In this document: positions 1 through 49,530 of the stretch, piece by piece | How the letters are laid out: each line of letters opens with the position of its first letter | How positions within the stretch are numbered: the first letter of the stretch is position 1 | From: Escherichia phage grams | Sequence record: NC_049825.1 | Reading direction: 5' to 3' (one strand) | DNA length: 49,530 nt | Notes under the pieces: model-generated | Told to the model about the DNA's origin: nothing | Databases searched by the model: none | The model's input: only the letters and a program-made list of their open reading frames with translations | Program-made: the position numbers and the translations under genes

Positions 1-325
1 ATAGCGTCCAGCGGTCGCCAGCTTCATCAAAAACATAACCAGCAACAGCACCAAGCGCTCTTCCTTGCTCAATCTGGTAACGCTTTCCTTCTTTGAAATG
101 CTTTTTGCACGGGATTTTGTGATCTACAAATGTGCATTTAATTGTTTTTGTCTTGATATGACGATAGTCAGACTCAACAGCGTTTTGCCACTTACTACCC
201 TTTGCAATGCTCTTTACCTGGAATTGTTCCAACTCGATCACATCATAGCTACCAGCAATTTTTTCGTATACAGCTTTATAACGACCGTTCATCAAAACGT
301 TGGTTTTATTGCAGATAACTTTCAT
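1..325 (-). CDS. hypothetical protein, N-terminal part; gene runs off the left edge
   Basis: ATG at 325..323 preceded by RBS AGGAGAAATAAACG (minus strand); open frame to position 1 (108 codons, MKVICNKTNVLMNGRYKAVYEK...); frame is continuous with the C-terminal fragment at 49470..49530. Confidence 0.5.
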   Translation of the reverse strand, partial: MKVICNKTNVLMNGRYKAVYEKIAGSYDVIELEQFQVKSIAKGSKWQNAVESDYRHIKTKTIKCTFVDHKIPCKKHFKEGKRYQIEQGRALGAVAGYVFDEAGDRWTL

Positions 326-356
326 CGTTTATTTCTCCTTTCGTTTCGGTGAAGTG

Positions 357-402
357 ATTATGCCAGGCTTTTACACCTGGCTTTTAACAAAAAGTGCTAT
401 TT
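357..402 (-). promoter_or_regulatory. conserved 22-bp element plus -10 (CATAAT), leftward
   Basis: AAATAGCACTTTTTGTTAAAAG-N18-CATAAT on minus strand; spacer CCAGGTGTAAAAGCCTGG is a hairpin-forming dyad; stop codon of methyltransferase gene lies inside element. Confidence 0.55.
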
Positions 403-1107
403 TGCGTTAGATTCAAAGACTGCGCGAGCAAAACCGCGCGGGGTGAGGGAGCGGATCATCTTTGTGCGCGATGATTTTCCGCCAGTTTTGGCCCAGCCTG
501 GATTATCTTTGTCGTCCTCTTTCGGCAGTATTAAAGCGCGCGGAGGAATAACAAAGCCGTTGCCAGTCCAAAGACATGTTTTCTTAAAGTAGCGATCCCG
601 CGCCGGAATGATATCAGGGAAGTCGGGATGTTTATCATCTTCCGGTAAATATCCGGCGTAATCGCACGGATGGAACGTGTAATCAGGCTTACGCCATAAC
701 GTTGACAGCTTGCCTACAGGATTCTCTATCATGTAAGGAACACCGAAATAATCAGCGATATGCGCGGCTATTTTGCAAGTGTCGGCGGCCTCATTTTGGA
801 AGTTAGGATTTTCCATGCGCTTTTTAGCCCAATGGCGAGATCCGCTGTTTGCTAATTGTGTGCAAGGTGGGAAGGCCATAATGAAATCAGGTTTACCCCA
901 ATTTTCAAGTTTTGCGTTATATTTGAATAGATCATCAATCCACACATTAACGTAAAAAATATTATCATGGATTATGCGCACTGAGTGGTAATCTCCGTGA
1001 TCGGCATCATCGTAATTAAAGCAAATGCATTTATAACCAGCATCAGCCCAATCTTTAACAGCCTTACCAGATCCATCAAACAAAGAGAAAATTAAACCTT
1101 TATACAT
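397..1107 (-). CDS. DNA (cytosine-5)-methyltransferase
   Basis: 236 aa; motif I FSLFDGSGK, catalytic PC motif FPPCTQ, ENV motif MIENPVG in canonical order; RBS GAGGTGA upstream. Confidence 0.75.
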   Translation of the reverse strand: MYKGLIFSLFDGSGKAVKDWADAGYKCICFNYDDADHGDYHSVRIIHDNIFYVNVWIDDLFKYNAKLENWGKPDFIMAFPPCTQLANSGSRHWAKKRMENPNFQNEAADTCKIAAHIADYFGVPYMIENPVGKLSTLWRKPDYTFHPCDYAGYLPEDDKHPDFPDIIPARDRYFKKTCLWTGNGFVIPPRALILPKEDDKDNPGWAKTGGKSSRTKMIRSLTPRGFARAVFESNAK

Positions 1108-1116
1108 TTCATCACC

Positions 1117-1341
1117 TCAAAACGGAAAGCATCGCGCACAGTTAGGATCAAAATTGCAGCCGCAATCATTGACAATCATCGTTGGATCTGCAAATGCAGC
1201 GCCGCATTCATGATCCATATCCATATCACCCAGCGCATCATCAAGCGTCCTGATCTTATATGCAACTTCAAGCGCTGCCTCTTTATTTAATCCTGCATCT
1301 TCAGCCATTTGCAGGCGCTCAAAAAATCCGTCCTGACTCAT
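1117..1341 (-). CDS. hypothetical small Cys-rich protein (74 aa)
   Basis: ORF with C-terminal Cys cluster (HECG...NDCGCNFDPNCARC); start ATG overlaps stop of upstream small ORF (ATGA coupling). Confidence 0.5.
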   Translation of the reverse strand: MSQDGFFERLQMAEDAGLNKEAALEVAYKIRTLDDALGDMDMDHECGAAFADPTMIVNDCGCNFDPNCARCFPF

Positions 1342-1451
1342 TTCATAAGCTCCTTGATAACAACCAGAATAATAGCAAGACCAGCAGTGACAACCAAAAG
1401 ACCAATAAGGCCAATCATCACTCCAAATAAAATATCAAGAAATTTCATCAT
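1338..1451 (-). CDS. small hydrophobic membrane peptide (37 aa)
   Basis: MMKFLDILFGVMIGLIGLLVVTAGLAIILVVIKELMK; RBS AAAGGTGA 6 nt upstream; stop overlaps next start; below size cut-off of the ORF track. Confidence 0.4.
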   Translation of the reverse strand: MMKFLDILFGVMIGLIGLLVVTAGLAIILVVIKELMK

Positions 1452-1498
1452 TATTATCACCTTTATTTAAAGGGAGGCGAAAACCTCCCATTGATTAA

Positions 1499-1726
1499 TC
1501 AGACAGCCTTCCAGCTTTCAATAAACATGCTGTTTTCTTCCAGTAGTTTAATCAATTCTTCGCGTGTATATTTGCGGATTTTACTACCAGGATGCGAGCC
1601 AACAACAAACACACCTTTACCGCTTGTGATTGTTAACTGGTTGATTCCGCAAGATTTATCCATTTTCACGGCGACGCGGTGATGTGCATCAACAGTGTGC
1701 ATGATGTTAGTGATTTTAGCTTTCAT
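1499..1726 (-). CDS. hypothetical protein (75 aa)
   Basis: ORF with RBS GAGGA upstream on minus strand. Confidence 0.5.
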   Translation of the reverse strand: MKAKITNIMHTVDAHHRVAVKMDKSCGINQLTITSGKGVFVVGSHPGSKIRKYTREELIKLLEENSMFIESWKAV

Positions 1727-1900
1727 TATTCAATCCTCATTATATTTAGTGTGGTAACTATGCCAATTTTGCGAAATATTGTTTAACAATTCGTGATATC
1801 AGTTGAAATAGCTATGGCGCTTTGCTCGCTTGTCGTCTCCGCCATAATGATCATTAGAAACTGCAATCATCCAGGCATTATGGAATATTATTAGCTTCAT

Positions 1901-2194
1901 CTAATTAATGCCCACCACGTTAAAACTTACAGCTTTTGTTGCGCCAAATACATACGCCTCAACAGCGCCGCCAAATACGCGAATTTTTCCCTGTCCGTAC
2001 TGCGTATTCATATTGCGCCAAACGGTTCTATTAGAACAGAACGCGTTACCAGTCTTAATGAGATTATCCATCTCTTTTCTTAGATCATGATAATCAAGCC
2101 AGAATCTATAAGCGCGTTGTTTAATTCGCGCGCTTCCGGATGGCTGTTTTCGTGTTCCCAGGTAATCAGAGTAACCATTTTCAAATCCTCGCAT
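1901..2194 (-). CDS. hypothetical protein (97 aa)
   Basis: ORF immediately downstream of a motif promoter; short leader without clear SD, start uncertain. Confidence 0.4.
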   Translation of the reverse strand: MRGFENGYSDYLGTRKQPSGSARIKQRAYRFWLDYHDLRKEMDNLIKTGNAFCSNRTVWRNMNTQYGQGKIRVFGGAVEAYVFGATKAVSFNVVGIN

Positions 2195-2211
2195 TCGTTA
2201 TCGATGTGTGT

Positions 2212-2257
2212 AATATATCGGATCGCGAGGATTGAGTTTTAACAAAAAGTGCTATTT
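2212..2257 (-). promoter_or_regulatory. conserved 22-bp element plus -10 (TATATT), leftward
   Basis: AAATAGCACTTTTTGTTAAAAC-N18-TATATT on minus strand; 9-bp inverted repeat AATCCTCGC/GCGAGGATT flanks the -10. Confidence 0.55.
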
Positions 2258-2522
2258 AGTCCAGGAATTCGATTTCACGATCGCCAGTTAACGGATCTAC
2301 AAGCCAGAATCCGAGCGGTTCGCCGTAAACACCGCCATAGAATCCAAGCGCCGCCAGATCTTCACCTTTAACGAATGCCAGGTTTCCGCTACGGCTTACG
2401 TGCGACACGTTAACGATAACCGGAAAGGTGCGATCCTTAAACGCAGGCCGCAGGGCGTAACATCCGTTGTTGAGCAAACGGGCTTTGCGCTTAACTGGAA
2501 TAGGTGCATTGATTCGCGCCAT
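2256..2522 (-). CDS. hypothetical protein (89 aa)
   Basis: Internal ATG of track ORF 2256..2615 chosen because of RBS AAAGGGGAAATAAAG and to avoid overlap with upstream gene; stop TAA abuts conserved element. Confidence 0.5.
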   Translation of the reverse strand: MARINAPIPVKRKARLLNNGCYALRPAFKDRTFPVIVNVSHVSRSGNLAFVKGEDLAALGFYGGVYGEPLGFWLVDPLTGDREIEFLD

Positions 2523-2541
2523 CTTTATTTCCCCTTTGTTG

Positions 2542-2781
2542 TTAACCATGTTTAACAGCATCCAGAACATCACAGGATTCGTTAATAAACTTTGCCATGC
2601 GCTTATCATCACCAAAAGGAATTAGCGCGTTAAACTCGCGTTTGCTACTGAATACCGTCACTTTATGAAACGATGCGAACGGCATCGACGGGAACTCTAC
2701 TGTTTGCGTCAGGATCCGCAATCCCATCTTTTTGGCCCTTACCTGGGCCTCAGCGAGTTCAAAATCCACTTCATTAATCAT
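2542..2781 (-). CDS. hypothetical protein (79 aa)
   Basis: ORF; RBS GAGGAG; start overlaps stop of upstream gene (ATGA). Confidence 0.5.
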   Translation of the reverse strand: MINEVDFELAEAQVRAKKMGLRILTQTVEFPSMPFASFHKVTVFSSKREFNALIPFGDDKRMAKFINESCDVLDAVKHG

Positions 2782-3050
2782 TTCTTGATCTCCTCAGCAA
2801 TAAACTTCAGGACTTTGCGCAAAAACACTTCATTATTGATGGTCGCTGGCAATTCCTCTTTCACTTCTTGCGGCAGATAGATATTGCCGTGCCATGTCAA
2901 ACAATCGTAGTTGATACGATAAGAGCAAAGCCATTCGCAATCGTTATCCGCTTCCCAAATGCAGAGTTGCAGAACATCACCGAAATCCTCAACAGTCAGA
3001 TCCAGACCGTGACGCTTTGCAAAGTTGAAAGTGGTTTTGCTGATGTTCAT
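2778..3050 (-). CDS. hypothetical protein (90 aa), first gene of leftward operon
   Basis: ORF with RBS CAGGAGAAAGCAA; preceded by motif promoter at 3089..3134. Confidence 0.55.
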   Translation of the reverse strand: MNISKTTFNFAKRHGLDLTVEDFGDVLQLCIWEADNDCEWLCSYRINYDCLTWHGNIYLPQEVKEELPATINNEVFLRKVLKFIAEEIKK

Positions 3051-3088
3051 TTGCTTTCTCCTGATGGGTATCTCGTTTCGATGTGTGC

Positions 3089-3134
3089 ATTATGCCGAAT
3101 CCAGTCAGGCACGTTTTAACAAAAAGTGCTATTT
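3089..3134 (-). promoter_or_regulatory. conserved 22-bp element plus -10 (CATAAT), leftward
   Basis: Minus-strand reading AAATAGCACTTTTTGTTAAAAC-N18-CATAAT. Confidence 0.55.
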
Positions 3135-3786
3135 GCCTACTGGTCATTATTCCATCTATTCCATTAATCAGGAATAACAGGAATAACTCATTCGCGATCA
3201 CCTGGATTGTGAGACTTTGAGTTTGGTCAATTTTAATCAGTTGATTAACTTTTTGTGTGGAGGGGATAGAGAAACGCGGCCCTCTTGCGTCCTTTCCAGC
3301 AATCCTGGCGCGCGCATCTGTTATTTCTGTTCCCCGCGTTATCTCAATCAAGCCTCCGCACTTTGAGATAACGCAATCAGCGTTCATAAACAAAAAGAAC
3401 AAAATAAAATTTATATATATACACATAAAATCAATAAGTTAGTTATATATGTATTTATATTTGTTATTTACTGTTATGCTTGTTCTGTGGGTATATGGTA
3501 GTGTGGTATTGTTTTTGGTGATATGTATGTGTGGTTGTATACTTTTTAATCAATGGTAATGCGTGGTGATTTTTGTATGTATATATATGGGGTGGCGGCA
3601 ATCCTCCGTCAACCAGGTTAACAAGGTCATTTTTATCTGTTAAACCAATAACTTAACTTGTGCATTTTGTTATCTTTAAACGCGCCACACGCCAAAAGTC
3701 GTTATTAAAACACAAAATATATTGACATGTAGGAAAGGCAAGGCAATAATGCATCCAGTTTAAACGCAACAAAAGGAGTAGATGCC
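3135..3786. repeat. AT-rich non-coding region A (diverged paralogue of 32268..32692)
   Basis: No convincing ORF; shares AATCAATAAGTTAGT, GGTGATTTTT and TTTTGTTATCT blocks with region B. Confidence 0.6.
3722..3750 (+). promoter_or_regulatory. canonical sigma70 promoter (candidate early promoter)
   Basis: TTGACA-N17-AATAAT, about 36 bp upstream of ATG 3787. Confidence 0.6.
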
Positions 3787-4275
3787 ATGAGCGAAGAAAA
3801 TATTAGCACCATGTCGCGCAGTGAGTTCTGCGATATGCTTCGCACCCTGGGCGCGGCAATTGGTAGCGGTGAACGTAATAATGTATTCATGCCAGCACTT
3901 TTCTTGTGCGCTAACGTGGAGAACGGCGACGCAATTACAGCATCGTACATGCGCCAGGTTGTAAACCGCGTACCAGAAGTGAAGCAAAAAGGCGTGATCA
4001 GCATTAAGCGAAAGGTGACTGATGAGGGTGATGGCTTTGTGTTTACGCTCACAGAAGCCAAAAGCAAGCCACGCGTTCTGACTGGTGAAGAAATCGACGA
4101 GATCGCAGAAAAGCGCGCAGAGAAGGCGGTAAGCAAAATCCTTAATCACCTTGTAAGCGTAATGCCAAATATCACAGACCTGGAAGGCGATAAACTTGCT
4201 GGAGCGTGTGAGGCTATCGGGCGCTACCAGGATATGATTCGTAAACTCGCTGGAGGAAAAGAGGTAAAATTCTAA
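3787..4275 (+). CDS. hypothetical early protein (162 aa)
   Basis: ORF with RBS AAAGGAG; first gene downstream of sigma70 promoter. Confidence 0.6.
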   Translation: MSEENISTMSRSEFCDMLRTLGAAIGSGERNNVFMPALFLCANVENGDAITASYMRQVVNRVPEVKQKGVISIKRKVTDEGDGFVFTLTEAKSKPRVLTGEEIDEIAEKRAEKAVSKILNHLVSVMPNITDLEGDKLAGACEAIGRYQDMIRKLAGGKEVKF

Positions 4276-4319
4276 ATAGCACTTTTTGTCAAAAGTCAAA
4301 AACGATAACCAGGCATAAT
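4274..4319 (+). promoter_or_regulatory. conserved 22-bp element plus -10 (CATAAT)
   Basis: AAATAGCACTTTTTGTCAAAAG-N18-CATAAT; overlaps stop codon TAA of upstream gene. Confidence 0.55.
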
Positions 4320-4374
4320 AAATCACATAGGGCGGCACGGCGTCGCCCACTAAAACCAATCAGGAGAAAGCACC

Positions 4375-5265
4375 ATGTTAAAACTTACTGACATTAAATT
4401 CCCGATCACCTTCGAATCTCGCGGCGTTGGTCATTTCATGTTTACCGACGAGAAGACATGCACTAAGTTTAACGAATACGGAAGTCCAAACGCTTCAACA
4501 ATGGAGATTGAACACTTCATTGAAGCGCACAATAAACACTACAACTCACTCAGAGACTACGGCTATGCAATGCCAGGATATACCAGCTTACACTACAAGC
4601 CATATAAAGGCCAGGTGCTGCCAGTGCGCTCACCGGAACGCGCAGATATTCCGATGGTAGAAATGAAAACGTGCGACTATAAAAAATTGTGGTGCTTAAG
4701 TGTGGACAATATCAAGTATCCGATCGTATTCCGAACGACTGGTAAATCGACGATTCGCTACACATCTCGCGACAATGGCGTTTATAGCTATGGTACGAAA
4801 TCAGAGTTGAAAGTTGATTTCTTTGTCAACGGTCACAACAAATTCAATCCGCACAACGAAGAGGATAAAGTGTATTACGTGGAAGACATTACAAAACACT
4901 TGTTTGGAGAAACTCCATTCGGCGGCGGAAAGACGTCAATTCAAAAAATCATTGGCGAGGAGATCCACAAAGCGGCTGCCGAAATGAAAGCGCCTGGAGG
5001 CTGGCGTATTGACAAGAGCGCCTTTGCCTATCAAGAAATCGTAACGCAGGGCGCGATTGAAGATATGCCAGTTGCAGCCACGCTAAAAGGAGTCCAGCTT
5101 GATGACGGCACTTGGTATGAATTAACGGCCACACCAAAGACGATCGAAATTCATGATGATGTTGTTATCCTTCTGCTTCACTACGGCGGCACTAAAAACC
5201 GGACTGTTGCAGGTGAGATCAGCATCAAGCGCGGAGCGATGGTTAAGTGGAAGGTCAAAGTGTAA
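4375..5265 (+). CDS. hypothetical protein (296 aa)
   Basis: ORF with RBS CAGGAGAAAG. Confidence 0.65.
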   Translation: MLKLTDIKFPITFESRGVGHFMFTDEKTCTKFNEYGSPNASTMEIEHFIEAHNKHYNSLRDYGYAMPGYTSLHYKPYKGQVLPVRSPERADIPMVEMKTCDYKKLWCLSVDNIKYPIVFRTTGKSTIRYTSRDNGVYSYGTKSELKVDFFVNGHNKFNPHNEEDKVYYVEDITKHLFGETPFGGGKTSIQKIIGEEIHKAAAEMKAPGGWRIDKSAFAYQEIVTQGAIEDMPVAATLKGVQLDDGTWYELTATPKTIEIHDDVVILLLHYGGTKNRTVAGEISIKRGAMVKWKVKV

Positions 5266-5308
5266 ATAGCACGAATTGTTAAAACTCAAATGTGGGGCCA
5301 GGTATAAT
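5264..5308 (+). promoter_or_regulatory. conserved 22-bp element (GAATTG variant) plus -10 (TATAAT)
   Basis: AAATAGCACGAATTGTTAAAAC-N17-TATAAT; -10 flanked by near-dyad GTGGGGCC/GGCCTCAC. Confidence 0.55.
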
Positions 5309-5338
5309 GGCCTCACTTTCAACGAAGGGGATAAAACG

Positions 5339-5569
5339 ATGTACATTAACAAGAAGATGAAATGCGTTTCCGTTAACTATGGTTGTGCTGGAATGTTCAA
5401 GCCTGGCGAAATCTATATGGCGCAAAAGTTGAAATCGTCAACCGGATCTTTTTACGTCAGAAACAGCAAAGGGCATCGCATGTTCCTGAACGGTGGCGAA
5501 GGCACTAAGGTTATGGCGCACGCTATGGTGATTGCTGAATTTGAGGAGGTGAAGGATGGAGACAAATAA
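5339..5569 (+). CDS. hypothetical protein (76 aa)
   Basis: Internal ATG of track ORF chosen for RBS AAGGGGATAAAACG and position downstream of promoter. Confidence 0.5.
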   Translation: MYINKKMKCVSVNYGCAGMFKPGEIYMAQKLKSSTGSFYVRNSKGHRMFLNGGEGTKVMAHAMVIAEFEEVKDGDK

Positions 5570-5777
5570 GCGCGTTAAACACAAGTTTATTGATAATCAT
5601 GGCGATGCACTTGAGGTATATAAGTTTGGCGATCGCGTGTTTATTGATGGCACGTTTGAAGGTGGGCGCAGGCCGGATTTTAGGTCTATACTCACCATTG
5701 ACAAGGTGCGCAAGCTGGCGGATAAGTTAAATGATCTGGCAGATGAAATCGAATACAAGCAAATCCATTTTAATTGA
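5556..5777 (+). CDS. hypothetical protein (73 aa)
   Basis: ORF with RBS GAGGAGGTGAAGG. Confidence 0.5.
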   Translation: METNKRVKHKFIDNHGDALEVYKFGDRVFIDGTFEGGRRPDFRSILTIDKVRKLADKLNDLADEIEYKQIHFN

Positions 5778-5788
5778 TAGGTTTGATA

Positions 5789-6331
5789 ATGAAAAAATAC
5801 GAATTTGAACTTTGGGGAAGCAAATACCATTTTTCCACGAGCAAGCCGATTGTTATCGTTGACCTGGACGGAACGTTATCAGACGGAACGCATCGATTGC
5901 ACCTGCTTCCGACAGAAGATTTGCACCTTACAGAAAGCTGGTCTGAGTTCAATAAGGCGGCTGTTGGCGATTCGCCGATTAAGAGCACGGTTGCAGTGGT
6001 TAACGGTTTGTGGATGTCAGGATTTGCCATCGTTATCATGACCGGACGTAGCGATGAAGTGATGGAGGACACCTGCAAATGGATTAACGAAAACGGCATC
6101 AAGTACGATGCGTTAATCATGCGCCGCAGGGAAGACAACCGCAAAGACACAATCATCAAAGAAGAAGTCTTGCGCGCTATCGGCCTAGAAAACATCGTGT
6201 GCGCTTTTGATGATTCGCCGAACGTGGTTAAGCACTTCCGCAGCCTGGGAATCACAACCTATCAGGTCACGGAATACGACAAGCCACATAATCATATCCA
6301 ATCGCATGGCGTGGAGGAGTTGCGCAAATGA
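5789..6331 (+). CDS. HAD-superfamily phosphatase (polynucleotide 3'-phosphatase / nucleotidase-like)
   Basis: DxDGT motif IVIVDLDGTL, IVIMTGRSDE, KDTIIKEEVL, CAFDDSPNVV blocks recalled as resembling the phosphatase domain of T4 polynucleotide kinase; ATG at 5789 in frame with track ORF 5774. Confidence 0.55.
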   Translation: MKKYEFELWGSKYHFSTSKPIVIVDLDGTLSDGTHRLHLLPTEDLHLTESWSEFNKAAVGDSPIKSTVAVVNGLWMSGFAIVIMTGRSDEVMEDTCKWINENGIKYDALIMRRREDNRKDTIIKEEVLRAIGLENIVCAFDDSPNVVKHFRSLGITTYQVTEYDKPHNHIQSHGVEELRK

Positions 6332-6543
6332 TTGTGACGCACGATGTAGAGCCAGGCGCGAGCACTGCGCAGGACATGGTTTCCGGAATGACGCCAAAAT
6401 CGCACAGAATGGTACGCGTGCGCGGTTATAGCTTCAATGTCTCCCAAACACTCAAGGAGATCTTGGCCTTGCCAGAAGTAGATACAGCTCTTGTGGGTGT
6501 GCATACAAACGAATATGTTTCTTTCCACATTGTGACGAAATAG
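6328..6543 (+). CDS. hypothetical protein (71 aa)
   Basis: ORF; ATGA overlap with upstream gene. Confidence 0.5.
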   Translation: MIVTHDVEPGASTAQDMVSGMTPKSHRMVRVRGYSFNVSQTLKEILALPEVDTALVGVHTNEYVSFHIVTK

Positions 6544-6583
6544 CACTTTTTGTTAAAATAGCTTAACGGGCTTGCTGTATAGT
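6538..6583 (+). promoter_or_regulatory. conserved 22-bp element plus -10 (TATAGT)
   Basis: AAATAGCACTTTTTGTTAAAAT-N18-TATAGT; stop TAG of upstream gene inside element. Confidence 0.55.
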
Positions 6584-6614
6584 AAGCCCATCTACAACAA
6601 ACGAGGATTAAATC

Positions 6615-6878
6615 ATGGCTAATAAAGTTGAGTTTTTCAAAGCGGTGGACGTTATTGATGGTGCGCCTAGCTTCTTTGCTATCCATTCTATTGACGGCGA
6701 GGATATTGGGTACAATGTTATCCGTCGAGATGGAATCTCAAAACTTAGCGATCTTGTGAGTGTTATTGTGGCAAACGGAAAATGTGTGTTGCAAGATTCG
6801 CCACGAGAGCCGCGCCGCCGCGACATGGTAGAGCCTGTTCTGCTTTACACTCTGGTAATTGAAGGAGTAAACAAATGA
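6615..6878 (+). CDS. hypothetical protein (87 aa)
   Basis: ORF with RBS GAGGA. Confidence 0.5.
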   Translation: MANKVEFFKAVDVIDGAPSFFAIHSIDGEDIGYNVIRRDGISKLSDLVSVIVANGKCVLQDSPREPRRRDMVEPVLLYTLVIEGVNK

Positions 6879-7060
6879 TTTGGTTACTTGTATTTTTAGT
6901 GGTTTTCTTTTATATTTCAGGCTTATTCATCTTTCGCGCGCTGGTGAAAACATGCGATTGCACGGATAAAGATCAGCCTCTTGTTCTGATGTTCTGGTTT
7001 GTGTGGTTTTGGGTGGCGCTTTACCAGATTGTACGGGATGAAAACGGCTTTAAGTGGTGA
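6875..7060 (+). CDS. small membrane protein (61 aa)
   Basis: Hydrophobic N-terminal and C-terminal segments (IWLLVFLVVFFYISGLFIF, LVLMFWFVWFWVAL); ATGA overlap. Confidence 0.5.
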   Translation: MIWLLVFLVVFFYISGLFIFRALVKTCDCTDKDQPLVLMFWFVWFWVALYQIVRDENGFKW

Positions 7061-7115
7061 TTCTTGCTATAGCGCATTCATGCAGTGCGCTATGTTGAGA
7101 TAACAACAGGAGATC

Positions 7116-7244
7116 ATGAAGATGCGAAACTTCGAAAAAATCGTAACCAAGAAGAAGCGCTACAGCTATGATGAGCACCGCGAGATGAATCAACGCTATC
7201 GCAAGAAGCTACAGCGCCCAGGTAAACATTCAAGCCGATATTGA
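7116..7244 (+). CDS. small basic protein (42 aa)
   Basis: MKMRNFEKIVTKKKRYSYDEHREMNQRYRKKLQRPGKHSSRY; RBS AGGAG; below ORF-track cut-off. Confidence 0.35.
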   Translation: MKMRNFEKIVTKKKRYSYDEHREMNQRYRKKLQRPGKHSSRY

Positions 7245-7254
7245 GACAACTAAT

Positions 7255-7845
7255 ATGAAACGCGACATTATCATCCTTAACGGACCGCCAGGAGTTGGCA
7301 AGGATACGCTTGCGGCATACTTAACGGGCCATCGTTACGCAGCCGTTAAAGCGTCGTTTAAACAGCCTATGTTTGATATTGCGTTTTCCATGCTTGGCGT
7401 TTACCGATATGACGAGTTCATTGATCTGTATAACGACCGCGAGCAGAAAGAAAAGCCTCAAGCAATCTTGCAAGGCAAGTCGCCTCGCCAGTTCATGATC
7501 TGGATTAGCGAAGAAGTTATGAAGCCAGCTTTTGGTGAGCAATATTTCGGAAATCGCATGGTTGAGCAAGTACACGAGATGTACAGAGATTTAGCTGTTG
7601 TAATTAGTGATGGCGGATTCCCTGAAGAAATCAAGTCGCTAGTTAAGGCAGGCCATGAAGTGCATATTTGCCGACTGCATCGCGAAGGCTTCACGTTTGA
7701 TGGCGATTCACGAAACTATATTGACCTGAGCGGATACCATCACCGAGTAAAACATTACGACTTCACGATGATTGATGGCGATCCAGAAAAGACTGTTGAC
7801 GAGATCATCAAAACTGTCCAGTGGCAACACATCAAGATCAAATAG
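7255..7845 (+). CDS. deoxynucleoside monophosphate kinase-like P-loop kinase
   Basis: Walker A LNGPPGVGKDT; blocks YAAVKASFKQPMFDIAFSMLGV and VISDGGFPEEIKSLVKAGHEVHICRL recalled as similar to T4 gp1 dNMP kinase. Confidence 0.55.
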   Translation: MKRDIIILNGPPGVGKDTLAAYLTGHRYAAVKASFKQPMFDIAFSMLGVYRYDEFIDLYNDREQKEKPQAILQGKSPRQFMIWISEEVMKPAFGEQYFGNRMVEQVHEMYRDLAVVISDGGFPEEIKSLVKAGHEVHICRLHREGFTFDGDSRNYIDLSGYHHRVKHYDFTMIDGDPEKTVDEIIKTVQWQHIKIK

Positions 7846-7885
7846 CACGAATTGCTAAAAGCGGGGCGCAATGCCTCGCTATAAT
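7840..7885 (+). promoter_or_regulatory. conserved 22-bp element (GAATTG variant) plus -10 (TATAAT)
   Basis: AAATAGCACGAATTGCTAAAAG-N18-TATAAT; stop TAG inside element. Confidence 0.55.
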
Positions 7886-7915
7886 GCAAACACCAATCAA
7901 CGAGAGGAAATCATC

Positions 7916-8317
7916 ATGGTAGAGTTAAACGACATTCGCGTTGGAACAAAATTTCGCGTAACCTGGGCAGATAAATATTGCGGAGTTAGCAAGGGCCAGG
8001 TTGTTACTGTGGATAGTATTTATCGCGGATGCAGCAAAGACTTTCGCCGACCACGCATCAAGAATGGCTATATCATTACTCGACAACTTGGCTTTGATCA
8101 TTATTGCGTAGTGGCAACTCAAGGCGTTTTGATTGAGCTTAAGCGAATCAGCGATCATCGCGGCTGCCATGTTAAGACAATGAAAATTCCATTTCTGCGA
8201 GCGCGATACGATGCGCGACGTATGCGCCGACTTGCTCGCAATGCGATCAAGTTCAAAAAGCCTGATAATGTTCTTTACGGCATGTACAAGGGGATTGCGC
8301 GAAATGCTGGGAAATAA
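7916..8317 (+). CDS. hypothetical protein (133 aa), basic C-terminus
   Basis: Internal ATG of track ORF with RBS GAGAGGAAA. Confidence 0.5.
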   Translation: MVELNDIRVGTKFRVTWADKYCGVSKGQVVTVDSIYRGCSKDFRRPRIKNGYIITRQLGFDHYCVVATQGVLIELKRISDHRGCHVKTMKIPFLRARYDARRMRRLARNAIKFKKPDNVLYGMYKGIARNAGK

Positions 8318-8435
8318 CAACAACGCAACCAATCCTAAGCCACCGTTTGATTTTCATGAAATCATGATTGTGTTATTCTTGATTCTCTTAGTTATTTATT
8401 CAGTGAGGGCCGCACTATGGTTTTTAACGCACTAA
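8304..8435 (+). CDS. small membrane protein (43 aa)
   Basis: MLGNNNNATNPKPPFDFHEIMIVLFLILLVIYSVRAALWFLTH; weak RBS; overlaps end of upstream gene. Confidence 0.3.
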   Translation: MLGNNNNATNPKPPFDFHEIMIVLFLILLVIYSVRAALWFLTH

Positions 8436-8680
8436 AACGAATCTTTAAACCTGAATACCGGATCGTTGCTTGCACAGAATGCAAGATTTATTACCTGCAA
8501 CGCCGCCGCGTTATTAGTGGCGATTGGGAATATCTGACGGATGATGCTTTCGGCTTTTGGGCTATGGAGTTCAATAGCTACAGTGAAGCGCGTGAGTACG
8601 CTAAAAAGTTGCACAAGTTCCGACCTTACAAACTGCGTTTGCTGGTTGTCAAAAAGTGCGACGTATGGGATCACGAATGA
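8417..8680 (+). CDS. hypothetical protein (87 aa)
   Basis: ORF with RBS GAGGG. Confidence 0.5.
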   Translation: MVFNALKRIFKPEYRIVACTECKIYYLQRRRVISGDWEYLTDDAFGFWAMEFNSYSEAREYAKKLHKFRPYKLRLLVVKKCDVWDHE

Positions 8681-8856
8681 AAAGAGTAATTATCATTTTT
8701 ATTGCCGTTATCGCTGGTTGTTACCTGGCTTATAATTATAGCGGCATTGTTGAGTCAATCGGCGGGTTGATTATCTTCATGGCTGGCGGGTATGCTGGCT
8801 ATTGTGATGGATTCGAAAACGGAAAGCGATACATGCTGACCGAAAAAAAGAAGTAA
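8677..8856 (+). CDS. small membrane protein (59 aa)
   Basis: MKRVIIIFIAVIAGCYLAYNYSGIVESIGGLIIFMAGGYAG...; ATGA overlap with upstream stop. Confidence 0.45.
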   Translation: MKRVIIIFIAVIAGCYLAYNYSGIVESIGGLIIFMAGGYAGYCDGFENGKRYMLTEKKK

Positions 8857-8899
8857 TGTTAACCGCGCCGCTTCGGTGGCGCTAAAAGGAGGAAACAAA

Positions 8900-9208
8900 A
8901 TGGCTAAAAGCAATCGTAAAATGTTGATTAACGCATTCGAAAAGGCAGCACTTGAGCGTGGTTGGAATGACTCATTTCACACAGCAAACTGTATCCGCCG
9001 TTACGGATTCAAGAATTGCCGCTCATGGGCGCGTGAAATGGCTTCATGGTATGATTTTGATGCTCATTATCTTGATATGGATTGCGCCATGGTTGAAATG
9101 GATTGCGCCATGGTTGAAATGATTGAGCAGGCCGCACTAGAGGATCGACCATTAACGCAATCTGATTTTGACGATTTTGTGCGCGATGAAATCTATTACA
9201 TGAGCTAA
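8900..9208 (+). CDS. hypothetical protein (102 aa) containing an in-frame 21-bp tandem duplication
   Basis: ATG at 8900 with RBS AAAGGAGGAAACAAA; duplicated peptide MDCAMVE. Confidence 0.5.
   Translation: MAKSNRKMLINAFEKAALERGWNDSFHTANCIRRYGFKNCRSWAREMASWYDFDAHYLDMDCAMVEMDCAMVEMIEQAALEDRPLTQSDFDDFVRDEIYYMS
9079..9120 (+). repeat. perfect 2 x 21-bp tandem direct repeat inside CDS
   Basis: GGATTGCGCCATGGTTGAAAT repeated twice. Confidence 0.9.
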
Positions 9209-9251
9209 TAGCACTTTTTGTTAAAACTTCCGCGAGGGCATTTGTTAAAGT
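9206..9251 (+). promoter_or_regulatory. conserved 22-bp element plus -10-like TAAAGT
   Basis: TAATAGCACTTTTTGTTAAAAC-N18-TAAAGT (preceded by TG); stop TAA inside element. Confidence 0.5.
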
Positions 9252-9283
9252 GTCCTCATTGAAGCGAAACAGAGGAAATCAAA

Positions 9284-9496
9284 ATGAAAATTCGAATCAC
9301 CAGGGTTGACATTGACCGTAACGACGGAAGCATTACCCTTGAGCAATGCGGATTCAAAGTTGGTGACATTGTAGAGGTTGACGGATTCTTTCGCGATGGT
9401 TCTTACTGCGTGTTAGCAATCCGCAACACGGAAGAAATTCGAATCGGTGATAACATCGGCGTAAACCATGACGAATGCGAGGTAGTAGAAGAATGA
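9284..9496 (+). CDS. hypothetical protein (70 aa)
   Basis: ORF with RBS AGAGGAAA. Confidence 0.5.
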   Translation: MKIRITRVDIDRNDGSITLEQCGFKVGDIVEVDGFFRDGSYCVLAIRNTEEIRIGDNIGVNHDECEVVEE

Positions 9497-9726
9497 TCAC
9501 GATTAACCTTTCAGAGAAGCAAGCATATCAAGTGATGCGCTACATTTCTGGCTTTGGTATGGAAGGCGCTATGGGTGAGGTTGCGGATCAGATTTGCCGT
9601 CAACTTACACCAGCACCAACGCGAGCGGCAGAAACTGCAGCATGGCGCAACGAGGCTGGATACATCCAGAAAGCTATTGAAGACTGGAAGCGCAAAAACG
9701 AGACTGCGGAGGATGCAGGATTATGA
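9493..9726 (+). CDS. hypothetical protein (77 aa)
   Basis: ATG overlapping upstream stop (ATGA). Confidence 0.5.
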   Translation: MITINLSEKQAYQVMRYISGFGMEGAMGEVADQICRQLTPAPTRAAETAAWRNEAGYIQKAIEDWKRKNETAEDAGL

Positions 9727-10037
9727 TTTACATTCACTACTACCAGATCGGGACAAACGAAAACAAGCAGGAGCGCAGAGCAATTTGTGACACGCTCGAC
9801 GATGCGAAAGCACAGCAACGCGTTTTGGGTGGCGTAATTCAGGCTTTTGAGTCAGTGGAAGACATAGAGCGCCGAGAGCATTTGAAAGAGATTGTTGTTG
9901 ATGAAATTTCATCACTAATCGACGACATGACAAATCACGGGCCTGGTTCTCCGTGGGAAGAAGCCGGATCGACGGAGTGGGATTGCGCTAAAGTTGCAAC
10001 GCTTAACAACTTTCGTGAGTTGCTAGACGATTTTTAA
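9723..10037 (+). CDS. hypothetical acidic protein (104 aa)
   Basis: ATG overlapping upstream stop. Confidence 0.5.
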   Translation: MIYIHYYQIGTNENKQERRAICDTLDDAKAQQRVLGGVIQAFESVEDIERREHLKEIVVDEISSLIDDMTNHGPGSPWEEAGSTEWDCAKVATLNNFRELLDDF

Positions 10038-10107
10038 TTAAAATTGAATGCCTCATACAGCGAACAGGACGCATTTTGACGAGGTATTTTTTATGTAAGG
10101 TGATTCA

Positions 10108-10236
10108 ATGGGTAGCTATATAAAACCGTCGCAATGGTGCTCACAGAAGCAAGAGGAAGCATTGGAGCGCGACGATACTGAAACAGCAATGCACTATTTC
10201 GAAATGTACAACTTGTGGAAGGGTAGAGGTCTGTAA
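10108..10236 (+). CDS. small protein (42 aa)
   Basis: RBS AAGGTGA; stop overlaps next start (TAATG); below track cut-off. Confidence 0.35.
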   Translation: MGSYIKPSQWCSQKQEEALERDDTETAMHYFEMYNLWKGRGL

Positions 10237-10466
10237 TGTTTGGAATGAACGAGGCACAATTCAACGCTGCAAAACGCCAGGCTAAGAAGTGCGGCGAGGC
10301 AATGAAGGCGGATGTTGAAAAGCGCGGGAAGTATGTTGATGAAGTCATGAAGGGCATTATTGCCGAACATTATCAGCCAGTTGCGCCAATGCTGACAATT
10401 ACACAATTCATCTGGTTGTGTGGTTATCTTCGTGGGAGATGGGGAAACGCATTTGACCGCGAATGA
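10236..10466 (+). CDS. hypothetical protein (76 aa)
   Basis: ORF in operon context. Confidence 0.5.
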   Translation: MFGMNEAQFNAAKRQAKKCGEAMKADVEKRGKYVDEVMKGIIAEHYQPVAPMLTITQFIWLCGYLRGRWGNAFDRE

Positions 10467-10495
10467 TTGACAACGATTTCCTGATTGGTTAGCAT
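10467..10495 (+). promoter_or_regulatory. canonical sigma70 promoter
   Basis: TTGACA-N17-TAGCAT directly after stop codon of upstream gene. Confidence 0.5.
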
Positions 10496-10555
10496 ATTCA
10501 GCGTTTACATAAGAGCGGCATTAGTGCCGAACGGGTGGCGCGGTTGCCACGCAAC

Positions 10556-10620
10556 AATGGCGATGTGCTGGAGGTTATTGCGATGCAATATAATCCGTAA
10601 GACGTATCGCCTTTTTTTTT
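10556..10620 (+). terminator. candidate intrinsic terminator with long structured loop
   Basis: GGCGAT ... ATCGCC stem closing a structured region, followed by T9. Confidence 0.4.
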
Positions 10621-10632
10621 ATAGGTGAATAT

Positions 10633-10866
10633 ATGGAAAAGTACAAATTAACTTTCATGTTTAATAGCATGGTGATGAATCCCTTAAATGGTTACGCTTG
10701 CAATAGCTTTTCTGTTACCGTTAATGAGGATGAAATTGATGATGATGGAAAATTCATTCGAATTGGTGAATACTTGTACCCAGTGCACAATATCAATTGC
10801 ATCAAACGCGAGATCGTAAAAGATGAAGTACAAGGTAAGGTTGACGATCAGGCGAATGGGGCGTAA
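10633..10866 (+). CDS. hypothetical protein (77 aa)
   Basis: ORF with RBS AGGTGA. Confidence 0.5.
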   Translation: MEKYKLTFMFNSMVMNPLNGYACNSFSVTVNEDEIDDDGKFIRIGEYLYPVHNINCIKREIVKDEVQGKVDDQANGA

Positions 10867-11008
10867 TTGCTCGTCATGTAGACAAAGTTTTGAATGTGAG
10901 GTTGAAGCGCGCGGAGAGCTTGAGGCAGCAGCAAGAGCAAAAGAGTTGTCCGGCGCTAATCAAGACACTCACCAGTTTTCAATAGATCTTGTAAGGAAAA
11001 TGTCATGA
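10823..11008 (+). CDS. hypothetical small protein; start uncertain (10823 or 10856)
   Basis: ORF overlapping end of upstream gene; weak RBS. Confidence 0.25.
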   Translation: MKYKVRLTIRRMGRNCSSCRQSFECEVEARGELEAAARAKELSGANQDTHQFSIDLVRKMS

Positions 11009-11244
11009 GTTCTGTAATTATTGGTTTGGTTGCTTTAATCATTGGTGTTCTAATCGGCTTTGTTGCTGTATCTTTCGTGGTGGCTGTTGGTGTTCGCTAT
11101 AAGTCAAAAAAAGGTGAATTTGCTTTAGCGTTTTGGGATGAAGATCAGAAAGTTTGGCAGGTTCGCGGTCACTACTTATCAATCGGTGGCAGGATTCACA
11201 GCACTATGAAGACAAATCCAGAAAAAGTAAAATACAAGTATTGA
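11005..11244 (+). CDS. membrane-anchored protein (79 aa)
   Basis: N-terminal TM helix VIIGLVALIIGVLIGFVAVSFVVAV. Confidence 0.5.
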   Translation: MSSVIIGLVALIIGVLIGFVAVSFVVAVGVRYKSKKGEFALAFWDEDQKVWQVRGHYLSIGGRIHSTMKTNPEKVKYKY

Positions 11245-11251
11245 ACAACTA

Positions 11252-11275
11252 CCCGCCAAATGGCGGGTTTTTTAT
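11252..11275 (+). terminator. intrinsic terminator
   Basis: CCCGCCAAATGGCGGG followed by T-run. Confidence 0.7.
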
Positions 11276-11324
11276 TGCCTGCAATTTGTCTATAATGATG
11301 CTTTGTTATAAAGGAGGGCGCATT

Positions 11325-11846
11325 ATGGCTAAAAACGTTGAGCCAGCAGTAAAGGCTTGCAATTTTAAAAAACTATATAATAAGCAATATGGCGATATAG
11401 CAAAAATGACAAAGGCGCACAAGTACACGCCGGAGCAGGTATTTGATCTGGCTGTTCGTTACTTTACGTGGGCTGAGGAAAACCATATACAGGCTGCGGA
11501 AACGGCATCCTTTCAGGGTGACGTATACGAAAGTAAGATTCACAAGCCGCGCGTGTTCACCTTAAATGGATTCCGCTTATTCGCTGGCCTTTCTGCTTCC
11601 GTGCTTGAAAAATGGCGACGCGAGCCAGGATTCAGCGATGTTATGGACTTTATCGACGGCGTTGTTTACGAGCAAAAATTCCAGCTTGCTGCAAACAATA
11701 TTGTTAACGCCGGATTCATTGGTAAAGAGATCGGCATTGAAAAGCCAGCTACCGTTACCATTGAGAATAACACAAGCGCAAGCGTTGACGCTGTAACGGC
11801 GGAGGAAGTCAAAGAGGCGGTAATTGACATTCTGGAGAAGATATAA
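11325..11846 (+). CDS. terminase small subunit (putative)
   Basis: 173 aa ORF immediately upstream of and overlapping terminase large subunit; RBS AAAGGAGGG; assignment by position and size. Confidence 0.5.
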   Translation: MAKNVEPAVKACNFKKLYNKQYGDIAKMTKAHKYTPEQVFDLAVRYFTWAEENHIQAAETASFQGDVYESKIHKPRVFTLNGFRLFAGLSASVLEKWRREPGFSDVMDFIDGVVYEQKFQLAANNIVNAGFIGKEIGIEKPATVTIENNTSASVDAVTAEEVKEAVIDILEKI

Positions 11847-13414
11847 TGCTGATTTGGGAAGACTTAACAGCGGCGCAGAAACGCGCCGTTAAGGAAATGA
11901 GCGAATATTCATTCGAAAAGATGATCCGCATTTGGTTTCAATTATTGCAAGGTCAGAAATTCTTAGGAAACTGGCATTTCAGCTACCTATGTAGCGAAGT
12001 TGAAAAAATCATCAAAGGCGAGTCACAGAACGTAATTTTCAACATAACGCCAGGCAGCGGTAAAACAGAGATATTCTCGATCCATATGTCACCTTATGCG
12101 TCATTGAAAAGTAAGAAGGTGCGAAATCTTAATCTTTCGTTTAGTGATGGCCTTGTCCAGCAGAATAGTAACCGAATTAAGGAGATTATTGGTTCTCCAG
12201 AATGGCAGGAGCTATGGCCAGGAAAGCTGGCAAAGGCGAGCGCAAAGGATTTGATTGTAACCGATGGCGGCAAGGTTAAGTTACAAGTTAACTCGCGTTC
12301 TATCGGTGGTCAGGTTACTGGTCTGCGTGGCGGCTACATGGACGATGGATTTACTGGTATGCTGGTTCTTGATGATCCAGACAAGCCGGATGACATGCTT
12401 TCTAAGGTGAAGCGCGAAGCCGGACACATGCGCCTAAAGAACACGGTGCGATCGCGTCGAATGAAGGACACAACGCCCATCGTAATGGTCCAGCAACGGC
12501 TACACGTCAATGATTCAACATGGTTCATGACAAACGGCGGCATGGGCGGCATACAGTTTAAGGTGGTTAGTATTCCGGCGCTCGTTACTAAGGAATATCG
12601 CGAAACGCTTCCTGATTGGTTAAAGCCTGAGTTTGATCGCGATGTTTTGTCCAGTAAGCCAGTGATGATTGATGGAGTTGCTCATTATTCATTCTGGCCT
12701 GCTAAGGAAAGCGCGGAGGAATTGCTTGCGCTTCGAAATGCTGATCCGTACACGTTCGCTAGTCAGTATCAGCAACAGCCTGTTGCGCTTGGCGGTAACG
12801 TGTTTAAAACAGAGTGGTTTCAGTATTACGGCAGCAGCGAGAAATGCACGCTACCAAAACCGGATCGCTTTGAATATACATTTATCACGGTTGATACCGC
12901 ACAGAAAACAGGGGATCTTAACGACTACTCCGTGATCTGTTATTGGGGGATGTATAAAGATCGCGTTTACTTCATTGATGGTGTTCGCGGAAAATGGGAA
13001 GCACCAGACCTTGAGACTAATTTTGTTGCGTTCGTTAATCAGTGCTGGAAGCGCAATAAAGAATGCGGAACGTTGCGAAGGATTCATGTTGAAGATAAAT
13101 CGTCTGGCACTGGTTTGATTCAGAGTGCAGCGAAAAAAATAATGATCAAGATCAATCCCGTTCAGCGCGATAAAGACAAGGTTACTCGTGCAATGGACGC
13201 AGCGCCAGTAATGCGCGCCGGACGCGTAGCACTTCCAGAATCGCATCCTATGCTGGCTGAGATACTCGCTGAAGTTGCGGCGTTTACATTCGATGATTCG
13301 CATCCTCATGATGATATTGTTGATAACATCATTGATGCGGTTAACATTGAAATGAACATGGCAGATGATCCGGTAGGAAGAATGAAAAAATTGGCAGGTT
13401 TGCGGAACAAATAG
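11846..13414 (+). CDS. terminase large subunit
   Basis: 522 aa; P-loop ITPGSGKTE; N-terminal ATPase and C-terminal nuclease-sized domains; position before portal. Confidence 0.8.
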   Translation: MLIWEDLTAAQKRAVKEMSEYSFEKMIRIWFQLLQGQKFLGNWHFSYLCSEVEKIIKGESQNVIFNITPGSGKTEIFSIHMSPYASLKSKKVRNLNLSFSDGLVQQNSNRIKEIIGSPEWQELWPGKLAKASAKDLIVTDGGKVKLQVNSRSIGGQVTGLRGGYMDDGFTGMLVLDDPDKPDDMLSKVKREAGHMRLKNTVRSRRMKDTTPIVMVQQRLHVNDSTWFMTNGGMGGIQFKVVSIPALVTKEYRETLPDWLKPEFDRDVLSSKPVMIDGVAHYSFWPAKESAEELLALRNADPYTFASQYQQQPVALGGNVFKTEWFQYYGSSEKCTLPKPDRFEYTFITVDTAQKTGDLNDYSVICYWGMYKDRVYFIDGVRGKWEAPDLETNFVAFVNQCWKRNKECGTLRRIHVEDKSSGTGLIQSAAKKIMIKINPVQRDKDKVTRAMDAAPVMRAGRVALPESHPMLAEILAEVAAFTFDDSHPHDDIVDNIIDAVNIEMNMADDPVGRMKKLAGLRNK

Positions 13415-13440
13415 CACGAATCGACAAACCAATATATAAT
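13409..13440 (+). promoter_or_regulatory. degenerate copy of conserved element
   Basis: AAATAGCACGAATCGACAAACC followed directly by TATAAT and then a terminator hairpin; architecture differs from other copies. Confidence 0.3.
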
Positions 13441-13444
13441 CAAA

Positions 13445-13468
13445 GGCTGGTAAATCCAGCCTTTTTTA
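13445..13468 (+). terminator. intrinsic terminator
   Basis: GGCTGGTAAATCCAGCC plus T6. Confidence 0.65.
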
Positions 13469-13482
13469 TTGGAGGAAAGATA

Positions 13483-14763
13483 ATGAGTAAATCACGAATC
13501 GTTAAGGCTGACGGCTACAACGAGATCTTTAAAGGCGAGAATTGCAAATCGCGAGTAGAGCAACCATTCTACATGCAGTCAATGCCATACAAGACGCTTG
13601 CTGACTTTTACGAAAAAGATGGCCTGGCAAAAAGGATTATTGACGTAGTGCCAGAGGAAATGGTTTCCCCTGGCTTTACTGTTGACGGCGTGGCAGACGA
13701 GGCAGCATTCCGTTCTTTGTGGGATGAGAAGCGATTGAATGCAAAAATTATTGATGCGCTTTGCTGGTCGCGTTTGTTTGGCGGATCTGCAATCATTGCT
13801 CTTGTTCAGGATGGGCGAGCGCTCAAATCACCTGTAAAGCCTGGTGCCATGTTGGAGGATGTGCGAGTTTACGATCGCTATCAGATTCGCGTTGAAGCGC
13901 GCGAAACTAATCCCCGCAAGGTTCGCTATGGTGAGCCAGTGCTTTACACTGTAACGCCAGGCGGAGACTTGCCGGAATACCAGGTACACTACACGCGCGT
14001 TTGCATTATCGACGGTGAGCGGATACCTAACGCAAAGCGACGCAGCAATGATGGCTGGGGTGAGTCAGTTCTTAACAAGCGACTTGTTGAGGCTATTGTT
14101 GATTATAACTATTGTGAAACATTGGCAACGCAATTATTGCGGCGTAAGCAACAGGCGGTATGGAAGGCTAAAGGACTCGCTGACTTGTGCGATGATGAGG
14201 AAGGTGTTAGCGCGGCACGCCTGAGACTTGCGCAGGTTGACGATGAGGGCGGCGTAGGCAAGGCCATTGGTATTGATGCTGAGGATGAGGAATATGATGT
14301 TCTTAACTCTGACATTAGCGGAGTTGATTCTTTTCTGGAAAAGAAAATGGATCGCATAGTTTCCCTTTCAGGTATTCATGAAATCATCCTGAAAAATAAA
14401 AACGTTGGCGGCGTTAGCGCAAGCCAAAACACGGCGCTTGAAACATTCTATAAACTTATTGAGCGAAAACGCGTTGAGGATTACAAGCCTATCCTTGAAT
14501 TTCTATTGCCGTTCATCATTAGTGAGCAGGAGTGGAGCATTGAGTTTTCACCTTTGAGCGTGCCTAGCGATAAAGATCAGGCTGAAATTCTGAATAAGAA
14601 TATCGACTCAATCAGCAAGGCTATTGATGGTCAGTTCCTTGATGTTGAAGAAGCGCGAGACACGTTGCGAGCAATCGCCCCAAGCGTTAAACTAAAGGAC
14701 ACTAATAAAATCAAGCTGCCGGATCCAACGGAGCCGGAGCCAGGCACACAGGGGAATGAGTAA
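13483..14763 (+). CDS. portal protein
   Basis: 426 aa ORF between terminase and head morphogenesis genes; RBS GGAGGAAAG. Confidence 0.75.
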   Translation: MSKSRIVKADGYNEIFKGENCKSRVEQPFYMQSMPYKTLADFYEKDGLAKRIIDVVPEEMVSPGFTVDGVADEAAFRSLWDEKRLNAKIIDALCWSRLFGGSAIIALVQDGRALKSPVKPGAMLEDVRVYDRYQIRVEARETNPRKVRYGEPVLYTVTPGGDLPEYQVHYTRVCIIDGERIPNAKRRSNDGWGESVLNKRLVEAIVDYNYCETLATQLLRRKQQAVWKAKGLADLCDDEEGVSAARLRLAQVDDEGGVGKAIGIDAEDEEYDVLNSDISGVDSFLEKKMDRIVSLSGIHEIILKNKNVGGVSASQNTALETFYKLIERKRVEDYKPILEFLLPFIISEQEWSIEFSPLSVPSDKDQAEILNKNIDSISKAIDGQFLDVEEARDTLRAIAPSVKLKDTNKIKLPDPTEPEPGTQGNE

Positions 14764-15527
14764 TGAAAGTGAAGGGCGTCGTTAAACAATGGCGCTTTCC
14801 TGAAGCAAGCGAGCGGCAATTTAGCCGCTCAATTCAGGAGGCAATTAGAGATCTTGTAGTTCTCATGCGCAAGCGAACAAAAGCGATGAAGTTTGACGCA
14901 ACAGATAATGAGATCAACAGCGCAGAAGATGAAATTAACAGCCTGGCAACTGACCTTATAGCTGGCATTGTTTCCACTCTTCCTGCAATCGCGTTGACCA
15001 TTTATAAATTCAATGCGAAGCAGTTTATCAATGTTGCCAAGTCAACTGGCGGAAAGGATAATACGGCGGTAATTGTTTTGATCGCTGTTGGCGCTAACGC
15101 TAACGAGGATTGGTATCAGACGCTTTACGGTCAATGGTACGGCCTTACAGAATCATCGCTAAGGAAGTTATTCACAAATATTGTGTCTGACTGGTCAACA
15201 AACATTCGCAATGCAAACTTTCGCGGAAGCAATGATAAACAGGTTAATGATCTTGCAGAAAAGAGATTTGCTGTTTATAGCTCCTGGGGTAAAACTAGAT
15301 CAGAAAACATTATCGGCGCGTGGAATAGTCGCCTGATGCGCCAGCGCCTTTATGATGCTAAGGTGACTCATTATTTCTGGCATGGAATGTTAGATGATAG
15401 AGAGCGCTTGCAGCATGTGTTATGGGAAGGTAAAAGAATAGCGCTTGATGCAATTCATGATTTCCCTGGTGAGCCGTGGGGTTGCCGTTGCTGGGCGATT
15501 CCAGATTGGAATAATAAAGGAGAGTAA
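14763..15527 (+). CDS. head morphogenesis protein (Mu F / SPP1 gp7-like)
   Basis: 254 aa; C-terminal WGCRCW block typical of this family; position after portal. Confidence 0.6.
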   Translation: MKVKGVVKQWRFPEASERQFSRSIQEAIRDLVVLMRKRTKAMKFDATDNEINSAEDEINSLATDLIAGIVSTLPAIALTIYKFNAKQFINVAKSTGGKDNTAVIVLIAVGANANEDWYQTLYGQWYGLTESSLRKLFTNIVSDWSTNIRNANFRGSNDKQVNDLAEKRFAVYSSWGKTRSENIIGAWNSRLMRQRLYDAKVTHYFWHGMLDDRERLQHVLWEGKRIALDAIHDFPGEPWGCRCWAIPDWNNKGE

Positions 15528-15530
15528 TTA

Positions 15531-16643
15531 ATGAAGGCAAAACAAAGATTTGATAGCGTCCAGGTTAAGGCGCATTTTGATGATAATGGCTTTTTAGTGG
15601 ATCGCCCAATTGTGGCGCGAATTGGTTTGCAGGAGTACCGCACACCGTATGGAATCAGACGAGAGTTCCGACCAGCGTCAGAGGTGTTTAAGGCTGATTC
15701 GCTTGCTACGTTCGCAGGCAAGCCGATCACTATCGGTCACGTCACGGTAACGCCAGACAATGCGGATCAGGTTGTTGTTGGTTCATGCGCTGGCGCTGGT
15801 GTTCCAAATGGGATTGGCGTTGAAGTTCCGTTAAGCATTTACTCAAAGCGAGCAATTGAGAGTGCAAAAAAGAAAGACACGGCGGAAATTTCAGTTGGTT
15901 ACACATCGGTTGATATTGACAAGCCAGGCTGGGGTAATAATAAAACTGGTGATTACTTGTTTGAGGAAGACCTCAAGGAAGACTGGAAGCCTGATTCTTC
16001 TGATTGGGTTAAATTTGACGCCATTCAGACGAATATCCGTGTTAATCACATTGCACTTGTCTTTCGTGGTCGTGCTGGCATTGCCAAATTAAATCTTGAT
16101 AGTGAACAGGATTTTCCGTATAGTGACGAGGTTCTAAATGACAAAGGAGATGAGGAAATGACAGTAAAAATTAAACTTGATGGCGCGGTAGAATTTGATG
16201 TTCCAAAGGCCGTTGCTGATCATATTGAGGCGTTAAAGGCAGATGCAAAAGCTGCAACCGAAAAAGCTGATGGCCTTGAGGCAGAGCGCGACGCCCTGAA
16301 AACTAAAGTCGATGGCATTCCGGCGCAGATTGCAGAAGCTGTTAAGAAGGCAAAGACTGACGCAGAAGAACACGCCAAGCTGGTTGCAGATGCAACTGAA
16401 ATTGGCATCAAGTGTGACGGATTGGACGCTAAAGCGATCAAGGTTGCTTACGTCAAAGAAGTCACTGGCGCTGATATTTCAGAAAAAGCCGATGCATATA
16501 TTGAAACAGCTTTTGACCTTGCGAAGCAGTCTGATAAAATGGCGGCGCAGCGTAAATCTGTTAAGGGCGATTCTTTCGAATCTGGCAAGAGTGAAAAAAC
16601 CGACTCCCTTGATCCGACTGCGCGTTTGAAAAAACTTAAATAA
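15531..16643 (+). CDS. scaffolding / prohead core protein (putative)
   Basis: 370 aa with long C-terminal coiled-coil-like Ala/Lys/Glu-rich region; position between portal-associated gene and capsid genes. Confidence 0.5.
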   Translation: MKAKQRFDSVQVKAHFDDNGFLVDRPIVARIGLQEYRTPYGIRREFRPASEVFKADSLATFAGKPITIGHVTVTPDNADQVVVGSCAGAGVPNGIGVEVPLSIYSKRAIESAKKKDTAEISVGYTSVDIDKPGWGNNKTGDYLFEEDLKEDWKPDSSDWVKFDAIQTNIRVNHIALVFRGRAGIAKLNLDSEQDFPYSDEVLNDKGDEEMTVKIKLDGAVEFDVPKAVADHIEALKADAKAATEKADGLEAERDALKTKVDGIPAQIAEAVKKAKTDAEEHAKLVADATEIGIKCDGLDAKAIKVAYVKEVTGADISEKADAYIETAFDLAKQSDKMAAQRKSVKGDSFESGKSEKTDSLDPTARLKKLK

Positions 16644-16655
16644 GGAGAAATAAAC

Positions 16656-17168
16656 ATGGCTACAATTGGAGCAAGTTATTTTGCTGTAATGTCTCGTGCG
16701 TTACCTGGTCAGGTTTCTGACACTTCAGCTTATAATATTGATGGCGCTTGTGTTCTTGAGAATGCGGCAGGCAATCAGAATCAGTCTGTTTTTGTTGGTG
16801 TGGCGGTCCAGCATGGCGGCGTTGATGCTATGGGCAATAAGCTAATTAAGCCGATGGCGGCAAGCGGCAAGGCTTACGGCGTTGCAATTCGATCTCACTT
16901 TCAGACAACTTCGTCTGACGGTCGAATGATTTATGAATCTGGCGGCGGAATCAACGTAATGACTGAGGGGCGTGTTTGGATGTTGGCTAAAGACGCTTCC
17001 GCTCCAGCGTTCGGCGCTACAATCAAACTTTCTGATGATGGTCAGGTTGATACCGCGTCTGGCACTATCGAAACAAACTGGATCGCGACTGGTGATTTCA
17101 CCGAGTTTCAAGGCTTGAAGCTGGTAGAGGTTCAGGTGCAAAAAGTTCCGGCAGTTTCAGCAGGTTAA
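16656..17168 (+). CDS. capsid-associated protein, paralogue 1 (decoration-like)
   Basis: 170 aa; shares GVAV...RG-VW...G-I-TG pattern with next gene. Confidence 0.4.
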   Translation: MATIGASYFAVMSRALPGQVSDTSAYNIDGACVLENAAGNQNQSVFVGVAVQHGGVDAMGNKLIKPMAASGKAYGVAIRSHFQTTSSDGRMIYESGGGINVMTEGRVWMLAKDASAPAFGATIKLSDDGQVDTASGTIETNWIATGDFTEFQGLKLVEVQVQKVPAVSAG

Positions 17169-17175
17169 TAAATAT

Positions 17176-17199
17176 GGCGCTCACTGAGCGCCTTTTTTA
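17176..17199 (+). terminator. intrinsic terminator
   Basis: GGCGCTCACTGAGCGCC plus T6. Confidence 0.7.
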
Positions 17200-17213
17200 T
17201 ATTTGGGGTTATC

Positions 17214-17648
17214 ATGAGTGATTATTCAGTCATTGTTGGCGCTGAGTCGCCAGGGTGCATGGTCGATTCTTCAATAATGGTGATTAACGGATCTTTCGTG
17301 TGCGGAGATGAATTTATTGCGCCAGGTAAGATTGTGCGACTATCACATATAATAAATGGATACAAAATAGCAAGTGTTAATGGGGATCTTGTTATTGGCG
17401 TGGCAGTAAGGCCGCCGGACTCGTGCATATATGAGGAGGGTGATCCCGTTAATGTGGTTAGTAGAGGTAGTGTGTGGTGCTTAACTTCTGAGAGCGAAGC
17501 GCCAGAATATGGAGATAAAGTATTTGTAACGCAAGATGGAGATGCGGCATACAGTGAAGGCGACTTGCTGAGCGGTTGGATCTTTACTGGCGAACATGTA
17601 AAGGTTGATCATGATTCATATATTGTCGGGGTAAGCATTAGCGCATAA
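17214..17648 (+). CDS. capsid-associated protein, paralogue 2
   Basis: 144 aa; paralogous to 16656..17168. Confidence 0.4.
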   Translation: MSDYSVIVGAESPGCMVDSSIMVINGSFVCGDEFIAPGKIVRLSHIINGYKIASVNGDLVIGVAVRPPDSCIYEEGDPVNVVSRGSVWCLTSESEAPEYGDKVFVTQDGDAAYSEGDLLSGWIFTGEHVKVDHDSYIVGVSISA

Positions 17649-17665
17649 CACAAAATTATGTTGCA

Positions 17666-17687
17666 CGTTTAACAAAAAATGCTATCA
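17666..17687 (-). promoter_or_regulatory. conserved element in orientation opposite to flanking late genes
   Basis: Plus strand reads GTTTAACAAAAAATGCTATCA; no well-spaced -10 on minus strand. Confidence 0.35.
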
Positions 17688-17731
17688 TTGTGGCGTTACA
17701 TACTAACAGCCTTTATATATGGAGGGAGAAA

Positions 17732-18706
17732 ATGGAAAAAGAAAAATTTGATCAGCTAGATGCGGATATTGTTTCTAGCTATCTGGCTACTCGCGGCGTT
17801 AAGGGTGATGCTTCTGATATGGGTATCTGGACGGCGCAAGAGCTTCACAAGATCCGCTCAACTGCTTACGAGAAAGAATATCCGGCAGGTTCAGCGCTTC
17901 GTGTATTCCCTGTAACTAATGAGCTTTCTGATACTGATAAGACTTTTGAATATCAGATGTTTGACAAGGTTGGTTACGCAAAAATTATCGCTGATTACAC
18001 CGACGATCTGCCGACCGTTGACGCGCTGATGTCCAGCGAATTTGGTAAAGTGTTCCGCTTGGGTAACGCGTTCTTGATCTCCATTGACGAAATCAAGGCT
18101 GGTCAGCGCACTGGTAAGAGCCTTTCCACTCGCAAGGCAAACGCAGCGCAAAACGCTCATGATCAGGAAGTTAACCGCCTGGTGTTTAAGGGTTCAAAGC
18201 CGCATAAGATTCTTTCGGTGTTTGAGCACCCTAACCTGACAAAGATCGTGTCAACTGGCTGGTTAAGTGCTGATGAAAACACTAAGTTCCCGCAGGCAGC
18301 ATCTGATGAACTGGAAAAGGCTATTGAAACCATTCAGACCATCACCAATGGTCAGCACCGCGCAACCAATATCCTGATTCCGCCGTCTATGCGCAAGGTT
18401 CTTTCCGTTCGAATGGAAAACACCACTGAAAGTTATCTGGAATACTTCCAGAAACAAAACAGCGGAATCACCATTGACTCAATCGCAGAGCTTGAGGATA
18501 TTGACGGCACAGGAACGAAAGGTTGTCTGGTATATGAGAAAGACCCGATGAACATGTCGATCGAAATTCCAGAAGCATTTAACATGCTTCCTGCGCAACC
18601 AAAAGATCTGCATTTCAAAGTTCCGTGTACTTCAAAATGTACTGGCCTGACGATTTACCGTCCGTTTACGCTAGTGCTTATTACTGGCTTGAAAAAATCA
18701 GGTTAA
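17732..18706 (+). CDS. major capsid protein (putative)
   Basis: 324 aa; strong RBS GGAGGGAG; position after scaffold and before head-tail genes. Confidence 0.6.
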   Translation: MEKEKFDQLDADIVSSYLATRGVKGDASDMGIWTAQELHKIRSTAYEKEYPAGSALRVFPVTNELSDTDKTFEYQMFDKVGYAKIIADYTDDLPTVDALMSSEFGKVFRLGNAFLISIDEIKAGQRTGKSLSTRKANAAQNAHDQEVNRLVFKGSKPHKILSVFEHPNLTKIVSTGWLSADENTKFPQAASDELEKAIETIQTITNGQHRATNILIPPSMRKVLSVRMENTTESYLEYFQKQNSGITIDSIAELEDIDGTGTKGCLVYEKDPMNMSIEIPEAFNMLPAQPKDLHFKVPCTSKCTGLTIYRPFTLVLITGLKKSG

Positions 18707-18719
18707 TCGTATAACATTG

Positions 18720-18748
18720 GGGAATCCTTAACTTGATTCCCTTTTTTA
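18720..18748 (+). terminator. intrinsic terminator
   Basis: GGGAATC...GATTCCC plus T6. Confidence 0.7.
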
Positions 18749-18762
18749 TTGGAGGTTATGAA

Positions 18763-19035
18763 ATGGCTAAAGAAAAAACTGTAACGCTAAAGGTTTCCGG
18801 CGTGTGCCTTATCATTGTTGATGGTGAGCATTATCATCCAGGCAAAGAGTTTGACGTAGAAGAATCAAAATTGAAAACAAGCGCGTTTGAATATCTAATT
18901 GCAAAAGGCGATCTGGAGGTTAAAGACAACTCCGCATTGAACGAAGAAATCAAACAGAGCGCAGCAAGCAAACGTAAAAAAGACCCGCGAGAGGGCAAGA
19001 GCAAAGCCGAACTTGAAGACGGCGGCATCTATTAA
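18763..19035 (+). CDS. hypothetical structural protein (90 aa)
   Basis: ATG with RBS GGAGG. Confidence 0.45.
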
Positions 19036-19082
19036 TAAAGAGGGCGCTTATAGCGCCCTTTGTCATATCTGGAGGAAACAAA

Positions 19083-19499
19083 ATGGTTGATGAATTTTTC
19101 ACTGACGCAGAAATCACGCAGCAAATCGTAAAATTAGCGCCACCGATGAAGCAGATTGATCCAGATTTAATGGTGGCATGGATTGAGCTTGCAAAGGAAT
19201 TTGTTTGCAAGAAGCGGTTTAAAGAGTCATATCCTAAAGCGGTTGCTCTTTATACGTTGCACCTTATGACGCTTGATGGAGCCATGAAGCAAGAAGGGGA
19301 AAGCGTAGAAAGTTACTCGCGGCGAGTTGCGTCATTTTCCCTGACTGGTGAATTTAGCCAGACTTTTGATCGAGTGTCAGGCGACTCTGGCGGAAAAGAG
19401 ATTAGACAAACTCCCTGGGGGAAAATGTACGAAACGCTAAATCGTAAGAAAGGCGGTGGATTTGGCCTTGTGACTGGATTCCGGAGGCGCTGCAAATGA
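19083..19499 (+). CDS. head-tail connector protein (putative)
   Basis: 138 aa, position in head-tail joining cluster. Confidence 0.4.
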
Positions 19500-19867
19500 A
19501 CTATAACGAGATCGCAAGAATGGCAACCGAAGGAATTAACTTCTTTAGTGATAGCAACGGTGAGTTTAAGTGCATAACGCAGCGTGGAAGAGTTGAAATC
19601 ATCGGAGGCGAAGAAGTAGAAAAGCCAGAGATTAGTGTAATGATTAAGGGTTTAATTCGATCCCCAAAAGTCAGAGAGGTTGACGGCGAGACAATACGAG
19701 TAACCGATAAGTTGGGAATTTTTAACAATAAAGTTGAAATTAAGAACGGGTATCATATTGATGTTGATGGTGAATTATATGTTGTAGTTGAAGCAAGACC
19801 AATCAGGCAAACCAATGTCACTGTTGCTTATCGGCCTATTTTGAGAAGGATTTCTGTACATGGCTAA
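19496..19867 (+). CDS. head-tail joining protein (putative)
   Basis: 123 aa, overlapping start/stop with neighbours. Confidence 0.4.
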
Positions 19868-20303
19868 AAACTACACGATAAGGGAATTTCACGGCAACAT
19901 TGATGCGTGGATAAACGCCGTTGATAGTGGACTAAAAGATTGTGTTGAGTTATTCGCCGAAAAAGTACACGCAGATTTGGTTAAGCGTTCTCCGGTAGAT
20001 ACTGGTCGTTACCGTGGAAACTGGCAGGTAACAGCAAATAAGCCGCCATTGTATGCGCTTAACCAGTACGATAAGCACGGCGACAAAACGATCGCGGAAG
20101 GTAAGAGAGCTATATACGCAATATTGAGAGGTGGCGGAGCGGTAAGGGCCATTTATTTTTCAAACATGCTTATTTACGCTAACGCGCTTGAATACGGTCA
20201 TTCAAAACAAGCGCCAGCTGGTGTGCTTGGGATTGTAGCGGTTAAGTTGAGATCTTATATGGCTGAGGCAATAAAAGAATCGAGGGCAAAAAATGCACTA
20301 TGA
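19860..20303 (+). CDS. HK97 gp10-like neck/tail component
   Basis: 147 aa; VDTGRYRGNWQV block characteristic of the family. Confidence 0.5.
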   Translation: MAKNYTIREFHGNIDAWINAVDSGLKDCVELFAEKVHADLVKRSPVDTGRYRGNWQVTANKPPLYALNQYDKHGDKTIAEGKRAIYAILRGGGAVRAIYFSNMLIYANALEYGHSKQAPAGVLGIVAVKLRSYMAEAIKESRAKNAL

Positions 20304-20691
20304 ATTAATGCTATCGGCGCGTAAGGCGCTGGCGACTGAATACGAGAGCAGATTCACGATCGCTTATGAAAACGTAGAGTTTACGCCACCTGGTGACGGT
20401 TCGCCGTGGTTGAAATTTGACTATACCGAAGTTGACACAGAATACTTGTCATTGGATCGCAAATGTGTTTCATATATCGGAATGATTCAGGTTGGCATTG
20501 TGTTTCCGCCAGGTTACGGAACTGACAGACCGCGTGTGCTCGCTAAAGAGATTGCGCAATTCTTTTACGATGGTAAAATGTTGGAGCATGGTTATATATA
20601 TGAGGGTGCAAGAGTTCACAAGCCGCTCAAGAGTGAAAGCGGCTGGATTCTCCCAATAAGATTTTATGTTCGAATTGAAACAAAGGAGTAA
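20293..20691 (+). CDS. tail completion / terminator protein (putative)
   Basis: 132 aa, position before major tail protein. Confidence 0.4.
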   Translation: MHYELMLSARKALATEYESRFTIAYENVEFTPPGDGSPWLKFDYTEVDTEYLSLDRKCVSYIGMIQVGIVFPPGYGTDRPRVLAKEIAQFFYDGKMLEHGYIYEGARVHKPLKSESGWILPIRFYVRIETKE

Positions 20692-20696
20692 AAATT

Positions 20697-21359
20697 ATGC
20701 ATTTACCAAATGGATCGCAAATTTTCGTTGAGAGCAATCGCGGCAGCGAAATCCAAGCAACCGCAGTGTCAAACGCTAAAGATCCCGTTTTCACTGTTGC
20801 ATCTGGTGGCACTGCGTACAAGAAAGGCGATTATGTAATCATCACTGCATCCTCCTGGGGCAAGCTGATTGATCGTGTTATGCGTGTAAAGGCTAACGGT
20901 GAAGAAACAAGCGTAACTCTTGAGGGTGTTGATACTACCGATCAGAACGTGTTCCCGACTGGCGGCACTGCATCTTTTGCCAAGATTGATGCATGGACTG
21001 AGATCCCTTGCGTTCAGGATTTGTCGCAGGGCGGCGGAGAACAGCAATATTACACTTATCAGTGTTTGGCTGACGACCAGGAGCAGCAGTTACCTACCTA
21101 TAAGAGCGCGGTTTCTCTTACCTACACTTTTGCGCACGAATACGATAACGCGATCTATCCGTTACTTCGTGCAGCAGACGAATCCGGTGAAGTAACGGCG
21201 CTTCGCATGTATGTACCAAAAGCAAAAGAGATGCGTTGCTGGGCTGGTGTACTTTCGTTTAACGAGATCCCGCAAACGACCGTTAACGAAATGGAAACTG
21301 TTTCCCTGTCTGTATCCCTGAAAGGTCGATTCACCTTTCTACCTTCTCAAGTAGCATAA
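20697..21359 (+). CDS. major tail protein
   Basis: 220 aa; position before chaperone-frameshift-tape measure triad; followed by strong terminator. Confidence 0.6.
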   Translation: MHLPNGSQIFVESNRGSEIQATAVSNAKDPVFTVASGGTAYKKGDYVIITASSWGKLIDRVMRVKANGEETSVTLEGVDTTDQNVFPTGGTASFAKIDAWTEIPCVQDLSQGGGEQQYYTYQCLADDQEQQLPTYKSAVSLTYTFAHEYDNAIYPLLRAADESGEVTALRMYVPKAKEMRCWAGVLSFNEIPQTTVNEMETVSLSVSLKGRFTFLPSQVA

Positions 21360-21365
21360 TCACAA

Positions 21366-21388
21366 GGGGCGTTGCGCCCCTTTTTTTG
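21366..21388 (+). terminator. intrinsic terminator
   Basis: GGGGCGTTGCGCCCC plus T7. Confidence 0.8.
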
Positions 21389-21401
21389 TTACTGTACAAT
21401 C

Positions 21402-21447
21402 ATGCTACACGATTCATAATCAATTCTTTTAACAAAAAGTGCTATCA
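21402..21447 (-). promoter_or_regulatory. conserved element plus -10 (TAGCAT) pointing leftward, antisense to late genes
   Basis: Minus-strand reading TGATAGCACTTTTTGTTAAAAG-N18-TAGCAT. Confidence 0.4.
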
Positions 21448-21458
21448 AGGAGAAAGAA

Positions 21459-21776
21459 ATGTCAAAAATGAAATTGACGATTGGGCCGCTTCCTGACTTT
21501 AAATTACCAGTGAAATTTGCAATGCCTAACGGAGAAGATCAAACAATTATCTTCACAGTTCGCCACCGCAAAACAAGTGAGATTCACGAGCGCTACACGT
21601 CAGATACTCCAATGAGCGATGTTGAAATGATTACCTTCCTTGCTTCCGGTTGGAATCTTGATGATGAATTTAACGAAGAAAATATTAAACAGCTTCTTGA
21701 TTACTACCCAGCAACAGCAATCGGATTAACTAGCGCATACATGAAAGCGCTTGCGGGGCAGCGAGTAAAAAACTAA
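21459..21776 (+). CDS. tail assembly chaperone (G-like)
   Basis: 105 aa; ends ...QRVKN stop with slippery AAAAAAC at 21767..21773. Confidence 0.7.
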   Translation: MSKMKLTIGPLPDFKLPVKFAMPNGEDQTIIFTVRHRKTSEIHERYTSDTPMSDVEMITFLASGWNLDDEFNEENIKQLLDYYPATAIGLTSAYMKALAGQRVKN

Positions 21777-22087
21777 AAAGGGCGGTTTACCTGTTTTATC
21801 AGAAACCGCCGACAGATGCAGAGCTTGAGGCCGTTGGGCTTACAAGGGCAGACTATGAAGGAGAAGATCCGCCAGAGGTTATATTTGATAAAAGCATGAT
21901 GCAATCATGGGATATATTTTGCGCAATGCAAACGCAGTGGAGATGTTCTGGCGGTGGCGCTTACGGATTTGATTATAATGTCTTGCCTATGCTTTTTGAG
22001 ATTTACAAGGTTGAGGATCGCGAGATGGCGCTAAACGACTTGCGAATCATGGAGCAAAAAGCACTTGAAATGATGCATTCAAAATAA
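21459..22087 (+). CDS. tail assembly chaperone frameshift product (G-T-like), -1 frameshift at 21767..21773
   Basis: -1 frame is open for about 107 codons from the slippery heptamer A AAA AAC to stop at 22087, ending just before tape measure gene. Confidence 0.6.
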
Positions 22088-22108
22088 GCGCCTACGGGCG
22101 CTTTTTTA
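22088..22108 (+). terminator. intrinsic terminator / attenuator
   Basis: GCGCCTACGGGCGC plus T6. Confidence 0.6.
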
Positions 22109-22126
22109 TTATCTGGAGGATTAATA

Positions 22127-24799
22127 ATGTCAGAACAATACGCAGGATTGACGCTTGGGGTTGACGTTTCTCAACTCAACAATGCTGTAAAGTCTTTGCA
22201 GCAATTCAAGAAGGCAAACGACGACGCAAAGGGAAGCGTTGAAAGTTTTGTTGATTCAGAGGTTGTTGCAAGACAAAGAGCCAAACAACTGGCTGAGGAA
22301 TTGGCAAAGCAGAAGCAAGAATTTAAAGCAATTCAGTCGGCAATAGATCCGACAGCAAGCAAAATGGATAAGTTGCGCCAGGCTGCGACACAGCTTGATG
22401 CGCTTTGGAAAAAAGGAATTGTGCCGGATGATACATTCTTTGAGTTAGGATCGATTCTTGAGACGCAGCAAAATAAACTGATCGCAACTAAAAAGGCACT
22501 AACTGAAGAAGGCCGCGCAGCGCTTGAGGAAGCAAAAAATAAGGCAAGAGCAGAGGCTGAGGCAAGAAAGTTTATTGCGGCATTGCAGGCGCAAGCTGAC
22601 GCAGCGGAAAAAACAAAGTCAGAGCTTGTAGAAATGAGAGCCGCACAACTTGGAGTTAGTGCAGAGGCCGCGCAATTTATTGCAAAAATGAAGGAGCAGG
22701 AAAAACAAGCCTCAAAACTTGGCGTTTCTATGGGGCAGTACAAGCAAGCAATGGCGCAATTGCCAATGCAGATCACTGACGTTGTTACTTCTCTTGCTTC
22801 AGGTATGCCAGTATGGATGATCGCAATCCAGCAGGGTGGTCAAATCAAGGACTCATTCGGCGGTGTTGCTAATACGTTTAAAGCGCTAATGACATTTGTC
22901 ACGCCTTTAAGTGTAGGAATGACGGCGCTGACTGGTGCTCTTGGTTATGCTGCATATAATGCATACAAAACAAATGCACAGCTGAAGGAGATCACAAAAA
23001 CCGTTCAGGAGGCAACAGGTCTTTCAGGTGAGTTTGCAGAGCGGATCGCAACTGGAATTCAGGCGCTATCTGACAAGACAGGAGAGAGCGCAGACAATAT
23101 CGCAAAGGCTTATATAAGCACTAAGGATGGAGCAAGCGAGGCTATACAAAAACTCGTCGATGTTGGATTTACCTATGACGAAGCAAAGGCAAAAGTAAAC
23201 GAATACAAAAACGCATCAAGTTTTGTAAGTCTTAACAATGAAATTGCTGATCACAAAAACAAAGTTCTTGAGCTTGGCGATTCATGGTATGCGGTCTTAA
23301 AAGCAAAACGTGATTATGCTTCACCGTCCGGCGGGCTGTTGGGGAAAGAGCTTGGTTATGTAAATCCTATGTTGCAATTTGCGAAGAACACCTATGAGGA
23401 TATAGGAAAGATCGTAAAAGATGCGAATAGGGATATGGCGGAACGAGCAGCACGCATCGACAGAGAAAACCTTTCATTAAACAGAGTTCGATCGGCGCAA
23501 GAGGCTTTAAACAAAGCCATAGAGGATCAGAAGAACGTAGCAAGGACAGCAGACGAAGAGTTGAAAAAACGAGCGGCTGAGAACGTTGAGTTCAGGCGAA
23601 AAGAGCTTGAAGAGGCGAAGAAGGCGCAGCAGCAAAAGGAAAAAGTTGGTGGAGTTGTAAAAGCACCAACAGAGCAGCTTGATAAGGAGCTATATGTTCT
23701 CAAAGCGCAACTTGAAACACTAAAAGAGCACAGGACTGTAAATGATGTTATTTCACGCCAGAGGCAATCTTTGTGGAGTATTGAAAAGCAGATCCAGATC
23801 CTGGAGGAAGCGCAAAGCAAACGCAAGCTGACAAGAGCGGAACAGGCGTTACTAAACGAGCAAAAAACAGTTCTTGCTATGGCAAAAGAAAAGGCAGATA
23901 TAGGCGATCAGATTGTTTTGCAACAGAGAAAGAATAAGCAATACCAGGAAGGGCTTAAATTCATTCAGCAAACATCAGATGCTATTGACGCTATGAACTT
24001 GCGACAGTCTGGAGCTACAGATCTGCAAATCCAGCGAGAGCTTGAGTTGAAGAAGTTGCGAACTGATTATGTTGCTGGCGGCGGTAGTATCGACGATGAA
24101 ATTTATCAGCAGATGGAAGCAAAGCTGAAGGAGTATTACGCCACTGAGGATCAGCTTAGAAATAACTGGATTGCAGGAGCAAAGAACGCATGGGAGGTTT
24201 ACGGACAAGATGCAATGGATATGTACGGCAACGTGCAAGATATTGCAAGCGAGGCGCTCAACGGTCTAACCAACCAAATGGCTACATTCCTTGCAACAGG
24301 TAAGGCAAATTTTAAGAGCTTCGCAACGTCAATCATCCAAATGATTATCCAGATGATCACAAAGATGGTTATCTTTAATGCCATATCTGGTGCGATTGGC
24401 GGTGACACTTGGACGATTGGGAGCCTTCTTAAAAATGTTGGATTTGCAACTGGTGGATACACTGGCGACGGCGGGAAGTATGAGCCAGCAGGTGTTGTTC
24501 ATAAAGGCGAGTTTGTCATGACTAAGGAGGCCACGAGGCGGATCGGAGTTGGAAATCTTTACAAAATGATGCGCGGTTATGCAAATGGCGGCGTTGTTGG
24601 TGGATCTTCATACACTGGCGGCGGCGTTTCATCTGGAGCCACAAATCTTAATATTGGCGGGATCAGCGTTGATATTAACAACGGAAGCGATCCGAAAGGG
24701 TTGGAGACTGGCGTAAAAATGATTTTCACTGATATGATTAAGCGATCCTGTACGCAAGGTGGAGAAGTTTACGAATTTGTTATGTCTAAGCGGGGGTGA
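22127..24799 (+). CDS. tail tape measure protein
   Basis: 890 aa, Ala/Lys/Glu/Gln-rich coiled-coil-like sequence, Gly-rich C-terminal region; RBS GGAGG. Confidence 0.85.
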
Positions 24800-25152
24800 T
24801 AGTGAAACTTGAGCAATTCAAATGGTGTACGCAAACGCAAGGAGGCGGCGGCACTATGACCACATCAAATAACGACAGGGAAATCTCATTTGGTAATGGT
24901 TACACGCAGGTTGCGTCAGGAGGGTTTAACACTGTACGCAGGGAATTTTCCATTGTCTATGTGGGTAATGATTACCGAGATGTTGTTGACTTCCTGAATG
25001 GTCACAGGTTGAAGCCGTTTTTATGGTTTATGCCTGACGGTCAACCTGGTCTATTCAGGGTGAAATCTGGTAGCGTTGGATTGACTCCAATATCAGCAAC
25101 CGTTCAGGAAGTGAAAGCAACATTTACTGAGCAATTTACATCAATGCAATAA
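24796..25152 (+). CDS. minor tail protein (lambda M-like)
   Basis: 118 aa directly after tape measure. Confidence 0.55.
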
Positions 25153-25157
25153 TTCAA

Positions 25158-25180
25158 GCCGCCTTTGTGCGGCTTTTTTA
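25158..25180 (+). terminator. intrinsic terminator
   Basis: GCCGCCTTTGTGCGGC plus T6. Confidence 0.65.
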
Positions 25181-25213
25181 TTGATGATACAATGCACGAA
25201 AGGAGGTGCAATT

Positions 25214-25975
25214 ATGGCTAATGAAACAACAGGTCGCGCGGATCTTGAAAATTGTCTGCAAAGCCTTTACCCTGGCGAGATTATCACGCTAATTGAAATT
25301 GACGGCACAAAGTTTGGCGCAAACATTTACCGCATACACAATGAGAACATCTCATACACTGCGGAAGAATTATTGCAGGCGCGAGAAACTGGAGTTCTTC
25401 CGCCGAAAGAGATTACATTCCGTGGTGAGGTTTACGGCGCGCGCCCGTTCGGAATATCTGGAATCAACTTCACAAGCAACGGAAAGGCTGATAAGCCACA
25501 ATTGATACTATCAAACCTTGATAGCCAGGTGAGTGCGATGATTCGTAACTTTAACGGCATGATGCAAGCTAAGGTTACAATCTGGATCACGCCAGCGGAA
25601 TTAATGGGGAAAGATGGCAGCATTAAAGATGGCGCTTCAAGAAAGCTGGTTTATTACATTGAGCGCCCAAGCCATTACAATAGGATGATGGCAAAATTTG
25701 ATCTGACATCGCCTTATGATATGGATGGAATAATGATTCCTCCGCGAATAACTCAAAGCGTTTGTTATTGGGCGCAGCGTGGATGGTATCGAAGCGGAAA
25801 AGGTTGCGGATACAATGGATCGCGAATGTTTGACAAAGACAACAATCCTGTAACCGATCCATCTCAAGACTTTTGCGCAGGAACTGTAACAGCGTGCAAA
25901 CTTCGTTTTGGTGCAGATCAGCAGCTTGATTTTGGCGGCGCACCAGTAGCAAGCCTGTTAAGGAGAAACCAGTAA
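25214..25975 (+). CDS. minor tail protein (lambda L-like)
   Basis: ATG at 25214 with RBS AAAGGAGG; C-terminal four-Cys cluster as in gpL. Confidence 0.6.
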   Translation: MANETTGRADLENCLQSLYPGEIITLIEIDGTKFGANIYRIHNENISYTAEELLQARETGVLPPKEITFRGEVYGARPFGISGINFTSNGKADKPQLILSNLDSQVSAMIRNFNGMMQAKVTIWITPAELMGKDGSIKDGASRKLVYYIERPSHYNRMMAKFDLTSPYDMDGIMIPPRITQSVCYWAQRGWYRSGKGCGYNGSRMFDKDNNPVTDPSQDFCAGTVTACKLRFGADQQLDFGGAPVASLLRRNQ

Positions 25976-26706
25976 TGATTAGTGCAAAGATAAAACTTGA
26001 AATAATGCAGCACGTAAAAGATGAATACCCGCGCGAGGCGTGCGGGGTTATCACTCAAAAGTCGCGGGTACAGAAATATCACCGAATAACAAACGTGCAT
26101 GATGATCCTGAAAATCATTTTGAGATGGACGCAATTGAATACGTTGAGGCTTGTGAAAGTGGTGAGCTTATTGCTGTTGTGCATAGCCACACAGGAGACG
26201 GGGCAAGCACAATTCCAAGCGCCCATGATACATGCATGTGTGATGAAATGGGTGTTTCATGGGTTATTGTGTCATGGCCCGAAGGTGACATGAGAATCAT
26301 AGAGCCTGAATCTCGTCCCCTGATTGGTCGCCCGTGGTCGCTTGGTTCTTATGATTGCTGGGGTCTTATTATGGCATGGCACAAACAACATGGCGTTATC
26401 CTGAATGATTTCAGGAAACCATATGAATGGTGGAAGCCTGAGCACGGCGAAAATCTTTACCAGGAAAATTATCTGAAAGAGGGTTTTGTTGAAACAGGAG
26501 AGACGCCAAAACCTGGTGATATGGTTATCTTTCAGCTTTCCGCTCCAGTGTGGAATCATGCAGGTATTTATCTTGGCAACAATCAGTTGCTTCATCATGC
26601 CTTTGGTAAGTTGTCGAGGGTTGATTTGTATTCTGGATGGTATCAGGAACATGCAAAAACGGTTTGTAGACATAAGGATCTGAAATATGACTTTGAAGGT
26701 AATTAA
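25975..26706 (+). CDS. tail assembly protein (lambda K-like; MPN/JAB plus NlpC/P60)
   Basis: HSH...D metal-binding block and NlpC/P60 Cys (SYDCWGL) and His (WNHAGIYLG) motifs. Confidence 0.7.
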   Translation: MISAKIKLEIMQHVKDEYPREACGVITQKSRVQKYHRITNVHDDPENHFEMDAIEYVEACESGELIAVVHSHTGDGASTIPSAHDTCMCDEMGVSWVIVSWPEGDMRIIEPESRPLIGRPWSLGSYDCWGLIMAWHKQHGVILNDFRKPYEWWKPEHGENLYQENYLKEGFVETGETPKPGDMVIFQLSAPVWNHAGIYLGNNQLLHHAFGKLSRVDLYSGWYQEHAKTVCRHKDLKYDFEGN

Positions 26707-27283
26707 ATTATCTGGATCTTTAGGACGAAGATTTGGTGTATTTCATAAGCTGGCTGTTGATTCATACCCCGAAGCAATACGCGCACTATCTTCGCAGGTG
26801 GAAGGATTCAAGGACTACATGCAAAGCGAAGTAGGATCGCGAATGCGTTACGCTGTATTTGTTGACGGTAAGAATGTAGGACAGCACGATGAAAAATCGT
26901 GGCAATGCGCAAAGGAAGTGAGGATTATTCCAATCCCAACAGGTTCAAAGTCTGGCGGGTTGTTTCAGGTTGTTCTTGGTGCGGTTATTATGGCGACTGC
27001 ATTTTTCACTGGCGGCGCTTCACTTGCTCTGATGGGTGCTTTTGCATCGTCTGCTTTCATGATGGGTGGAGCAATGGTACTTGGCGGAGTAATGCAAATG
27101 ATTTCACCGCAGCAAGGAGGATCAAGATTGTCCTCACAGTCAGCAGAAAACAAGCCGTCTTATGCTTTCGGTGGCGCTGTTAACACAACGGCAGCAGGAT
27201 ACCCAATACCATTGCCATATGGTCAAAGGACAGTCGGCGGAGCTATCTGGTCGGCTGGCAGTTATGCAGAGGATAAGGCTTAA
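26687..27283 (+). CDS. tail assembly protein (lambda I-like)
   Basis: 198 aa with hydrophobic Gly/Ala-rich C-terminal half; position before J. Confidence 0.55.
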   Translation: MTLKVIKLSGSLGRRFGVFHKLAVDSYPEAIRALSSQVEGFKDYMQSEVGSRMRYAVFVDGKNVGQHDEKSWQCAKEVRIIPIPTGSKSGGLFQVVLGAVIMATAFFTGGASLALMGAFASSAFMMGGAMVLGGVMQMISPQQGGSRLSSQSAENKPSYAFGGAVNTTAAGYPIPLPYGQRTVGGAIWSAGSYAEDKA

Positions 27284-27291
27284 TATAAAAG

Positions 27292-27319
27292 AGTCGCGCG
27301 TTGCGCGGCTTTTTTTTTG
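27292..27319 (+). terminator. intrinsic terminator
   Basis: CGCGCG-TT-GCGCGG stem plus T9. Confidence 0.65.
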
Positions 27320-27329
27320 CCCGTATAAT
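27301..27329 (+). promoter_or_regulatory. sigma70-like promoter overlapping terminator, upstream of J
   Basis: TTGCGC-N17-TATAAT; partial conserved element AAATAGCAC at 27340..27348 in leader. Confidence 0.4.
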
Positions 27330-27363
27330 TCAACAAATTAAATAGCACAAAAGGTGAAAAAGC

Positions 27364-30300
27364 ATGGCTGAAAATATGATAACTGGCAGTAAGGGTGGAT
27401 CATCAAAACCTTATGTTCCAAAAGAGATGGAAGATAACCTGATCTCAATCAATAAAATCAAAATCCTTCTTGCAGTTTCCGATGGCGAGTGCGATCCAGA
27501 TTTTACACTTCGCGATCTGTATCTTGATGATGTTCCGGTAATTGCAGACGACGGAACTGTTAACTACCAGGGTGTGAGCGCAGAGTTTCGCCCAGGCACA
27601 CAGACTCAAGATTACATCCAGGGATTTACTGACACATCAAGCGAAGTGACGCTGGCGCGTGATATTACTACGTCAAATCCTTATGTGATTTCCGTAACCA
27701 ACAAAACATTATCTGCTATCAGAATCAAAATGCTAATGCCAACAGGCATTAAGCAAGAGGATAACGGCGATCTTGTCGGCGTTAAGGTTACTTATGCTGT
27801 TGATATGGCTGTTGACGGAGACTCCTACAAAGAAGTATTGCGAGACACTATCGAAGGTAAAACTCGTTCCGGTTACGACAGAAGCAGAAGGATTGACCTT
27901 CCGTCATTCAATGATCGCGTATTACTTAGGGTTAGAAGGATTACGGCAGACAGCGCATCTTCTCGTGTTACTGATCTGATTAAGCTACAAAGTTACGCTG
28001 AGGTTATTGATGCAAAATTCCGTTATCCTCTGACTGGTCTTGTATACGTTGAATTTGACAGTGAGTTGTTTCCTAACCAGATCCCAAATATTTCAATCAA
28101 GAAAAAGTGGAAACTGATTAATGTACCAAGCAACTATGATCCTGTATCTCGAGAGTATAGAGGTTCATGGGATGGAACATTCAAAAAAGCCTGGTCAAAT
28201 AATCCAGCATGGGTGCTTTACGACATCATTACAAATCAGCGTTATGGATTAGATCAGAGAGAGCTTGGTGTACAGGTTGATAAGTGGAGTCTTTACGAAG
28301 CTGCGCAATACTGCGATCAGAAAGTTCCAGACGGAAAAGGAGGCACAGAGCCACGCTATCTATGTGATGTTGTTATCCAGAGTCAGATTGAGGCTTATCA
28401 GCTTATTCGTGACATTTGCTCTATCTTCCGTGGAATGAGCTTTTGGAATGGCGAGAGTTTGTCAATCGTTATTGATAAACCACGCGATCCATCTTACATC
28501 TTCACAAATGATAACGTTGTTGATGGTGATTTCCAGTATACGACGGCAAGCGAAAAGAGCATGTACACGCAGTGCAACGTGACGTTCGACGACGAACAAA
28601 ACATGTATCAACAGGACGTAGAGGGCGTATTCGACACCGAGGCAGCATTGCGCTTTGGATACAATCCTACAAGCATAACCGCGATCGGATGTACACGCAG
28701 GAGTGAGGCTAATCGGCGCGGTCGATGGATACTAAAAACCAACTTGCGCAGCACTACGGTAAACTTTGCTACTGGACTGGAAGGCATGATCCCATCAATA
28801 GGTGATGTGATTGCTATTGCTGACAATTTTCACAGCAGCAACCTTAAATTAAACCTATCAGGGCGCGTGATGGAAGTTTCCGGCTTGCAGGTGTTCGTTC
28901 CGTTTAAGATTGACGCGCGACCAGGTGATTTCATTATCATCAACAAGCCGGACGGAAAGCCAGTTAAGCGCACAATCTCAAAAGTAAGCGATGACGGAAA
29001 AACCATTGAGCTAAACATTGGGTTTGGGTTTGAAGTTAAGCCGGATACAGTTTTTGCAATCGACCGCACTGACATTGCGTTGCAGCAATATGTTGTAACG
29101 AGTATCGGAAAAGGTGATGATGATGATGAATTTACATACTCCATCACGGCTGTTGAATATGACCCTAACAAATACGACGAGATTGATTACGGAGTAAACA
29201 TTGACGACAGGCCAACTTCAATTGTCCAGCCTGACACGATGGCAGCACCGGAAAACGTGCAAATATCCTCATACTCGCGAATTGTCCAGGGTGCAAGCGT
29301 TGAAACAATGGTTGTGTCGTGGGATAAAGTACCTTACGCATCACTGTATGAAATGCAATGGCGAAAAGGTGATGGCAACTGGCTGAATACACCACAGACC
29401 GCAAACAAAGAAATTGAGGTTGAAGGTATTTATTCAGGAAACTACCAGGTAAGGGTTAGATCTGTTTCTGCTTCAGGTTCTACGTCTCCGTGGTCCAGAA
29501 TTGTGACAGCTTCACTGACTGGTAAGGTAGGAGAGCCAGGCGCGCCAGTTAACTTAACCGCATCCGACAATGAAGTTTTTGGCATTCGTGTTAAGTGGGG
29601 GATGCCAGAAGGGAGCGGAGACACGGCATACATTGAGCTTCATCAGTCGCCAGATGGAACGGCTGAAAACTCAAGCCTGCTAACGCTGATCCCGTATCCA
29701 CAATATGAATACTGGCATGGAACTCTTCCGGCTGGTCATGTTGTATGGTATCGGATCAGGAGCGTAGACAGGATCGGCAACGTTTCCGGTTGGACTGATT
29801 TTGTTAGAGGTATGGCTTCAGATGATGTGGAGGCTGTTTTAGGAGATATTCTTGATAAGATTTTTGATACTGAAGCAGGTCAGGATCTGAAAGAGAACGC
29901 CATTGACAGTGCAAACAAGATAAAGGACCAGGCGCAAGCAATCATCCAGAATGCTCTTGCTAATGATGCTGATATTAAGTGGACGCGAGTACAAAACGGA
30001 AAGAGAAAGGCTGAATATGGTCACGCTCTTGAGCTTATAGCCACAGAGACTGAGGCACGAGTTACGCAGATTGAAGAATTGAGGGCGTCAATCGACGAGG
30101 ATATTGTTTCAAGCATAAAGACAGTGCAGGAGGCTATTGCCACAGAATCTGAAACGCGAGCAACTCAAATAAACGCTTTGGATTCAAAATTTACAACTGA
30201 AATTGACGGTGTAAAACGCGATACAGCAGCAAGCATTAATCAGGTGAATCAAACAATTGCCAACGAATCTGAAGCGAGAGCGCAGGCCGTTAACGCTCTT

Positions 30301-30942
30301 GATGCGAAGTTCACAAAGGAGATCGAAGATTTAAACGGAGTTATTAAGACTGAGGTTGAGGCTAACATCTCTGAAGTGAAACAGGCTATCGCTAACGAGA
30401 CAGAGGCAAGGGTGCAGGCTGACCAGGCGTTAACAGCTAAGTTTGGAGACGTTGAATCTGCATTAGCTCAAAAACTTGATTCATGGGCTGGCGTGTCGTC
30501 TGTTGGTGCTAAATACTCAATGAAACTTGGGTTAACTTACAACGGACAGCAGTACAGCGCAGGCATGATCATGCAGCTTTCGCAGAGTTCATCCGGCCTT
30601 ATCTCGCAGATTTTGTTTGATGCGAACAGGTTCGCCATCATGACAAGTTCGACTGGCGGGGTGTATACGCTGCCTTTCGTGGTGGAAAATAACCAGGTAT
30701 TCATTAACAGCCTGTTAGTGAAAAACGGTTCAATCACCAATGCGATGATCGGTAATTATATTCAGTCGAATAACTTTGTTGCTAATCAGCAGGGGTGGAG
30801 GCTGGATAAAAACGGCAGATTTGAGAACTACGGTTCTACATCTGGAGAAGGGGCCATGAAGTTGACCAACGAAACAATAAGTGTACGAGACGCAAACGGG
30901 CGCTTGCGTGTTCAGATTGGTAGGCTTACTGGTACATGGTAA
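27364..30942 (+). CDS. host specificity / central tail fibre protein (lambda J-like)
   Basis: 1192 aa; size, position after K and I homologues, Ala-rich coiled-coil segment and variable C-terminus. Confidence 0.85.
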   Translation: MAENMITGSKGGSSKPYVPKEMEDNLISINKIKILLAVSDGECDPDFTLRDLYLDDVPVIADDGTVNYQGVSAEFRPGTQTQDYIQGFTDTSSEVTLARDITTSNPYVISVTNKTLSAIRIKMLMPTGIKQEDNGDLVGVKVTYAVDMAVDGDSYKEVLRDTIEGKTRSGYDRSRRIDLPSFNDRVLLRVRRITADSASSRVTDLIKLQSYAEVIDAKFRYPLTGLVYVEFDSELFPNQIPNISIKKKWKLINVPSNYDPVSREYRGSWDGTFKKAWSNNPAWVLYDIITNQRYGLDQRELGVQVDKWSLYEAAQYCDQKVPDGKGGTEPRYLCDVVIQSQIEAYQLIRDICSIFRGMSFWNGESLSIVIDKPRDPSYIFTNDNVVDGDFQYTTASEKSMYTQCNVTFDDEQNMYQQDVEGVFDTEAALRFGYNPTSITAIGCTRRSEANRRGRWILKTNLRSTTVNFATGLEGMIPSIGDVIAIADNFHSSNLKLNLSGRVMEVSGLQVFVPFKIDARPGDFIIINKPDGKPVKRTISKVSDDGKTIELNIGFGFEVKPDTVFAIDRTDIALQQYVVTSIGKGDDDDEFTYSITAVEYDPNKYDEIDYGVNIDDRPTSIVQPDTMAAPENVQISSYSRIVQGASVETMVVSWDKVPYASLYEMQWRKGDGNWLNTPQTANKEIEVEGIYSGNYQVRVRSVSASGSTSPWSRIVTASLTGKVGEPGAPVNLTASDNEVFGIRVKWGMPEGSGDTAYIELHQSPDGTAENSSLLTLIPYPQYEYWHGTLPAGHVVWYRIRSVDRIGNVSGWTDFVRGMASDDVEAVLGDILDKIFDTEAGQDLKENAIDSANKIKDQAQAIIQNALANDADIKWTRVQNGKRKAEYGHALELIATETEARVTQIEELRASIDEDIVSSIKTVQEAIATESETRATQINALDSKFTTEIDGVKRDTAASINQVNQTIANESEARAQAVNALDAKFTKEIEDLNGVIKTEVEANISEVKQAIANETEARVQADQALTAKFGDVESALAQKLDSWAGVSSVGAKYSMKLGLTYNGQQYSAGMIMQLSQSSSGLISQILFDANRFAIMTSSTGGVYTLPFVVENNQVFINSLLVKNGSITNAMIGNYIQSNNFVANQQGWRLDKNGRFENYGSTSGEGAMKLTNETISVRDANGRLRVQIGRLTGTW

Positions 30943-30985
30943 AATCAAAGCGGGGCGATTGCCCCGCATCTATGGAGGTTTAATA

Positions 30986-31291
30986 ATGGCTGAATATGGT
31001 GTTTCAACGTGGGATGCTAACGGGAAGTATAACAACTACGGAATCAAGCCAGTTTCCGTTGTTGGTGTCATCAGCCTTGCCGCTGGTCAGACAAGCGGAT
31101 CGTGGAGCTTTAGCATTCCAAGTGGTTTTAAGGTTGGGTATGTTGTTTCACTTGATGAAGGTGCTAGAGGAGTTGGAAGGGAAATAGTAGCATCTGGAAA
31201 TACAATAAGAATTAGTCCTACATCGTCAATCGGTGCAAATAGATATTCTTCTTCAAAGTGCGAGTTAGTTGTTTTTCTTGAGAGGGTTTAA
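30986..31291 (+). CDS. hypothetical protein (101 aa), paralogue a
   Basis: ATG with RBS GGAGG; N-terminus MAEYGVSTWDANGKY similar to next gene. Confidence 0.5.
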   Translation: MAEYGVSTWDANGKYNNYGIKPVSVVGVISLAAGQTSGSWSFSIPSGFKVGYVVSLDEGARGVGREIVASGNTIRISPTSSIGANRYSSSKCELVVFLERV

Positions 31292-31292
31292 A

Positions 31293-31931
31293 ATGGCTGA
31301 GTATGGAGCGATGTTATCATTATCAAATGGGAATCCATTTGTTACACCAAAATCAACGCCATTTTGCTTATATGGCAAGTACACTTATTCATCTTCAGGC
31401 ACTTCTGCCTACCATAGCGCAAGCGCAAATATACCAGTAAATCAATCTTATCCATGCATGGCATTTATAAAAACAACAAACACACAACAGCCAACTGCAT
31501 TAATAGCTTACAGGAACGGTGGTAACATTTATGTAAACGGAGGCAATCCATACGGGCAATCATTTACAATGACTGTTTATATATTTGCTATATTCCCTCA
31601 AACTCTACCAAAATATGGTATGGCTATATGGGATGCAAGCGGAAAGTTGGTTTTAACTAATGAAAGCAGGGTGCTAACAGACCTTGTGACAATTGGCACT
31701 CCTGGATCTTCAGGTGGGACGAATATAGATCAGACATTATCTGGTTCTTATGCCGTTTGCCCATCAAGGCTTGGTGCGGTTATAGGTATGGGTGCGTCTG
31801 ACATATATACATCATGCAGGTATAATGGTTCAGTCACAAGGATAGGTGCAGCAAGGACAACTCCAGGGACGGGTTCTATAACAAATAACGGAAATTCAAT
31901 AATTGCAATAAAGACTGATATTTACGACTAA
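31293..31931 (+). CDS. hypothetical protein (212 aa), paralogue b
   Basis: N-terminus MAEYG and WDASGK block shared with preceding gene. Confidence 0.5.
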   Translation: MAEYGAMLSLSNGNPFVTPKSTPFCLYGKYTYSSSGTSAYHSASANIPVNQSYPCMAFIKTTNTQQPTALIAYRNGGNIYVNGGNPYGQSFTMTVYIFAIFPQTLPKYGMAIWDASGKLVLTNESRVLTDLVTIGTPGSSGGTNIDQTLSGSYAVCPSRLGAVIGMGASDIYTSCRYNGSVTRIGAARTTPGTGSITNNGNSIIAIKTDIYD

Positions 31932-31936
31932 TGAAA

Positions 31937-31962
31937 AAGGGGCTTTCGCCCCTTTGTTTTTA
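31937..31962. terminator. bidirectional intrinsic terminator
   Basis: AAAAAGGGGCTTTCGCCCCTTTGTTTTT: hairpin flanked by A-run and T-run, between convergent genes. Confidence 0.75.
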
Positions 31963-31963
31963 T

Positions 31964-32191
31964 TTACAGACTGCAATCAGCGTTTTTAAAGTTGTCAATG
32001 CTTACCCACTGAAAATTAAACGGATAGCCAGCCTTAACAAGAGTGCGGTCGCCAACTCGTTTTACTTCAAAAATAGCAACTGAATACTGCATACCGCTAT
32101 TTTCATAAATAGCCGTGCATTCACGTTTAGGCATATTTGCGCAACCAGTCAGGGTTACGGCTGCAATCAAAACGGCGATTAACTTTTTCAT
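31964..32191 (-). CDS. outer-membrane lipoprotein, Cor-like superinfection exclusion candidate
   Basis: 75 aa; signal peptide plus lipobox LTGC; small size, location just after the J gene and opposite orientation. Confidence 0.5.
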   Translation of the reverse strand: MKKLIAVLIAAVTLTGCANMPKRECTAIYENSGMQYSVAIFEVKRVGDRTLVKAGYPFNFQWVSIDNFKNADCSL

Positions 32192-32222
32192 GTTGGTGTC
32201 TCCTTCGTTGTTGTTGGTTGCA

Positions 32223-32267
32223 ACTATACACGATCTTACAGCAGGCGTTTAGCAAAAAGTGCTATTC
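32223..32267 (-). promoter_or_regulatory. conserved 22-bp element plus -10 (TATAGT), leftward
   Basis: GAATAGCACTTTTTGCTAAACG-N17-TATAGT on minus strand, upstream of lipoprotein gene. Confidence 0.5.
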
Positions 32268-32692
32268 TGTTCTTTTTGTTCTCCTGCGTTCTCAAATCTG
32301 CGGAGGCGTAAATTTAGAGCAAAAAGTGAGCAATAACAGAGCGCGATATATACAGATAAATATATATACATACATATAAATCAATAAGTTAGTAGTATAT
32401 ATATTAATGTTTGTTCTTTATTGTTATCTGTGTTTTGTGTGATTTTGTGTGCCTGGTGATTTTTCTGTGATTATGCATGTGTCAGTGGTTATGTGTGTCT
32501 ATATATCTATATCCGGCGCAAATTGAGGAACAAGAGAACAAAAAGACAACAAAGATATTTATCAATCACTTACATGTAAGTTTTGTTATCTAAGTTGGCG
32601 AGAACGTTGTTAAAACAGAAAAAACAAAATAACTATTGACTAAACGCATCAAATAGCTACAATGCAGGCATACCAACCAATGAGGGTAAATC
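32268..32692. repeat. AT-rich non-coding region B (diverged paralogue of 3135..3786)
   Basis: Shares AATCAATAAGTTAGT, GGTGATTTTT, TTTTGTTATCT and GTTGTTAAAAC blocks with region A. Confidence 0.6.
32636..32663 (+). promoter_or_regulatory. canonical sigma70 promoter (candidate early promoter)
   Basis: TTGACT-N16-TACAAT about 30 bp upstream of ATG 32693. Confidence 0.6.
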
Positions 32693-33754
32693 ATGAATAA
32701 GTTTATGGCGTACACCAGCGAAGAAATGAGTAATGAGCTTTATCACGATCCAGAAGCGTGGACGGCTGATTATGTTAGTGGATCAAGCCTGGCCGAGATT
32801 TACAGCACATGCCCGGCGGCGTGGAAGTTCAAGCCTCGTGACGATAAGAGCAAGGCGCTAGTTTTTGGTACACAGTCGCATACCAACTTTGAAAGCAATG
32901 AGCTTTTCGAAAAAACCTATCGACGCGCGCCAGCGCCAGAAGACTTTAAGGATCTGATAACTAGCCAAACTGCGCTTGCCGCAAAACTGAAATCATTTGG
33001 CCTGAAAGGTACAACCGGAAAGACTTATCCAGACCTTATCAAAATGATGGTCGATTGCGGAGAAGACCTTAACGTCATGTGGTTAATCGACATGATCGCA
33101 GAAAGCCAGGCCAGGGCCGACGGAGTGCAGTTAATCGACGCTAAAGACTACGACGCTTGCGTTGCAATGCGCCAGGTTCTGGAATCAATACCTGAACATA
33201 ACGCATGTATGAATAGCAAGACAGCACAACGTGAATTATCGTTGTTCGGTGAAATCAACGGCGTAAAAGTCAAAGTGCGATGCGATCACGTTGACGTAAC
33301 AAAGAACGTAACAGCAACTTTGATTGATGGTTACGATGAAAAAGGTCAACCGATTTGCCGCGATATTATTTATCCAGAGGCGATTGTGATCACTGACTAC
33401 AAAACAACAATGAGCGCTAATCCGGTTGAGTTTATGCGCCTGGCTTACAATCACGGCTATTATTTGAAAATGGCGTTGCAATGTGATTTATTCAGGAAAG
33501 CGTATCCAGAAGAAAAGCGACCTATAGTTGTGCGCCTGTTAGCGCAAGAGAAGAAAGAGCCTTATTTGCCGTTGGCTTTCCGCATGAACAGCGAGCAGTT
33601 GAAGATCGGGCGCATTCAGTACATGAGCGTAATTAACCAGTTTGCCATGTGCCAGCAGCATGACGTTTGGCCTTCGTATTCAAACGGTGAGCCGGAGGTT
33701 TGTCTTGATACTCCTGATTGGGTGCGCCGCCAGTTTAAGCAATATCTTATTTAA
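32693..33754 (+). CDS. PD-(D/E)XK exonuclease (recombination exonuclease candidate)
   Basis: 353 aa; RCDHVD and ITDYKT blocks fit a D...(D/E)xK nuclease core; heads an Erf/SSB module. Confidence 0.55.
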   Translation: MNKFMAYTSEEMSNELYHDPEAWTADYVSGSSLAEIYSTCPAAWKFKPRDDKSKALVFGTQSHTNFESNELFEKTYRRAPAPEDFKDLITSQTALAAKLKSFGLKGTTGKTYPDLIKMMVDCGEDLNVMWLIDMIAESQARADGVQLIDAKDYDACVAMRQVLESIPEHNACMNSKTAQRELSLFGEINGVKVKVRCDHVDVTKNVTATLIDGYDEKGQPICRDIIYPEAIVITDYKTTMSANPVEFMRLAYNHGYYLKMALQCDLFRKAYPEEKRPIVVRLLAQEKKEPYLPLAFRMNSEQLKIGRIQYMSVINQFAMCQQHDVWPSYSNGEPEVCLDTPDWVRRQFKQYLI

Positions 33755-33835
33755 ACAGCACAAATAGCTAAACAAATGAAAAATGCGGTGTTATAATTCA
33801 CCGCATAAGTTAACAACAAGCGTGAGGAAATAAAC

Positions 33836-34114
33836 ATGGAAAACAAACAAGTTTCAGATGTGGCAGTTCATATCAACAATTTTGCAACTGGCATGGCTAT
33901 GTTGCTTCGTGACTTTGTGGCGCCGCTTGATCCAACGGCAGGCGCAGAAGAAATGGAGTACATCAGAAAAGTAATGGATGCAGTCGATAACGTCGTACTT
34001 GTTGCAACAATGAGCGAAGACAACGATGAAGCAGTAAAGGCGGTTAAAGAAAGTACTGATCGCATGATGGAAAATCTGATTAAATTACACACCAAAGAAG
34101 AAACAAAGCATTAA
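33836..34114 (+). CDS. hypothetical protein (92 aa)
   Basis: ORF with RBS GAGGAAA. Confidence 0.5.
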   Translation: MENKQVSDVAVHINNFATGMAMLLRDFVAPLDPTAGAEEMEYIRKVMDAVDNVVLVATMSEDNDEAVKAVKESTDRMMENLIKLHTKEETKH

Positions 34115-34159
34115 CAGCAATAAGGCGGCGAAAGCCGCCATTAATTACGGGAATTAATC

Positions 34160-34816
34160 ATGAAACTATCAGAGCAATTCGACAAGGTTTTACCAGCACT
34201 GCATAAAGCGCGTAGTTTGTTTGTAAAGGTGAAGAAGGATAAGCAAAACACGCACCTCAAAAACCGTTACGCGACACTTGATGCCGTACTTGATGCAATT
34301 ACTCCAGCATTGAATGATAACGAGCTAATGTTGATGCAGGATATGATTGAAAGCGAACAACCTAACCGAATAAAGGTTGAAACTACAGTCCTGCATGTTT
34401 CCGGTCAGTGGGTTAAATTCTATGCTGAATTACCAATAGTTAAAAACGATCCTCAAGGTGTAGGATCTGCATTCACATACGCGCGCCGTTATGCAGCCGC
34501 CGCAGCATTTGGCTTAAGCCAGGCAGACGATGACGCACAGATTGCCGTTAAATCTGCAAACGACTGGAAACGTGACATTGAGAAATGCGAAAGCGTAAAT
34601 GAATTACAAGAAGTGCTTAAATCAGCATGGAAGGCAAGCGATCCGGCAAGCAAGCAGGTAATTAAAGAGCATTACGAAAAACGCAAGGCAGAGCTTGAGA
34701 TAGGCAAAGCACGAGGATTTAATCCAGCGCAACCAAAGCAAAATCTTGCCTCGCCAGAAGTTGACACAAAAAACGACGAGCAAGTAAAATCACAAAGTAT
34801 CACTGATTTTGAATAA
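34160..34816 (+). CDS. Erf-like single-strand annealing protein
   Basis: 218 aa; [14 protein letters not shown] block; location between exonuclease and SSB. Confidence 0.65.
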
Positions 34817-34860
34817 TTGACATGGGGCGATTGCGCCCCTTTTTTACAGGAGAATAAATA

Positions 34861-35313
34861 ATGCATATCATTACTGGTGAGATCCGAAAAGAGCCGCGAG
34901 TAAAGCAAATGCCTAACGGCAGCACACTTTATGTGGTTGAACTTTCAGAGCGATACAAAGATAAAGATGGAAACTGGCAATATACAAACTACAGTTTCTT
35001 TTTTAATGCGAAAACTGACGGACTTAATGGTTGGTATGCTGAGGCGTTCCAGGTTGGCAAGGTTATTTCTGTTTCTTGTGACACTCTGCGCATTGAAACG
35101 CGAGAATACAACGGAAAGATGTATTCAAGTTTAATGCCTGGTGGATTTGCAAATCTTATCTTCAGTCAGCGAGGGGAAAGCCAGCAACAATATCAGCAGC
35201 GAACGCAAGGAGGATGGGGCCAACCACAACAACAGAATCAACCGCAACAACCGCAACAGCCAAGACAAAGCAATCAACCTCCTATGGACTTTGACGACGA
35301 CATTCCTTTCTGA
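34861..35313 (+). CDS. ssb: single-stranded DNA-binding protein
   Basis: 150 aa; Gln/Pro-rich linker and acidic C-terminal tail DFDDDIPF. Confidence 0.8.
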   Translation: MHIITGEIRKEPRVKQMPNGSTLYVVELSERYKDKDGNWQYTNYSFFFNAKTDGLNGWYAEAFQVGKVISVSCDTLRIETREYNGKMYSSLMPGGFANLIFSQRGESQQQYQQRTQGGWGQPQQQNQPQQPQQPRQSNQPPMDFDDDIPF

Positions 35314-35317
35314 TCAA

Positions 35318-35345
35318 CAAAGGGGCATTACGCCCCTTTTTCACT
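35318..35345. terminator. bidirectional intrinsic terminator
   Basis: AAAGGGGCATTACGCCCCTTTTT between convergent genes. Confidence 0.7.
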
Positions 35346-35585
35346 TTCAGCCATCCCAAGCACGGCAATCACCTTAACAGCAATTCTCTTTGCAAGTTCA
35401 GTTTGATGAGCGTTAAGTTTTCCAGTGGTCATTATTGACAACATTCCGCTCATACTTCCAAGCCCGTTAAAATCTGACATTGCTGATTTCATTATTGATA
35501 TTGGTGAGTGACCTTCATCAGCTATTGTGTGCGCTCTCTCTGAAAGGTCTTTAACTACCTGATCAATTCCTTCACTTTTCGTCAT
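35328..35585 (-). CDS. hypothetical protein (85 aa)
   Basis: ORF, last gene of leftward operon. Confidence 0.45.
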   Translation of the reverse strand: MTKSEGIDQVVKDLSERAHTIADEGHSPISIMKSAMSDFNGLGSMSGMLSIMTTGKLNAHQTELAKRIAVKVIAVLGMAESEKGA

Positions 35586-36063
35586 TTGCTTTTCCTTCAG
35601 GAGTTGATTGCTGTTCTGGCATTACAGGCCACGGGCTAATTGATTCCCTTTCTGCTACTGGCTTTTCAGGTTCAATTCCTAAAAACTTTCCTACAAACTC
35701 ACCAACAAAATTTGAGCTATCGCTTACATAAACATGCATCCTGTCTAGATCTGCAACAGTAACGCTATTTGGTGCGATCATGATCCTCTGTTGGTGGAAA
35801 CCGATATACATCACATTAGCCGGACGCTCAAGAGTCCCCATATTTGGCGCAATTACGCCCATTATCCAACAATAATGAATGTTGCCATCAAGCGGCTCAC
35901 ATCCAGCGTTAAGCCAGTTTACTTTCTGGTGAGGAAACGCCATTGATGAATCAGTAGCATCACGCCGTAACGACCATTTAACGCCGCCAATCTCAATGAT
36001 TTGTTTCGGCCTCATCCCGTTGAATTGAGTCACGCCAGCGCCATTTTGATTAATGTTTTGCAT
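35572..36063 (-). CDS. hypothetical protein (163 aa)
   Basis: ORF in operon. Confidence 0.5.
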   Translation of the reverse strand: MQNINQNGAGVTQFNGMRPKQIIEIGGVKWSLRRDATDSSMAFPHQKVNWLNAGCEPLDGNIHYCWIMGVIAPNMGTLERPANVMYIGFHQQRIMIAPNSVTVADLDRMHVYVSDSSNFVGEFVGKFLGIEPEKPVAERESISPWPVMPEQQSTPEGKANDEK

Positions 36064-36077
36064 ATCGGTTAACCTTT

Positions 36078-36401
36078 TTACATTGATTTCATTTTACGCA
36101 ATGCGCAGATACAAGCGGCAGCAAGATCGGTTAATTCTTTCTCAATGCCATGATGCGAGCCGTCTGCCTTTTCGGTCATTAGCTCTTTGTATTCCATTTC
36201 TACAATCGACATTAAGCCGCCTGGCTTGTCAATGTGCGCGTCCCAGGTTTTAGGATAGTGCTTAGTTCTTTCCATAACACTTCCCATAACTGAATCATGT
36301 TTGCTATCTCGCTCATAATCATCATCATGATCATCACTCCCGATTGAAACTCGCGGCAAATGAATGCGCGGTATTTTATAGCCAGCATAACGGATCTTCA
36401 T
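36078..36401 (-). CDS. possible MazG-like nucleotide pyrophosphohydrolase
   Basis: 107 aa; paired EEx-EL-like blocks (VEMEYKELMTEK, EKELTDLAAACICALRK); weak. Confidence 0.3.
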   Translation of the reverse strand: MKIRYAGYKIPRIHLPRVSIGSDDHDDDYERDSKHDSVMGSVMERTKHYPKTWDAHIDKPGGLMSIVEMEYKELMTEKADGSHHGIEKELTDLAAACICALRKMKSM

Positions 36402-36450
36402 TATCTCGCCCTCTTGATGAAAAGCGCCCCGAAAGGCGCTTGATTTATTA

Positions 36451-37152
36451 TCAGCCGCAACAGCCAGTAGGCGGAGTCTGAGGAGTAGGCAACTTGAAGT
36501 TTACCAATTGCTCTACCTGGTTGATTTTGCAATTCAGTGCGGCGGTCTGGTTTGCCTGAGAAAGAGCAAAACGAGCCTCCTGCAACTGAGCTTTCATATC
36601 GCAAATCAGAACAGCCTGAGAATCAGCGAACTGTTGACGAATCAGATCTCGCGTTGCGTTACCTTGTCGCTCAATGTTCAGGTTAGTCTCGCAGCAACAT
36701 CTCTCAGCTGCAATCTGTGCCTGATAGGAACGCTCAAGAGCATTAACATCAGCAGCATTAATCGCAGCAACTGTCTGGTTAGTACCGCTAACAATCGCGG
36801 TATTCAGTCCGGCGAAACCTTGCACCGATGCAAGCAGGCTTTGCGTATTCTGGCTGGTAATGCCGTTAAATGTTGATGCGGCGGAGCGCTCAACGGCAAG
36901 GTTTGTGGAGTTTTGGCCTTGCAGAGTTTGCAGTCCTAGGTTGTTTACGCCTGTCTGGATGTTATTAATACCATCAAGAACAGCGTTAGCACCGACAGCA
37001 ACAGCCGCACCATCACCACCATAACCACCACGACCATTAAATCCGTTACCAAACCATGACCCAATCAGGCCGCCAACAGCACCGCCAAGACCAGCCGCGC
37101 CAGCTTCGCCACCAAAACCACCACCAGTAGGGAGTAAAGTCATATCTGACAT
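36451..37152 (-). CDS. glycine-rich, Cys-clustered protein (233 aa)
   Basis: ATG at 37152 with RBS AGAGGA; about 60-residue Gly-rich N-terminus, Gln/Asn/Thr/Ser-rich middle, CCC and CCG clusters near C-terminus. Confidence 0.55.
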   Translation of the reverse strand: MSDMTLLPTGGGFGGEAGAAGLGGAVGGLIGSWFGNGFNGRGGYGGDGAAVAVGANAVLDGINNIQTGVNNLGLQTLQGQNSTNLAVERSAASTFNGITSQNTQSLLASVQGFAGLNTAIVSGTNQTVAAINAADVNALERSYQAQIAAERCCCETNLNIERQGNATRDLIRQQFADSQAVLICDMKAQLQEARFALSQANQTAALNCKINQVEQLVNFKLPTPQTPPTGCCG

Positions 37153-37330
37153 AGTAAATTCCTCTTTGACGTTAAAAAAATTAAAAAAAGTTTGCAACAT
37201 TTATGTTACGACAAAGAGTATGCGCCAAATTACCAGGAATAGATATAAAACATTTGTAAGCGATATGTCAGCAAATGGCATAAAGACGAAAAAAGGCGCA
37301 GCCGTAGCAGCGCCTTGTGATTATTTTTTG

Positions 37331-38698
37331 TTAACTCTCAAGAGTTGTCTGTTTGTTGATTAATGCAGAAACAGCCGCTTTCAGTTCTTCAACCTCCTTT
37401 TCAAGTTTTGCTATTTTTTCTTTGTTATCAACATCACGAGAACGTAGAGCCTTTATTGCAGCCAATCCATCAAGAAGCATTGGTGTTTGATCTAAATGAA
37501 GAATGCCGCCAATTTCTTTTGTGTATTCTCTATCTATCTTTCTGATTTGTTGAGATATAACGCCCCTTCTATAACTTCTTTCTGGGCCATCAGATAAATA
37601 TGAAAATATTTTAAAATCCATCCTGTTTATATTGTCTAAAGCGCCTTCAATATTAAGATTTCCCTTAATATTTTTCATTGTTTCATCTGATATTGCGTAA
37701 GTGGTTAGGCCAGCCCACGCACTCCATGCTCCAGATTCCATTGTTCTTGCATAAAATGACGAATTACGTGCTGACAACTGAAAAACATAATTATCTGGCG
37801 AACCAACATGAGGGATATTTATACCAAATGTAACTAGGCTAGACGCTCCATTTGTTGAGCCAGTAAAGAATCTATAATATTTTGTGGAGTTTAAATCGCT
37901 CCAGTCTGAATCACCATACTCAGCCCATGCCAATTTTTGATTTTTTGCATATTCCTCAGTGCTTTGATATCCAGTTCCTCCTTGATCAATTCCCAATGGT
38001 ATCCATCCAGGAGTATTATTTTTTGTAACTCCCCATTCACCATTGTTTGCAAGACTGAATTTATAATCACCAACAGTCATTACTGTTGACGTTGTTTCTT
38101 GTACAAATCTGTCTACGCTTAGGTTTTTTCTTGCTTCACCTTTATCTGCAACATCGCTAAGGTTGTTGTTTTTGTTAAGCATATTTGCCGGATTTATGCT
38201 ATCTGCATATTCTTTCGCCTTATCTTCAGAAGCCTTAGCGGCATTTTTTGAAGTCAGAGCATCAGAAGCAGATCTCGCTGCGGCATCCTTGCTTTGATTC
38301 GCAGACGCTGCGTTTTCTTCCACCTGTTTAGCCAAATCTTGATAATGCTTCCAATCAAACGTCTTAAAGAATTCCAGCGCTTCCCCGATCTCTGATTCTT
38401 TACTCTGATAGTAGCGCAATGTTTCCGCTACATCTTGAGCAAGCCCATCAACAGTTATTGAGTCATGAAGCAAGATCGCGTAATTTGAGCGAGCAACTAC
38501 CGCACCTCCAGTTGTAATTGCACGAATGCTTGTATCGTTGATAACTTCAGTTATTACAGCAATCTGCAACGGCTGAGTTAAAAATACAATGGTCGCACCA
38601 GGGCGAATGAGTGTTAGTTGCTCTCGCCATTTTGTGTCGTATCCAGTGATATAACCTTGTGCGTCCATTGACGCTTGTCCGGTTCTGTAAATTGCCAT
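37331..38698 (-). CDS. tail fibre protein with C-terminal intramolecular chaperone domain
   Basis: ATG at 38698 with RBS GGGAGA; Ala/Ser/Lys-rich repeats like fibre shafts; C-terminal region recalled as resembling autoproteolytic chaperone domains of T5 L-shaped fibre. Confidence 0.65.
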
Positions 38699-38761
38699 GC
38701 GTTTTCTCCCATGTTGCATGTTAATGTCAATGCAGATAATAGCATTTGCTAAGGCCAAAAA

Positions 38762-38780
38762 AAACCCCGCAATGCGGGGT
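38762..38780. terminator. hairpin terminator
   Basis: A-run then CCCCGCAATGCGGGG. Confidence 0.5.
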
Positions 38781-38796
38781 AAAGTAGCAGTGACAT

Positions 38797-39729
38797 TTAG
38801 AGAAGTGATTCAGGCTTGAAAACCTTCCTCTCTATCCCTTGCCTGTAATTATCATTAATCGGCATCATAATTTCAAGTCCTCTTTCCTCGGCAGCAATGA
38901 TCGCGTCACGATCTGTGCTCTTACAGACAACTCGCATTCTTCTGTTGCCTTTATACCTGTAAGCTACAATCTCAATGTTAGTTGCATCAAAGCAGGCCCA
39001 AACCTCCTGACCAGTTGCAAGGTGAATATGTTGCGCATCAATCCAGTCAACGCAAAGATAGATAGTCTTATCTGTACTTCCGGTTCTAACAATCGACCCT
39101 CGCGTGTAGTCCTTTGCTAGAAAAGACTGATTACCTTCTTCATCAATGAAAAGCACATTGCACATTTCATCATCAATTTCATCTGAATGTACCAGGTAAC
39201 ATGGTAACGCGTGAATGTATCGACCATCTTTAACGCCGCATTCATAATAACCATCTTCAGGAGGATATATCCCTTCATAGGTGCTTAGCGGCGTGCGATC
39301 AAATTTTAGTGTTTTTGACATAACGCGCTCGCAGCATTCATGGCTTGCCTGTTTCCCGAACGAATAACCAGAATCACGAGATACTCGCTTATTTGCCTTG
39401 ATCCTATAGTCCTGCGGAACTTTTCCAAGAAATCGGCCCAAAATATTGATCACTTCGCTGTAAGGTTCTCCGGTTAGCTTCATGATCCAACCAATTCCGG
39501 TATCATTACCGCACACGTTGCAGATCGCACCGCCATCGCCTTTTTTATCGCCAAGTTTATCCGTCCATCTGAAGCGATCCTTTCCGCCGCAGTTGGGGCA
39601 AGATTGATGCTTGCCGTTAAAAACTTCATTTGGAAGACCGCAAATACTTTGTAGCGCCTCACGCCACAATCCTTGCATATATGGGAGAACATCTTCCTTT
39701 TGATAAACCATAAAGTTTTCGTTATTCAT
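38797..39729 (-). CDS. DNA primase (zinc-finger type)
   Basis: ATG at 39729 with RBS GAGGTG; [12 protein letters not shown]...CNVCG zinc-binding motif. Confidence 0.6.
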
Positions 39730-39783
39730 ATACACCTCAAACAAAAAGCCTGACAGATGATAACATCATGCCAGGCATTGTTT

Positions 39784-40257
39784 TTAGCAATTAGTGCTTT
39801 CAGGTTTATACAGGAATCCGCCAGGTTCATAATCTGACATTCTTACCACTCGCAACATTTCACGCTTATCACATCTCTTTGTGAGCGGTTTACCATTGGA
39901 ATCAAATCGCAGATCTGGACGGCAGAATGACGCGCGATAGCCTTGGCAGCCATATTTTTTGTAATCGTTATGCACCTTTTGAGCGCCAGCGGCTGAAATC
40001 ATACCGCGAACACGCCACTGATTTACAGTTTGCTGGCTAACGTTAAGACGTTTTGCCATTGCTGACACACTTCCGTAATACTCAATAAGGATATCAAGTC
40101 GCGCTTTTAGCCCGGCACGCACCTCATCTTTTAAAACATAGTATCCTGTAGGGCGCTTGCGCTTTTTCTTATCTTTACCCCGTCGAGTTCCGTTATTGCC
40201 ATTAATTGTGCGCTTGTCAATCTTTCCTGTTGATACTGCGATTCGCTGTTCTTTCAT
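39784..40257 (-). CDS. HTH DNA-binding regulator
   Basis: 157 aa; helix-turn-helix AKRLNVSQQTVNQWRVRG; basic N-terminal region; RBS GGAGAA. Confidence 0.6.
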   Translation of the reverse strand: MKEQRIAVSTGKIDKRTINGNNGTRRGKDKKKRKRPTGYYVLKDEVRAGLKARLDILIEYYGSVSAMAKRLNVSQQTVNQWRVRGMISAAGAQKVHNDYKKYGCQGYRASFCRPDLRFDSNGKPLTKRCDKREMLRVVRMSDYEPGGFLYKPESTNC

Positions 40258-40268
40258 TATTCATTCTC

Positions 40269-40314
40269 CAATAGCATTTTTTGTTAAACGATGATTTAAT
40301 GATTGTGTATTATA
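40269..40314 (+). promoter_or_regulatory. conserved element (variant) plus -10 (TATTAT) for helicase operon
   Basis: CAATAGCATTTTTTGTTAAACG-N17-TATTAT. Confidence 0.5.
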
Positions 40315-40336
40315 CACGCCAAATGGCATTACTCAA
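40309..40336 (-). promoter_or_regulatory. sigma70 promoter for regulator/primase operon
   Basis: Minus strand TTGAGT-N16-TATAAT with TG extension; -10 lies in near-palindrome GTGTATTATACAC. Confidence 0.5.
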
Positions 40337-40346
40337 AGGTTTTAGA

Positions 40347-42392
40347 ATGATTCCAAACATTGAAAAGCAAATATCAGCACTTGGTGAAGCGGTAATTAAA
40401 TCCATTCAGGAGCGATTCACTGTTGGCGAGATTGTGCCTTACCCTTACCAGTGCGTTGCATACGCTGAGATCGCAAAGCGCATGAAAAATTATGAGCATC
40501 CATTCTTTGTTAAAGCGTCCGTATCGGCTGGAAAAACATTGATGTTTGCAATGGTTGCTCACCAGTGCCGGAAAATGGGCTTGAAAATGATGGTCCTTGC
40601 TCGCCAGGCTGAGATTGTGGATCAGGATTCTGAAGAGATAACAAATCTTGGCGTGCCGAACTCCATCTATTGTGCAGGACTGAAGACAAAAAGCGCATAC
40701 TTTCCGATCGTTGTTGGTTCTGAGGGAACTGTAGTTAATGGACTGTTTAAAGCGCTTGGCGACTATGTTCCGCACGTTATCGGGATTGACGAGTGTCACC
40801 AGGTGGATTGGGAAGACCTTGCCGACGCCATAGAGAAAGACGAGTCATTTTTACAAATGACGACGAAGAAAGGCGAAAAAGTACCAAATCCAGATTATGA
40901 CATAACAAAGGGAAGCAGGAACAGAAATACAGAGTTCCTGATTGGTGAGGATGGCTTGCCAATGGAGGGAACAGGCCGCACGCAATACACTGTCATTATC
41001 ATGGAAATGATGCGACGTTGCAGGAAAGCATACGGTCATGAACTGCGCATCTTTGGTATGACTGGATCGGAGTTTCGCGGCGTAGTTCCAATACTGGTAG
41101 AAGATAAAAAGCAGAAAGGATTTTGGCGTGAACAGGTTACTAATATTGACACCAACTACCTAATCAAGTTCGGTTCTGTTGTTCCGACTAATTTTGGCGA
41201 CGTTGGCGATCTCGGGTATGACCTTTCAGAGTTTGAGGCATCCAGTGAGGATGGCGTTGCAGACTTTGACGCTAAAACGCTTCGTAGGATGGAACAAAAA
41301 ATTCATGAAGAAGCGACCATGACAAAGCGCATCATGGCGAAAGTGCACGAGATCTGTAAAAACCGTAACGGTGTACTTGTGACATGTGCAGGCGAAAGGC
41401 ACTGTAAAGAGGCAGCGGCAGCATTGCCGCCTGGAACGACTTACAGGATCATTACTGGTAAGACTGGCGATAACCAGCGCAAGGAGTGGTTGAAAGAAGC
41501 ATACGAGGGAAAGGTTAAATACATCTTCCAGGTGCAGGCGCTAACTACTGGCGTTAACGTGCCGTTTTGGGATACGTCTGTTATTCTGCGTAAGATTGGA
41601 TCTCTTACGTTGCTGATTCAGCTTTTAGGTCGCGGAATGCGACTACTTAAGAAGTGGCATAAGGAGCAAGGATTCCAGAAGGATGATCATCTAGTCATGG
41701 ATTTTTCAGGAACGATGGACGAGCTAGGGGAGCTTTATTTTGATCCGATACTGGAACAGGCGCAGCACCAGAAGCGATTTAGGAACGGTAAAGATCCGAA
41801 GCCTTGTCCTGTTTGCGGAACTCTTAACAGCTATTATGCTCGTCGTTGTATGAACGTAGATGAAAACGGCAACAGATGCGAGTGGTTCTTTAAATTCAGG
41901 ACATGTGATGATCAGATTGACCCGCGCACTAAAAAGATTATTCATCGCGGTTGCGGAACGAAGAATGATATTGCGGCCAGGGTATGCAGACATTGCGACA
42001 TGTCATTGATTGACCCTAACGAGAAGTTAAGCGGAAAGCACTACACAAAAAACGACTGGTTCCAAGTGCAATCTTTCGCGGTTGACATGACGAAAAACCA
42101 GAAAGGGATAATATTTAATTATGAGCTTTCCGATGGCATAGATACTTTCAAGGCGAGAGAGATATTTTTCCCTGAATCTGAAAGCCAAATTTGTCGCGCA
42201 AAATGGCGAAGCGTTGCTCTTAAGCACATACCAGATCGCCGTGTCGCTGGCATGGTCGCGAGCTATCGTAATGCACGTAAAATCATGCAATATGTGAATC
42301 ACATTATGCCACCATCGCGTGTGACTCACCGCAAGACGAGCAAGGGCGAAGATAATTTGTACAAGAAGGAATTTAATTATGGCAATGACTGA
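40347..42392 (+). CDS. superfamily 2 DNA helicase with C-terminal zinc ribbon
   Basis: Walker A SVSAGKTL, DECH box IGIDECHQV, motif VI QLLGRGMR; CxxC pairs near C-terminus; start at 40347 chosen for SD. Confidence 0.75.
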   Translation: MIPNIEKQISALGEAVIKSIQERFTVGEIVPYPYQCVAYAEIAKRMKNYEHPFFVKASVSAGKTLMFAMVAHQCRKMGLKMMVLARQAEIVDQDSEEITNLGVPNSIYCAGLKTKSAYFPIVVGSEGTVVNGLFKALGDYVPHVIGIDECHQVDWEDLADAIEKDESFLQMTTKKGEKVPNPDYDITKGSRNRNTEFLIGEDGLPMEGTGRTQYTVIIMEMMRRCRKAYGHELRIFGMTGSEFRGVVPILVEDKKQKGFWREQVTNIDTNYLIKFGSVVPTNFGDVGDLGYDLSEFEASSEDGVADFDAKTLRRMEQKIHEEATMTKRIMAKVHEICKNRNGVLVTCAGERHCKEAAAALPPGTTYRIITGKTGDNQRKEWLKEAYEGKVKYIFQVQALTTGVNVPFWDTSVILRKIGSLTLLIQLLGRGMRLLKKWHKEQGFQKDDHLVMDFSGTMDELGELYFDPILEQAQHQKRFRNGKDPKPCPVCGTLNSYYARRCMNVDENGNRCEWFFKFRTCDDQIDPRTKKIIHRGCGTKNDIAARVCRHCDMSLIDPNEKLSGKHYTKNDWFQVQSFAVDMTKNQKGIIFNYELSDGIDTFKAREIFFPESESQICRAKWRSVALKHIPDRRVAGMVASYRNARKIMQYVNHIMPPSRVTHRKTSKGEDNLYKKEFNYGND

Positions 42393-42798
42393 TAAAGGCG
42401 ATTATCTGGAGTTTTACGAAAGAGATCCGACAGATACGCTAAAAGAGGAATCTCACCAGATCGGGGCGTTTCAATGGTTAACTTATGCTCATCCTGAATT
42501 ACTGGCATGGCATACGAAAAACGAGGGCGACAAGGGGATCGCCACCGCAATGATGGATCAGCAAGCTGGGCTTGTTAAGGGCGTAAGTGATTTTATCATC
42601 CTGATTGGATTAAAAGGTCGTTACCCGTTCGCGGCAATTGAGATGAAGCGCGTCAATAAGTCCGGCAAGGGTAAGGCTTCACCAGTCAGCAAGGACCAAA
42701 AAGCCTTCTTGCGTCGTGTGCGTGAGCTTGGCGGATTCGCTGCCGTAACATACGGATATAAGCAATTCATGATCGCGGTAGAATACATGATGAAATAG
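42379..42798 (+). CDS. VRR-NUC domain nuclease
   Basis: 139 aa; SDFIILIG...AIEMK block fits PD-(D/E)XK of VRR-NUC; overlaps helicase stop. Confidence 0.55.
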   Translation: MAMTDKGDYLEFYERDPTDTLKEESHQIGAFQWLTYAHPELLAWHTKNEGDKGIATAMMDQQAGLVKGVSDFIILIGLKGRYPFAAIEMKRVNKSGKGKASPVSKDQKAFLRRVRELGGFAAVTYGYKQFMIAVEYMMK

Positions 42799-42838
42799 CA
42801 CTTTTTGTTAAAACAGGCGCGAAGGATTGCGCCATAAT
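42793..42838 (+). promoter_or_regulatory. conserved 22-bp element plus -10 (CATAAT)
   Basis: AAATAGCACTTTTTGTTAAAAC-N18-CATAAT; spacer contains GGCGC...GCGCC dyad; stop TAG inside element. Confidence 0.55.
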
Positions 42839-42872
42839 AACGCCAGTTCAACAAGCAACAGGTAATTAAGAA

Positions 42873-43574
42873 ATGAGTAAAGAAACTGAAGTGACATTTG
42901 AACAAATAGAACGCGAAACATTCATTGGCAATGCTCTTGCTACTGGTGGTCATTACCAGGCTGTTAAACCAAATCAATATTTCAAAGTGACTGGCAACCG
43001 CTATAACGGCAGCAATACGCCGGACATTGTGCGCGATTTGTGGTCTACTCCGTATGAGCTTGTCGCATGGATGGAAAGTGAATACGGTGATTATGACATC
43101 GACGCGGCTGCAAGCAAAGAAAATGCTGTATGTGAAAAATTCTACAGCAAGGAAACAAATTGCTTAAAGCGTTGGTGGGGTAGTAACAAGCATATATGGC
43201 TTAATCCACCGTACAGCAATATTACGCCATTTGTTAAGAAGGCGATTGAGCAAATGGAGCACAACAACCAGATCGACATGCTGTTACCTTGCGACACATC
43301 AACAGGATGGTTTTATGAAGCGCAACAGCGCGCAGCGGAAATCATCTGGATCACTGGCGAAGTTTACCAGGAAGACGGAACAGAATATTCCCGCACAGGA
43401 CGCCTTGCGTTTACCTCTGCTCTTACAGGTAAACCAGTGCAGGGCAACAACAAAGGCAGCGTTATTTTCATCATGCGCGAACTAAAAGAAGGTGAGCAGC
43501 AGAAAACGCGATACGTTAAAATCAGCGACATTTGCCCTTCGGTGGCAGACCGTCGCGCACGGAAACGGAGCTAA
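42873..43574 (+). CDS. DNA N6-adenine methyltransferase (Dam-like)
   Basis: 233 aa; NPPY catalytic motif (WLNPPYSN); RBS AAGAAATG context. Confidence 0.7.
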   Translation: MSKETEVTFEQIERETFIGNALATGGHYQAVKPNQYFKVTGNRYNGSNTPDIVRDLWSTPYELVAWMESEYGDYDIDAAASKENAVCEKFYSKETNCLKRWWGSNKHIWLNPPYSNITPFVKKAIEQMEHNNQIDMLLPCDTSTGWFYEAQQRAAEIIWITGEVYQEDGTEYSRTGRLAFTSALTGKPVQGNNKGSVIFIMRELKEGEQQKTRYVKISDICPSVADRRARKRS

Positions 43575-43578
43575 AACC

Positions 43579-43836
43579 ATGCAGAAAGAAAGAAGAGTTT
43601 TACTTAATGAAGATGGCGAATTTCTTTTGTATCGCGCTATGGTATGCGATGCACTTGATAAAAACCCTAACGTGAAAAAGATGATTGATTGCGATCCGTG
43701 GGAATTTTCAAGCGCATTAGATATGAGCTTTGAGGAGACAAAAAAACTCCCGCTTGAAAAATGGCACGAACAAATCAGAAATGACATGCAAGAATTTGTC
43801 GATTCTTGGAATTTTAAGAACGGAATGATCCACTAA
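43579..43836 (+). CDS. hypothetical protein (85 aa)
   Basis: Internal ATG of track ORF with RBS GGAGC. Confidence 0.45.
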   Translation: MQKERRVLLNEDGEFLLYRAMVCDALDKNPNVKKMIDCDPWEFSSALDMSFEETKKLPLEKWHEQIRNDMQEFVDSWNFKNGMIH

Positions 43837-43879
43837 TAGCACTTTTTGTTAAAACGCCCGGCCTTGTGTCGGGCATAAT
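43834..43879 (+). promoter_or_regulatory. conserved 22-bp element plus -10 (CATAAT)
   Basis: TAATAGCACTTTTTGTTAAAAC-N18-CATAAT; spacer GCCCG...CGGGC dyad; stop TAA inside element. Confidence 0.55.
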
Positions 43880-43911
43880 TATTTCATCAAAACGAACAAG
43901 AGGAAAACAAA

Positions 43912-44091
43912 ATGGTTGTTTACGATCCACGCGCTTTTAAAATTGCTCAAGAAGTTTCACGCGAATCTGTTGCTGGCGGTTCGGTTAACGGCTATCAGTT
44001 TGATTGGTCGGCAGCAATGACCTTGCTTAAGGTTGCATATGGTCACGCGCCAATTGAAACAGCGGAGGAATATTATAAGCATGAAGGTTGA
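43912..44091 (+). CDS. hypothetical small protein (59 aa)
   Basis: Strong RBS AAGAGGAAAACAAA; below track cut-off. Confidence 0.4.
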   Translation: MVVYDPRAFKIAQEVSRESVAGGSVNGYQFDWSAAMTLLKVAYGHAPIETAEEYYKHEG

Positions 44092-44323
44092 ACAAGGTAG
44101 GCAGGCTGTATGGGATCACGCAAAGGAATGCGGGATCGCAGAAGACATATCCAGGATAGCGAAATATTTTGATATTGCTGACATAAGCATTATCAGCGGC
44201 GACAAAATGACATTTCTCAATGAACGCCCGCGCAAGATGCATCGTGTCCCAGCAATACCAACAAAGATTGATTTCAAAGAGGCTATGGCGAAAATTCGCG
44301 AGCCGCGCAAATACTACAAATGA
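44081..44323 (+). CDS. hypothetical protein (80 aa); start uncertain (44039 or 44081)
   Basis: In frame with track ORF 44033..44323. Confidence 0.4.
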   Translation: MKVEQGRQAVWDHAKECGIAEDISRIAKYFDIADISIISGDKMTFLNERPRKMHRVPAIPTKIDFKEAMAKIREPRKYYK

Positions 44324-44421
44324 GGATTATTATCATGTGGCGTTTGTTACTTTTGCCCTTACCTGTTATGATGTCGATCTCTATTGTATATGTTGTCATA
44401 ATGAGATAAGGAGAATTTTTG

Positions 44422-45537
44422 ATGAAGCAAATCAAAATCACAGATGAACAATTTATCAATGAGCGCAAGCAGGGAAAGACATATAAGCAGATCGCTAATG
44501 AGTATGGCATGAACGTTCGCAGCATTGAGCGCCGCGCAGCACGACTTGCAAAGAAGGGAGAGATTGACACAAAAGGTGCGCCAGGATTTGGGATTGCTCG
44601 TGAATCTGTTTTACGACGCGCCAACGGTGAAGAAGTAATGAGATGGACAATCACCACTCGCGACAAAGAACAGTTAGAAGCATTAATGCAGGCCGCTATT
44701 GATGCATTTAGCGAAGAAGTCCCTCGACTTGATCCGCAGCAAGAATCACAAAAGGATTATAGCGAGACGTTATCACTGTATCCGATCTTTGATATGCACC
44801 TGGGCGCAATGGCGCATAAGCATGAATGCGGCGAGAATTGGGATACAGCAACAGCAGAGCGCGTAATGAATAATTTCATTGACTATTCCATCCAGTGCGC
44901 GCCGGATAGTGAAAAAGCTGTTTTGCTGATTGGTGGTGATATGCTTCACAGCGACGGACTGGAAGCGGTAACACCTGCAAGCGGTCACGTATTGGATCAA
45001 GATAGTCGATACGCAAAACTGGTTTACGTTGCCATCCGGTCAGTGCGTCGAGCAATCACAAAGCTGTTATCAAAACACAAAAACGTAGAGATTCAGATCA
45101 TTGAAGGCAACCACGACCAAAGCGGCATGATCTGGTTGCGCGCAGCAATGGCGGCAGCATATGAGAATGAGCCGCGAGTGCATGTTGATGTGTCTCCGCG
45201 AGTAGTTCATCACACACAATATGGCAAAACGTTCCTGGCATACCATCACGGGCATACTATCCGCAAACCTGAAACATTGCTCATGATGTGCGCGGCAGAC
45301 TGGCGCGAAGATTTCGGCAATTCAAAAATGATGTATGCTCACGTAGGGCACTGGCATCATCAGACAGTAACTGAAACAAGCCTTGGCATTGTTGAAGTGC
45401 ATAGCACTATGGCGGCAAAAGATGCATATGCTGCGCGCGGTGGATGGCGTTCTCGTCGCCGTGCGGCTGTTATTGTTTATGATAAAGAATACGGAGAAGT
45501 AGGGCGATTTATGCATTATCCAGAAATGGCTGGTTGA
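44422..45537 (+). CDS. metallophosphoesterase with N-terminal HTH-like domain
   Basis: Calcineurin-like motifs DMHLG, GGDMLH, GNHD, GHWHH; N-terminal YKQIANEYGMNVRSIERRAARL; RBS AAGGAG. Confidence 0.6.
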   Translation: MKQIKITDEQFINERKQGKTYKQIANEYGMNVRSIERRAARLAKKGEIDTKGAPGFGIARESVLRRANGEEVMRWTITTRDKEQLEALMQAAIDAFSEEVPRLDPQQESQKDYSETLSLYPIFDMHLGAMAHKHECGENWDTATAERVMNNFIDYSIQCAPDSEKAVLLIGGDMLHSDGLEAVTPASGHVLDQDSRYAKLVYVAIRSVRRAITKLLSKHKNVEIQIIEGNHDQSGMIWLRAAMAAAYENEPRVHVDVSPRVVHHTQYGKTFLAYHHGHTIRKPETLLMMCAADWREDFGNSKMMYAHVGHWHHQTVTETSLGIVEVHSTMAAKDAYAARGGWRSRRRAAVIVYDKEYGEVGRFMHYPEMAG

Positions 45538-45579
45538 ACTTTTAATCATTAAAATATAAATATAAATCATCAATTTAAT

Positions 45580-45612
45580 TGGGCGTGGCATTTTGCTTCG
45601 CCCTTTTTTTAT
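45580..45612 (+). terminator. intrinsic terminator
   Basis: GGGCG...CGCCC stem plus T-run. Confidence 0.6.
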
Positions 45613-45683
45613 TCCTTTTTGTGCGTTCAATGGTTAGGATACAATCAATTAATTGTTGACTTTTATCTACAGGAGATCTAATT

Positions 45684-45899
45684 ATGAAAGATTTTTTAAA
45701 CGCTGCAACTTCCGGCACTGGCGGCGCGTCAATCACTGGCGCGGTAACTGGTCAAACAACTATTGCAATAGCCAGCTTCGTTTTGATGGCTGCATTTGGT
45801 ATGTGGGGCGCTTATCTTCGTTGGCGTGATAGTAAGGCGCTACGTGACGCGCTTGAATGCGGTGATATTAAGAAGGCTATTGAAATCAGGGGTAAATAA
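45684..45899 (+). CDS. holin (pinholin-like)
   Basis: 71 aa; Gly/Ala/Thr-rich hydrophobic segments; directly upstream of endolysin; RBS CAGGAG. Confidence 0.6.
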
Positions 45900-46387
45900 T
45901 GAGCATAAAACAAAGAGTGACCGCTGCGGCTTTTGGCGTTGCTCTTGCTCTTACTTCTCCATTACTGGAGGAAATAGAAGGAGTAAAATATAAGCCGTAC
46001 AAAGATATTGCTGGAATATGGACGGTTTGCGCCGGAATAACTGGACCTGACGTAATACTAGGTAAGACGTACACACAGAGAGAGTGCGATGCGCTACTGG
46101 CAAAGCATATCAAGATCGCAAAGGATGAAGTTGATAAGCGCGTGAAGGTTGATATTCCTGATACAATGCGCGCGGCAATGTATTCATTCACGTATAATGC
46201 TGGCACTGGTGCTTTTAGAAATTCAACCATGCTTAAGCTGATTAATAAAGGCCGTTACATGGAAGCGTGCGATCAGTTATGGCGATGGACCAAATACACC
46301 AATCCAAAAACAGGAAAGAAAGAAACGTCTAAAGGACTGCGCAACCGCCGCGCCGTGGAATTTAAATATTGCATTAAGGAACTGTAA
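45899..46387 (+). CDS. SAR endolysin (lysozyme)
   Basis: 162 aa; weakly hydrophobic N-terminal segment [17 protein letters not shown]; E-x8-D-x5-T catalytic spacing; sequence recalled as closely resembling phage 21 R. Confidence 0.8.
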
Positions 46388-46389
46388 TT

Positions 46390-46776
46390 ATGAGAAAGTT
46401 ATCAGTAATCGCGATCGCTGTTATCTTGTCTGGATGTTCAAGCGTTATGCCACTGACCGGATTGATAGGAAGCAAGCCTGAAATAACAGCACAGGCTGGC
46501 GCGGAGAACGTTAAGCAGACAGTTGGCGTTACCGCAAAGCAGGACGCCAGCACAAAACAGGAAACCACAATAAAGGAATCTGCGGTTGATAAGGTGGACA
46601 CGTCCAGCAAGAAGGATTTCACAACATCAACCATTCAGGCCAATACCATCAAGGCTGATAAAATCCAGGTCGTGCAGGGTAATAACGGCAGATGGTACGA
46701 CCCCGTAATCATATGCGTGGTTGTGTTCCTTGTGCTGATTTGTCTTTACTGGAGGGAAAAGAAAAAGGAGGCTTAA
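46390..46776 (+). CDS. unimolecular spanin
   Basis: 128 aa; N-terminal lipobox ILSGC and C-terminal TM helix VIICVVVFLVLICLYW, the arrangement described for T1 gp11. Confidence 0.7.
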   Translation: MRKLSVIAIAVILSGCSSVMPLTGLIGSKPEITAQAGAENVKQTVGVTAKQDASTKQETTIKESAVDKVDTSSKKDFTTSTIQANTIKADKIQVVQGNNGRWYDPVIICVVVFLVLICLYWREKKKEA

Positions 46777-46800
46777 CGCCTCCTTTATTTTTATGCGTCG
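46770..46800. terminator. bidirectional intrinsic terminator
   Basis: GGAGGCTTAACGCCTCC flanked by A-run and T-run. Confidence 0.7.
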
Positions 46801-47006
46801 GGCCACATATGGCTTTCGTTTGTGAGTTTTTCATATTCGCGAACTTCAAATTCGCACTTATCACCGTACATCTCCGCGACTTTCTTCTCGTTCTCTACCG
46901 CTGATTCCTCGGTCCATCCATCAGCTTTGCTGTAAAGAGTTGGAATCTCACTGCTAGTACCGTTGGAGTGATTATAAACGCGAACTACTAAAAATTTGTT
47001 AGCCAT
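46791..47006 (-). CDS. hypothetical protein (71 aa)
   Basis: ORF downstream of motif promoter 47044..47089. Confidence 0.5.
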   Translation of the reverse strand: MANKFLVVRVYNHSNGTSSEIPTLYSKADGWTEESAVENEKKVAEMYGDKCEFEVREYEKLTNESHMWPDA

Positions 47007-47043
47007 GATGTTTTCCTTCTGGTCGTTTCGTTTCGATGAAACA

Positions 47044-47089
47044 AATATACCCGATACGAGATCGGGTGTTTTAACAAAAAGTGCTATTC
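47044..47089 (-). promoter_or_regulatory. conserved 22-bp element plus -10 (TATATT), leftward
   Basis: GAATAGCACTTTTTGTTAAAAC-N18-TATATT; spacer CCCGAT...ATCGGG dyad. Confidence 0.55.
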
Positions 47090-47204
47090 AATACGCTTTA
47101 CAGTAACCAACAAAACGCCGTCATCATCACACAAATTATGCTCTGATATATCAAACGCTCGCATGTCAGAATGAATGAGCGTTAACATTGCGTGCATGAA
47201 GTCG

Positions 47205-47597
47205 TCATGTGAGATTGAACTTACGGCGCAGAACTTCAATATTTTGTCTATTAGCATTTGACGTAAACAATTCTTCATCGCTCATTTCTCCGATCCGTAA
47301 AACATCCCTTACCCATTCGTTTTGCATACCTTCCAGGCTGTAAAGTTCAAACGAGAAAGGGCGATTTGCTGATCCTTTCTTACACCAGAACTTTCCACCA
47401 ACTCCATCAAGATAACCAGCGGTCATCATTCTTGCGCAAAATTCTTTTGAAACGGCAGTTGCAAACGTCCTCGGAGTAAATCCTGCGGCCCTTGCGAGCC
47501 GCTCACATTCTCTGTGCTGAAAGATAAATTTTGCTATATGTTGACGTGTAAACCACTCGAATGACTCACACCAGCGATACAGATCCAGAAGAAACAT
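47205..47597 (-). CDS. hypothetical protein (130 aa)
   Basis: ORF; start overlaps stop of upstream gene. Confidence 0.5.
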   Translation of the reverse strand: MFLLDLYRWCESFEWFTRQHIAKFIFQHRECERLARAAGFTPRTFATAVSKEFCARMMTAGYLDGVGGKFWCKKGSANRPFSFELYSLEGMQNEWVRDVLRIGEMSDEELFTSNANRQNIEVLRRKFNLT

Positions 47598-47599
47598 AA

Positions 47600-49183
47600 T
47601 TACCCTAGCAATGTTGGATTTACGAAAACAACACCATTAATTACACAAATATAATTTCTTTCCTCAAGCATCGGAAGCAGTTGCGTTTCCATGCGCTTCA
47701 TTACTCCAGCCTGGCCAACAAAAGGCTTAACTTTTCGTGCAGCCTCGTATATTGCGCGCACATTCAAGATCCCCTTGTTAGCCTTACCGTGTCGAGTGAT
47801 GATCTCGATTAGTTTACCCATTTCAGCATCATCACCAGCATAGCCAGAAGCGTTGGCGGCGCTAATGTATGTTTTGCTCAACTCGCTAAACATCAGCAGT
47901 GCTTCCTGAACGGTTTCAACCTCAATCTCTTTCGACTTCTGAGGGTATCCACCAGGATTAAACCAATTGCGGATAGTGTGCAAAACCGAAGCAATCCTTA
48001 TCACCTGCTTATCCATTTTGCCAAGCGCGCCGCGCAGCATTGTATGCGAATACTTTCCTCCATCGGCAAGGTGCGGCTCCATCTCCTGACGAGCCATGTT
48101 AAGCACTCGCATTGCTGATTTGCTGATCTTAAGCTGGATGTTTGATTCGCTCATTATGTTATGGATCAGCTTAAAATATTGGCTTTTCAGTTCTCCATCA
48201 ACAGGTTCATAAGTCGAATCACCGTTATCATCAACAAATTTTCGACGACCTAAAAATGATTCTTCACGCACAAGCAAATAACGTTCACTCACACCGATAC
48301 CGCGCGATCCTGCATCCATGATGGCATTAATTGTTTCATCCTGAGCAATTACTGCCATACAGCCAAGAGCTTTAAAACTCATGTTATTGTCTGCGTTTGC
48401 GCGAGCTATAGAAACATGACCGTGATCCCATGCTTTTAGCACAAGTTCGCTGTTTGTTTTGCGTTCGCTATTGGCATATGTCAGACCTAAAAGGCTGTTA
48501 ATACTCGTTGCCTCGTCTGAAATTACAGCAAAGTTACCCTGGCGATTGTTGATTCTTGCAAGTCCTTCAGGCGTGGTGTCTGAAACAGGGAAAACAATGT
48601 CACACATCTTTTCCAGCTTTTCTTCAAGATCTTCTTTCTCCTGGTATAGCGATTCCATATCAGCACCAGATCGCTCGCTCTTCATCTCTTTTGCAAGACC
48701 TGCCAACTTTGCCTGAATCTTTTTCCGCTCCTTCTTTCGCTGATCATTAATCCTTTCCACTTCAGCAACCATAGGAGCAAGAGCCAGGCTGTTAACGGCA
48801 GATTTACCAGTTGAAGGAGGCTGGCTTGTGACAACATAAAGAGCGGTTGGCTGATCCGTTCCGTGATACTCAACCGTGAATCGCCCAAGCATTGCAGCAG
48901 ACACACAGCCGATAAAATGCATATATGCCGATGATTCAGGGAATTGAACAGATCGAGCAATGTTTCGCGCCAACTTTCCAACAACATCAACATCATTGCC
49001 AAGAGAAATTACAGGGTAGCGATCGTTTCCGTTATTAACATCATTAACCTCACCCCAAAAGCTGGACGATTGACGGTATCCGTTAGCCTGAATGGACACG
49101 CGCACCGGAGACAATCCTTGTGCATCAGCTAATTCGATAATTTGTTTTGGTGTTAGTTTATTGGTTTCAAACGAAAAATTCAT
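47600..49183 (-). CDS. P-loop ATPase, replication-associated candidate
   Basis: ATG at 49183 with RBS AAAAGGAG; Walker A-like SQPPSTGKS and Walker B-like VISDE. Confidence 0.55.
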   Translation of the reverse strand: MNFSFETNKLTPKQIIELADAQGLSPVRVSIQANGYRQSSSFWGEVNDVNNGNDRYPVISLGNDVDVVGKLARNIARSVQFPESSAYMHFIGCVSAAMLGRFTVEYHGTDQPTALYVVTSQPPSTGKSAVNSLALAPMVAEVERINDQRKKERKKIQAKLAGLAKEMKSERSGADMESLYQEKEDLEEKLEKMCDIVFPVSDTTPEGLARINNRQGNFAVISDEATSINSLLGLTYANSERKTNSELVLKAWDHGHVSIARANADNNMSFKALGCMAVIAQDETINAIMDAGSRGIGVSERYLLVREESFLGRRKFVDDNGDSTYEPVDGELKSQYFKLIHNIMSESNIQLKISKSAMRVLNMARQEMEPHLADGGKYSHTMLRGALGKMDKQVIRIASVLHTIRNWFNPGGYPQKSKEIEVETVQEALLMFSELSKTYISAANASGYAGDDAEMGKLIEIITRHGKANKGILNVRAIYEAARKVKPFVGQAGVMKRMETQLLPMLEERNYICVINGVVFVNPTLLG

Positions 49184-49210
49184 TGATGATAACTCCTTTT
49201 TGATGCGGCA

Positions 49211-49256
49211 ATAATACCGCACCAATGCTACCCGCATTTAACAAAAAATGCTATTT
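49211..49256 (-). promoter_or_regulatory. conserved element (variant) plus -10 (TATTAT), leftward
   Basis: AAATAGCATTTTTTGTTAAATG-N18-TATTAT; ATGCGG/CCGCAT dyad flanks spacer and -10. Confidence 0.5.
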
Positions 49257-49472
49257 TATCCGCTCTATGCTAACTAAGATTTTTTCTGGTTCCTTTGCAC
49301 TATGGCAATGCGCGGTTACAGAATCAACAAAATCAAAGTAAAGTGATTTGTGATATGAGAATCCAATCAGCCATCCAACCATTGTTTTCTTTATTGGCCT
49401 GACTATATCGCCAGGCTTAAAGGTTTTTGTTGCTGAATAAGTCACCTTATAGCGATATTCAGTCTTGATCAC
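49251..49472 (-). CDS. hypothetical protein (73 aa), GTG start
   Basis: GTG start overlapping stop of upstream fragment (GTGA); stop TAG inside conserved element. Confidence 0.4.
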   Translation of the reverse strand: MIKTEYRYKVTYSATKTFKPGDIVRPIKKTMVGWLIGFSYHKSLYFDFVDSVTAHCHSAKEPEKILVSIERIK

Positions 49473-49530
49473 TTATACATAGCCTCAAACAAATGGCAGC
49501 CACCAGCGGAAAATCCTACTTCTTCGCGGT
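49470..49530 (-). CDS. C-terminal fragment of gene entering from right edge (likely same gene as 1..325)
   Basis: Open frame ...REEVGFSAGGCHLFEAMYK stop; frame continuous with 1..325 if ends are joined. Confidence 0.4.

What the first reader, a model, noticed from the sequence alone, without database searches (positions are those of the whole stretch)
3336..3374. Perfect 10-bp inverted repeat inside region A
GCGTTATCTC (3336..3345) and GAGATAACGC (3365..3374) form a perfect 10-bp dyad separated by 19 nt, inside otherwise AT-rich non-coding DNA and upstream of the early promoter. This is long enough to be a protein-binding operator or a stable RNA hairpin. No equivalent was seen in region B.
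Basis: seen in the sequence. Interest (0 to 1): 0.4.

Follow-up and report, generated by a model that had tools for sequence, protein, structure and literature searches.

The report
Paired protein-binding sites near phage packaging end
The inverted repeat is real, but it is best read as two facing copies of a short repeated DNA motif (YGTTAT) that probably binds the phage's own first early protein, in the non-coding control region of a T1-like coliphage; it shows no sign of being an RNA hairpin.

Summary
The repeat exists and is longer than reported: 12-bp perfect arms (3336-3347 / 3363-3374) with a 15-nt spacer, the longest perfect dyad in the window. It is only modestly unlikely by chance (15% of simulated genomes).

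The window is a Hanrivervirus-like T1-family phage. The dyad lies in the 736-bp divergent intergenic region.

In 18 close relatives only GTTAT(C)/GATAAC and the spacer core AAGCCTCCGCA(C) are fixed. Other stem positions break without compensation. There is no Rfam hit, no U-tract and no promoter upstream, so an RNA hairpin is not supported.

The arms are copies of a YGTTAT motif: 8 copies against 1.6 expected. The left arm is the third of three direct repeats spaced 9 bp apart.

This layout recurs across Drexlerviridae, with a lineage-specific motif: repeats, a CCGC core, more repeats, an AT-rich block, a promoter, then a DUF7174 gene.

TerS, primase and helicase do not vary with the motif. 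The adjacent DUF7174 protein does. It is predicted to be winged-helix-like, and its putative recognition helix tracks the motif (RQ/RG with GTTAT; RT/RM with GTTC/GTTT).

Probable packaging ends lie about 70 nt to the left.

Best reading: iteron-like or operator sites for DUF7174, possibly the unknown replication origin. Binding is inferred, not shown.

The parts
3336..3347 (+). Left arm of the dyad, GCGTTATCTCAA. It is also the third (core-proximal) unit of three direct YGTTNN repeats spaced 9 bp apart.
   Evidence: GTTAT is invariant in 18 relatives.
3363..3374 (-). Right arm, TTGAGATAACGC: an inverted copy of the same unit.
   Evidence: GATAAC is invariant in 18 relatives; TTGAG becomes TTTAG, TTCAG or another non-pairing variant (BEK7) in 7 of 18 without compensation.
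3350..3361 (.). Spacer core AAGCCTCCGCAC. Its TCCGC(A/G) centre is the most widely conserved piece; it is found at the same place in most of the distant Drexlerviridae examined, but not in T1.
3318..3333 (+). Two further direct units, CTGTTAT (3318-3324) and CTGTTCC (3327-3333), 9 bp apart and in phase with the left arm.
   Evidence: The same three-repeat layout is seen in aaroes, L087 and L088.
3147..3187 (.). Second, imperfect dyad built of GTTATTCC-type units: TTATTCCATCTATTCC / GGAATAACAGGAATAA(C).
   Evidence: (I11).
3259..3275 (.). Conserved G-rich motif GGAGGGGATAGAGAAAC, the probable pac cleavage zone. GenBank records of haarsle, G29-2 and PHB17 begin at window-equivalent 3260, 3268 and 3269.
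   Evidence: PhageTerm ends of MSK and SU57 lie at the equivalent distance from the AT-rich block.
3385..3595 (.). A-rich run (AACAAAAAGAACAAAAT, 3389-3405) followed by an AT-rich block of about 200 bp. The block holds further TGTTAT units at 3462 and 3472.
   Evidence: The block is present in all relatives.
3598..3613 (+). Second core-like copy, GCAATCCTCCGTCAAC, at the right edge of the AT-rich block.
   Evidence: (D16).
3633..3710 (.). Right-hand units: TGTTAA (3637), AATAAC (3647, inverted), TGTTAT (3668), CGTTAT (3700).
3722..3750 (+). Sigma-70-like rightward early promoter, TTGACA-17-AATAAT.
   Evidence: 11 of 12 matches.
3787..4275 (+). First rightward gene: a DUF7174 protein of 162 aa, the proposed cognate DNA-binding protein.
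3114..3132 (-). Leftward copy of the 21-nt T1-family repeat ATAGCACTTTTTGTTAAAA, upstream of the gene at 2778-3050 (-).
   Evidence: PMC11447400.

Best explanation
The dyad is a DNA-level element. It consists of two inverted copies of a lineage-specific short repeat, YGTTAT(C), flanking a family-wide conserved TCCGC core.

The left arm is the last of three direct repeats spaced one helical turn apart. More copies lie across the whole 3147-3710 interval, on both sides of a ~200-bp AT-rich block.

The most likely reader of these sites is the product of the adjacent first early gene (3787-4275, DUF7174). This small protein has a predicted winged-helix-like N-domain and a helical C-terminal part. 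Several copies bound in phase would build a nucleoprotein complex next to the packaging end of the genome.

What that complex does is the least certain step. I favour an origin-like initiator/iteron/AT-rich arrangement. Autoregulation of the two divergent early promoters is the close alternative.

Shown:
- the repeat and its conservation pattern;
- the motif enrichment;
- the conserved architecture;
- the co-occurrence and co-variation with DUF7174.

Inferred:
- binding by DUF7174;
- the winged-helix assignment.

Speculative:
- origin function.
For: 1. Conservation pattern. In 18 close relatives only GTTAT(C)/GATAAC and the spacer core are fixed. The outer G:C pair exists in the window alone, and pair 10 is broken in 7 of 18. 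Covariation does not exceed the shuffled controls.

2. Motif enrichment. YGTTAT occurs 8 times in 736 bp, against 1.63 +/- 1.29 in dinucleotide shuffles (P = 0.0005). That is six times the density of the rest of the genome, and the 3000-3500 bin is the top 500-nt bin genome-wide.

3. The damhaus variant. At the same place damhaus carries four direct and three inverted TGTTAT units, 11 copies in 676 bp, and has its own dyad.

4. Conserved architecture with a lineage-specific motif. The same layout recurs in T1 (CGATTAAC), TLS (CGTTCAC/GTGAACA), SU57 (GTATAC), aaroes (YGTTCA/TGTTTC), L073 (TGTTTA), L087 and L088.

5. Proteome comparison with JakobBernoulli, aaroes and damhaus.
- TerS: 99-100% identical in JakobBernoulli and aaroes; 91% in damhaus over a longer ORF that includes upstream sequence.
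- TerL: 99%.
- Primase: 97-99%.
- Helicase: 98-100%.
- Annotated regulator: 100%.
- DUF7174: 96 / 35 / 24%.

6. Co-occurrence. The phage records whose DUF7174 is at least 56.7% identical to the window's are the same phages that keep the GTTATCT..AGATAAC dyad. This includes phages where the intervening DNA is no longer alignable.

7. Position. A DUF7174 gene directly follows the region in SU57, Rtp, TLS, aaroes and damhaus, and weakly in T1; a few phages carry one extra gene in between.

9. Residue-to-base correlation. The putative recognition helix Y-x-R-Q/G goes with 6-12 YGTTAT copies in four clades, including damhaus at only 24% overall identity. Y-x-R-T/M goes with 0-2 copies, even in proteins closer overall (35-39%) to the window's.

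10. Literature. The origin of T1-like phages has not been found (PMC7718038; PMC11447400).
Against: - No binding has been measured.
- The DUF7174 gene and the repeats are physically linked within 400-700 bp. Co-inheritance could therefore be linkage inside one mosaic module rather than function.
- The helix-residue/motif correlation rests on few independent lineages.
- One group (L078/79/82/83) could not be scored cleanly because an extra gene lies upstream.
- The dyad itself is not universal: aaroes has only direct repeats.
- The half-site centres are 27 bp apart, about 2.6 helical turns, so a single symmetric dimer cannot span them.
- DUF7174 could instead be a fast-evolving host-takeover protein.
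- GC skew gives no independent origin signal; it simply follows gene orientation.
Confidence: 0.5

Rival explanations
1. It is part of the pac site. The repeated units are small-terminase (TerS) recognition sites that position the first packaging cut about 70 nt to the left, as with the repeated boxes of SPP1 pacL/pacR or the hexamers of P1 pac.
For: - Literature places pac in this untranslated region in T1-like phages. In TLS it was located by restriction mapping; the SU57 genome end was inferred with PhageTerm (PMC11447400; PMC7718038).
- The T1, TLS, Rtp and SU57 records start 460-590 nt upstream of the DUF7174 gene.
- The MSK PhageTerm end lies about 127 nt left of its AT-rich block.
- Records from three different laboratories start at window-equivalent 3260, 3268 and 3269.
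Against: - TerS is 99-100% identical in JakobBernoulli and aaroes, and 91% in damhaus over a longer ORF that includes upstream sequence. Yet these phages differ in repeat motif and in dyad presence.
- Record starts are soft evidence: G29-2 was 'arranged according to' published relatives.
- The TLS pac position was chosen by similarity to P22.
Confidence: 0.15
2. The sites are operators only. DUF7174, or another early protein, is a transcription regulator that tunes the two divergent early promoters, and there is no replication role.
For: - The units extend towards both promoters: 3169-3187 near the leftward 21-nt repeat at 3114-3132, and 3668 and 3700 just upstream of the -35 at 3722.
- The putative binder is the first gene of the operon it would control, a common autoregulatory layout (established knowledge, e.g. 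Cro, RepA).
Against: - No unit overlaps a -35 or -10 hexamer.
- The densest array, including the dyad, is about 350 nt from the rightward promoter and about 200 nt from the leftward one.
- This reading does not explain the large conserved AT-rich block between the arrays.
Confidence: 0.2
3. The dyad acts as a structure in DNA: a cruciform, or a single-strand hairpin used as a priming or loading signal once the neighbouring AT-rich block melts.
For: - The ssDNA hairpin is stable: -11.7 kcal/mol, z -7.1.
- damhaus has a different dyad of similar stability at the same position: -11.4 kcal/mol, z -5.2.
- BEK7 keeps extended complementarity with different inner bases, GCCA/TGGC.
Against: - Seven of 18 close relatives carry an uncompensated mismatch in the stem.
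- aaroes has no dyad (z 0.08).
- The spacer is more conserved than most of the stem.
Confidence: 0.08
4. It is a transcribed RNA hairpin: a terminator, attenuator or small RNA.
For: The RNA fold is stable on both strands (-19.1 and -21.5 kcal/mol).
Against: - No Rfam match even at E <= 10.
- No T-run after the stem on either strand, and the terminator scan does not call it.
- It lies upstream of both outward promoters.
- There is no significant covariation.
Confidence: 0.03
5. It is a chance palindrome with no function of its own. Only the individual repeat units and the core matter.
For: - A perfect 12-bp inverted repeat arises in 15% of simulated genomes.
- The perfect 12-bp form is unique to this window (1 of 18).
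- A congeneric phage does without any dyad.
Against: - The inverted GATAAC arm is invariant in 18 relatives spanning DUF7174 identities from 57 to 99%.
- An independent module type (damhaus) also has inverted units at this spot.
Confidence: 0.1

Closest known systems
Iteron-type replication origins with an adjacent initiator gene (phage lambda ori/O protein; plasmid RepA/RepE/pi origins)
   Same: - Several short repeats of one motif in helical phase.
- Some repeats are in inverted orientation.
- The repeats lie next to an AT-rich block.
- Motif specificity changes together with a neighbouring small DNA-binding-type protein, as a mosaic module.
   Different: - The repeat units are only about 6-9 bp, against 19-22 bp in the known systems.
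- The sites lie upstream of the gene rather than inside it, as in lambda O.
- The protein has one predicted winged-helix-like domain and 150-190 aa, not two WH domains.
- No DnaA boxes were noted. I did not scan this window for them; none were reported in SU57 or TLS.
- Origin activity is untested.
pac sites built from repeated short boxes (P1 pac hexamers; SPP1 pacL/pacC/pacR)
   Same: Repeated short units lie on both sides of a central conserved segment, close to the probable first packaging cut, in a headful-packaging phage.
   Different: - TerS does not vary with the motif.
- The probable cut lies about 70 nt outside the array rather than between the arrays.
- The terS gene is about 7.5 kb away.
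Divergent-promoter operator arrays of phage early regulators (e.g. Cro/CI-type operators)
   Same: Dyad-symmetric sites lie in a divergent early control region, with the candidate binder encoded by the first gene.
   Different: - The half-site centres are 27 bp apart.
- The sites do not overlap the promoter hexamers.
- A ~200-bp AT-rich block separates the site clusters.
21-nt intergenic repeat of TLS and T1-like phages (aaATAGCACnnnTTGnTAAAA)
   Same: It is present in this same region (3114-3132) and is a described, unexplained repeat of the family (PMC11447400).
   Different: It is a different motif with a different distribution: 18 copies genome-wide, each upstream of genes and pointing with transcription. 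The dyad is not a copy of it.

Membership tests
Intrinsic (rho-independent) terminator | GC-rich stem with a short loop, followed by a U/T run | tested here: not met
   The loop is 15 nt and no T-run follows on either strand. The scan does not report it.
Any curated structured RNA family (Rfam 15) | Covariance-model match | tested here: not met
   No match up to E = 10 in 2800-4000, both strands.
Conserved RNA helix | Compensatory changes keep the pairing across relatives | tested here: not met
   85.6% of cells are paired, against 84.7% in shuffles. There are 2 double changes, both at the outer two pairs, and 88 of 500 shuffles do as well. Pair 10 is broken in 7 of 18.
Iteron-type replication origin | Multiple copies of one short motif, in helical phase | tested here: met
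   Three direct units lie at 3318, 3327 and 3336, 9 bp apart. There are 8 YGTTAT copies against 1.6 expected, P = 0.0005. damhaus has 11 copies.
Iteron-type replication origin | Adjacent AT-rich unwinding region | tested here: met
   An AT-rich block runs from about 3385 to 3595, directly right of the array, and is conserved in all relatives.
Iteron-type replication origin | A cognate initiator whose specificity matches the iterons | tested here: inconclusive
   DUF7174 co-occurs and co-varies with the motif. However, it is physically linked to the repeats, and binding is untested.
Iteron-type replication origin | Replication starts here | not testable with these tools
   This needs marker-frequency or 2D-gel mapping in infected cells. 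GC skew follows gene orientation only.
pac site recognised by TerS | A genome terminus of the first headful lies nearby | tested here: inconclusive
   Record starts fall at window-equivalent 3260, 3268 and 3269. PhageTerm ends of MSK and SU57 lie at the equivalent position. No reads are available for this phage.
pac site recognised by TerS | TerS specificity tracks the recognition sequence | tested here: not met
   TerS is 99-100% identical in JakobBernoulli and aaroes, and 91% in damhaus over a longer ORF, although these phages differ in motif and dyad.
Winged-helix DNA-binding proteins (for DUF7174) | H1-B1-H2-H3-B2-B3 fold with a recognition helix | tested here: inconclusive
Protein-coding gene on the minus strand (ORF 2989-3426) | Conserved frame and a codon-position bias in substitutions | tested here: not met
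   Variable columns are 14/15/17 by codon position. The open frame ranges from 64 to 215 codons in relatives, and annotations disagree.

The most novel reading that the evidence does not exclude
DUF7174 is the origin-binding initiator of T1-like phages (Drexlerviridae), whose origin is so far unidentified. On this reading the origin is the set of YGTTNN arrays, the TCCGC core and the AT-rich block next to the pac end. One residue of the recognition helix (Q/G versus T/M at window residue 57) would set the base preference at motif positions 5-6. The dyad in this window would then be a pair of converging initiator sites bracketing the core.
Probability: 0.25. Interest if true: 0.7.

Novelty: new member of a known kind. 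Interest (0 to 1): 0.42.

Why it matters
T1 is one of the classic coliphages, yet recent specialist papers state that no origin and no iterons have been found in the family (PMC11447400, PMC7718038).

If the YGTTNN arrays and DUF7174 form a cognate pair, three things follow.
- A family of unknown function that opens the rightward early gene block in most Drexlerviridae examined here would gain a testable role.
- There would be a concrete candidate for the origin or early control switch.
- There would be a simple residue-to-base specificity rule that swap experiments can check.

For the dyad itself the message is more modest. It is an ordinary arrangement of binding sites, not a new RNA or a new kind of element.

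Tried and rejected
- **Known RNA family:** the Rfam scan at a permissive threshold found nothing.
- **Terminator or promoter:** the consensus scan found no terminator at the dyad. The only nearby promoter-like site is a weak 9/12 match at 3383-3410 inside AT-rich DNA.
- **Half-site elsewhere in the window:** not above chance.
- **Minus-strand ORF 2989-3426**, annotated as a hypothetical protein in some relatives: rejected on substitution pattern and frame instability.
- **Covariation test of the 12-bp helix:** no support.
- **TerS, TerL, primase, helicase, the annotated 'transcriptional regulator' and the small 'DNA-binding protein' as readers of the motif:** all are 88-100% identical across phages with different motifs.
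- **GC skew as an origin marker:** it follows gene orientation only.
- **More relatives from IMG/VR by a flanking-sequence pattern:** only three loci came back, all already in hand.
- **Literature on DUF7174/PF23796:** none. A search for PHB17 found nothing relevant. The G29-2 paper shows that its start was set by convention, not measured.
- **Defence-system models on the flanking proteins:** nothing meaningful.
- **Profile of DUF7174 against PDB sequences:** nothing.

Full report
**What is there.** The complementarity runs two pairs further inward. The arms are therefore 12 bp (3336-3347 and 3363-3374) with a 15-nt spacer.

It is the longest perfect inverted repeat with a 3-30 nt spacer in the window. 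Markov simulations give one this long in 15% of genomes, so length alone is only suggestive. Either strand would fold stably as RNA or as DNA.

**Where it is.** The window is a T1-like phage of the Hanrivervirus group (Drexlerviridae). Over 3000-3800 it is about 93% identical to phages JLBYU41 and Henu8.

The dyad lies in a 736-bp gap between divergent early gene blocks. The gene at 2778-3050 runs leftward and the gene at 3787-4275 runs rightward. A near-consensus sigma-70 promoter sits at 3722-3750. A leftward copy of the family's known 21-nt repeat sits at 3114-3132 (PMC11447400). The dyad is thus upstream of both promoters.

Some relatives annotate a minus-strand ORF across the dyad. It is not a gene. 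Its substitutions show no codon-position bias, and the open frame varies from 64 to 215 codons among relatives.

**It is not an RNA element.**
- No Rfam family matches, even at E = 10.
- No T-run follows the stem.
- In an alignment of 18 close relatives only GTTAT(C)/GATAAC and the spacer core AAGCCTCCGCA(C) are fixed.
- The outermost G:C pair is unique to this window.
- The second pair is T:A in 13 relatives and unpaired in 4.
- The C:G at pair 10 is broken in 7 of 18 with no compensation.
- Covariation measures do not exceed shuffled controls.

This is the pattern of two sequence-specific half-sites, not of a helix.

**The arms belong to a repeat family.** YGTTAT occurs 8 times in the intergenic region, against 1.6 expected from dinucleotide shuffles (P = 0.0005). 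That is six-fold the density of the rest of the genome.

The left arm is the third of three direct units spaced 9 bp apart: CTGTTATTT / CTGTTCCCC / GCGTTATCT at 3318, 3327 and 3336. The right arm is an inverted unit on the other side of the spacer core. Further units lie inside and to the right of the AT-rich block, at 3462, 3472, 3668 and 3700. A second, imperfect dyad of GTTATTCC units lies at 3147-3187.

In phage damhaus, DNA homology to the window stops at about 3331. The dyad there is replaced by four direct and three inverted TGTTAT units, which form their own dyad. In aaroes, of the same genus, the three direct repeats and the core remain, but the motif is YGTTCA/TGTTTC and there is no dyad.

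**The layout is family-wide and the motif is lineage-specific.** Across distant Drexlerviridae the order is:
1. the leftward 21-nt repeat;
2. a G-rich motif;
3. about three phased short repeats;
4. a TCCGC core (not seen in T1);
5. more repeats;
6. an A-rich run and a ~200-bp AT-rich block;
7. a second core-like copy and more repeats;
8. a promoter;
9. a DUF7174 gene, preceded by one extra gene in a few phages.

The repeat motif differs between lineages:
- CGATTAAC in T1;
- CGTTCAC/GTGAACA in TLS;
- GTATAC in SU57;
- TGTTTA in L073;
- CGTTCC and similar in L087 and L088.

**Which protein reads the motif?** I compared every ORF of the window with JakobBernoulli (same dyad), aaroes and damhaus.

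| Protein | Identity across the three phages |
|---|---|
| TerS | 99-100% (91% in damhaus over a longer ORF that includes upstream sequence) |
| TerL | 99% |
| Primase | 97-99% |
| Helicase | 98-100% |
| Annotated regulator | 100% |
| First rightward gene (DUF7174) | 96 / 35 / 24% |

Only the first rightward gene follows the module. It is a Pfam DUF7174 protein.

In the phage collection, the records whose DUF7174 is at least 56.7% identical to the window's are the same phages that keep the GTTATCT..AGATAAC dyad. The next-best proteins are 43% identical. The matching set includes Fulano1, A16a and morffagbaw. In those three the DNA between the dyad and the gene is no longer alignable, and an extra gene is inserted.

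The putative recognition helix is residues 52-59. The fold model places them as the third helix of the winged-helix topology. The family alignment shows Y54 and R61 invariant, and R56 and N60 nearly so.
- Helices reading Y-x-R-Q (window, L004/L007, damhaus) or Y-x-R-G (the BEK7/L010 clade) go with 6-12 YGTTAT copies.
- Helices reading Y-x-R-T or Y-x-R-M go with 0-2 copies and with GTTC/GTTT-type repeats.

The window protein is closer overall to the RT proteins (35-39%) than to the damhaus protein (24%). The motif therefore follows the helix residue and not overall relatedness.

This is the main positive evidence for DUF7174 as the binder. It is correlative and rests on few independent lineages. 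It is also confounded by physical linkage.

**Relation to packaging.** Literature places pac in this untranslated region in T1-like phages (PMC7718038; PMC11447400).
- The T1, TLS, Rtp and SU57 records begin 460-590 nt upstream of the DUF7174 gene.
- The PhageTerm end of MSK (position 36,862; PMC8421802) falls about 127 nt left of its AT-rich block.
- Records from three different laboratories start within 10 nt of each other at a conserved G-rich motif: haarsle at window-equivalent 3260, G29-2 at 3268 and PHB17 at 3269.

The first packaging cut is therefore probably about 70 nt left of the dyad. TerS is nearly invariant while the motif changes, so I rate TerS recognition of the dyad as a minority reading.

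**What the complex does.** Phased repeats on both sides of an AT-rich block, with a co-varying small DNA-binding-type protein encoded alongside, is the classic origin/initiator layout. Recent papers say that no origin or iterons have been found in this family.

Autoregulation of the divergent early promoters is the close alternative. A structural role for the dyad in DNA cannot be excluded, because damhaus has an independent dyad of similar stability.

No binding, replication or packaging data exist for this element. The functional assignment stays inference.

**Verdict.**
- Its 'operator' reading is supported indirectly, and its 'RNA hairpin' reading is not.
- The dyad itself is an ordinary pairing of binding sites.
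- The more interesting result is the context: an undescribed iteron-like array coupled to DUF7174 at the packaging-proximal end of T1-like genomes. It is directly testable.

Noticed in passing
window, 18 sites, e.g. 382-400(-), 2237-2255(-), 3114-3132(-), 4276-4294(+), 5266-5284(+), 42795-42813(+): The repeat ATAGCACNNNTTGNTAAAA occurs 18 times, against 0.18 expected. Nearly all copies point in the local direction of transcription. It is the '21-nt intergenic repeat' described for TLS, whose function is still unknown. One copy directly follows the DUF7174 stop codon.
   Followed up: partly
window 3259-3275: A conserved G-rich motif, GGAGGGGATAGAGAAAC. The GenBank records of haarsle, G29-2 and PHB17, from three laboratories, start at window-equivalent 3260, 3268 and 3269. 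PhageTerm ends of MSK and SU57 lie at the equivalent distance from the AT-rich block. This is the probable pac cut.
   Followed up: partly
window 3147-3162 / 3171-3186: A second imperfect dyad, TTATTCCATCTATTCC / GGAATAACAGGAATAA, made of tandem GTTATTCC-type units. It lies just upstream of the leftward 21-nt repeat.
   Followed up: no
window 3598-3613: A second copy of the core-like sequence (GCAATCCTCCGTC) at the right edge of the AT-rich block. GCAATCCT also occurs at 3299-3306. Distant relatives likewise have a TCCGC-type element on both sides of the block.
   Followed up: partly
It is made almost entirely of A and T.
   Followed up: no
phage collection, MG0656xx records (e.g. L061, L065): About 20 'UNVERIFIED Campylobacter phage' records are Hanrivervirus-type coliphage genomes, 85-95% identical to this window in the intergenic region. 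The host attribution looks doubtful.
   Followed up: no
DUF7174 alignment A2 (window 3787-4275 and relatives): The protein is itself mosaic. The first ~45 residues and the last ~60 residues swap independently among phages, while the central helix-wing segment (residues ~48-100) stays nearly identical in all phages that carry the dyad.
   Followed up: partly
relatives' annotations over window-equivalent 3100-3430 (L001, L056, L057, L058, L060, L064): A minus-strand 'hypothetical protein' is annotated over the dyad, with different boundaries in each record and none in several. It is most likely a gene-caller artefact in non-coding DNA.
   Followed up: yes
L048 (phage T1) 121-208 and 395-428: T1 carries its own repeat set at the same positions: CGATTACGATTACG, an inverted pair GATTGCG/CGCAATC 28 nt apart, and three tandem CGATTAACA units just upstream of its rightward promoter. 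Its first gene, ST77, matches DUF7174 only weakly (E 2e-4, below the Pfam cut-off).
   Followed up: partly

What the first reader, a model, noticed from the sequence alone, without database searches (positions are those of the whole stretch)
5789..7845. Split nucleotide-metabolism pair: T4 Pnk-phosphatase-like HAD enzyme and a dNMP-kinase-like P-loop kinase
The HAD protein (5789..6331) shows blocks I recall from the 3'-phosphatase domain of T4 polynucleotide kinase, and the kinase (7255..7845) resembles T4 gp1 dNMP kinase more than a polynucleotide 5'-kinase. They are separated by four small genes. If the phosphatase acts on nucleic-acid 3' ends it could contribute to repair of nuclease-inflicted damage, but no RNA ligase (KxDG motif) was seen, so a role in nucleotide pool conversion is equally plausible.
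Basis: partly seen in the sequence, partly recalled or inferred. Interest (0 to 1): 0.35.

Follow-up and report, generated by a model that had tools for sequence, protein, structure and literature searches.

The report
Phage phosphatase and dNMP-kinase module
A T1-like coliphage carries a T4-Pnkp-type phosphatase gene and a nucleotide (dNMP) kinase gene that form a conserved, sometimes fused, module most likely feeding DNA building blocks to the phage; the pair is already annotated, and relatives of the kinase have been tested experimentally, so it is largely ordinary.

Summary

- **Phage:** the window is a near-complete T1-like phage (Drexlerviridae, Hanrivervirus).
- **HAD, ORF 5789-6331:** it passes Pfam HAD_PNKP (80 bits). 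It keeps the T4 Pnkp phosphatase catalytic residues I checked. Its best structural matches are T4 Pnkp phosphatase and Pnkp1. It has no kinase domain, so the usual label "polynucleotide kinase" is a misnomer.
- **Kinase, ORF 7255-7845:** it is a gp1-type dNMP kinase. The top fold hit is 1DEK (TM 0.70). It is 96% identical to the KarlJaspers DNK, which triggers the Kongming defence, and 46% identical to Rao1 R1DNK, which phosphorylates dAMP, dGMP, dCMP and dTMP in vitro.
- **Linkage:** in 103 of 111 distinct viral loci the HAD lies upstream of the kinase on the same strand, with a gap of -1 to 2158 nt. Three protein clusters are HAD-kinase fusions. About 50 contigs carry a tight metallophosphoesterase ("DNA repair exonuclease")-HAD-kinase operon. 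The window's copy of that third gene is at 44419-45537.
- **No ligase** was found.

Best reading: a nucleotide-salvage module. The HAD's substrate is untested; T5 Dmp, a 5'-dNMP phosphatase, is a remote relative. Novelty is low.

The parts
5789..6331 (+). Standalone T4-Pnkp-type HAD (DxDxT) phosphatase, 180 aa. It has no kinase domain. After motif I it carries a conserved ~15-residue insert (about res 37-60, LHLLPTEDLHLTESWSEFNKAA) that T4 PseT lacks.
   Evidence: Pfam HAD_PNKP 2e-22 and phrog_415 1e-65. PDB profile hits: Pnkp1 4xrp 1e-13 and T4 Pnkp. Foldseek top hits: 5uj0, 4xru and 2ia5. Catalytic residues mapped to T4 D165/D167/T169/R176/S211/R213/D254/K258/D277/D278.
6328..7244 (+). Four small intervening ORFs of unknown function: 6328-6543 (overlaps the HAD stop by 4 nt), 6615-6878, 6875-7060 (61 aa, hydrophobic) and 7116-7244. 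They are probably not part of the enzymatic module and occupy a variable insertion hotspot.
   Evidence: ORF list. They hit PHROGs of unknown function. The same four CDS are annotated in KarlJaspers. The HAD-kinase gap varies from -1 to 2158 nt among relatives.
7255..7845 (+). gp1-type deoxynucleoside monophosphate kinase (DNK), 196 aa, with P-loop GPPGVGKDT (catalytic Lys16).
   Evidence: phrog_139 2.8e-50. AF2 pLDDT 90.7. Foldseek top hit 1DEK, TM 0.70. BFVD neighbours are annotated as dNMP kinases. It is 96% identical to KarlJaspers DNK QXV82329.1 and 46% identical to the biochemically characterised Rao1 R1DNK.
44419..45537 (+). Metallophosphoesterase annotated 'DNA repair exonuclease' (372 aa; N-terminal HTH plus DxH / GDxxH / GNHD / HHGH / GHWHH motifs). 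In many relatives it is the third gene of the module. Here it is displaced, about 9.8 kb upstream of the HAD if the window ends are joined.
   Evidence: phrog_704 1.5e-147. 42% identical to the gene next to the HAD-kinase fusions. 57% identical to Rao1 gp56, which directly precedes the HAD and DNK. A tight exo-HAD-kinase operon occurs in about 50 distinct contigs.

Best explanation
This is a nucleotide-salvage module of a T1-like phage, which has no DNA polymerase, ribonucleotide reductase or ligase of its own and is reported to rebuild its DNA from degraded host DNA. The kinase (7255-7845) is a broad-specificity dNMP kinase that converts 5'-dNMPs to dNDPs, which host NDK then converts to dNTPs. 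This step is shown for close relatives. The HAD protein (5789-6331) is a Pnkp-type aspartyl-phosphatase. It is inferred to remove 3'-phosphates from DNA fragments, from deoxynucleoside 3',5'-bisphosphates or from 3'-dNMPs. That would unblock exonucleolytic breakdown and deliver 5'-dNMPs, the kinase's substrate. The displaced metallophosphoesterase (44419-45537) is inferred to be the nuclease or phosphodiesterase working upstream. The strict gene order, the frequent adjacency and the natural HAD-kinase fusions are read as consecutive steps of one pathway.
For: **Kinase**
- phrog_139 scores 2.8e-50.
- The fold is closest to T4 gp1 (1DEK, TM 0.70), and viral neighbours are annotated as dNMP kinases.
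- It is 96% identical to the KarlJaspers DNK that triggers Kongming, and 46% identical to R1DNK, which phosphorylates dAMP, dGMP, dCMP and dTMP in vitro. Deleting R1DNK lowers dATP during infection.

**HAD**
- It passes HAD_PNKP and retains the T4 catalytic residues.
- Its best PDB sequence and fold matches are Pnkp phosphatases.
- T4 Pnkp phosphatase accepts the mononucleotide 3'-dTMP as substrate (PMC3592404).

**Linkage**
- 103 of 111 distinct loci have HAD then kinase on the same strand, and 46 of them have a gap of 50 nt or less.
- There are three fusion clusters, found in four independent samples.
- The exo-HAD-kinase operon is widespread.
- The same triad follows the exonuclease and endonuclease VII genes in an Autographiviridae phage.
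- In RB49-like phage kvi, a T1-type HAD overlaps the nrdB stop codon although that phage already has PseT and RnlA.

**Context**
- T1 and TLS are reported to degrade host DNA and reuse its nucleotides, with the enzymes still unidentified (PMC11447400).
- The window contains no ligase.
Against: - No T1-type HAD has been assayed, so its substrate is inferred from homology only.
- T5 Dmp, a 5'-dNMP phosphatase, is also a remote relative and shares the motif I spacing and the insert motif. Regiospecificity is therefore uncertain.
- The common DNA nucleases I know of leave 5'-phosphate/3'-OH ends (my own knowledge), so a source of 3'-phosphorylated products is hypothetical.
- Deleting dnk in Rao1 caused no fitness cost under laboratory conditions, so salvage is not essential there.
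- The metallophosphoesterase has no confident named family or solved relative, and its nuclease role rests on a PHROG label.
- The synteny sample is biased toward Drexlerviridae-like contigs, because of pattern-based retrieval and the top-80 cap.
Confidence: 0.45

Rival explanations
1. Dmp-like pool control or anti-defence. The HAD is a 5'-(d)NMP phosphatase like T5 Dmp. It limits or shapes the dNMP pool that its partner DNK acts on, for example to blunt DNK-sensing immunity such as Kongming (the dAMP to dITP signal). That would explain why it is locked to, and sometimes fused with, the DNK gene.
For: - T5 Dmp is a HAD with the same DLDGTxxxxxHR spacing, an NxAC..D insert motif and matching TxR, KD..K and DD motifs.
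- The T1-type profile detects it at 17 bits, and hhalign covers 138 columns at E 2e-4.
- Dmps are validated anti-Kongming factors and are reported to co-occur with DNKs.
- Every HAD-anchored locus sampled also has the kinase.
Against: - Similarity to T4 Pnkp is much stronger (38 versus 17 bits; hhalign 96% versus 45% probability).
- Rao1 carries an ortholog (gp57, 58% identical) directly upstream of its DNK. Yet Rao1 is the Kongming-sensitive model phage, dAMP rises 2-3 fold on infection, and T5 Dmp supplied in trans is needed to protect it. The native HAD therefore does not deplete dAMP effectively.
- Caveat: Bas26 has a functional Dmp and is still sensitive, so sensitivity alone does not exclude this reading.
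Confidence: 0.2
2. Nucleic-acid end healing. The HAD removes 3'-phosphates (or 2',3'-cyclic phosphates) from broken phage DNA or host/phage RNA, possibly after trimming by the metallophosphoesterase, and a host ligase seals the break. The kinase would supply the 5'-phosphorylation, or be only loosely related.
For: - The closest characterised relatives of the HAD are repair enzymes: T4 Pnkp and the Pnkp1/Rnl/Hen1 complex.
- The phosphatase-N / kinase-C order of the fusions mirrors mammalian PNKP (my own knowledge).
- The associated gene is labelled 'DNA repair exonuclease'.
- T1-like phages are noted for environmental stability (PMC13164509 abstract).
Against: - The kinase lacks the T4 Pnk acceptor-site residues. 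Only the P-loop aligns, and the fold search does not return Pnk.
- Its relatives are demonstrated dNMP kinases.
- There is no phage ligase.
- Removing a 3'-phosphate would work against the host ligase RtcB, which needs 3'-P or 2',3'>P ends (my own knowledge).
- Phage kvi keeps a T1-type HAD in addition to a complete PseT and RnlA, which suggests a non-redundant role.
Confidence: 0.2
3. The two enzymes have unrelated functions, and the shared neighbourhood is only inherited gene order in one phage lineage.
For: - The kinase occurs alone in many phage families and in 7-8 of the sampled loci.
- The HAD occurs away from a T1-type kinase in kvi.
- The sampled loci are mostly related Drexlerviridae.
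Against: - Three diverged fusion clusters share a homologous linker.
- The order and strand are invariant although small genes are repeatedly inserted between the two genes.
- The triad recurs in an Autographiviridae phage with a metallophosphoesterase showing no BLAST-level similarity to the window's.
Confidence: 0.1

Closest known systems
T4 polynucleotide kinase-phosphatase (PseT), C-terminal 3'-phosphatase domain (PDB 5UJ0, 1LTQ); Pfam PF25109 HAD_PNKP
   Same: It has the DxDxT acylphosphatase fold. The nucleophile and acid pair, R176, the motif II Ser/Thr plus Arg, D254/K258 and the DD pair all have equivalents (D25/D27/T29, R36, T85/R87, D120/K124, D141/D142). It is the best PDB sequence and fold match.
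   Different: There is no fused 5'-kinase domain. About 15 extra, highly conserved residues follow R36, and an N-terminal beta-hairpin is present. No RNA ligase partner exists. The gene is linked to a dNMP kinase instead of a polynucleotide kinase. Overall identity is about 24-29%.
Rao1 R1DNK and KarlJaspers DNK (Kongming-triggering phage dNMP kinases; bioRxiv 10.1101/2024.12.20.629578)
   Same: They belong to the same subfamily (46% and 96% identity) with the same motifs: LNGPPGxGKDT, SFKxPMF, RQFMIWISE, DGGF and GDSRxY. Rao1 also has the exo-HAD-DNK gene order.
   Different: In the window the kinase is separated from the HAD by four small genes and from the exo gene by about 9.8 kb. The window protein itself has not been tested.
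T4 gp1 dNMP kinase (PDB 1DEK/1DEL) and T5 Dnk
   Same: The fold matches (TM 0.70) and the GKDT P-loop is shared. Equivalents exist for R68, R132, M135, W152, D175, E181 and R197.
   Different: It lacks gp1's roughly 40-residue insertion. K37, R177 and R11 are not conserved (F40, G121, G13). Sequence similarity is detectable only by profile methods over residues 3-77.
T5 Dmp deoxynucleoside-5'-monophosphatase (anti-Kongming factor)
   Same: It is a HAD with identical motif I to Arg spacing (DLDGTxxxxxHR), a similar insert motif (NxAC..D) and TxR, KD..K and DD motifs. It also co-occurs with a phage DNK.
   Different: The similarity is weak (17 bits; hhalign probability 45%). Dmp has a roughly 65-residue C-terminal extension and no Pfam match. 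Rao1, which carries a T1-type HAD, does not show Dmp-like dAMP depletion or Kongming resistance.
Mammalian PNKP and yeast Tpp1 (from my own knowledge, not tested here)
   Same: PNKP has the phosphatase-then-kinase order seen in the fusions. Tpp1 is a standalone DNA 3'-phosphatase without a kinase domain.
   Different: They belong to a different HAD subfamily (PNK3P) and PNKP has a Pnk-type kinase. They are eukaryotic DNA-repair proteins.

Membership tests
HAD_PNKP (T4 Pnkp-type 3'-phosphatase, Pfam PF25109) | Score above the Pfam gathering threshold | tested here: met
   80.3 bits against a cut-off of 27.6, E 2e-22, covering profile positions 3-140 of 143.
HAD_PNKP (T4 Pnkp-type 3'-phosphatase, Pfam PF25109) | DxDxT motif: Asp nucleophile and Asp general acid (T4 D165, D167, T169) | tested here: met
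   D25, D27 and T29 are invariant in 20 family members and in the wider T1-type set. Their roles are taken from PMC3592404.
HAD_PNKP (T4 Pnkp-type 3'-phosphatase, Pfam PF25109) | Phosphate and Mg contacts: S211, K258, D277/D278 | tested here: met
   The equivalents are T85, K124 and D141/D142. Their roles are taken from PMC3592404.
HAD_PNKP (T4 Pnkp-type 3'-phosphatase, Pfam PF25109) | Other residues recalled as essential in T4 (R176, R213, D254; from my memory of the alanine scans) | tested here: met
   R36 sits at the same +11 spacing from the nucleophile, and R87 and D120 are present in the window. R87 and D120 are not universal in more distant T1-type HADs.
HAD_PNKP (T4 Pnkp-type 3'-phosphatase, Pfam PF25109) | Fold closest to solved Pnkp phosphatase domains | tested here: met
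   Foldseek ranks 1-18 are 5uj0, 4xru, 2ia5, 1rpz and 1ltq (E 2e-7 to 2e-5, TMq about 0.55). The model has pLDDT 75 and residues 29-59 are unmodelled.
Bifunctional Pnkp (5'-kinase plus 3'-phosphatase in one chain) | Fused Pnk-type P-loop 5'-kinase domain | tested here: not met
   The protein is 180 aa with no P-loop and only the HAD domain. The common label 'polynucleotide kinase' is therefore inaccurate.
HAD_PNKP (T4 Pnkp-type 3'-phosphatase, Pfam PF25109) | 3'-phosphatase activity on polynucleotides or 3'-dNMP | not testable with these tools
   This needs an enzyme assay. My literature searches turned up no assay of a T1-type HAD.
T5 Dmp-type 5'-dNMP phosphatase | Significant sequence or profile similarity to validated Dmps (T5, Bas26, VPG01) | tested here: inconclusive
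   HMM score of 17.0 bits over Dmp residues 15-64. hhalign gives probability 44.7%, E 2.3e-4, 138 columns. The motifs are shared but the relationship is much weaker than to T4 PseT.
T5 Dmp-type 5'-dNMP phosphatase | dAMP depletion and anti-Kongming activity in vivo | not testable with these tools
   There is indirect literature evidence against it. Rao1 carries an ortholog (58% identical) yet is Kongming-sensitive, shows rising dAMP and is rescued by T5 Dmp in trans.
Phage dNMP kinase (DNK; T4 gp1 / R1DNK type, phrog_139) | Family profile match and gp1-like fold | tested here: met
   phrog_139 at 2.8e-50. 1DEK is the top fold hit at TM 0.70, while adenylate kinases score below 0.5. BFVD neighbours are annotated as dNMP kinases. 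No Pfam or NCBIfam model reaches its threshold.
Phage dNMP kinase (DNK; T4 gp1 / R1DNK type, phrog_139) | P-loop with catalytic Lys followed by Asp-Thr (GKDT) | tested here: met
   G15, K16, D17 and T18 are invariant. The K15A change in R1DNK abolishes function.
Phage dNMP kinase (DNK; T4 gp1 / R1DNK type, phrog_139) | Close similarity to an experimentally characterised member | tested here: met
   46% identity over 190 aa to R1DNK (E 1e-57) and 96% identity to KarlJaspers DNK QXV82329.1. The activities are reported.
Phage dNMP kinase (DNK; T4 gp1 / R1DNK type, phrog_139) | gp1 dNMP-binding residues (K37, R68, R132, R177, M135, D175, E181; list from PMC10653934) | tested here: inconclusive
   R62, R78, M81, D119 and E125 are conserved and invariant. 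K37 maps to F40 and R177 to G121, so they are not conserved. The alignment of the C-terminal half rests on MAFFT only.
T4 Pnk-type polynucleotide 5'-kinase | Acceptor-site residues D35, R38, D85 and R126 with a GxxGxGKS P-loop (PMC2831316) | tested here: not met
   hhalign aligns only 25 P-loop residues. Ser16 is replaced by Asp, and there is no conserved Asp general base after strand 2.
T4 Pnk-type polynucleotide 5'-kinase | Pnk kinase fold as the nearest structure | tested here: not met
   No Pnk chain appears among the top 50 PDB fold hits.

The most novel reading that the evidence does not exclude
The T1-type HAD is a so-far unrecognised branch linking Pnkp 3'-phosphatases and T5 Dmp 5'-nucleotidases. 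Its real job is to work on the DNK's substrates or products. For example, it could trim dAMP, dIMP or dNDP pools, or convert pdNp to pdN, so that the phage gains dNTP supply while limiting DNK-dependent immune signalling such as Kongming. That would explain the strict HAD-then-DNK order and the natural HAD-DNK fusions, which would then be bifunctional 'trigger plus modulator' enzymes.
Probability: 0.15. Interest if true: 0.6.

Novelty: already known. Interest (0 to 1): 0.3.

Why it matters
The finding itself adds little. Both genes are annotated in scores of Drexlerviridae genomes and discussed in genome papers, and the kinase subfamily has been characterised as the trigger of the Kongming defence.

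The follow-up value is modest but concrete:
1. The widespread label 'polynucleotide kinase' for the HAD is wrong, because the protein is phosphatase-only.
2. The fusions and the strict synteny tie this uncharacterised phosphatase to the DNK and to a metallophosphoesterase. That gives three candidate enzymes for the long-unassigned host-DNA recycling activity of T1-like phages.
3. The remote link to T5 Dmp makes it worth testing whether the HAD modulates DNK-dependent immunity.

Tried and rejected
- Sequence searches of the kinase against the PDB, as single sequence and as profile, gave only P-loop noise and did not find 1DEK. Only the fold search did.
- Pfam and NCBIfam have no model that reaches threshold for the kinase.
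- PADLOC gave nothing meaningful for the HAD, kinase or exo.
- The promoter and terminator scan of 3400-11300 found no more sites than shuffles, so co-transcription of the pair cannot be argued from it. The only strong site is a sigma-70-like match at 3722-3750.
- The exo protein has no PDB sequence relative and only a sub-threshold PdeM-like hit around its GNHD motif.
- The Aeromonas phage metallophosphoesterase next to its HAD-kinase pair shows no BLAST-level similarity to the window exo, so the 'triad' may involve non-orthologous phosphoesterases.
- Other long kinase-family members (P0264, P0274, P0288 and others) carry tails with no Pfam match rather than informative domains.
- The retron Eco2 paper mentions PNK only as a reagent.
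- I considered the kinase as a diverged polynucleotide 5'-kinase, making the pair a 'split Pnkp'. I rejected this on the fold, residue and literature evidence.
- Whether the Kongming authors counted T1-type HADs among their 'Dmp homologues', and how sensitive Bas03-13 are, could not be determined because those data are in figures only.
Full report
**Observation**

The window is a near-complete genome of a T1-like siphovirus (Drexlerviridae, Tempevirinae, Hanrivervirus). Region 5000-9000 is about 93-95% identical to phages vojen, JLBYU09, pSf-1 and KarlJaspers.

Both ORFs exist as described: 5789-6331 (+, 180 aa) and 7255-7845 (+, 196 aa). Four small ORFs lie between them. KarlJaspers has the same six genes annotated, as bas06_0071-0076.

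The relatives' annotation shows no DNA polymerase, nucleotide reductase or ligase. Pfam found no ligase domain in the large unassigned ORFs. A KxDG scan found the motif only in structural or replication proteins and in short ORFs.

**The HAD protein**

It passes Pfam PF25109 'Polynucleotide kinase PNKP phosphatase domain' (80.3 bits, cut-off 27.6) and phrog_415 (1e-65). Sugar-phosphatase-type models score only marginally.

Against the PDB, the best sequence matches are Pnkp1 of the Pnkp1/Rnl/Hen1 RNA-repair complex (profile E 1e-13) and the T4 Pnkp phosphatase domain. An AlphaFold model has pLDDT 75, with residues 29-59 unmodelled. Its top 18 Foldseek hits are T4 Pnkp or Pnkp1 chains.

The residue mapping onto T4 PseT is as follows:

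| T4 PseT | Window HAD |
|---|---|
| D165 / D167 / T169 | D25 / D27 / T29 |
| R176 | R36 (same +11 spacing) |
| S211 / R213 | T85 / R87 |
| D254 / K258 | D120 / K124 |
| D277 / D278 | D141 / D142 |

These positions are invariant or nearly so in the family. The mechanistic roles of D165, D167, S211, K258 and D278 are taken from PMC3592404.

The protein has no P-loop domain. The frequent GenBank product name 'polynucleotide kinase', and the statement in the TLS genome paper that this gene product phosphorylates oligonucleotide termini (PMC11447400), are therefore not supported by the sequence. It is phosphatase-only.

A family-specific, almost invariant insert follows R36 (LHLLPTEDLHLTESWSEFNKAA). 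T4 PseT lacks it and AlphaFold could not model it.

**The kinase**

No Pfam or NCBIfam model reaches threshold, and PDB sequence searches see only the P-loop. However:
- phrog_139 'deoxynucleoside monophosphate kinase' matches at 2.8e-50.
- A confident model (pLDDT 90.7) has T4 gp1 (1DEK) as its top fold hit at TM 0.70. Adenylate kinases come next at TM below 0.5, and no polynucleotide kinase is in the top 50.
- Neighbours among predicted viral structures are overwhelmingly annotated as dNMP kinases. One is fused to a nucleoside 2-deoxyribosyltransferase-like domain.
- hhalign aligns 74 columns with gp1 but only the 25-residue P-loop with T4 Pnk.

Using the 1DEK residue list in PMC10653934, the GKDT P-loop and the equivalents of R68, R132, M135, W152, D175, E181 and R197 are invariant in the family. 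K37, R177 and R11 are not conserved. The T4 Pnk acceptor-site residues (PMC2831316) have no counterparts.

**Experimental anchor for the kinase**

The Kongming study (bioRxiv 10.1101/2024.12.20.629578) reports the following:
- Phage dNMP kinases (DNKs) trigger a dITP-based defence.
- The DNK of phage KarlJaspers (QXV82329.1 = bas06_0076) triggers toxicity. It is 96% identical to the window kinase.
- The model trigger, Rao1 R1DNK, is 46% identical over 190 residues and has the same motifs.
- R1DNK efficiently phosphorylates dAMP, dGMP and dCMP, also phosphorylates dTMP, and acts weakly on dIMP. It is inactivated by K15A, and it contributes to dATP levels during infection.

The kinase's function is therefore known, by close homology to tested enzymes.

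**Linkage of the two genes**

A profile search of 1.84 billion representative proteins found 2,949 clusters at E 1e-10 or better. Two of the long hits carry an N-terminal HAD_PNKP domain. A further search gave three fusion clusters:
- P0256 (403 aa)
- P0386 (413 aa, 74% identical to P0256)
- P0262 (461 aa, 37% identical to P0256)

All three have the T1-type HAD insert, and P0256 and P0262 (whose sequences I read) share a linker motif. They occur in four independent samples on phage contigs of up to 61 kb.

Among IMG/VR loci retrieved with either protein, there were 111 distinct kinase loci. Of these, 103 had the HAD within 10 kb, always on the same strand and always upstream. The gaps were distributed as follows:

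| Gap, HAD end to kinase start | Loci |
|---|---|
| 50 nt or less | 46 |
| 50-300 nt | 18 |
| 300-1000 nt | 23 |
| More than 1000 nt (max 2158) | 16 |

The window's gap is 923 nt. Its 'split' is therefore one state of an insertion hotspot inside a conserved module.

Every HAD-anchored locus had the kinase. Seven or eight kinase loci lacked the HAD. The kinase also occurs in 1,460 phage records from many families, so the HAD looks like an accessory to the kinase.

The sample is biased toward Drexlerviridae-like contigs because of how loci are retrieved.

**A third partner**

The fusion genes are followed directly by a 386-aa phrog_704 'DNA repair exonuclease'. The window encodes an ortholog at 44419-45537 (42% identity; phrog_704 1.5e-147). 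By eye it has classical metallophosphoesterase motifs plus an N-terminal HTH, but it has no confident Pfam, NCBIfam or PDB relative.

About 50 distinct contigs have a tight exo-HAD-kinase operon. Rao1 has it too: gp56-gp57-gp58, with 57%, 58% and 46% identity to the window proteins. This agrees with the KanT1 paper's remark that PNK and dNMP kinase often follow the repair exonuclease (PMC13164509).

In the window's lineage the exo gene sits before the lysis cassette, about 9.8 kb upstream of the HAD across the window junction.

An Autographiviridae phage has exonuclease, endonuclease VII, metallophosphoesterase, HAD and kinase genes in a row. Its phosphoesterase shows no BLAST-level similarity to the window's.

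RB49-like phage kvi has a standalone T1-type HAD overlapping the nrdB stop codon, in addition to a full PseT and RnlA.

**What the HAD does**

Homology favours a Pnkp-type 3'-phosphatase. T4 Pnkp phosphatase also accepts the mononucleotide 3'-dTMP.

T5 Dmp, the deoxynucleoside-5'-monophosphatase that protects T5 from Kongming, also turns out to be a HAD with the same DLDGTxxxxxHR spacing, a similar insert motif and matching downstream motifs. It has no Pfam hit.

| Comparison with the T1-type HAD | T4 PseT | T5 Dmp |
|---|---|---|
| HMM score with the T1-type profile | 38.2 bits | 17.0 bits |
| hhalign probability | 96% | 45% |

The T1-type HAD is thus closer to Pnkp. The clade contains both regiospecificities, so the substrate cannot be settled by sequence.

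Indirect evidence argues against a Dmp-like role. Rao1 carries the HAD directly upstream of its DNK, yet it is the Kongming-sensitive model phage. dAMP rises 2-3 fold during its infection, and T5 Dmp supplied in trans protects it. Bas26 shows that a functional Dmp does not guarantee resistance, so this is not decisive.

**Conclusion**

The best-supported reading (about 0.45) is a salvage module:
- a phosphoesterase or nuclease, and a 3'-phosphatase, process host-DNA breakdown products;
- the DNK converts the resulting 5'-dNMPs to dNDPs.

This fits T1 and TLS biology, where host DNA is reused and the responsible enzymes are unassigned.

The rivals are:
- a Dmp-like pool-control or anti-defence role for the HAD (0.2);
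- nucleic-acid end healing with a host ligase (0.2);
- mere inherited synteny (0.1).

The pair is already annotated and the kinase subfamily has been characterised experimentally, so novelty is low. The residual interest lies in the uncharacterised HAD, its fusions with the DNK, and its position between Pnkp and Dmp.

Noticed in passing
window 44419-45537 (+); also L162:10482-11642, L164:11357-12517, L169:36693-37826: A 372-aa 'DNA repair exonuclease' (phrog_704) with an N-terminal HTH and, by eye, metallophosphoesterase motifs. It has no Pfam, NCBIfam or PDB relative. In many relatives it forms an operon with the HAD and kinase, and it follows the HAD-kinase fusions. Its biochemical function appears untested.
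   Followed up: partly
window 5897-5968 (HAD residues about 37-60): This is the most conserved stretch of the HAD family (LHLLPTEDLHLTESWSEFNKAA, nearly invariant). It is absent from T4 PseT and is predicted with pLDDT below 50. A related motif (NxAC..D) occurs in T5 Dmp. It may be a substrate-specificity cap.
   Followed up: partly
window 6332-7254 (between the HAD and the kinase): The HAD-kinase intergenic space is an insertion hotspot. Among relatives it ranges from overlapping genes to 2158 nt filled with small ORFs. Here it holds four small genes of unknown function, one of them a 61-aa hydrophobic protein (6875-7060).
   Followed up: partly
L166:3998-4474 (Escherichia phage kvi, MN850615): This RB49-like T4-type phage carries a standalone T1-type HAD (158 aa, 43% identical by tblastn) overlapping the nrdB stop codon. 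It also has a full-length PseT and RnlA a few kb away.
   Followed up: partly
phage database hits to window 5000-9000 and 7255-7845: Between 20 and 39 GenBank records named 'Campylobacter phage' (for example A131, MG065665, 92.9% protein identity to the kinase) match this coliphage at high identity. The host labels look doubtful and may reflect contaminating T1-like coliphages.
   Followed up: no
BFVD hits to the kinase model: A0A7S6HV70 (518 aa, Escherichia phage JEP1, 'DOD-type homing endonuclease domain-containing') matches the kinase fold at TM 0.72, which suggests a kinase gene interrupted by or fused to a homing-endonuclease or intein-like element. A0A6J5RPH7 is a kinase fused to a nucleoside 2-deoxyribosyltransferase-like domain.
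   Followed up: no
window 397-1107 (-): This 236-aa ORF has no Pfam hit at E<0.01 but a strong phrog_757 'DNA methyltransferase' match (1.4e-85). The KarlJaspers gene of the same length in the same relative position (by gene order; not aligned) is annotated as a Dcm-like C5 methyltransferase. It is a methyltransferase lineage that Pfam does not capture.
   Followed up: yes
window 3722-3750 (+): A near-consensus sigma-70-like promoter match (TTGACA, 17-nt spacer, AATAAT; 11 of 12) lies just upstream of the rightward block of small genes that contains the HAD and the kinase. The overall site count in the region is not above shuffles.
   Followed up: no
L162 and L163 (contigs with fusion P0256): The fusion-bearing phages have a different genome organisation (Prim-Pol, RdgC, a PAPS-reductase-like gene, a Dam-like methyltransferase). 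The HAD-kinase-exo association therefore extends beyond classical T1-like genomes.
   Followed up: no

What the first reader, a model, noticed from the sequence alone, without database searches (positions are those of the whole stretch)
10467..10620. Promoter-to-terminator unit without an ORF: candidate small RNA
Directly after the stop of gene 10236..10466 lies a canonical promoter (TTGACA-N17-TAGCAT, 10467..10495). About 110 nt later there is a T9 run preceded by a GGCGAT...ATCGCC stem (10556..10620), and the interval contains a further hairpin GTGGC-N6-GCCAC but no ORF with a ribosome-binding site. The next gene (10633) has its own SD. This could encode a phage small RNA of about 110-120 nt, or act as an attenuator.
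Basis: inference. Interest (0 to 1): 0.55.

Follow-up and report, generated by a model that had tools for sequence, protein, structure and literature searches.

The report
Conserved structured leader RNA of T1-family phages
The promoter-to-terminator unit is real and is one copy of an undescribed, strongly structured non-coding RNA found once per genome in phage T1 and its relatives; here it should be made as a roughly 118-nt RNA, but its function is not yet known.

Summary
TTGACA-17-TAGCAT sits at 10467-10495. Two small hairpins follow. A long GGCGAT...ATCGCC hairpin (-19 kcal/mol) abuts a T9 run at 10612-10620. No ORF is conserved.

The window is a Hanrivervirus (Drexlerviridae). The same unit occurs once, at the same place about 1.3 kb upstream of the large terminase gene, in every Drexlerviridae locus that had enough upstream DNA except one (L072). 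This includes T1 itself.

Helices H1, H2 and the last hairpin covary strongly: 92-99% of cells are paired against 20-63% in slid registers. G.U pairs outnumber A.C 37 to 2, so the + strand RNA is what folds. Several unpaired motifs are invariant: the 5' CGUNNACANANGAG, AACG, the H2 loop and CCGUAAG.

It matches no Rfam family, is not a tRNA, does not resemble HK022 put, and I found no paper describing it.

Only Tempevirinae-type phages have a T run after the last hairpin. In T1 and other lineages the hairpin runs straight into a ribosome-binding site, or into a tRNA gene in ESCO41. So the conserved object is a promoter-proximal structured leader of a short operon: variable small genes, a 61-aa basic protein, a membrane protein, then a terminator.

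I favour a cis-acting, factor-binding attenuator that also yields a discrete RNA. A trans-acting RNA remains a serious rival.

The parts
10467..10472 (+). -35 hexamer TTGACA, directly abutting the TGA stop of the upstream gene
   Evidence: TTGAC is kept in every family member.
10481..10489 (+). Conserved promoter-spacer motif CTGATTGGT (family consensus CTGAnnGGT). In most lineages its TG(n) serves as an extended -10.
   Evidence: TTGAC-N8-12-CTGANNGG occurs only once in the window.
10490..10495 (+). -10 hexamer TAGCAT. The predicted start is at about 10501-10503.
   Evidence: In all lineages but one, 6 nt separate the -10 from the conserved CGT block (5 nt in Cronobacter phage ESP2949-1, L069).
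10502..10515 (+). Conserved unpaired 5' block CGUUUACAUAAGAG (family pattern CGUNNACANANGAG)
   Evidence: Alignment A2, invariant T3, A6, C7, G12, A13
10516..10529 (+). Helix H1 (CGGCA / UGCCG, loop UUAG)
   Evidence: Covariation on the sequence-only alignment A2. Folding energy -5.7 kcal/mol.
10530..10534 (+). Invariant linker AACG(N)
10535..10550 (+). Helix H2 (GUGGC / GCCAC) with loop GCGGUU (family loop NCGNNN, often GCGAUA)
   Evidence: 98% of cells paired, and 4 of 5 pairs have changes on both sides.
10551..10558 (+). A-rich linker GCAACAAU
10559..10611 (+). Last helix, which is also the terminator hairpin. The basal 9-bp stem is 10559-10567 / 10603-10611. The GG/CC pairs are 10570-10571 / 10595-10596. 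The conserved CCGUAAGA is at 10595-10602. The apical hairpin at about 10572-10594 is lineage-specific.
   Evidence: 99.7% paired, with 4 pairs changed on both sides. Folding energy -19 kcal/mol. The apical insert is absent in most Hanriverviruses.
10612..10620 (+). U9 tract. With the preceding stem it forms an intrinsic terminator. Its length varies between relatives (T4 to T9).
10623..10866 (+). Ribosome-binding site (AGGTGA) and first downstream ORF (77 aa). This ORF is a variable, lineage-specific gene.
10823..11008 (+). 61-aa basic CxxC protein (PHROG 2919). It co-occurs with the RNA in all 17 representative lineages.
   Evidence: AF2 model and weak fold matches.
11005..11244 (+). 79-aa membrane protein (DUF7299), the last gene of the short operon
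11251..11274 (+). Intrinsic terminator that ends the short operon. It is followed by the small terminase gene's own conserved extended -10 promoter (TATAAT at 11291-11296).
   Evidence: The equivalent site in T1 is annotated as a rho-independent terminator.

Best explanation
This is the Hanrivervirus copy of a Drexlerviridae-wide structured RNA. It starts at the +1 of a conserved sigma-70 promoter. It folds into a 14-nt unpaired 5' block, H1, the linker AACG, H2, a further linker, and a last helix that carries CCGUAAG.

In this phage the last helix is followed by U9. Most polymerases that start at 10467-10495 should therefore stop at about 10618-10620 and release an RNA of roughly 118 nt. The remainder read into a short conserved operon: a variable ORF, a 61-aa basic protein, a membrane protein, and a terminator at 11251.

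My preferred mechanism (inferred) is a cis-acting leader or attenuator. The folded core would be a binding platform for a factor. The candidates are the co-conserved 61-aa protein, another phage or host protein, RNA polymerase itself, or a small ligand. Occupancy of that platform would set how much transcription proceeds into the operon. The terminated RNA would be the default product.

Shown: the sequence features, single copy, family-wide conservation, covariation, + strand polarity, the non-coding nature, and the operon context. Inferred: the transcription start, termination, and any regulatory action.
For: - Anatomy in the window.
- Family-wide presence at one syntenic place: model R1 found it in 44 of 49 terminase-anchored loci (4 of the other 5 have too little upstream DNA). 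Model R2 gave exactly one hit of 40-70 bits per locus and nothing else in 778 kb. The window has a single copy with filters off.
- T1 itself carries it, in an unannotated gap.
- Covariation on a sequence-only alignment of 44 distinct copies: 92.4% paired against 65% when shuffled and 21-50% when slid, with 8 of 10 pairs changed on both sides.
- Terminator helix: 99.7% paired, with 4 pairs changed on both sides.
- Last hairpin outside Tempevirinae: 7 different stems, all pairing.
- G.U 37 against A.C 2.
- No conserved ORF.
- Leader character: the start is fixed 6 nt after the -10 in all but one lineage (5 nt in L069), and an SD with ATG, or a tRNA, follows within about 3-25 nt in every lineage examined except L069, where the next ORF lies much further downstream.
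- The platform varies as in riboswitch or attenuator families: a T run in Tempevirinae-type lineages (T9 down to T4 or TTCTTTCC) and none in T1-type lineages.
- The RNA co-occurs with the 61-aa and membrane-protein genes, and the operon is bounded by a conserved terminator.
Against: - There is no transcript evidence of any kind.
- I saw no conserved alternative (antiterminator) pairing that would make the terminator switchable.
- In T1-type phages there is no terminator at all, so attenuation cannot be the function shared across the family. The shared function may be something else, such as RNA stability, a ribonucleoprotein, or modification of RNA polymerase.
- The first downstream gene varies, and in ESCO41 a tRNA is inserted there. 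This argues against control of one particular ORF's translation.
- The fold matches for the 61-aa protein are weak (E >= 0.08), so its RNA-binding role is a guess.
Confidence: 0.45

Rival explanations
1. It is a stand-alone, trans-acting stable RNA, either a protein-sequestering or scaffold RNA or a base-pairing sRNA. In Tempevirinae it is released by intrinsic termination. In T1-type phages it is released from the 5' end of the operon transcript by processing (RNase E, or RNase P in ESCO41). The downstream genes merely share its strong promoter.
For: - This window has a complete promoter-plus-terminator unit with a long U tail.
- A conserved 3' hairpin could protect a processed 3' end.
- In ESCO41 a tRNA gene starts 10 nt after the last hairpin. 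RNase P cleavage would therefore liberate a discrete leader RNA, as it does for the T4 stable RNAs C and D, which are co-transcribed with tRNAs (the T4 comparison is from general knowledge).
- The 5' block is unpaired and conserved, as in 5'-seed sRNAs.
- The StxS and lambda 6S precedent shows that short terminated leader transcripts can act in trans (general knowledge).
Against: - Most lineages have no terminator, and an ORF starts within about 25 nt.
- The 5' block has variable positions (4, 5, 9, 11) interspersed with invariant ones, which is unlike a contiguous seed.
- Conservation is spread over many loops and linkers.
- No complement to the 5' block occurs in the phage genome above chance.
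- Host targets could not be searched.
Confidence: 0.3
2. It is a put-like processive antiterminator. The nascent RNA would bind RNA polymerase and make it resistant to the terminators downstream, both the operon-end terminator and the in-line terminators of the packaging and morphogenesis genes. The strong leader promoter would then also feed late gene expression.
For: - It is promoter-proximal with a fixed 5' end, and it has a two-hairpin core with invariant unpaired bases.
- It is single-copy, at the head of the + strand block that holds several conserved intrinsic terminators. Examples are those before the small terminase gene and after the large terminase gene, in both this window and T1.
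- Put provides a functional precedent (PMC9378689).
Against: - There is no sequence or structure similarity to putL or putR. R1 scored at most 9.9 bits with filters off, and R2 found nothing at E<=1 with default filters, on the HK022 genome.
- The small terminase gene has its own conserved extended -10 promoter just after the terminator, so read-through is not required.
- In Tempevirinae the element itself ends in a good terminator. That is odd for an RNA whose job would be to abolish termination.
Confidence: 0.12
3. It is an orphan riboswitch. The conserved core would be an aptamer for a small molecule that reports host state. The expression platform would be a terminator in Tempevirinae and would act on translation or stability elsewhere.
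For: - It is a conserved multi-helix 5' UTR element with invariant unpaired nucleotides.
- The 3' platform differs between lineages.
Against: - It matches none of Rfam's families, even at permissive thresholds.
- No mutually exclusive alternative structure is evident.
- The downstream genes are unrelated to any metabolism.
- The element is restricted to one virulent phage family. No real copies turned up among the 26 pattern matches in 596 Gb of bacterial genomes.
Confidence: 0.08
4. It is only an ordinary operon boundary, that is, the terminator of the early gene cluster with a chance promoter-like sequence in front of it, or a DNA-level signal such as pac or an origin.
For: - The promoter match alone is not above chance.
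- The terminator would also stop transcripts coming from the upstream genes.
Against: - The promoter hexamers, the spacer motif and the exact distance to the RNA are conserved across subfamilies.
- Three helices covary, with a G.U over A.C asymmetry that fits + strand RNA rather than duplex DNA.
- Most lineages have no terminator here.
Confidence: 0.03

Closest known systems
Lambda PR'-6S RNA-tR' unit, and StxS of Stx phages
   Same: A strong promoter is followed after 100-200 nt by an intrinsic terminator. A short RNA is therefore the default product, and the genes beyond need read-through. In Stx phages the short RNA (StxS) also acts in trans.
   Different: - No Q homologue was recognised among the neighbouring genes.
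- There is no -10-like pause element in the initial transcribed region.
- The RNA here has covarying helices and invariant loops, which the lambda unit is not known to need.
- It heads a 0.6-0.8 kb operon, not the whole late region. The small terminase gene has its own promoter.
- The terminator is absent in most of the family.
HK022 putL/putR antiterminator RNAs
   Same: Both are promoter-proximal and have a defined 5' end. Both are structured nascent RNAs of 60-70 nt built from two stem-loops with essential unpaired bases. Put acts in cis without a dedicated phage protein (PMC9378689).
   Different: There is no detectable similarity. This RNA has an extra conserved 3' hairpin with CCGUAAG, and in this phage it ends in a terminator. 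Antitermination activity is untested.
Hfq-type phage and prophage sRNAs (for example DicF, IpeX, lambda OOP)
   Same: In this window the unit is a free-standing promoter-to-terminator unit of about 118 nt, with a U tail and an unpaired conserved 5' end.
   Different: The family members in T1-type phages lack the terminator and are 5' UTRs. The conservation pattern is that of a folded RNA, not a seed plus a terminator. No target is known.
Riboswitch and protein-binding leader RNAs (attenuators, ribosomal-protein leaders)
   Same: It is a conserved, structured 5' leader whose downstream expression platform differs between lineages: a terminator in some, and direct entry into the ribosome-binding site in others.
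   Different: There is no Rfam match, no evident alternative pairing, and no known ligand or protein.
Phage T4 stable RNAs C and D (species 1 and 2)
   Same: These are structured phage RNAs of unknown function that are co-transcribed with tRNA and released by processing. ESCO41 has a tRNA-Arg 10 nt after the leader.
   Different: There is no sequence relation. The tRNA is present in only one lineage here.

Membership tests
Any Rfam 15 family | Covariance-model score at or above the family's gathering threshold | tested here: not met
   The whole window gave 0 hits at gathering thresholds. Region 10300-10800 at E<=10 gave only chance snoRNA hits of 16 bits or less.
tRNA / tmRNA | Cloverleaf recognised by ARAGORN | tested here: not met
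   0 genes in the window
HK022 put RNA | Sequence or structure similarity to putL/putR | tested here: not met
   On the full HK022 genome, R1 with filters off scored at most 9.9 bits (E about 1), and that hit is not at the put sites. R2 found no hit at E<=1 (default filters).
HK022 put RNA | Promoter-proximal nascent RNA with a two-stem core | tested here: met
   The start is fixed 6 nt after the -10 in all but one lineage. H1 and H2 covary.
HK022 put RNA | Confers read-through of downstream terminators in cis, dependent on the beta' zinc-binding domain | not testable with these tools
   This needs in vitro transcription or reporter assays.
Lambda Q / PR'-tR' late unit | Promoter followed by a terminator that gives a short default transcript | tested here: met
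   Met in this window and in Tempevirinae-type relatives. Not met in T1-type relatives.
Lambda Q / PR'-tR' late unit | A Q-family antiterminator gene, and a -10-like pause element in the initial transcribed region | tested here: not met
   The eight neighbouring proteins tested match only unknown-function PHROGs and DUFs. The conserved +3..+8 hexamer is T(N)(N)ACA, not TAnnnT. The conserved spacer motif CTGAnnGGT could be a protein site, but that is untested.
Lambda Q / PR'-tR' late unit | Controls the whole late (lysis, packaging, morphogenesis) transcription unit | tested here: not met
   The unit heads a short operon that ends at a conserved terminator. The small terminase gene has its own conserved extended -10 promoter.
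Hfq-dependent base-pairing sRNA | Own promoter and a Rho-independent terminator with a U tail | tested here: met
   Met in this window. Not a family-wide feature.
Hfq-dependent base-pairing sRNA | Contiguous conserved seed complementary to target mRNAs | tested here: inconclusive
   The 5' block is conserved but interrupted by variable positions. No above-chance complement occurs in the phage genome. The host genome could not be scanned.
Riboswitch / attenuator leader | Conserved structured domain in a 5' UTR, with covariation | tested here: met
Riboswitch / attenuator leader | Mutually exclusive terminator and antiterminator structures | tested here: inconclusive
   No conserved competitor for the terminator's 5' arm was seen. 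Pairing between the H2 loop and the terminator's 3' arm does not covary (inspection).
Riboswitch / attenuator leader | Specific ligand or protein binding | not testable with these tools
   Needs biochemistry.

The most novel reading that the evidence does not exclude
The RNA is a new class of polymerase- or protein-binding regulatory RNA universal to T1-family phages. It could be a put-like antiterminator, or the RNA half of a small ribonucleoprotein formed with the co-conserved 61-aa protein. Either way it would act by a mechanism with no described homologue.
Probability: 0.25. Interest if true: 0.8.

Novelty: new variant of a known kind. Interest (0 to 1): 0.66.

Why it matters
T1 is one of the classical coliphages, and Drexlerviridae are among the commonest coliphages isolated. 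They are also used widely in defence-system screens (the BASEL collection, SECphi27). Yet how they control transcription is essentially unknown.

This is a strongly covarying, single-copy RNA that is restricted to the family and sits at a fixed promoter. It is unannotated in T1, and in some GenBank records it is overwritten by spurious CDS calls. It offers a concrete and easily testable handle on that regulation, and it could be a new RNA family for Rfam.

If the RNA binds polymerase or a phage protein, it would add a new example to the very short list of RNA-based elongation regulators.

Tried and rejected
- **Small peptide gene.** The ORFs in the unit are not conserved, and some relatives have none.
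- **tRNA or a known RNA family.** None found.
- **Put homology.** None found.
- **Antisense target inside the phage.** The complement of the 5' block occurs at chance level.
- **Whole-late-operon antitermination as a necessity.** I first reasoned that the terminase genes lacked a promoter. Reading the sequence showed a conserved TG(n)TATAAT promoter right after the terminator in all 15 lineages, so I withdrew that argument.
- **Upstream gene as a conserved partner.** Two unrelated gene families occupy that position.
- **Pseudoknot between the H2 loop (GCGAUA) and the terminator's 3' arm (UAUCGC).** It is attractive in Warwickvirus but does not covary in other lineages.
- **Closing helix between the 5' block and the 3' tail.** Predicted in some lineages but not conserved.
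- **boxA/boxB (nut), RfaH ops, K-turn, and D-arm likeness of a T1 hairpin.** These were only partial resemblances seen by eye and were not pursued.
- **Copies in bacterial genomes.** The 26 pattern hits in 596 Gb all scored 19.5 bits or less, so they are chance hits.
- **Literature.** Eight searches found no description of this RNA and no T1-family transcriptome.
- **Host target prediction.** Not feasible with the tools available.

Full report
**1. What is in the window**

- The upstream 76-aa gene ends with TGA at 10464-10466.
- TTGACA (10467-10472), a 17-nt spacer and TAGCAT (10490-10495) follow.
- Next come a 14-nt stretch, hairpin CGGCA-UUAG-UGCCG (10516-10529), AACGG, and hairpin GUGGC-GCGGUU-GCCAC (10535-10550).
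- Then come GCAACAAU and a 53-nt hairpin. Its 9-bp base (10559-10567 / 10603-10611) touches a U9 tract (10612-10620).
- AGGTGA and the ATG of the next gene follow at 10623 and 10633.

The terminator scan did not list the long hairpin because of its loop limit. Folding gives -19 kcal/mol, z = -3.1. Runs of eight or more T occur at only three places in the genome.

Taken alone, neither the promoter match nor the whole-RNA folding energy (z = -1.45) exceeds chance. The case rests on comparison with relatives.

**2. Identity of the phage, and known families**

The window is 99.6% identical to Escherichia phages JLBYU09 and JLBYU41, which are Drexlerviridae, Tempevirinae, Hanrivervirus. Rfam gives nothing at gathering thresholds over the whole window, and only chance snoRNA hits at E<=10 over the region. 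ARAGORN finds no tRNA. No GenBank record I inspected annotates an RNA here. Some records call CDSs across it.

**3. Conservation within Tempevirinae**

The intergenic unit is present in 134 phage records. I collected 26 distinct copies from Hanrivervirus, Warwickvirus and Henuseptimavirus and aligned them (A1).

- The base of the terminator hairpin is 99.7% paired, against 30-63% in slid registers. Four of its nine pairs change on both sides, for example A-U to C-G and U-A to C-G.
- The apical part is dispensable. This window and Warwickvirus carry an extra small hairpin of 18-20 nt that most Hanriverviruses lack.
- CCGUAAGA, which lies in the internal loop just 5' of the descending arm, is nearly invariant.
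- The T run varies: T9 here, T7 in the 99.6%-identical JLBYU41, and T4 in Henu7 with two of those T in the stem.
- No ORF is shared. Several copies have no + strand ORF at all.

**4. The element is family-wide**

I built a covariance model (R1) and searched 49 loci anchored on the large terminase gene, TerL. TerL identity to the window ranged from 46% to 99%.

- R1 matched 44 loci, always about 1.2-1.4 kb upstream of TerL. One of these is phage T1 itself (L074; confirmed as T1 at 7519-7819). There the element lies in the unannotated 164-nt gap between CPTT1_020 and CPTT1_021.
- Four of the five loci without a hit have too little upstream DNA. The fifth, L072, has none within 1.9 kb.
- Other named carriers are Klebsiella phages RCIP0096 and P-K7R, Escherichia phage ESCO41 (Nouzillyvirus), Enterobacter phage Ec_L1 and Cronobacter phage ESP2949-1.

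**5. The conserved core**

I aligned 44 distinct 5' modules with MAFFT, using no structural information (A2). The alignment shows:

- an unpaired block CGUNNACANANGAG that starts 6 nt after the -10 hexamer in all lineages but one (5 nt in L069);
- H1, followed by an invariant AAC(G);
- H2, whose loop keeps CG at positions 2-3.

On this alignment H1 and H2 are 92.4% paired. The figures are 65% after shuffling (0 of 500 shuffles reach the observed value) and 21-50% in slid registers. Eight of the ten pairs have changes on both sides, and the covariation score is 0.676 against 0.204.

Outside the Tempevirinae-type lineages the RNA continues with one or two variable hairpins. It ends in a 5-bp GC-rich hairpin whose loop ends in C(C)GUAA. 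I found seven different stems, all of which pair: GCGGG/CCCGC, GUGGG/CCCAC, GCCGG/CCGGC, GCCGC/GCGGC, GCCGU/GCGGC, GCCGU/ACGGC and GGGGG/CCCCC.

Across the counted helices (H1, H2 and the Tempevirinae terminator helix) G.U pairs outnumber A.C mismatches 37 to 2. The + strand RNA is therefore the selected molecule, rather than duplex DNA or the opposite strand.

A model of the 5' module alone (R2) hits once per locus at 40-70 bits. It hits nothing else in 778 kb, and only once in this window with filters off.

A promoter-plus-core sequence pattern was scanned against three collections.

| Collection | Pattern hits | Real members |
|---|---|---|
| IMG/VR | 43 stretches | 42, all on roughly 50-kb Drexlerviridae contigs |
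| Metagenome contigs | 84 stretches | 40 at 43-71 bits |
| 596 Gb of bacterial and archaeal genomes | 26 stretches | 0; none above 19.5 bits |

**6. The promoter**

TTGAC is invariant. The -10 reads TAnnnT in nearly all lineages (the Henuseptimavirus-type copies have TAACCT). In most lineages a TG(n) makes it an extended -10.

A spacer motif, CTGAnnGGT, is conserved even between subfamilies and is unique in this genome in that arrangement. A conserved spacer is unusual for a plain sigma-70 promoter and hints at a DNA-binding regulator. I could not test this.

**7. What differs between lineages**

Only Tempevirinae-type phages place a T run after the last helix. In T1-type, Klebsiella-, Enterobacter- and Nouzillyvirus-type phages the hairpin is followed by AAC(C/A)NUUC and then directly by a ribosome-binding site and an ATG.

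In ESCO41 a tRNA-Arg(UCU) gene begins 10 nt after the hairpin. Its relative L230 lacks the tRNA.

So the promoter-to-terminator appearance of this window is a lineage-specific form of a leader RNA. Even within Tempevirinae the quality of the terminator varies.

**8. Operon context, and a correction**

Downstream of the RNA every lineage has the following, in order:

- 0 to 2 variable small genes (here 10633-10866);
- a 61-aa basic CxxC protein (PHROG 2919; here 10823-11008);
- a roughly 75-aa membrane protein (DUF7299; 11005-11244);
- a strong intrinsic terminator (11251-11274; annotated as rho-independent in T1).

I first thought the terminase genes had no promoter of their own, which would have argued for processive antitermination. 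Reading the sequence showed otherwise. A conserved TG(n)TATAAT or TG(n)TAAAAT extended -10 promoter lies immediately after that terminator in all 15 lineages examined.

The leader therefore heads a short operon of 0.6-0.8 kb, not the whole late region. The gene upstream of the promoter belongs to two unrelated families in different lineages, so it is not an obligatory partner.

The 61-aa protein models confidently (pLDDT 88) as a beta-beta-alpha-beta fold. Its matches are weak (E 0.08-1, TM 0.5-0.7): small archaeal ribosomal-subunit proteins, PurS, and the epsilon subunit of B. subtilis RNA polymerase. This is suggestive of nucleic-acid or polymerase binding, and no more than that.

**9. Interpretation**

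Firmly established:

- This is a transcribed-strand, non-coding, structured RNA element.
- It is under purifying selection for its fold and for several unpaired motifs.
- It is coupled to a conserved promoter, single-copy, and restricted to Drexlerviridae.

In this phage its last helix plus U9 is a canonical intrinsic terminator.

Four features fit a cis-acting leader that binds a factor, and fit a seed-type sRNA less well. Conservation is dispersed. The 5' end is fixed. An ORF or a tRNA follows immediately in nearly every lineage examined. The 3' platform varies between lineages.

I therefore favour an attenuator or leader function (0.45). A stable trans-acting RNA, released by termination here and by processing elsewhere, comes second (0.30). 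Put-like antitermination (0.12) and an orphan riboswitch (0.08) are less likely. A trivial boundary or DNA signal is essentially excluded (0.03).

**10. Comparison with what is known**

The nearest functional analogues are:

- the lambda PR'-6S-tR' unit and its StxS derivative;
- HK022 put (PMC9378689);
- protein- or ligand-binding leaders.

Membership in put, in any Rfam family, or among the tRNAs was tested and not met. The defining Q features, namely a Q gene, a -10-like pause element and control of the whole late unit, were not met. Eight literature searches found no description of this RNA and no T1-family transcriptome.

I rate it a new RNA family of a known general kind. Interest is moderately high because it is universal in a classical and much-used phage family, and because decisive experiments are simple.

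Noticed in passing
L071 5749-5935 (Escherichia phage ESCO41): A tRNA-Arg(UCU) gene starts 10 nt after the leader's last hairpin. A second tRNA-like stretch follows it: the acceptor arms CTCGGCG...CGCCGAG, a GGTTCGATTCC T-loop, and a long internal insert. ARAGORN does not call this second stretch. The related contig L230 lacks both.
   Followed up: partly
window 11251-11324, and the equivalent place in 14 other lineages: The intrinsic terminator is followed at once by a conserved TTGCCTG and a TG(n)TATAAT or TG(n)TAAAAT extended -10 promoter in front of the small terminase gene. The TTGCCTG lies too close to the -10 to be a -35 element and may be a regulator site.
   Followed up: partly
L153 / L154 (metagenome contigs) against window 10328-10897: Two low-coverage contigs from one sample carry a 571-bp deletion across a 12-17 nt microhomology. 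It fuses the 76-aa upstream ORF in frame to the 61-aa ORF and removes the promoter, the RNA and gene 10633. This could be a real deletion mutant, which would imply the RNA is dispensable. It could also be a chimeric assembly.
   Followed up: partly
window 10612-10620: The terminator's T run is T9 here but T7 in the 99.6%-identical JLBYU41, and T4-T8 in other relatives. Homopolymers of 6 or more are reported to be slippage-prone in phages including SECphi27 (bioRxiv 10.1101/2025.10.21.683753). Tract length could therefore tune termination.
   Followed up: no
GenBank MG065638-MG065687 (for example L010, L012): Twenty UNVERIFIED records named 'Campylobacter phage A1xx' are classified in Hanrivervirus and match this E. 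coli phage region at 81-89% identity. The host assignment looks doubtful.
   Followed up: no
window 10823-11008: The 61-aa CxxC protein that always accompanies the RNA is predicted with pLDDT 88 as beta-beta-alpha-beta. It has weak structural matches to small archaeal ribosomal proteins, PurS and the epsilon subunit of B. subtilis RNA polymerase.
   Followed up: partly
L005 495-797, L006 495-797, L018 493-795, L126 857-1045: Several GenBank records annotate protein-coding genes that start inside the RNA or run across it. Examples are egaa gp61, aaroes_43 and herni_51, and ESCO41_00044 on the opposite strand. These are probably mis-annotations.
   Followed up: no
window 12612-12622: An exact second copy of the promoter-spacer motif CTGATTGGTTA lies inside the large terminase gene. 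Near matches (up to 2 mismatches) are more frequent in the genome than in shuffles (37 against 14.6).
   Followed up: no

Follow-up and report, generated by a model that had tools for sequence, protein, structure and literature searches.

What are the two similar genes that stand in tandem, with a transcription terminator between them, upstream of the major capsid gene of Escherichia phage grams, and why are there two of them? The window, by which we mean the whole stretch of 49,530 nucleotides analysed here (sequence record NC_049825.1), had been annotated in a preliminary description made from its letters alone. That description took the pair for duplicated decoration or cementing proteins, which might give two distinct surface proteins or differ in expression level, and named pairwise alignment and structure prediction as ways of checking this. 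A 3.3-kb stretch around the two genes shares 99.5% identity with Escherichia phages BEK12A and BEK26 and 97-99% with many other members of Hanrivervirus (Drexlerviridae, Tempevirinae), and the window is assigned by its sequence to this genus of T1-like coliphages.

Identity of the two genes

Both reading frames lie on the plus strand exactly where the preliminary description had put them, and the flanking genes, which it had taken for scaffold and major capsid genes, are also confirmed: a DUF2213 protease with a scaffold-like tail lies upstream and a PF09950 capsid gene downstream. The features of the region are as follows; p1 and p2 denote the first and second cement genes of a locus or their products, and SD a Shine-Dalgarno sequence.

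11846-13414: terminase large subunit
13483-14763: portal
14763-15527: Mu-F-like head morphogenesis protein
15531-16643, plus strand: head-maturation protease, DUF2213 with a C-terminal coiled-coil scaffold-like tail (Pfam DUF2213, E 8e-27; PHROG 530 'head maturation protease', E 3e-111)
16642-16647, plus strand: SD of ORF1, AAGGAG, 8 nt before the ATG (SD:anti-SD duplex -9.3 kcal/mol)
16656-17168, plus strand: ORF1 (p1), 170 aa, predicted gp49-type main trimeric cement protein
17176-17198, plus strand: intrinsic terminator, 7-bp stem with 6 G-C pairs, 3-nt loop, T6 tail
17205-17208, plus strand: weak SD-like GGGG before ORF2 (duplex -5.4 kcal/mol)
17214-17648, plus strand: ORF2 (p2), 144 aa, predicted gp48-type cement paralogue without BIG2
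17661-17688, plus strand: promoter-like block before the capsid gene, conserved across lineages, putative function
17692-17711, plus strand: small hairpin in the capsid-gene leader (RNAalifold, 18 lineages)
17721-17728, plus strand: strong SD of the capsid gene, GGAGGGAG (duplex -9.8 kcal/mol)
17732-18706, plus strand: major capsid protein, HK97 fold, PF09950, T1 gp47 orthologue (Pfam E 8e-54; PHROG 264, E 1e-99)
18763-19035: DUF7444 protein

The pair is thus placed in the head module, in the order protease, ORF1, ORF2 and major capsid protein. The position of the protease gene matches T1 ST50 and its product is the T1 gp50 orthologue; relatives label this gene 'capsid and scaffold' or 'prohead protease'. 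The capsid-gene ATG at 17732 is homologous to the annotated start in relatives, and the head-tail adaptor and tail genes come after the DUF7444 gene. The latter is flanked by terminator-like hairpins at 18719-18750 and 19041-19059, annotated likewise in T1 and G29-2; the head module is made up of several short transcription units.

Judged by sequence, ORF1 and ORF2 are the products of an old tandem duplication that have since diverged. The alignment of the two proteins is significant (BLASTP E 1e-12, 34% identity over 59 aa) and confirms the proposed duplication, at an identity of ~26-34%. Both proteins match the Pfam families Phage_cement (PF22758; E 3e-26 and 92.7 bits for ORF1, E 2e-14 and 54.2 bits for ORF2) and XM1_gp53 (PF23982; E 5e-18 and 65.7 bits for ORF1, E 4e-25 and 89.0 bits for ORF2), each with a gathering cut-off of 27, and both alike match PHROG 1989; no other Pfam family besides these two was matched by either protein at E up to 1. 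A four-way alignment of ORF1, ORF2, T1 gp49 and T1 gp48 contains 29 invariant columns. The motif on which the preliminary description had based the relationship holds in part: the G-x-VW (EGRVW / RGSVW) and W-I-x-T-G elements are homologous, but 'GVAV' was read out of register, as the GVAV of ORF2 aligns with GVAI at residues 75-78 of ORF1 and not with the GVAV at its residues 48-51.

ORF1 can be identified as the orthologue of T1 gp49 and of 'cement protein II' of phage FCWL1, that is, as the main cement protein. Its residues 1-162 match the PDB 9KZJ/9KMG chain ('cement protein II' / decoration protein) with an E value of 1e-44. Identity to T1 gp49 is 54%, ORF1 differing from it by a 6-residue insertion and a C-terminus that is 7 residues longer. 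The AF2 model of ORF1 has a pLDDT of 85, and its best Foldseek matches are the FCWL1 protein and T1 gp49, with TM scores of 0.8-0.9.

ORF2 is assignable to the gp48 lineage, as a paralogue corresponding to the N-terminal cement domain of gp48. Its sequence matches include a gp49-type PDB chain (E 2.5e-11), 9KZJ_H, which is T1 gp48, a 255-aa 'BIG2 domain-containing protein' (E 7e-10), and 'decoration protein gp29' of FCWL1 in 9KMH (E 1e-9); ORF2 aligns over its full length with the gp48 N-domain, at ~32% identity. Further gp48-lineage traits are its grouping with second-position proteins in the tree, its shorter N-arm and its faster evolution. Only 12 residues precede the PG motif in ORF2, and likewise in T1 gp48, as against 15-16 in p1. 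The AF2 model reaches a pLDDT of 76, with a core above 80 and a disordered N-arm, and the best Foldseek matches are the FCWL1 and T1 cement chains, followed by Pam3 gp6 and XM1.

Structure prediction likewise agrees with the preliminary description, since both predicted structures match beta-tulip-type cement chains. Against the cement chains of T1, FCWL1, Pam3, XM1 and E217, both AF2 models give a Foldseek probability of 1.00 and TM scores of 0.57-0.9; for both, E217 gp24, Pam3 gp6 and XM1 rank after the T1 and FCWL1 chains (entries 8HDT_G, 7KMX_a and 8FRS_f were matched). The matches of both proteins to the T1 and FCWL1 capsids, in sequence and in predicted fold, bear out a decoration or cementing role.

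The most conspicuous difference concerns the C-terminus. In T1 gp48, Pfam places Phage_cement at residues 8-143 and Big_2 at 176-240, with a proline-rich linker between the two. ORF2 has no Pfam match to Big_2 and ends at the cement-domain boundary, and no Ig-like remnant was found after it, the 83 nt to the capsid gene being taken up by the conserved promoter-like block.

Public annotation of these proteins is heterogeneous. Orthologues bear the misleading GenBank name 'putative zonula occludens toxin' in vojen, egaa, herni and slyngel, and 'scaffolding protein' in SECphi27 and JLBYU38; phiE31-2 uses 'major capsid protein', and it calls a product of 130 aa that lacks BIG2 a 'BIG2 domain-containing protein'. 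Labels of this kind, or 'hypothetical protein', stand on cement orthologues in dozens of Drexlerviridae records. Renaming is now possible, as cement protein (gp49-type) and minor cement protein (gp48-type, without Ig domain). T1-like head genes also occur in about 20 records named 'Campylobacter phage' (for instance MG065637 A15b and MG065669 A123) and in Streptococcus phage MBBL140 (OR786094); A15b has a match to ORF2 with 96.5% identity at the protein level. Since T1-like phages are notorious for contaminating laboratories, the Campylobacter and Streptococcus host labels are probably wrong.

Copy number and domain content in related loci

We surveyed 78 related IMG/VR loci using an HMM built from the four-protein alignment, leaving out two loci with frameshifts (L033, L057) and two cut by contig ends (L039, L046). 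Two tandem cement genes occur in every intact locus in which the identity of the first gene to ORF1 reaches 45% or more (50/50). A single cement gene is present in 24 more distant loci, Rtp-like and others, and in most of these the capsid gene starts ~110 nt after it. The phage records DTL and IME253 likewise gave one match each to ORF2. On a neighbour-joining (NJ) tree p1 is monophyletic, single-copy proteins are closer to p1, and p2 proteins occupy long branches. Mean pairwise identity is 0.40 for p2 versus 0.62 for p1, with p2 below p1 in 97% of genome pairs, and the N-arm of p2 is consistently shorter across loci, by ~4 aa. Seven of the single-copy loci (L063, L065, L067, L068, L069, L071 and L076) have 0.4-2.3 kb of extra DNA between the cement and capsid genes, at the site that is the slot of p2 in T1-like phages; this DNA may hold homing endonucleases or another decoration gene.

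The second gene varies widely in length among the 50 two-copy loci, from 143-168 aa (no extra domain) to 250-270 aa (one Ig-like domain) and, in one case, 338 aa. Wherever the C-terminal domain is present it is homologous: all 21 distinct long p2 forms match the T1 extension. Long and short forms are interspersed on the NJ tree, short forms occurring in several independent lineages, and two of the short forms (L030, L035) keep a stub of the linker. The simplest reading of these sequences is that the ancestral p2 had a BIG2 domain that was lost several times, including in the lineage of the window. The domain itself shows further variation. The 338-aa p2 (L047, 4040-5056), from a T1-clade relative, has a 193-aa C-terminal extension with apparently two tandem Ig-like domains, and in L044 the p2 C-terminal domain contains an 11-residue internal repeat, KPDNATNKTGVW, present twice.

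Signals around the second gene

The intrinsic terminator that the preliminary description had seen between the genes is well supported. It consists of GGCGCTC-ACT-GAGCGCC at 17176-17192 followed by T6, with a minimum free energy of -13.3 kcal/mol (z -5.2) that none of 200 shuffled sequences equalled. A terminator is annotated at the homologous place in T1 (14235-14267) and in G29-2, and a hairpin with a T-run separates p1 from p2 in all 50 intact two-copy loci. The stem sequences differ between lineages (examples are GGCGCTC, GGCCGGA, GGGACTATCC, AAAGGCTCC and AAGCCGTTC), and different stems at a conserved position argue for selection on function, not sequence. As for translation, the SD:anti-SD duplex of p2 in the window (-5.4 kcal/mol) compares with -9.3 for p1 and -9.8 for the capsid gene. 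The AAGGAG of p1 is strong and nearly invariant across loci; the SD of p2 is weaker than that of p1 in only 76% of 38 distinct loci.

Downstream of ORF2, the promoter-like block is composed of TTGCAC, a 16-nt spacer and TGcTATCAT, an extended -10 element. It hardly varies between loci in which protein identity has fallen to 32-54%, and homologous blocks are found in T1 (TTGACG...TGcTATTAT) and in Rtp-like phages, with the consensus extended -10 TGTATAAT. A consensus promoter scan of the window did not list this block, because its -35 matches at only 3/6 positions; it was found by reading and by conservation. We infer that it acts as a promoter, a function that is not secure, because the scan missed it and because most other copies of a motif that it contains are antisense to neighbouring genes. 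In single-copy relatives where the genes abut, the order is cement gene, terminator, promoter block and capsid gene. Two-copy phages carry p2 in the gap between terminator and block.

With a terminator before it and a promoter-like block after it, ORF2 would therefore lie in a pocket of low expression. ORF1 would be translated from a strong ribosome-binding site ahead of a strong terminator, and ORF2, with its weak site, would be made mainly by read-through. Differential expression via the terminator, which the preliminary description had raised, is plausible and supported by conservation, and the gene layout probably sets the ORF1:ORF2 ratio.

The motif in question, TTTAACAAAAARTGCTAT, is 18 nt long and lies within the block at 17668-17685. 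With up to 2 mismatches it occurs 14 times in the window, against 0.05 copies expected.

Plus strand, copies of TTTAACAAAAARTGCTAT at: 383, 2238, 3115, 17668, 21428, 32248, 47070, 49237
Minus strand, copies of TTTAACAAAAARTGCTAT at: 4276-4293, 6540-6557, 9208-9225, 40271-40288, 42795-42812, 43836-43853

T1 has 11 copies, some of them syntenic (before the capsid gene, after the major tail gene). The motif resembles an A-tract plus an extended -10 element. Copies are in sense orientation in the structural block; in the early-gene blocks they are mostly intergenic and antisense to genes, several of them directly adjoining a stop codon (their reverse complement starts with A-TAG). The motif could represent a class of phage promoters, a site bound by a regulator or another kind of element; a literal literature search for it returned nothing relevant.

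Directly after the -10 element, the leader hairpin at 17692-17711 has 9 pairs, 6 of which show compensatory double changes (RNAalifold, 18 lineages). Taken alone, the window hairpin is weak (-5.4 kcal/mol, z -1.05), and an Rfam scan of 16400-19200 gave no match. A transcription start ~7 nt past the -10 would land in its 5' arm, and a T-run follows it in some lineages and is absent in others. The hairpin may stabilise the 5' end of the capsid mRNA, or it may halt transcripts that arrive by read-through. A function as terminator of the ORF2 transcript was considered and not adopted, the T-run being missing in several lineages.

Probable capsid role and comparison with known systems

The head of T1, solved by cryo-EM (Viruses 2025, PMC11945409, PDB 9KZJ), has T=7 symmetry and 415 copies of the capsid protein gp47. 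It is decorated by 80 gp49 homotrimers and 60 heterotrimers of one gp48 and two gp49, with copy numbers of 360 for gp49 and 60 for gp48, both proteins having a beta-tulip fold (PMC11945409). The N-arm of gp49 is embedded in the inner capsid surface and gp48 is on the outside only; the C-terminal domain of gp48 is protruding and flexible, the authors' proposal being that it assists adsorption (PMC11945409).

By homology, ORF1 and ORF2 are likely to serve the window phage, a T1-like siphophage, as its two cement proteins, ORF1 being the abundant one and ORF2 a minor subunit of mixed trimers, in a ratio set by the gene layout. ORF1, like gp49, would form beta-tulip trimers at the three-fold and quasi-three-fold positions of a T=7 HK97-fold head, its N-terminal arm tucked between capsid subunits. 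ORF2, like the gp48 N-domain, would take the place of one ORF1 subunit in a subset of the trimers, as a minimal version without the outward-facing Ig-like (BIG2) domain of T1 gp48. The heterotrimers and their stoichiometry in the window phage are extrapolated from T1, as is the presence of ORF2 in particles. Low expression of ORF2 would fit the 6:1 stoichiometry of T1, in which p2 is needed at one sixth of p1. The suggestion of two distinct surface proteins in the preliminary description stands insofar as both are on the T1 capsid, in 360 and 60 copies, but the T1 pair co-assembles in heterotrimers and does not form separate decorations.

The mixed trimers of T1 lie on quasi-three-fold axes, with 2 heterotrimers and 4 homotrimers per hexon according to the legend of Figure 2 (PMC11945409). 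For FCWL1, the portal-vertex PDB model contains five gp48-like chains, and in the icosahedral capsid entry the gp49-like protein is the only one of the two listed. On a T=7 lattice, exactly two three-fold sites per hexon adjoin a penton. Because this hexon geometry and the five FCWL1 chains fit, a placement of the 60 mixed trimers in rings around the five-fold vertices is consistent with the data, a point that the T1 authors do not state.

The FCWL1 entries, with the gp48-like protein in the portal-vertex model and not in the icosahedral one, and the strong divergence of ORF2 from ORF1 could also suggest that ORF2 is on the capsid without mixing with ORF1, as homotrimers of its own or at a special site such as the portal vertex only. 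We consider this unlikely: the T1 model has one gp48 chain per asymmetric unit, together with two gp49 in each of the 60 heterotrimers, and five gp48-like chains per vertex are what 60 vertex-adjacent heterotrimers would give. It is more unlikely still that ORF2 is a decaying gp48-like remnant that has lost its Ig-like domain and any role in the virion. Its lack of the BIG2 domain of T1 gp48, its location behind a terminator, its weak ribosome-binding site and its faster evolution relative to ORF1 all agree with decay, but its 144-aa frame is preserved intact by all Hanriverviruses examined and across over 20 protein clusters, short p2 forms persist in several independent lineages, and its predicted core fold is confident. 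Furthermore, dN/dS among Hanriverviruses is 0.14 for ORF1 and 0.17 for ORF2, the latter value indicating purifying selection and therefore a working gene and no relic; a pseudogene was rejected on this ratio and on conservation. That the duplicates are redundant alternatives for different conditions or hosts, as their common fold and family and a terminator that could in principle be regulated might suggest, is most improbable given that p1 and p2 stand side by side in 50/50 two-copy loci with consistent N-arm and rate differences, and that the T1 particle uses both proteins together.

Why, then, would a minor subunit of mixed trimers be retained after the loss of its Ig-like domain? We tentatively propose, as a reading with a slightly less than even chance, that p2 is kept for its cement core and not for Ig display, as BIG2 has been lost repeatedly and the core is under purifying selection. 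The core would allow a mixed trimer of distinct geometry to occupy a single class of quasi-three-fold sites, probably near the five-fold vertices, and the terminator-p2-promoter layout would fix a ratio of about 6:1. Variants of p2 with and without the Ig-like domain constitute a natural test of the job of the minor subunit, in capsid geometry and stability or in adsorption. The environmental robustness of T1-like phages is well known (PMC13164509), and capsid cementing could contribute to it.

The existence of a two-paralogue cement pair is largely known from the 2025 cryo-EM study of T1 (PMC11945409). The window pair agrees, at the sequence level, with every test of the cement family and of a T1-type system except the BIG2 domain of p2. 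Modest additions, not described before in the literature searched, are the survey of phages with one or two copies, the recurrent loss of the Ig-like domain with a core under purifying selection, and the conserved terminator/p2/promoter layout. The same literature yielded no virion proteomics or structure for a Hanrivervirus, and cement or decoration proteins go unmentioned in the KanT1 paper. In a full-text search on PDB codes, 9KMG and 9KMH were uncited and the sole paper reached, through 9KZJ, was the T1 study; a search for the name FCWL1 found one unrelated paper only.

Among known systems, T1 is the closest guide. Its gene order is that of the window (gp50 protease, gp49, annotated terminator, gp48, gp47), and because of this common layout and of the sequence and fold matches, ORF1 is placed as a gp49 orthologue and ORF2 in the gp48 lineage. 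T1 and FCWL1 (PDB 9KMG/9KMH) have the same Pfam families, and the window models superpose on their solved chains. The p2 N-arm of T1 is shorter than the p1 arm, as in the window. The difference lies in gp48, which has 255 aa with a proline-rich linker and BIG2, whereas ORF2 has 144 aa and the cement domain only. Pseudomonas phage E217 gp24, cyanophage Pam3 gp6 and Vibrio phage XM1 gp53 have the same families, predicted folds and adjacency to the capsid gene; these phages have a single cement gene, whereas the window phage has two diverged copies. Lambda gpD and TW1 gp56 likewise stabilise an HK97-fold T=7 head as trimers on its three-fold positions, and the T1 paper regards the fold of this type as analogous (PMC11945409). 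TW1 is among the weak Foldseek matches of the ORF1 model. Lambda gpD and TW1 gp56 have no detectable sequence similarity to the window proteins, and they are single-gene homotrimers bound on the outside only, in contrast to T1 gp49 with its embedded N-arm.

What the first reader, a model, noticed from the sequence alone, without database searches (positions are those of the whole stretch)
17666..17687. Second reverse-oriented element copy, upstream of the major capsid gene
Plus strand reads GTTTAACAAAAAATGCTATCA, the orientation otherwise linked to leftward transcription, yet flanking genes are rightward. Unlike other copies there is no well-spaced -10 on the minus strand; a plus-strand arrangement TTGCAC-N16-TATCAT (17658..17685) overlaps instead. 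The element may have an orientation-independent role here (binding site) or be a remnant.
Basis: seen in the sequence. Interest (0 to 1): 0.4.

Follow-up and report, generated by a model that had tools for sequence, protein, structure and literature searches.

The report
Inverted repeat inside capsid-gene promoter
The sequence is a real, backwards-facing copy of the 18-21 bp repeat that marks about 20 promoters in T1-like phages, and here it forms the spacer of a conserved host-type promoter for the major capsid gene, probably so that the repeat's unknown binding factor can control that promoter.

Summary
GTTTAACAAAAAATGCTATCA lies at 17667-17687 (+). Its 18-bp core occurs 15 times at up to 3 mismatches, against 0.27 expected by chance. 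The window is a T1-like phage (Drexlerviridae, Hanrivervirus). The element is the published TLS "21-nt direct repeat" aaATAGCACnnnTTGnTAAAA, whose function is unknown, and this copy is the orthologue of TLS DR7.

In 16 of 18 good copies, the ATAGCAC>TAAA reading runs with the genes and is followed at N19-20 by a TATAAT-like -10. This copy is inverted and has no such -10. It is not a remnant. The same inverted copy sits upstream of the capsid gene in T1, TLS, Tunavirinae, Tempevirinae, Kyungwonvirus and some Webervirus.

On the + strand the site always reads A-tract, TTGNNN, 16 nt, TGn, TANNNT (74 of 78 loci). In the window this is TTGCAC 17661-66 and TGcTATCAT 17680-88. The 16-nt spacer, which is the repeat, varies less than either hexamer.

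Best reading: a sigma-70 capsid promoter with the repeat embedded as an operator. The promoter is well supported. The binding factor and the sign of regulation are inferred. Braunvirinae and Rogunavirinae keep the promoter without the repeat, so the repeat is not needed for promoter function.

The parts
17214..17648 (+). Upstream head gene (144 aa; positional counterpart of TLS gp35 HdeC). Its TAA stop at 17646-17648 begins the intergenic region.
   Evidence: ORF list; annotation of relatives.
17652..17655 (+). AAAA at -43..-40 relative to the predicted start. It resembles the proximal half of an UP element.
   Evidence: These four columns are invariant in 33 unique sequences, while the surrounding upstream columns average about 1.2 bits. 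The UP-element comparison rests on my own knowledge of the consensus.
17661..17666 (+). -35 hexamer TTGCAC (3 of 6 matches to TTGACA). The TTG is invariant. Orthologues read TTGACG, TTGACC or TTGAAC.
   Evidence: The T1 and TLS orthologues are flagged by the promoter scan at 10/12 and 9/12 with TG.
17668..17685 (-). Inverted copy of the Drexlerviridae repeat. The minus strand reads ATAGCATTTTTTGTTAAA, 17 of 18 against the commonest window copy ATAGCACTTTTTGTTAAA. It occupies -27..-10 of the + strand promoter, covering the spacer, the TG and the first half of the -10. It is the orthologue of TLS DR7.
   Evidence: TLS Table S1. Spacer entropy is 0.15 bits, with 12 of 16 columns invariant.
17680..17688 (+). 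Extended -10: TG (17680-81), C, then TATCAT (17683-88).
   Evidence: Orthologues read TATCAT, TATATT, TATTAT or TATTCT, always with T-12, A-11 and T-7.
17695..17695 (+). Predicted transcription start (G, 7 nt after the -10). Inferred, not measured.
   Evidence: Standard sigma-70 geometry applied.
17692..17720 (+). Stem-loop (17692-17698 pairs with 17704-17711) followed by a T-rich run (17712-17720). It is the counterpart of TLS terminator T35. The predicted start falls inside its 5' arm.
   Evidence: Consensus fold with 5 of 8 pairs showing compensatory changes. Read-through RNA folds at -5.4 kcal/mol in the window and -12.6 to -15.1 in relatives. RNA starting at +1 folds at -0.5 to -5.3. T35 is listed.
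17721..18706 (+). Shine-Dalgarno GGAGGG (17721-26) and the major capsid gene (ATG 17732, stop 18704-06).
   Evidence: annotation of relatives.

Best explanation
The 21-mer is a genuine inverted copy of the intergenic repeat shared by T1-like phages. At this site the repeat does not head one of the usual repeat-N20--10 promoter cassettes. Instead it forms the 16-bp spacer, the TG and the first half of the -10 of a host sigma-70 promoter that faces the major capsid gene.

The promoter reads: A-tract 17652-55, -35 TTGCAC 17661-66, TGcTATCAT 17680-88, predicted start near 17695. That start lies inside the 5' arm of a terminator-like hairpin. Read-through RNA from the upstream gene can therefore form the full hairpin, whereas RNA started at this promoter cannot.

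The spacer is kept as a bona fide repeat in many lineages and is more conserved than the hexamers. I therefore infer that the factor recognising the repeat also binds here. That factor is unidentified. It could be a conserved host protein. The only phage candidate is the Cro-like HTH protein encoded at 39784-40257 (-).

In the roughly 18 co-directional cassettes the repeat spans -50..-33 (centre -41.5) of promoters that have a good -10 and no -35. That is an activator-type position. Here the repeat spans -27..-10, where a bound protein would exclude RNA polymerase. The most likely working is an operator that holds the capsid promoter off while the factor is active on the early and middle cassettes.

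What is shown: the repeat copy, its inversion, conservation of the promoter signature, the extra constraint on the spacer, and covariation in the hairpin. What is inferred: promoter activity, the start site, factor binding, and the sign and timing of regulation.

My sub-confidences are: promoter about 0.8; repeat maintained here as a functional site about 0.6; repression about 0.4.
For: Repeat family and copy number. It is identical to the published TLS DR family, and this copy corresponds to DR7 on the negative strand.

Cassette architecture: in five genomes, 78 of 86 copies have an A2/T6 hexamer at N19-20 (window table).

The inverted copy is present upstream of the capsid gene in T1 and TLS, in JMPW1, BIFF, BrunoManser, JohannLBurckhardt, ESP2949-1 and LF82-19, and in the IMG/VR relatives with capsid protein identity from 99% down to 53%.

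The pattern TTGNNN-N13-TGN-TANNNT is found in 74 of 78 loci. The four exceptions are one 1-nt deletion, two loci with a 1-nt insertion that keeps a 17-nt spacer, and Rtp, which has TTGCGT-N16-TATAAT. The promoter scan flags the T1 and TLS orthologues.

Entropy across 33 unique sequences: spacer 0.15 bits, -35 hexamer 0.52, -10 hexamer 0.39, flanks about 1.2. Window versus T1: spacer 14/16 identical, flanks 15/30 and 7/14.

One subgroup of Klebsiella phages carries the other recognised repeat subclass in the spacer (GTTTAGCAATTCGTGC, which is ATAGCACGAATTGCTAAA inverted). This is a concerted 4-nt difference that still yields a perfect repeat.

Hairpin covariation and loss of the stem in RNA started at the promoter.

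The same geometry recurs elsewhere. A canonical promoter for the HTH gene reads through an inverted repeat at 40271-40288 (TLS P57/DR11).
Against: No transcript 5' ends or binding data exist for any T1-like phage in the literature I could search.

The -35 in the window matches only 3 of 6 positions, and the window's promoter is not flagged by the consensus scan.

The repeat is dispensable for the promoter. Braunvirinae and Rogunavirinae have the promoter with an unrelated spacer. The GH-K3 type of Webervirus has let the repeat decay to 3 mismatches at repeat-specific positions, while its genome-wide consensus is unchanged. Two loci broke the repeat with a 1-nt insertion.

The repeat is asymmetric, which is unusual for a simple repressor operator.

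The recognition helix of the only annotated HTH protein is not well conserved across subfamilies, although the repeat is.

A repressor model also needs an extra, untested step to release the capsid promoter late in infection.
Confidence: 0.55

Rival explanations
1. Promoter only. The repeat was co-opted once as convenient raw material, since it supplies TGnTAT and an A-rich spacer. It is now conserved for promoter performance or by linkage, and nothing binds it here.
For: The promoter survives without the repeat in Rtp, Veterinaerplatzvirus and e4/1c and with a decayed repeat in GH-K3. The positions that persist in GH-K3 (ATA..CA) are exactly those needed for the -10 and the TG.
Against: Sigma-70 spacers are not normally sequence-constrained, yet 12 of 16 spacer columns are invariant in 33 unique sequences whose flanks are close to randomised. 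The columns that vary most (1, 6 and 13) lie outside the 18-bp core or at positions that also differ among the repeat's other copies. The Klebsiella-phage subgroup changed four positions together, from one repeat subclass to the other.
Confidence: 0.22
2. The repeat is a positive or loading site. The factor bound between -35 and -10 activates the promoter, or modifies RNA polymerase so that it reads through the many late-region terminators, as lambda Q does from a site between -35 and -10 of PR'.
For: The site lies between -35 and -10, and the late region is full of intrinsic terminators.
Against: The repeat covers the TG and half of the -10, so simultaneous occupancy with sigma-70 is hard to picture. 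The spacer is 16 nt, not the over-long 19-20 nt of MerR-type promoters. No conserved -10-like pause element appears in the first 15 transcribed bases; the hairpin loops differ among lineages. The nearest hairpin overlaps the start site rather than lying downstream of it. No Q-like gene is annotated in relatives.
Confidence: 0.08
3. It is a decaying remnant of a leftward repeat-N20--10 cassette.
For: The minus strand has CATAAT only 7 nt from the repeat instead of 20, which could suggest a deletion.
Against: No relative has an A2/T6 hexamer at N20 on the minus strand. They read TATGCG, TATACA, TAGCAC, TATTAG, TAGGGC or TATTGG. The copy is perfect in T1 and conserved across subfamilies, which decay would not produce.
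Confidence: 0.03
4. The repeat has a function unrelated to transcription, such as a nicking, priming or packaging signal, and its overlap with promoters is incidental.
For: The function of the family is formally unknown.
Against: There is a fixed 19-20 nt distance to a -10 hexamer in 78 of 86 copies, and the copies are intergenic just upstream of genes. Here the repeat is in exact register with -35 and -10 in every lineage.
Confidence: 0.05

Closest known systems
TLS '21-nt direct repeats' DR1-DR18 (aaATAGCACnnnTTGnTAAAA), Kropinski, Misra and co-workers 2024, PMC11447400
   Same: It is the same sequence family, with the same subclasses (TTT and GAA in the variable triplet). This copy is the positional orthologue of DR7, which that paper's Table S1 lists on the negative strand.
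   Different: The paper's text says the repeats lie in the direction of transcription, about 76 nt before start codons. It proposes stoperator, enhancer or UP-like roles. This copy is inverted, lacks the downstream -10, and overlaps a canonical promoter on the other strand. The paper does not discuss any of these points.
Extended -10 (TGnTATAAT) sigma-70 promoters of E. coli and its phages
   Same: TG at -15/-14, TANNNT, a 16-nt spacer, a TTG-containing -35 and an upstream A-tract. The promoter scan flags the T1 and TLS orthologues.
   Different: The spacer is itself a conserved repeat shared with about 20 other sites in the genome. Activity has not been measured.
Regulators that act on promoters lacking a -35: class II CRP sites centred at -41.5, lambda CII (TTGC-N6-TTGC around -35), T4 MotA boxes. 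Comparison from my own knowledge.
   Same: The co-directional cassettes have a conserved site where the -35 would be, a good -10 and no -35. The second inverted copy at 21428 heads a possible antisense promoter, reminiscent of the CII-dependent PaQ.
   Different: The sequence and spacing differ from all three. No factor is known. This comparison concerns the family, not the inverted copy itself.
phi29 protein p4 early/late switch. Comparison from my own knowledge.
   Same: One factor and one type of site, with opposite outcomes that depend on promoter geometry and -35 quality.
   Different: The signs would be reversed here (early on, late off). The p4 sites lie upstream of both kinds of promoter rather than inside a spacer. 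There is no homology.
Lambda Q binding element between -35 and -10 of PR'. Comparison from my own knowledge.
   Same: A protein site inside a late promoter's spacer, in a late region rich in terminators.
   Different: There is no conserved pause element, no Q homologue and no downstream leader terminator.

Membership tests
Drexlerviridae intergenic repeat (TLS DR family) | Match to ATAGCACnnnTTGnTAAA(A) | tested here: met
   The minus strand at 17668-17685 reads ATAGCATTTTTTGTTAAA, with 1 mismatch (C7 to T). This is the same variant as TLS DR7.
Drexlerviridae intergenic repeat (TLS DR family) | Intergenic location | tested here: met
   It lies between the stop codon at 17646-17648 and the ATG at 17732.
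Drexlerviridae intergenic repeat (TLS DR family) | Oriented in the direction of transcription of the flanking genes | tested here: not met
   Both flanking genes are on the + strand, and the ATAGCA>TAAA reading is on the - strand.
Drexlerviridae intergenic repeat (TLS DR family) | Followed at N19-20 by a TATAAT-like hexamer, then a leader, SD and start codon about 55-80 nt away. This cassette architecture was derived here. | tested here: not met
   TATGCG at N20 and no ORF downstream. The same absence is seen in T1 and TLS.
Sigma-70 promoter, extended -10 class | -10 hexamer with T-12, A-11 and T-7, preceded by TG at -15/-14 | tested here: met
   TGcTATCAT at 17680-17688. The pattern is kept in 74 of 78 loci.
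Sigma-70 promoter, extended -10 class | -35 hexamer resembling TTGACA at 16-18 nt | tested here: inconclusive
   TTGCAC matches 3 of 6 at 16 nt, below the scan's threshold. The TTG is invariant, and orthologues reach 4-5 of 6.
Sigma-70 promoter, extended -10 class | Initiation by E. coli RNA polymerase holoenzyme at the predicted start | not testable with these tools
   No start-site data were found for any Drexlerviridae.
Operator within a core promoter | Site overlaps -35/-10 and recurs at other regulated promoters | tested here: met
   It spans -27..-10, and there are about 20 further copies in the genome.
Operator within a core promoter | A cognate DNA-binding protein | not testable with these tools
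   The only candidate is a Cro/YdaS-like HTH protein (Pfam just below threshold; phrog_2856; PDB Cro matches). Its recognition helix is variable.
Lambda Q-type antitermination site | Sigma-dependent pause element in the initial transcribed region, plus a Q gene | tested here: not met
   The leader sequences differ among lineages apart from the stem. No Q-like product is annotated in T1, TLS, Rtp, G29-2 or GH-K3.
Known RNA families (Rfam) | Covariance-model match | tested here: not met
   No match in the whole window at gathering score, and none in 17500-17850 at E up to 1.

The most novel reading that the evidence does not exclude
One asymmetric 18-bp site, read by one factor, is used in two geometries to time the T1-like infection cycle. 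Centred at -41.5 it switches on about 18 promoters that lack a -35 (host-takeover and replication genes). Inverted inside or just downstream of canonical sigma-70 promoters, it shuts those promoters while the factor is active. The affected promoters are the capsid promoter here, the tail-chaperone promoter at 21395-21445, and the factor's own candidate gene at 40257-40340. This would answer the question posed in 2024 about what the Drexlerviridae repeats do.
Probability: 0.3. Interest if true: 0.65.

Novelty: new variant of a known kind. Interest (0 to 1): 0.45.

Why it matters
T1-like phages are common. They cause fermentation contaminations and are candidates for phage therapy. They encode no RNA polymerase or sigma factor, and their temporal gene control is essentially unknown. 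[quoted passage not shown]

The inverted copy is the informative exception in the family. It shows the repeat in register with a canonical host promoter for the most abundantly needed late protein, and it is conserved across subfamilies. That turns a descriptive repeat into a concrete hypothesis with exact bases to mutate: activator-type sites at early promoters, and an operator in the capsid promoter.

If the hypothesis is wrong, the result is still a well-defined and widely conserved capsid promoter with an overlapping terminator. That is useful for annotating and engineering these phages.

Tried and rejected
1. I expected co-directional copies to avoid a T at the antisense -7 position, so as not to create reverse promoters. 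They do not: about 20% carry a T there. I dropped the claim.

2. A minus-strand promoter at this copy. There is no A2/T6 hexamer at N19-21 in the window or in any relative. The CATAAT 7 nt away is not conserved.

3. Known RNA element. Rfam gives nothing.

4. Resemblances checked by eye against consensus sequences I know, not with tools:
- rrn boxA (TGCTCTTTAACAA): only TTTAACAA is shared, and most copies would be antisense.
- Sigma-54 (TGGCAC-N5-TTGC): the repeat has AGCAC-N3-TTGC, which is the wrong spacing.
- UP element: the TTTT-NNN-AAA part is about 8 bp out of register in the cassettes.
- TTGNTA acting as a -35: the spacer would be 22 nt.
- CRP, FNR, IHF and DnaA boxes: no convincing match.

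5. Lambda Q-like antitermination. There is no pause element, no Q gene, and the hairpin overlaps the start site.

6. The 32248 copy looked inverted. It is a normal cassette for a 75-aa cor-like gene on the minus strand.

7. Second-site hits in the Klebsiella-phage loci (TTTACCAAACGGTGC...) lie in coding sequence and are false positives.

8. Literature. Eight searches found only the TLS paper describing the repeat. The T1 genome paper is not held. No transcriptome or start-site study of a Drexlerviridae phage was found.

9. The HTH protein as the binder. It is Cro-like, but its recognition helix varies while the repeat does not. The assignment stays a guess, and a conserved host protein is equally possible.

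Full report
**What the window is.** The 2.5 kb around the finding is 97-99% identical to Escherichia phages JLBYU09, BEK12A, G29-2, pSf-1 and others. These are T1-like siphoviruses of Drexlerviridae, Tempevirinae, Hanrivervirus. The finding lies in the 83-nt gap between a 144-aa head gene (17214-17648) and the major capsid gene, whose ATG is at 17732.

**Checking the observation.**
- The 21-mer is on the + strand at 17667-17687.
- Its 18-bp core TTTAACAAAAARTGCTAT has 15 matches at up to 3 mismatches, against 0.27 expected by chance.
- Read the other way, as ATAGCACnnnTTGnTAAA, the window holds 20 copies within 2 mismatches.
- This is the "21-nt direct repeat" aaATAGCACnnnTTGnTAAAA reported for phage TLS. 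That paper says the repeat also occurs in T1, Rtp and Rogue1, and lists its function as an open question.
- I confirmed about 20 copies each in T1, TLS, Rtp and Klebsiella phage GH-K3.

**The normal context of the repeat.**
- In 16 of the 18 best window copies, the ATAGCAC>TAAA reading runs with the neighbouring genes.
- It is followed after 19-20 nt by a TATAAT-like hexamer (CATAAT, TATAAT, TATAGT, TATATT), then a short leader, a Shine-Dalgarno sequence and a start codon 53-81 nt from the repeat.
- Across five genomes, 78 of 86 copies have a hexamer with A at position 2 and T at position 6 at that distance.
- These cassettes have no -35-like hexamer. The repeat spans -50..-33 (centre -41.5), and the intervening 20 nt is often a GC-rich hairpin that the T1 and TLS records annotate as a terminator.
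- The geometry is that of an activator-dependent promoter. That reading is an inference.

**How this copy differs.**
- It is inverted relative to rightward genes.
- It is the only one of the 18 copies within 1 mismatch that lacks a usable -10 at N19-20 on its own strand; it has TATGCG there.
- The only other inverted copy is at 21428. The copy at 32248 looks inverted but is a normal cassette for a small cor-like gene on the minus strand.

**Comparison with relatives.**
- The inverted copy occupies the same place in T1 (15069-15086, perfect match) and in TLS (15025-15042). The TLS paper's Table S1 lists the latter as DR7 on the negative strand, although its text says all repeats follow the direction of transcription.
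- I fetched 77 loci from IMG/VR whose capsid proteins are 99% to 53% identical to this one, plus eight further GenBank phages from other genera.
- Upstream of the capsid gene, 74 of 78 loci fit TTGNNN, 13 nt, TGN, TANNNT on the coding strand.
- The four exceptions are a 1-nt deletion, two loci with a 1-nt insertion that gives a 17-nt spacer, and Rtp (TTGCGT-N16-TATAAT).
- The -35 varies (TTGCAC, TTGAAC, TTGACG, TTGACC) and so does the -10 (TATCAT, TATATT, TATTAT, TATTCT). TTG, TG, T-12, A-11 and T-7 do not vary. That is the pattern expected of a sigma-70 promoter under selection.
- The consensus scan flags the T1 and TLS orthologues at 10/12 and 9/12 with TG. The window's own -35 matches only 3 of 6 and falls below that scan's threshold.
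- An AAAA at -43..-40 is also invariant.

**Evidence that the repeat itself is selected, not just the promoter.**
- In 33 unique sequences from Tempevirinae, Tunavirinae, Kyungwonvirus and an unclassified phage, the 16-nt spacer averages 0.15 bits of entropy, with 12 columns invariant.
- The corresponding values are 0.52 bits for the -35 hexamer, 0.39 for the -10 hexamer and about 1.2 for both flanks.
- Between the window and T1, the spacer is 14/16 identical and the flanks are 15/30 and 7/14.
- The spacer columns that vary most are the base outside the 18-bp core, the N of TTGnTAAA, and the C/T at repeat position 7. The last two positions also differ among the repeat's other copies.
- One subgroup of Klebsiella phages has GTTTAGCAATTCGTGC in the spacer. 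That is a perfect inverted copy of the other common repeat subclass, ATAGCACGAATTGCTAAA, and differs by four concerted changes.

**Evidence that the repeat is not required for the promoter.**
- Rtp, Veterinaerplatzvirus and Rogunavirus e4/1c have TTGCGT-GGGCTAAAAACTCGTG-TATAAT with no repeat, although Rtp has 20 copies elsewhere.
- In the GH-K3 type of Webervirus the copy has decayed to ATATCACGAATCGTTAAG. It keeps only the bases needed for TG and TAT, while that genome's other copies keep the consensus.

**The leader.**
- Immediately after the -10 there is a stem-loop followed by a T-rich run. TLS annotates its counterpart as terminator T35.
- In an alignment of 20 distinct sequences, 5 of 8 predicted pairs show compensatory changes.
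- The standard start, 7 nt after the -10, is G17695. It falls inside the 5' arm of the stem.
- RNA reading through from upstream folds at -12.6 to -15.1 kcal/mol in relatives and -5.4 in the window. RNA beginning at the predicted start keeps only -0.5 to -5.3 kcal/mol.
- The arrangement would stop upstream transcripts and let capsid transcripts through. This is an inference from geometry.

**Mechanism.**
- I commit to this: a host-polymerase promoter for the capsid gene, with the family repeat embedded at -27..-10 as a site for the same factor that recognises the other copies.
- At -41.5 of promoters without a -35, such a factor would recruit polymerase. Across the TG and the -10, it would exclude polymerase. 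So the site would hold the capsid promoter down while the cassettes are being driven.
- Two other places in the window show a canonical promoter reading through an inverted repeat.
- The first is the promoter of the Cro-like HTH gene: TTGAGT-N16-TATAAT on the minus strand, with its -10 overlapping the helicase cassette's TATTAT at 40308-40313. In TLS these are P57 and DR11.
- The second is the region before the tail-chaperone gene, where TACAAT (21395-21400, +) abuts TAGCAT (21402-21407, -), which sits exactly 20 nt from the inverted repeat.

**The factor is unknown.**
- The HTH protein (39784-40257, -) is the only annotated regulator in these genomes. It is Cro-like.
- Its recognition helix varies among subfamilies while the repeat does not. 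A conserved host protein is therefore just as likely.
- No start-site, transcriptome or binding study of a T1-like phage was found.

**Rivals.**
- Promoter only, with the repeat a co-opted spacer: possible (0.22). It is weakened by the spacer being more constrained than the hexamers and by the subclass swap.
- A positive or Q-like loading site: unlikely (0.08). The repeat covers the -10, there is no conserved pause element, and there is no Q gene.
- A decayed leftward cassette: contradicted by conservation (0.03).
- A role outside transcription: does not fit the fixed register with promoter elements (0.05).

**Verdict.**
The "binding site" option and the + strand promoter are supported by comparison, though not by experiment.
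- The element family is already published, and this copy's TLS orthologue is in a supplementary table. The new points are the recognition that it is inverted, that it is embedded in a family-wide capsid promoter and overlapped by a terminator, and that this gives the repeat a testable regulatory logic.
- Interest is moderate.

Noticed in passing
window 21364-21461: This is the second inverted repeat copy (21428-21445), directly 5' of the SD and ATG (21459) of the tail-assembly-chaperone gene. On the + strand, the terminator at 21364-21389 carries a -35-like TTGCGC in its loop, followed by a conserved TAnAAT (TACAAT, 21395-21400). On the - strand, the repeat is followed after exactly 20 nt by TAGCAT (21407-21402), making an early-type cassette that points left into the terminator. 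Both features are conserved in T1 and about 15 lineages. It may be an antisense, promoter-occluding arrangement.
   Followed up: partly
window 40257-40345: These are overlapping divergent promoters. The repeat at 40271-40288 plus N19 plus TATTAT (40308-13) serves the helicase gene. On the other strand, TTGAGT-N16-TATAAT shares the same -10 region and drives the Cro-like HTH gene (39784-40257), whose leader runs through the inverted repeat. This corresponds to TLS P57 and DR11, and it suggests autoregulation.
   Followed up: partly
window 13411-13483: A degenerate co-directional copy (ATAGCACGAATCGACAAA, 2 mismatches) lies right after the large terminase gene. It has no -10 at N20. A terminator hairpin (13444-13466) and then the portal ATG (13483) follow.
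   Followed up: no
window 383-400, 42795-42812, 43836-43853, 47070-47087 and other cassettes; L002 38973-39001, 41980-42007: The 20-nt stretch between the repeat and the -10 is often a GC-rich hairpin, and the T1 and TLS records annotate these as rho-independent terminators. Each cassette may therefore both stop upstream transcription and restart it.
   Followed up: partly
window 17668, 40271, 49237; L003 15025, 49765; L082 133, 13804: The ATAGCAT variant (C7 to T) recurs at the same three kinds of site in different genera: the capsid promoter, the regulator/helicase gap, and the genome-end cassette. It may be an affinity class.
   Followed up: no
L002 34902-34919 (+); L004 33762-33779 (+): T1 and Rtp have another inverted copy immediately 5' of the SD of the minus-strand tail-fibre gene, with no -10 at N20. 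The window has no counterpart at up to 4 mismatches.
   Followed up: no
window 32192-32265: The copy at 32248-32265 sits among rightward tail genes but is a normal minus-strand cassette (N19, TATAGT, SD, ATG) for a 75-aa gene. That gene matches the position and length of the Cor superinfection-exclusion gene of T1 and G29-2.
   Followed up: partly
PMC11447400, text versus Table S1: The TLS paper states that all direct repeats lie in the direction of transcription. Its own Table S1 lists DR7 on the negative strand (15044..15024), inside the rightward late operon and next to terminator T35.
   Followed up: yes
L004 12460-12574; L088; L089: Braunvirinae and Rogunavirinae share a nearly identical 85-nt capsid leader with TTGCGT-N16-TATAAT and no repeat. 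An inverted repeat CCCAC..GTGGG overlaps the -35.
   Followed up: no
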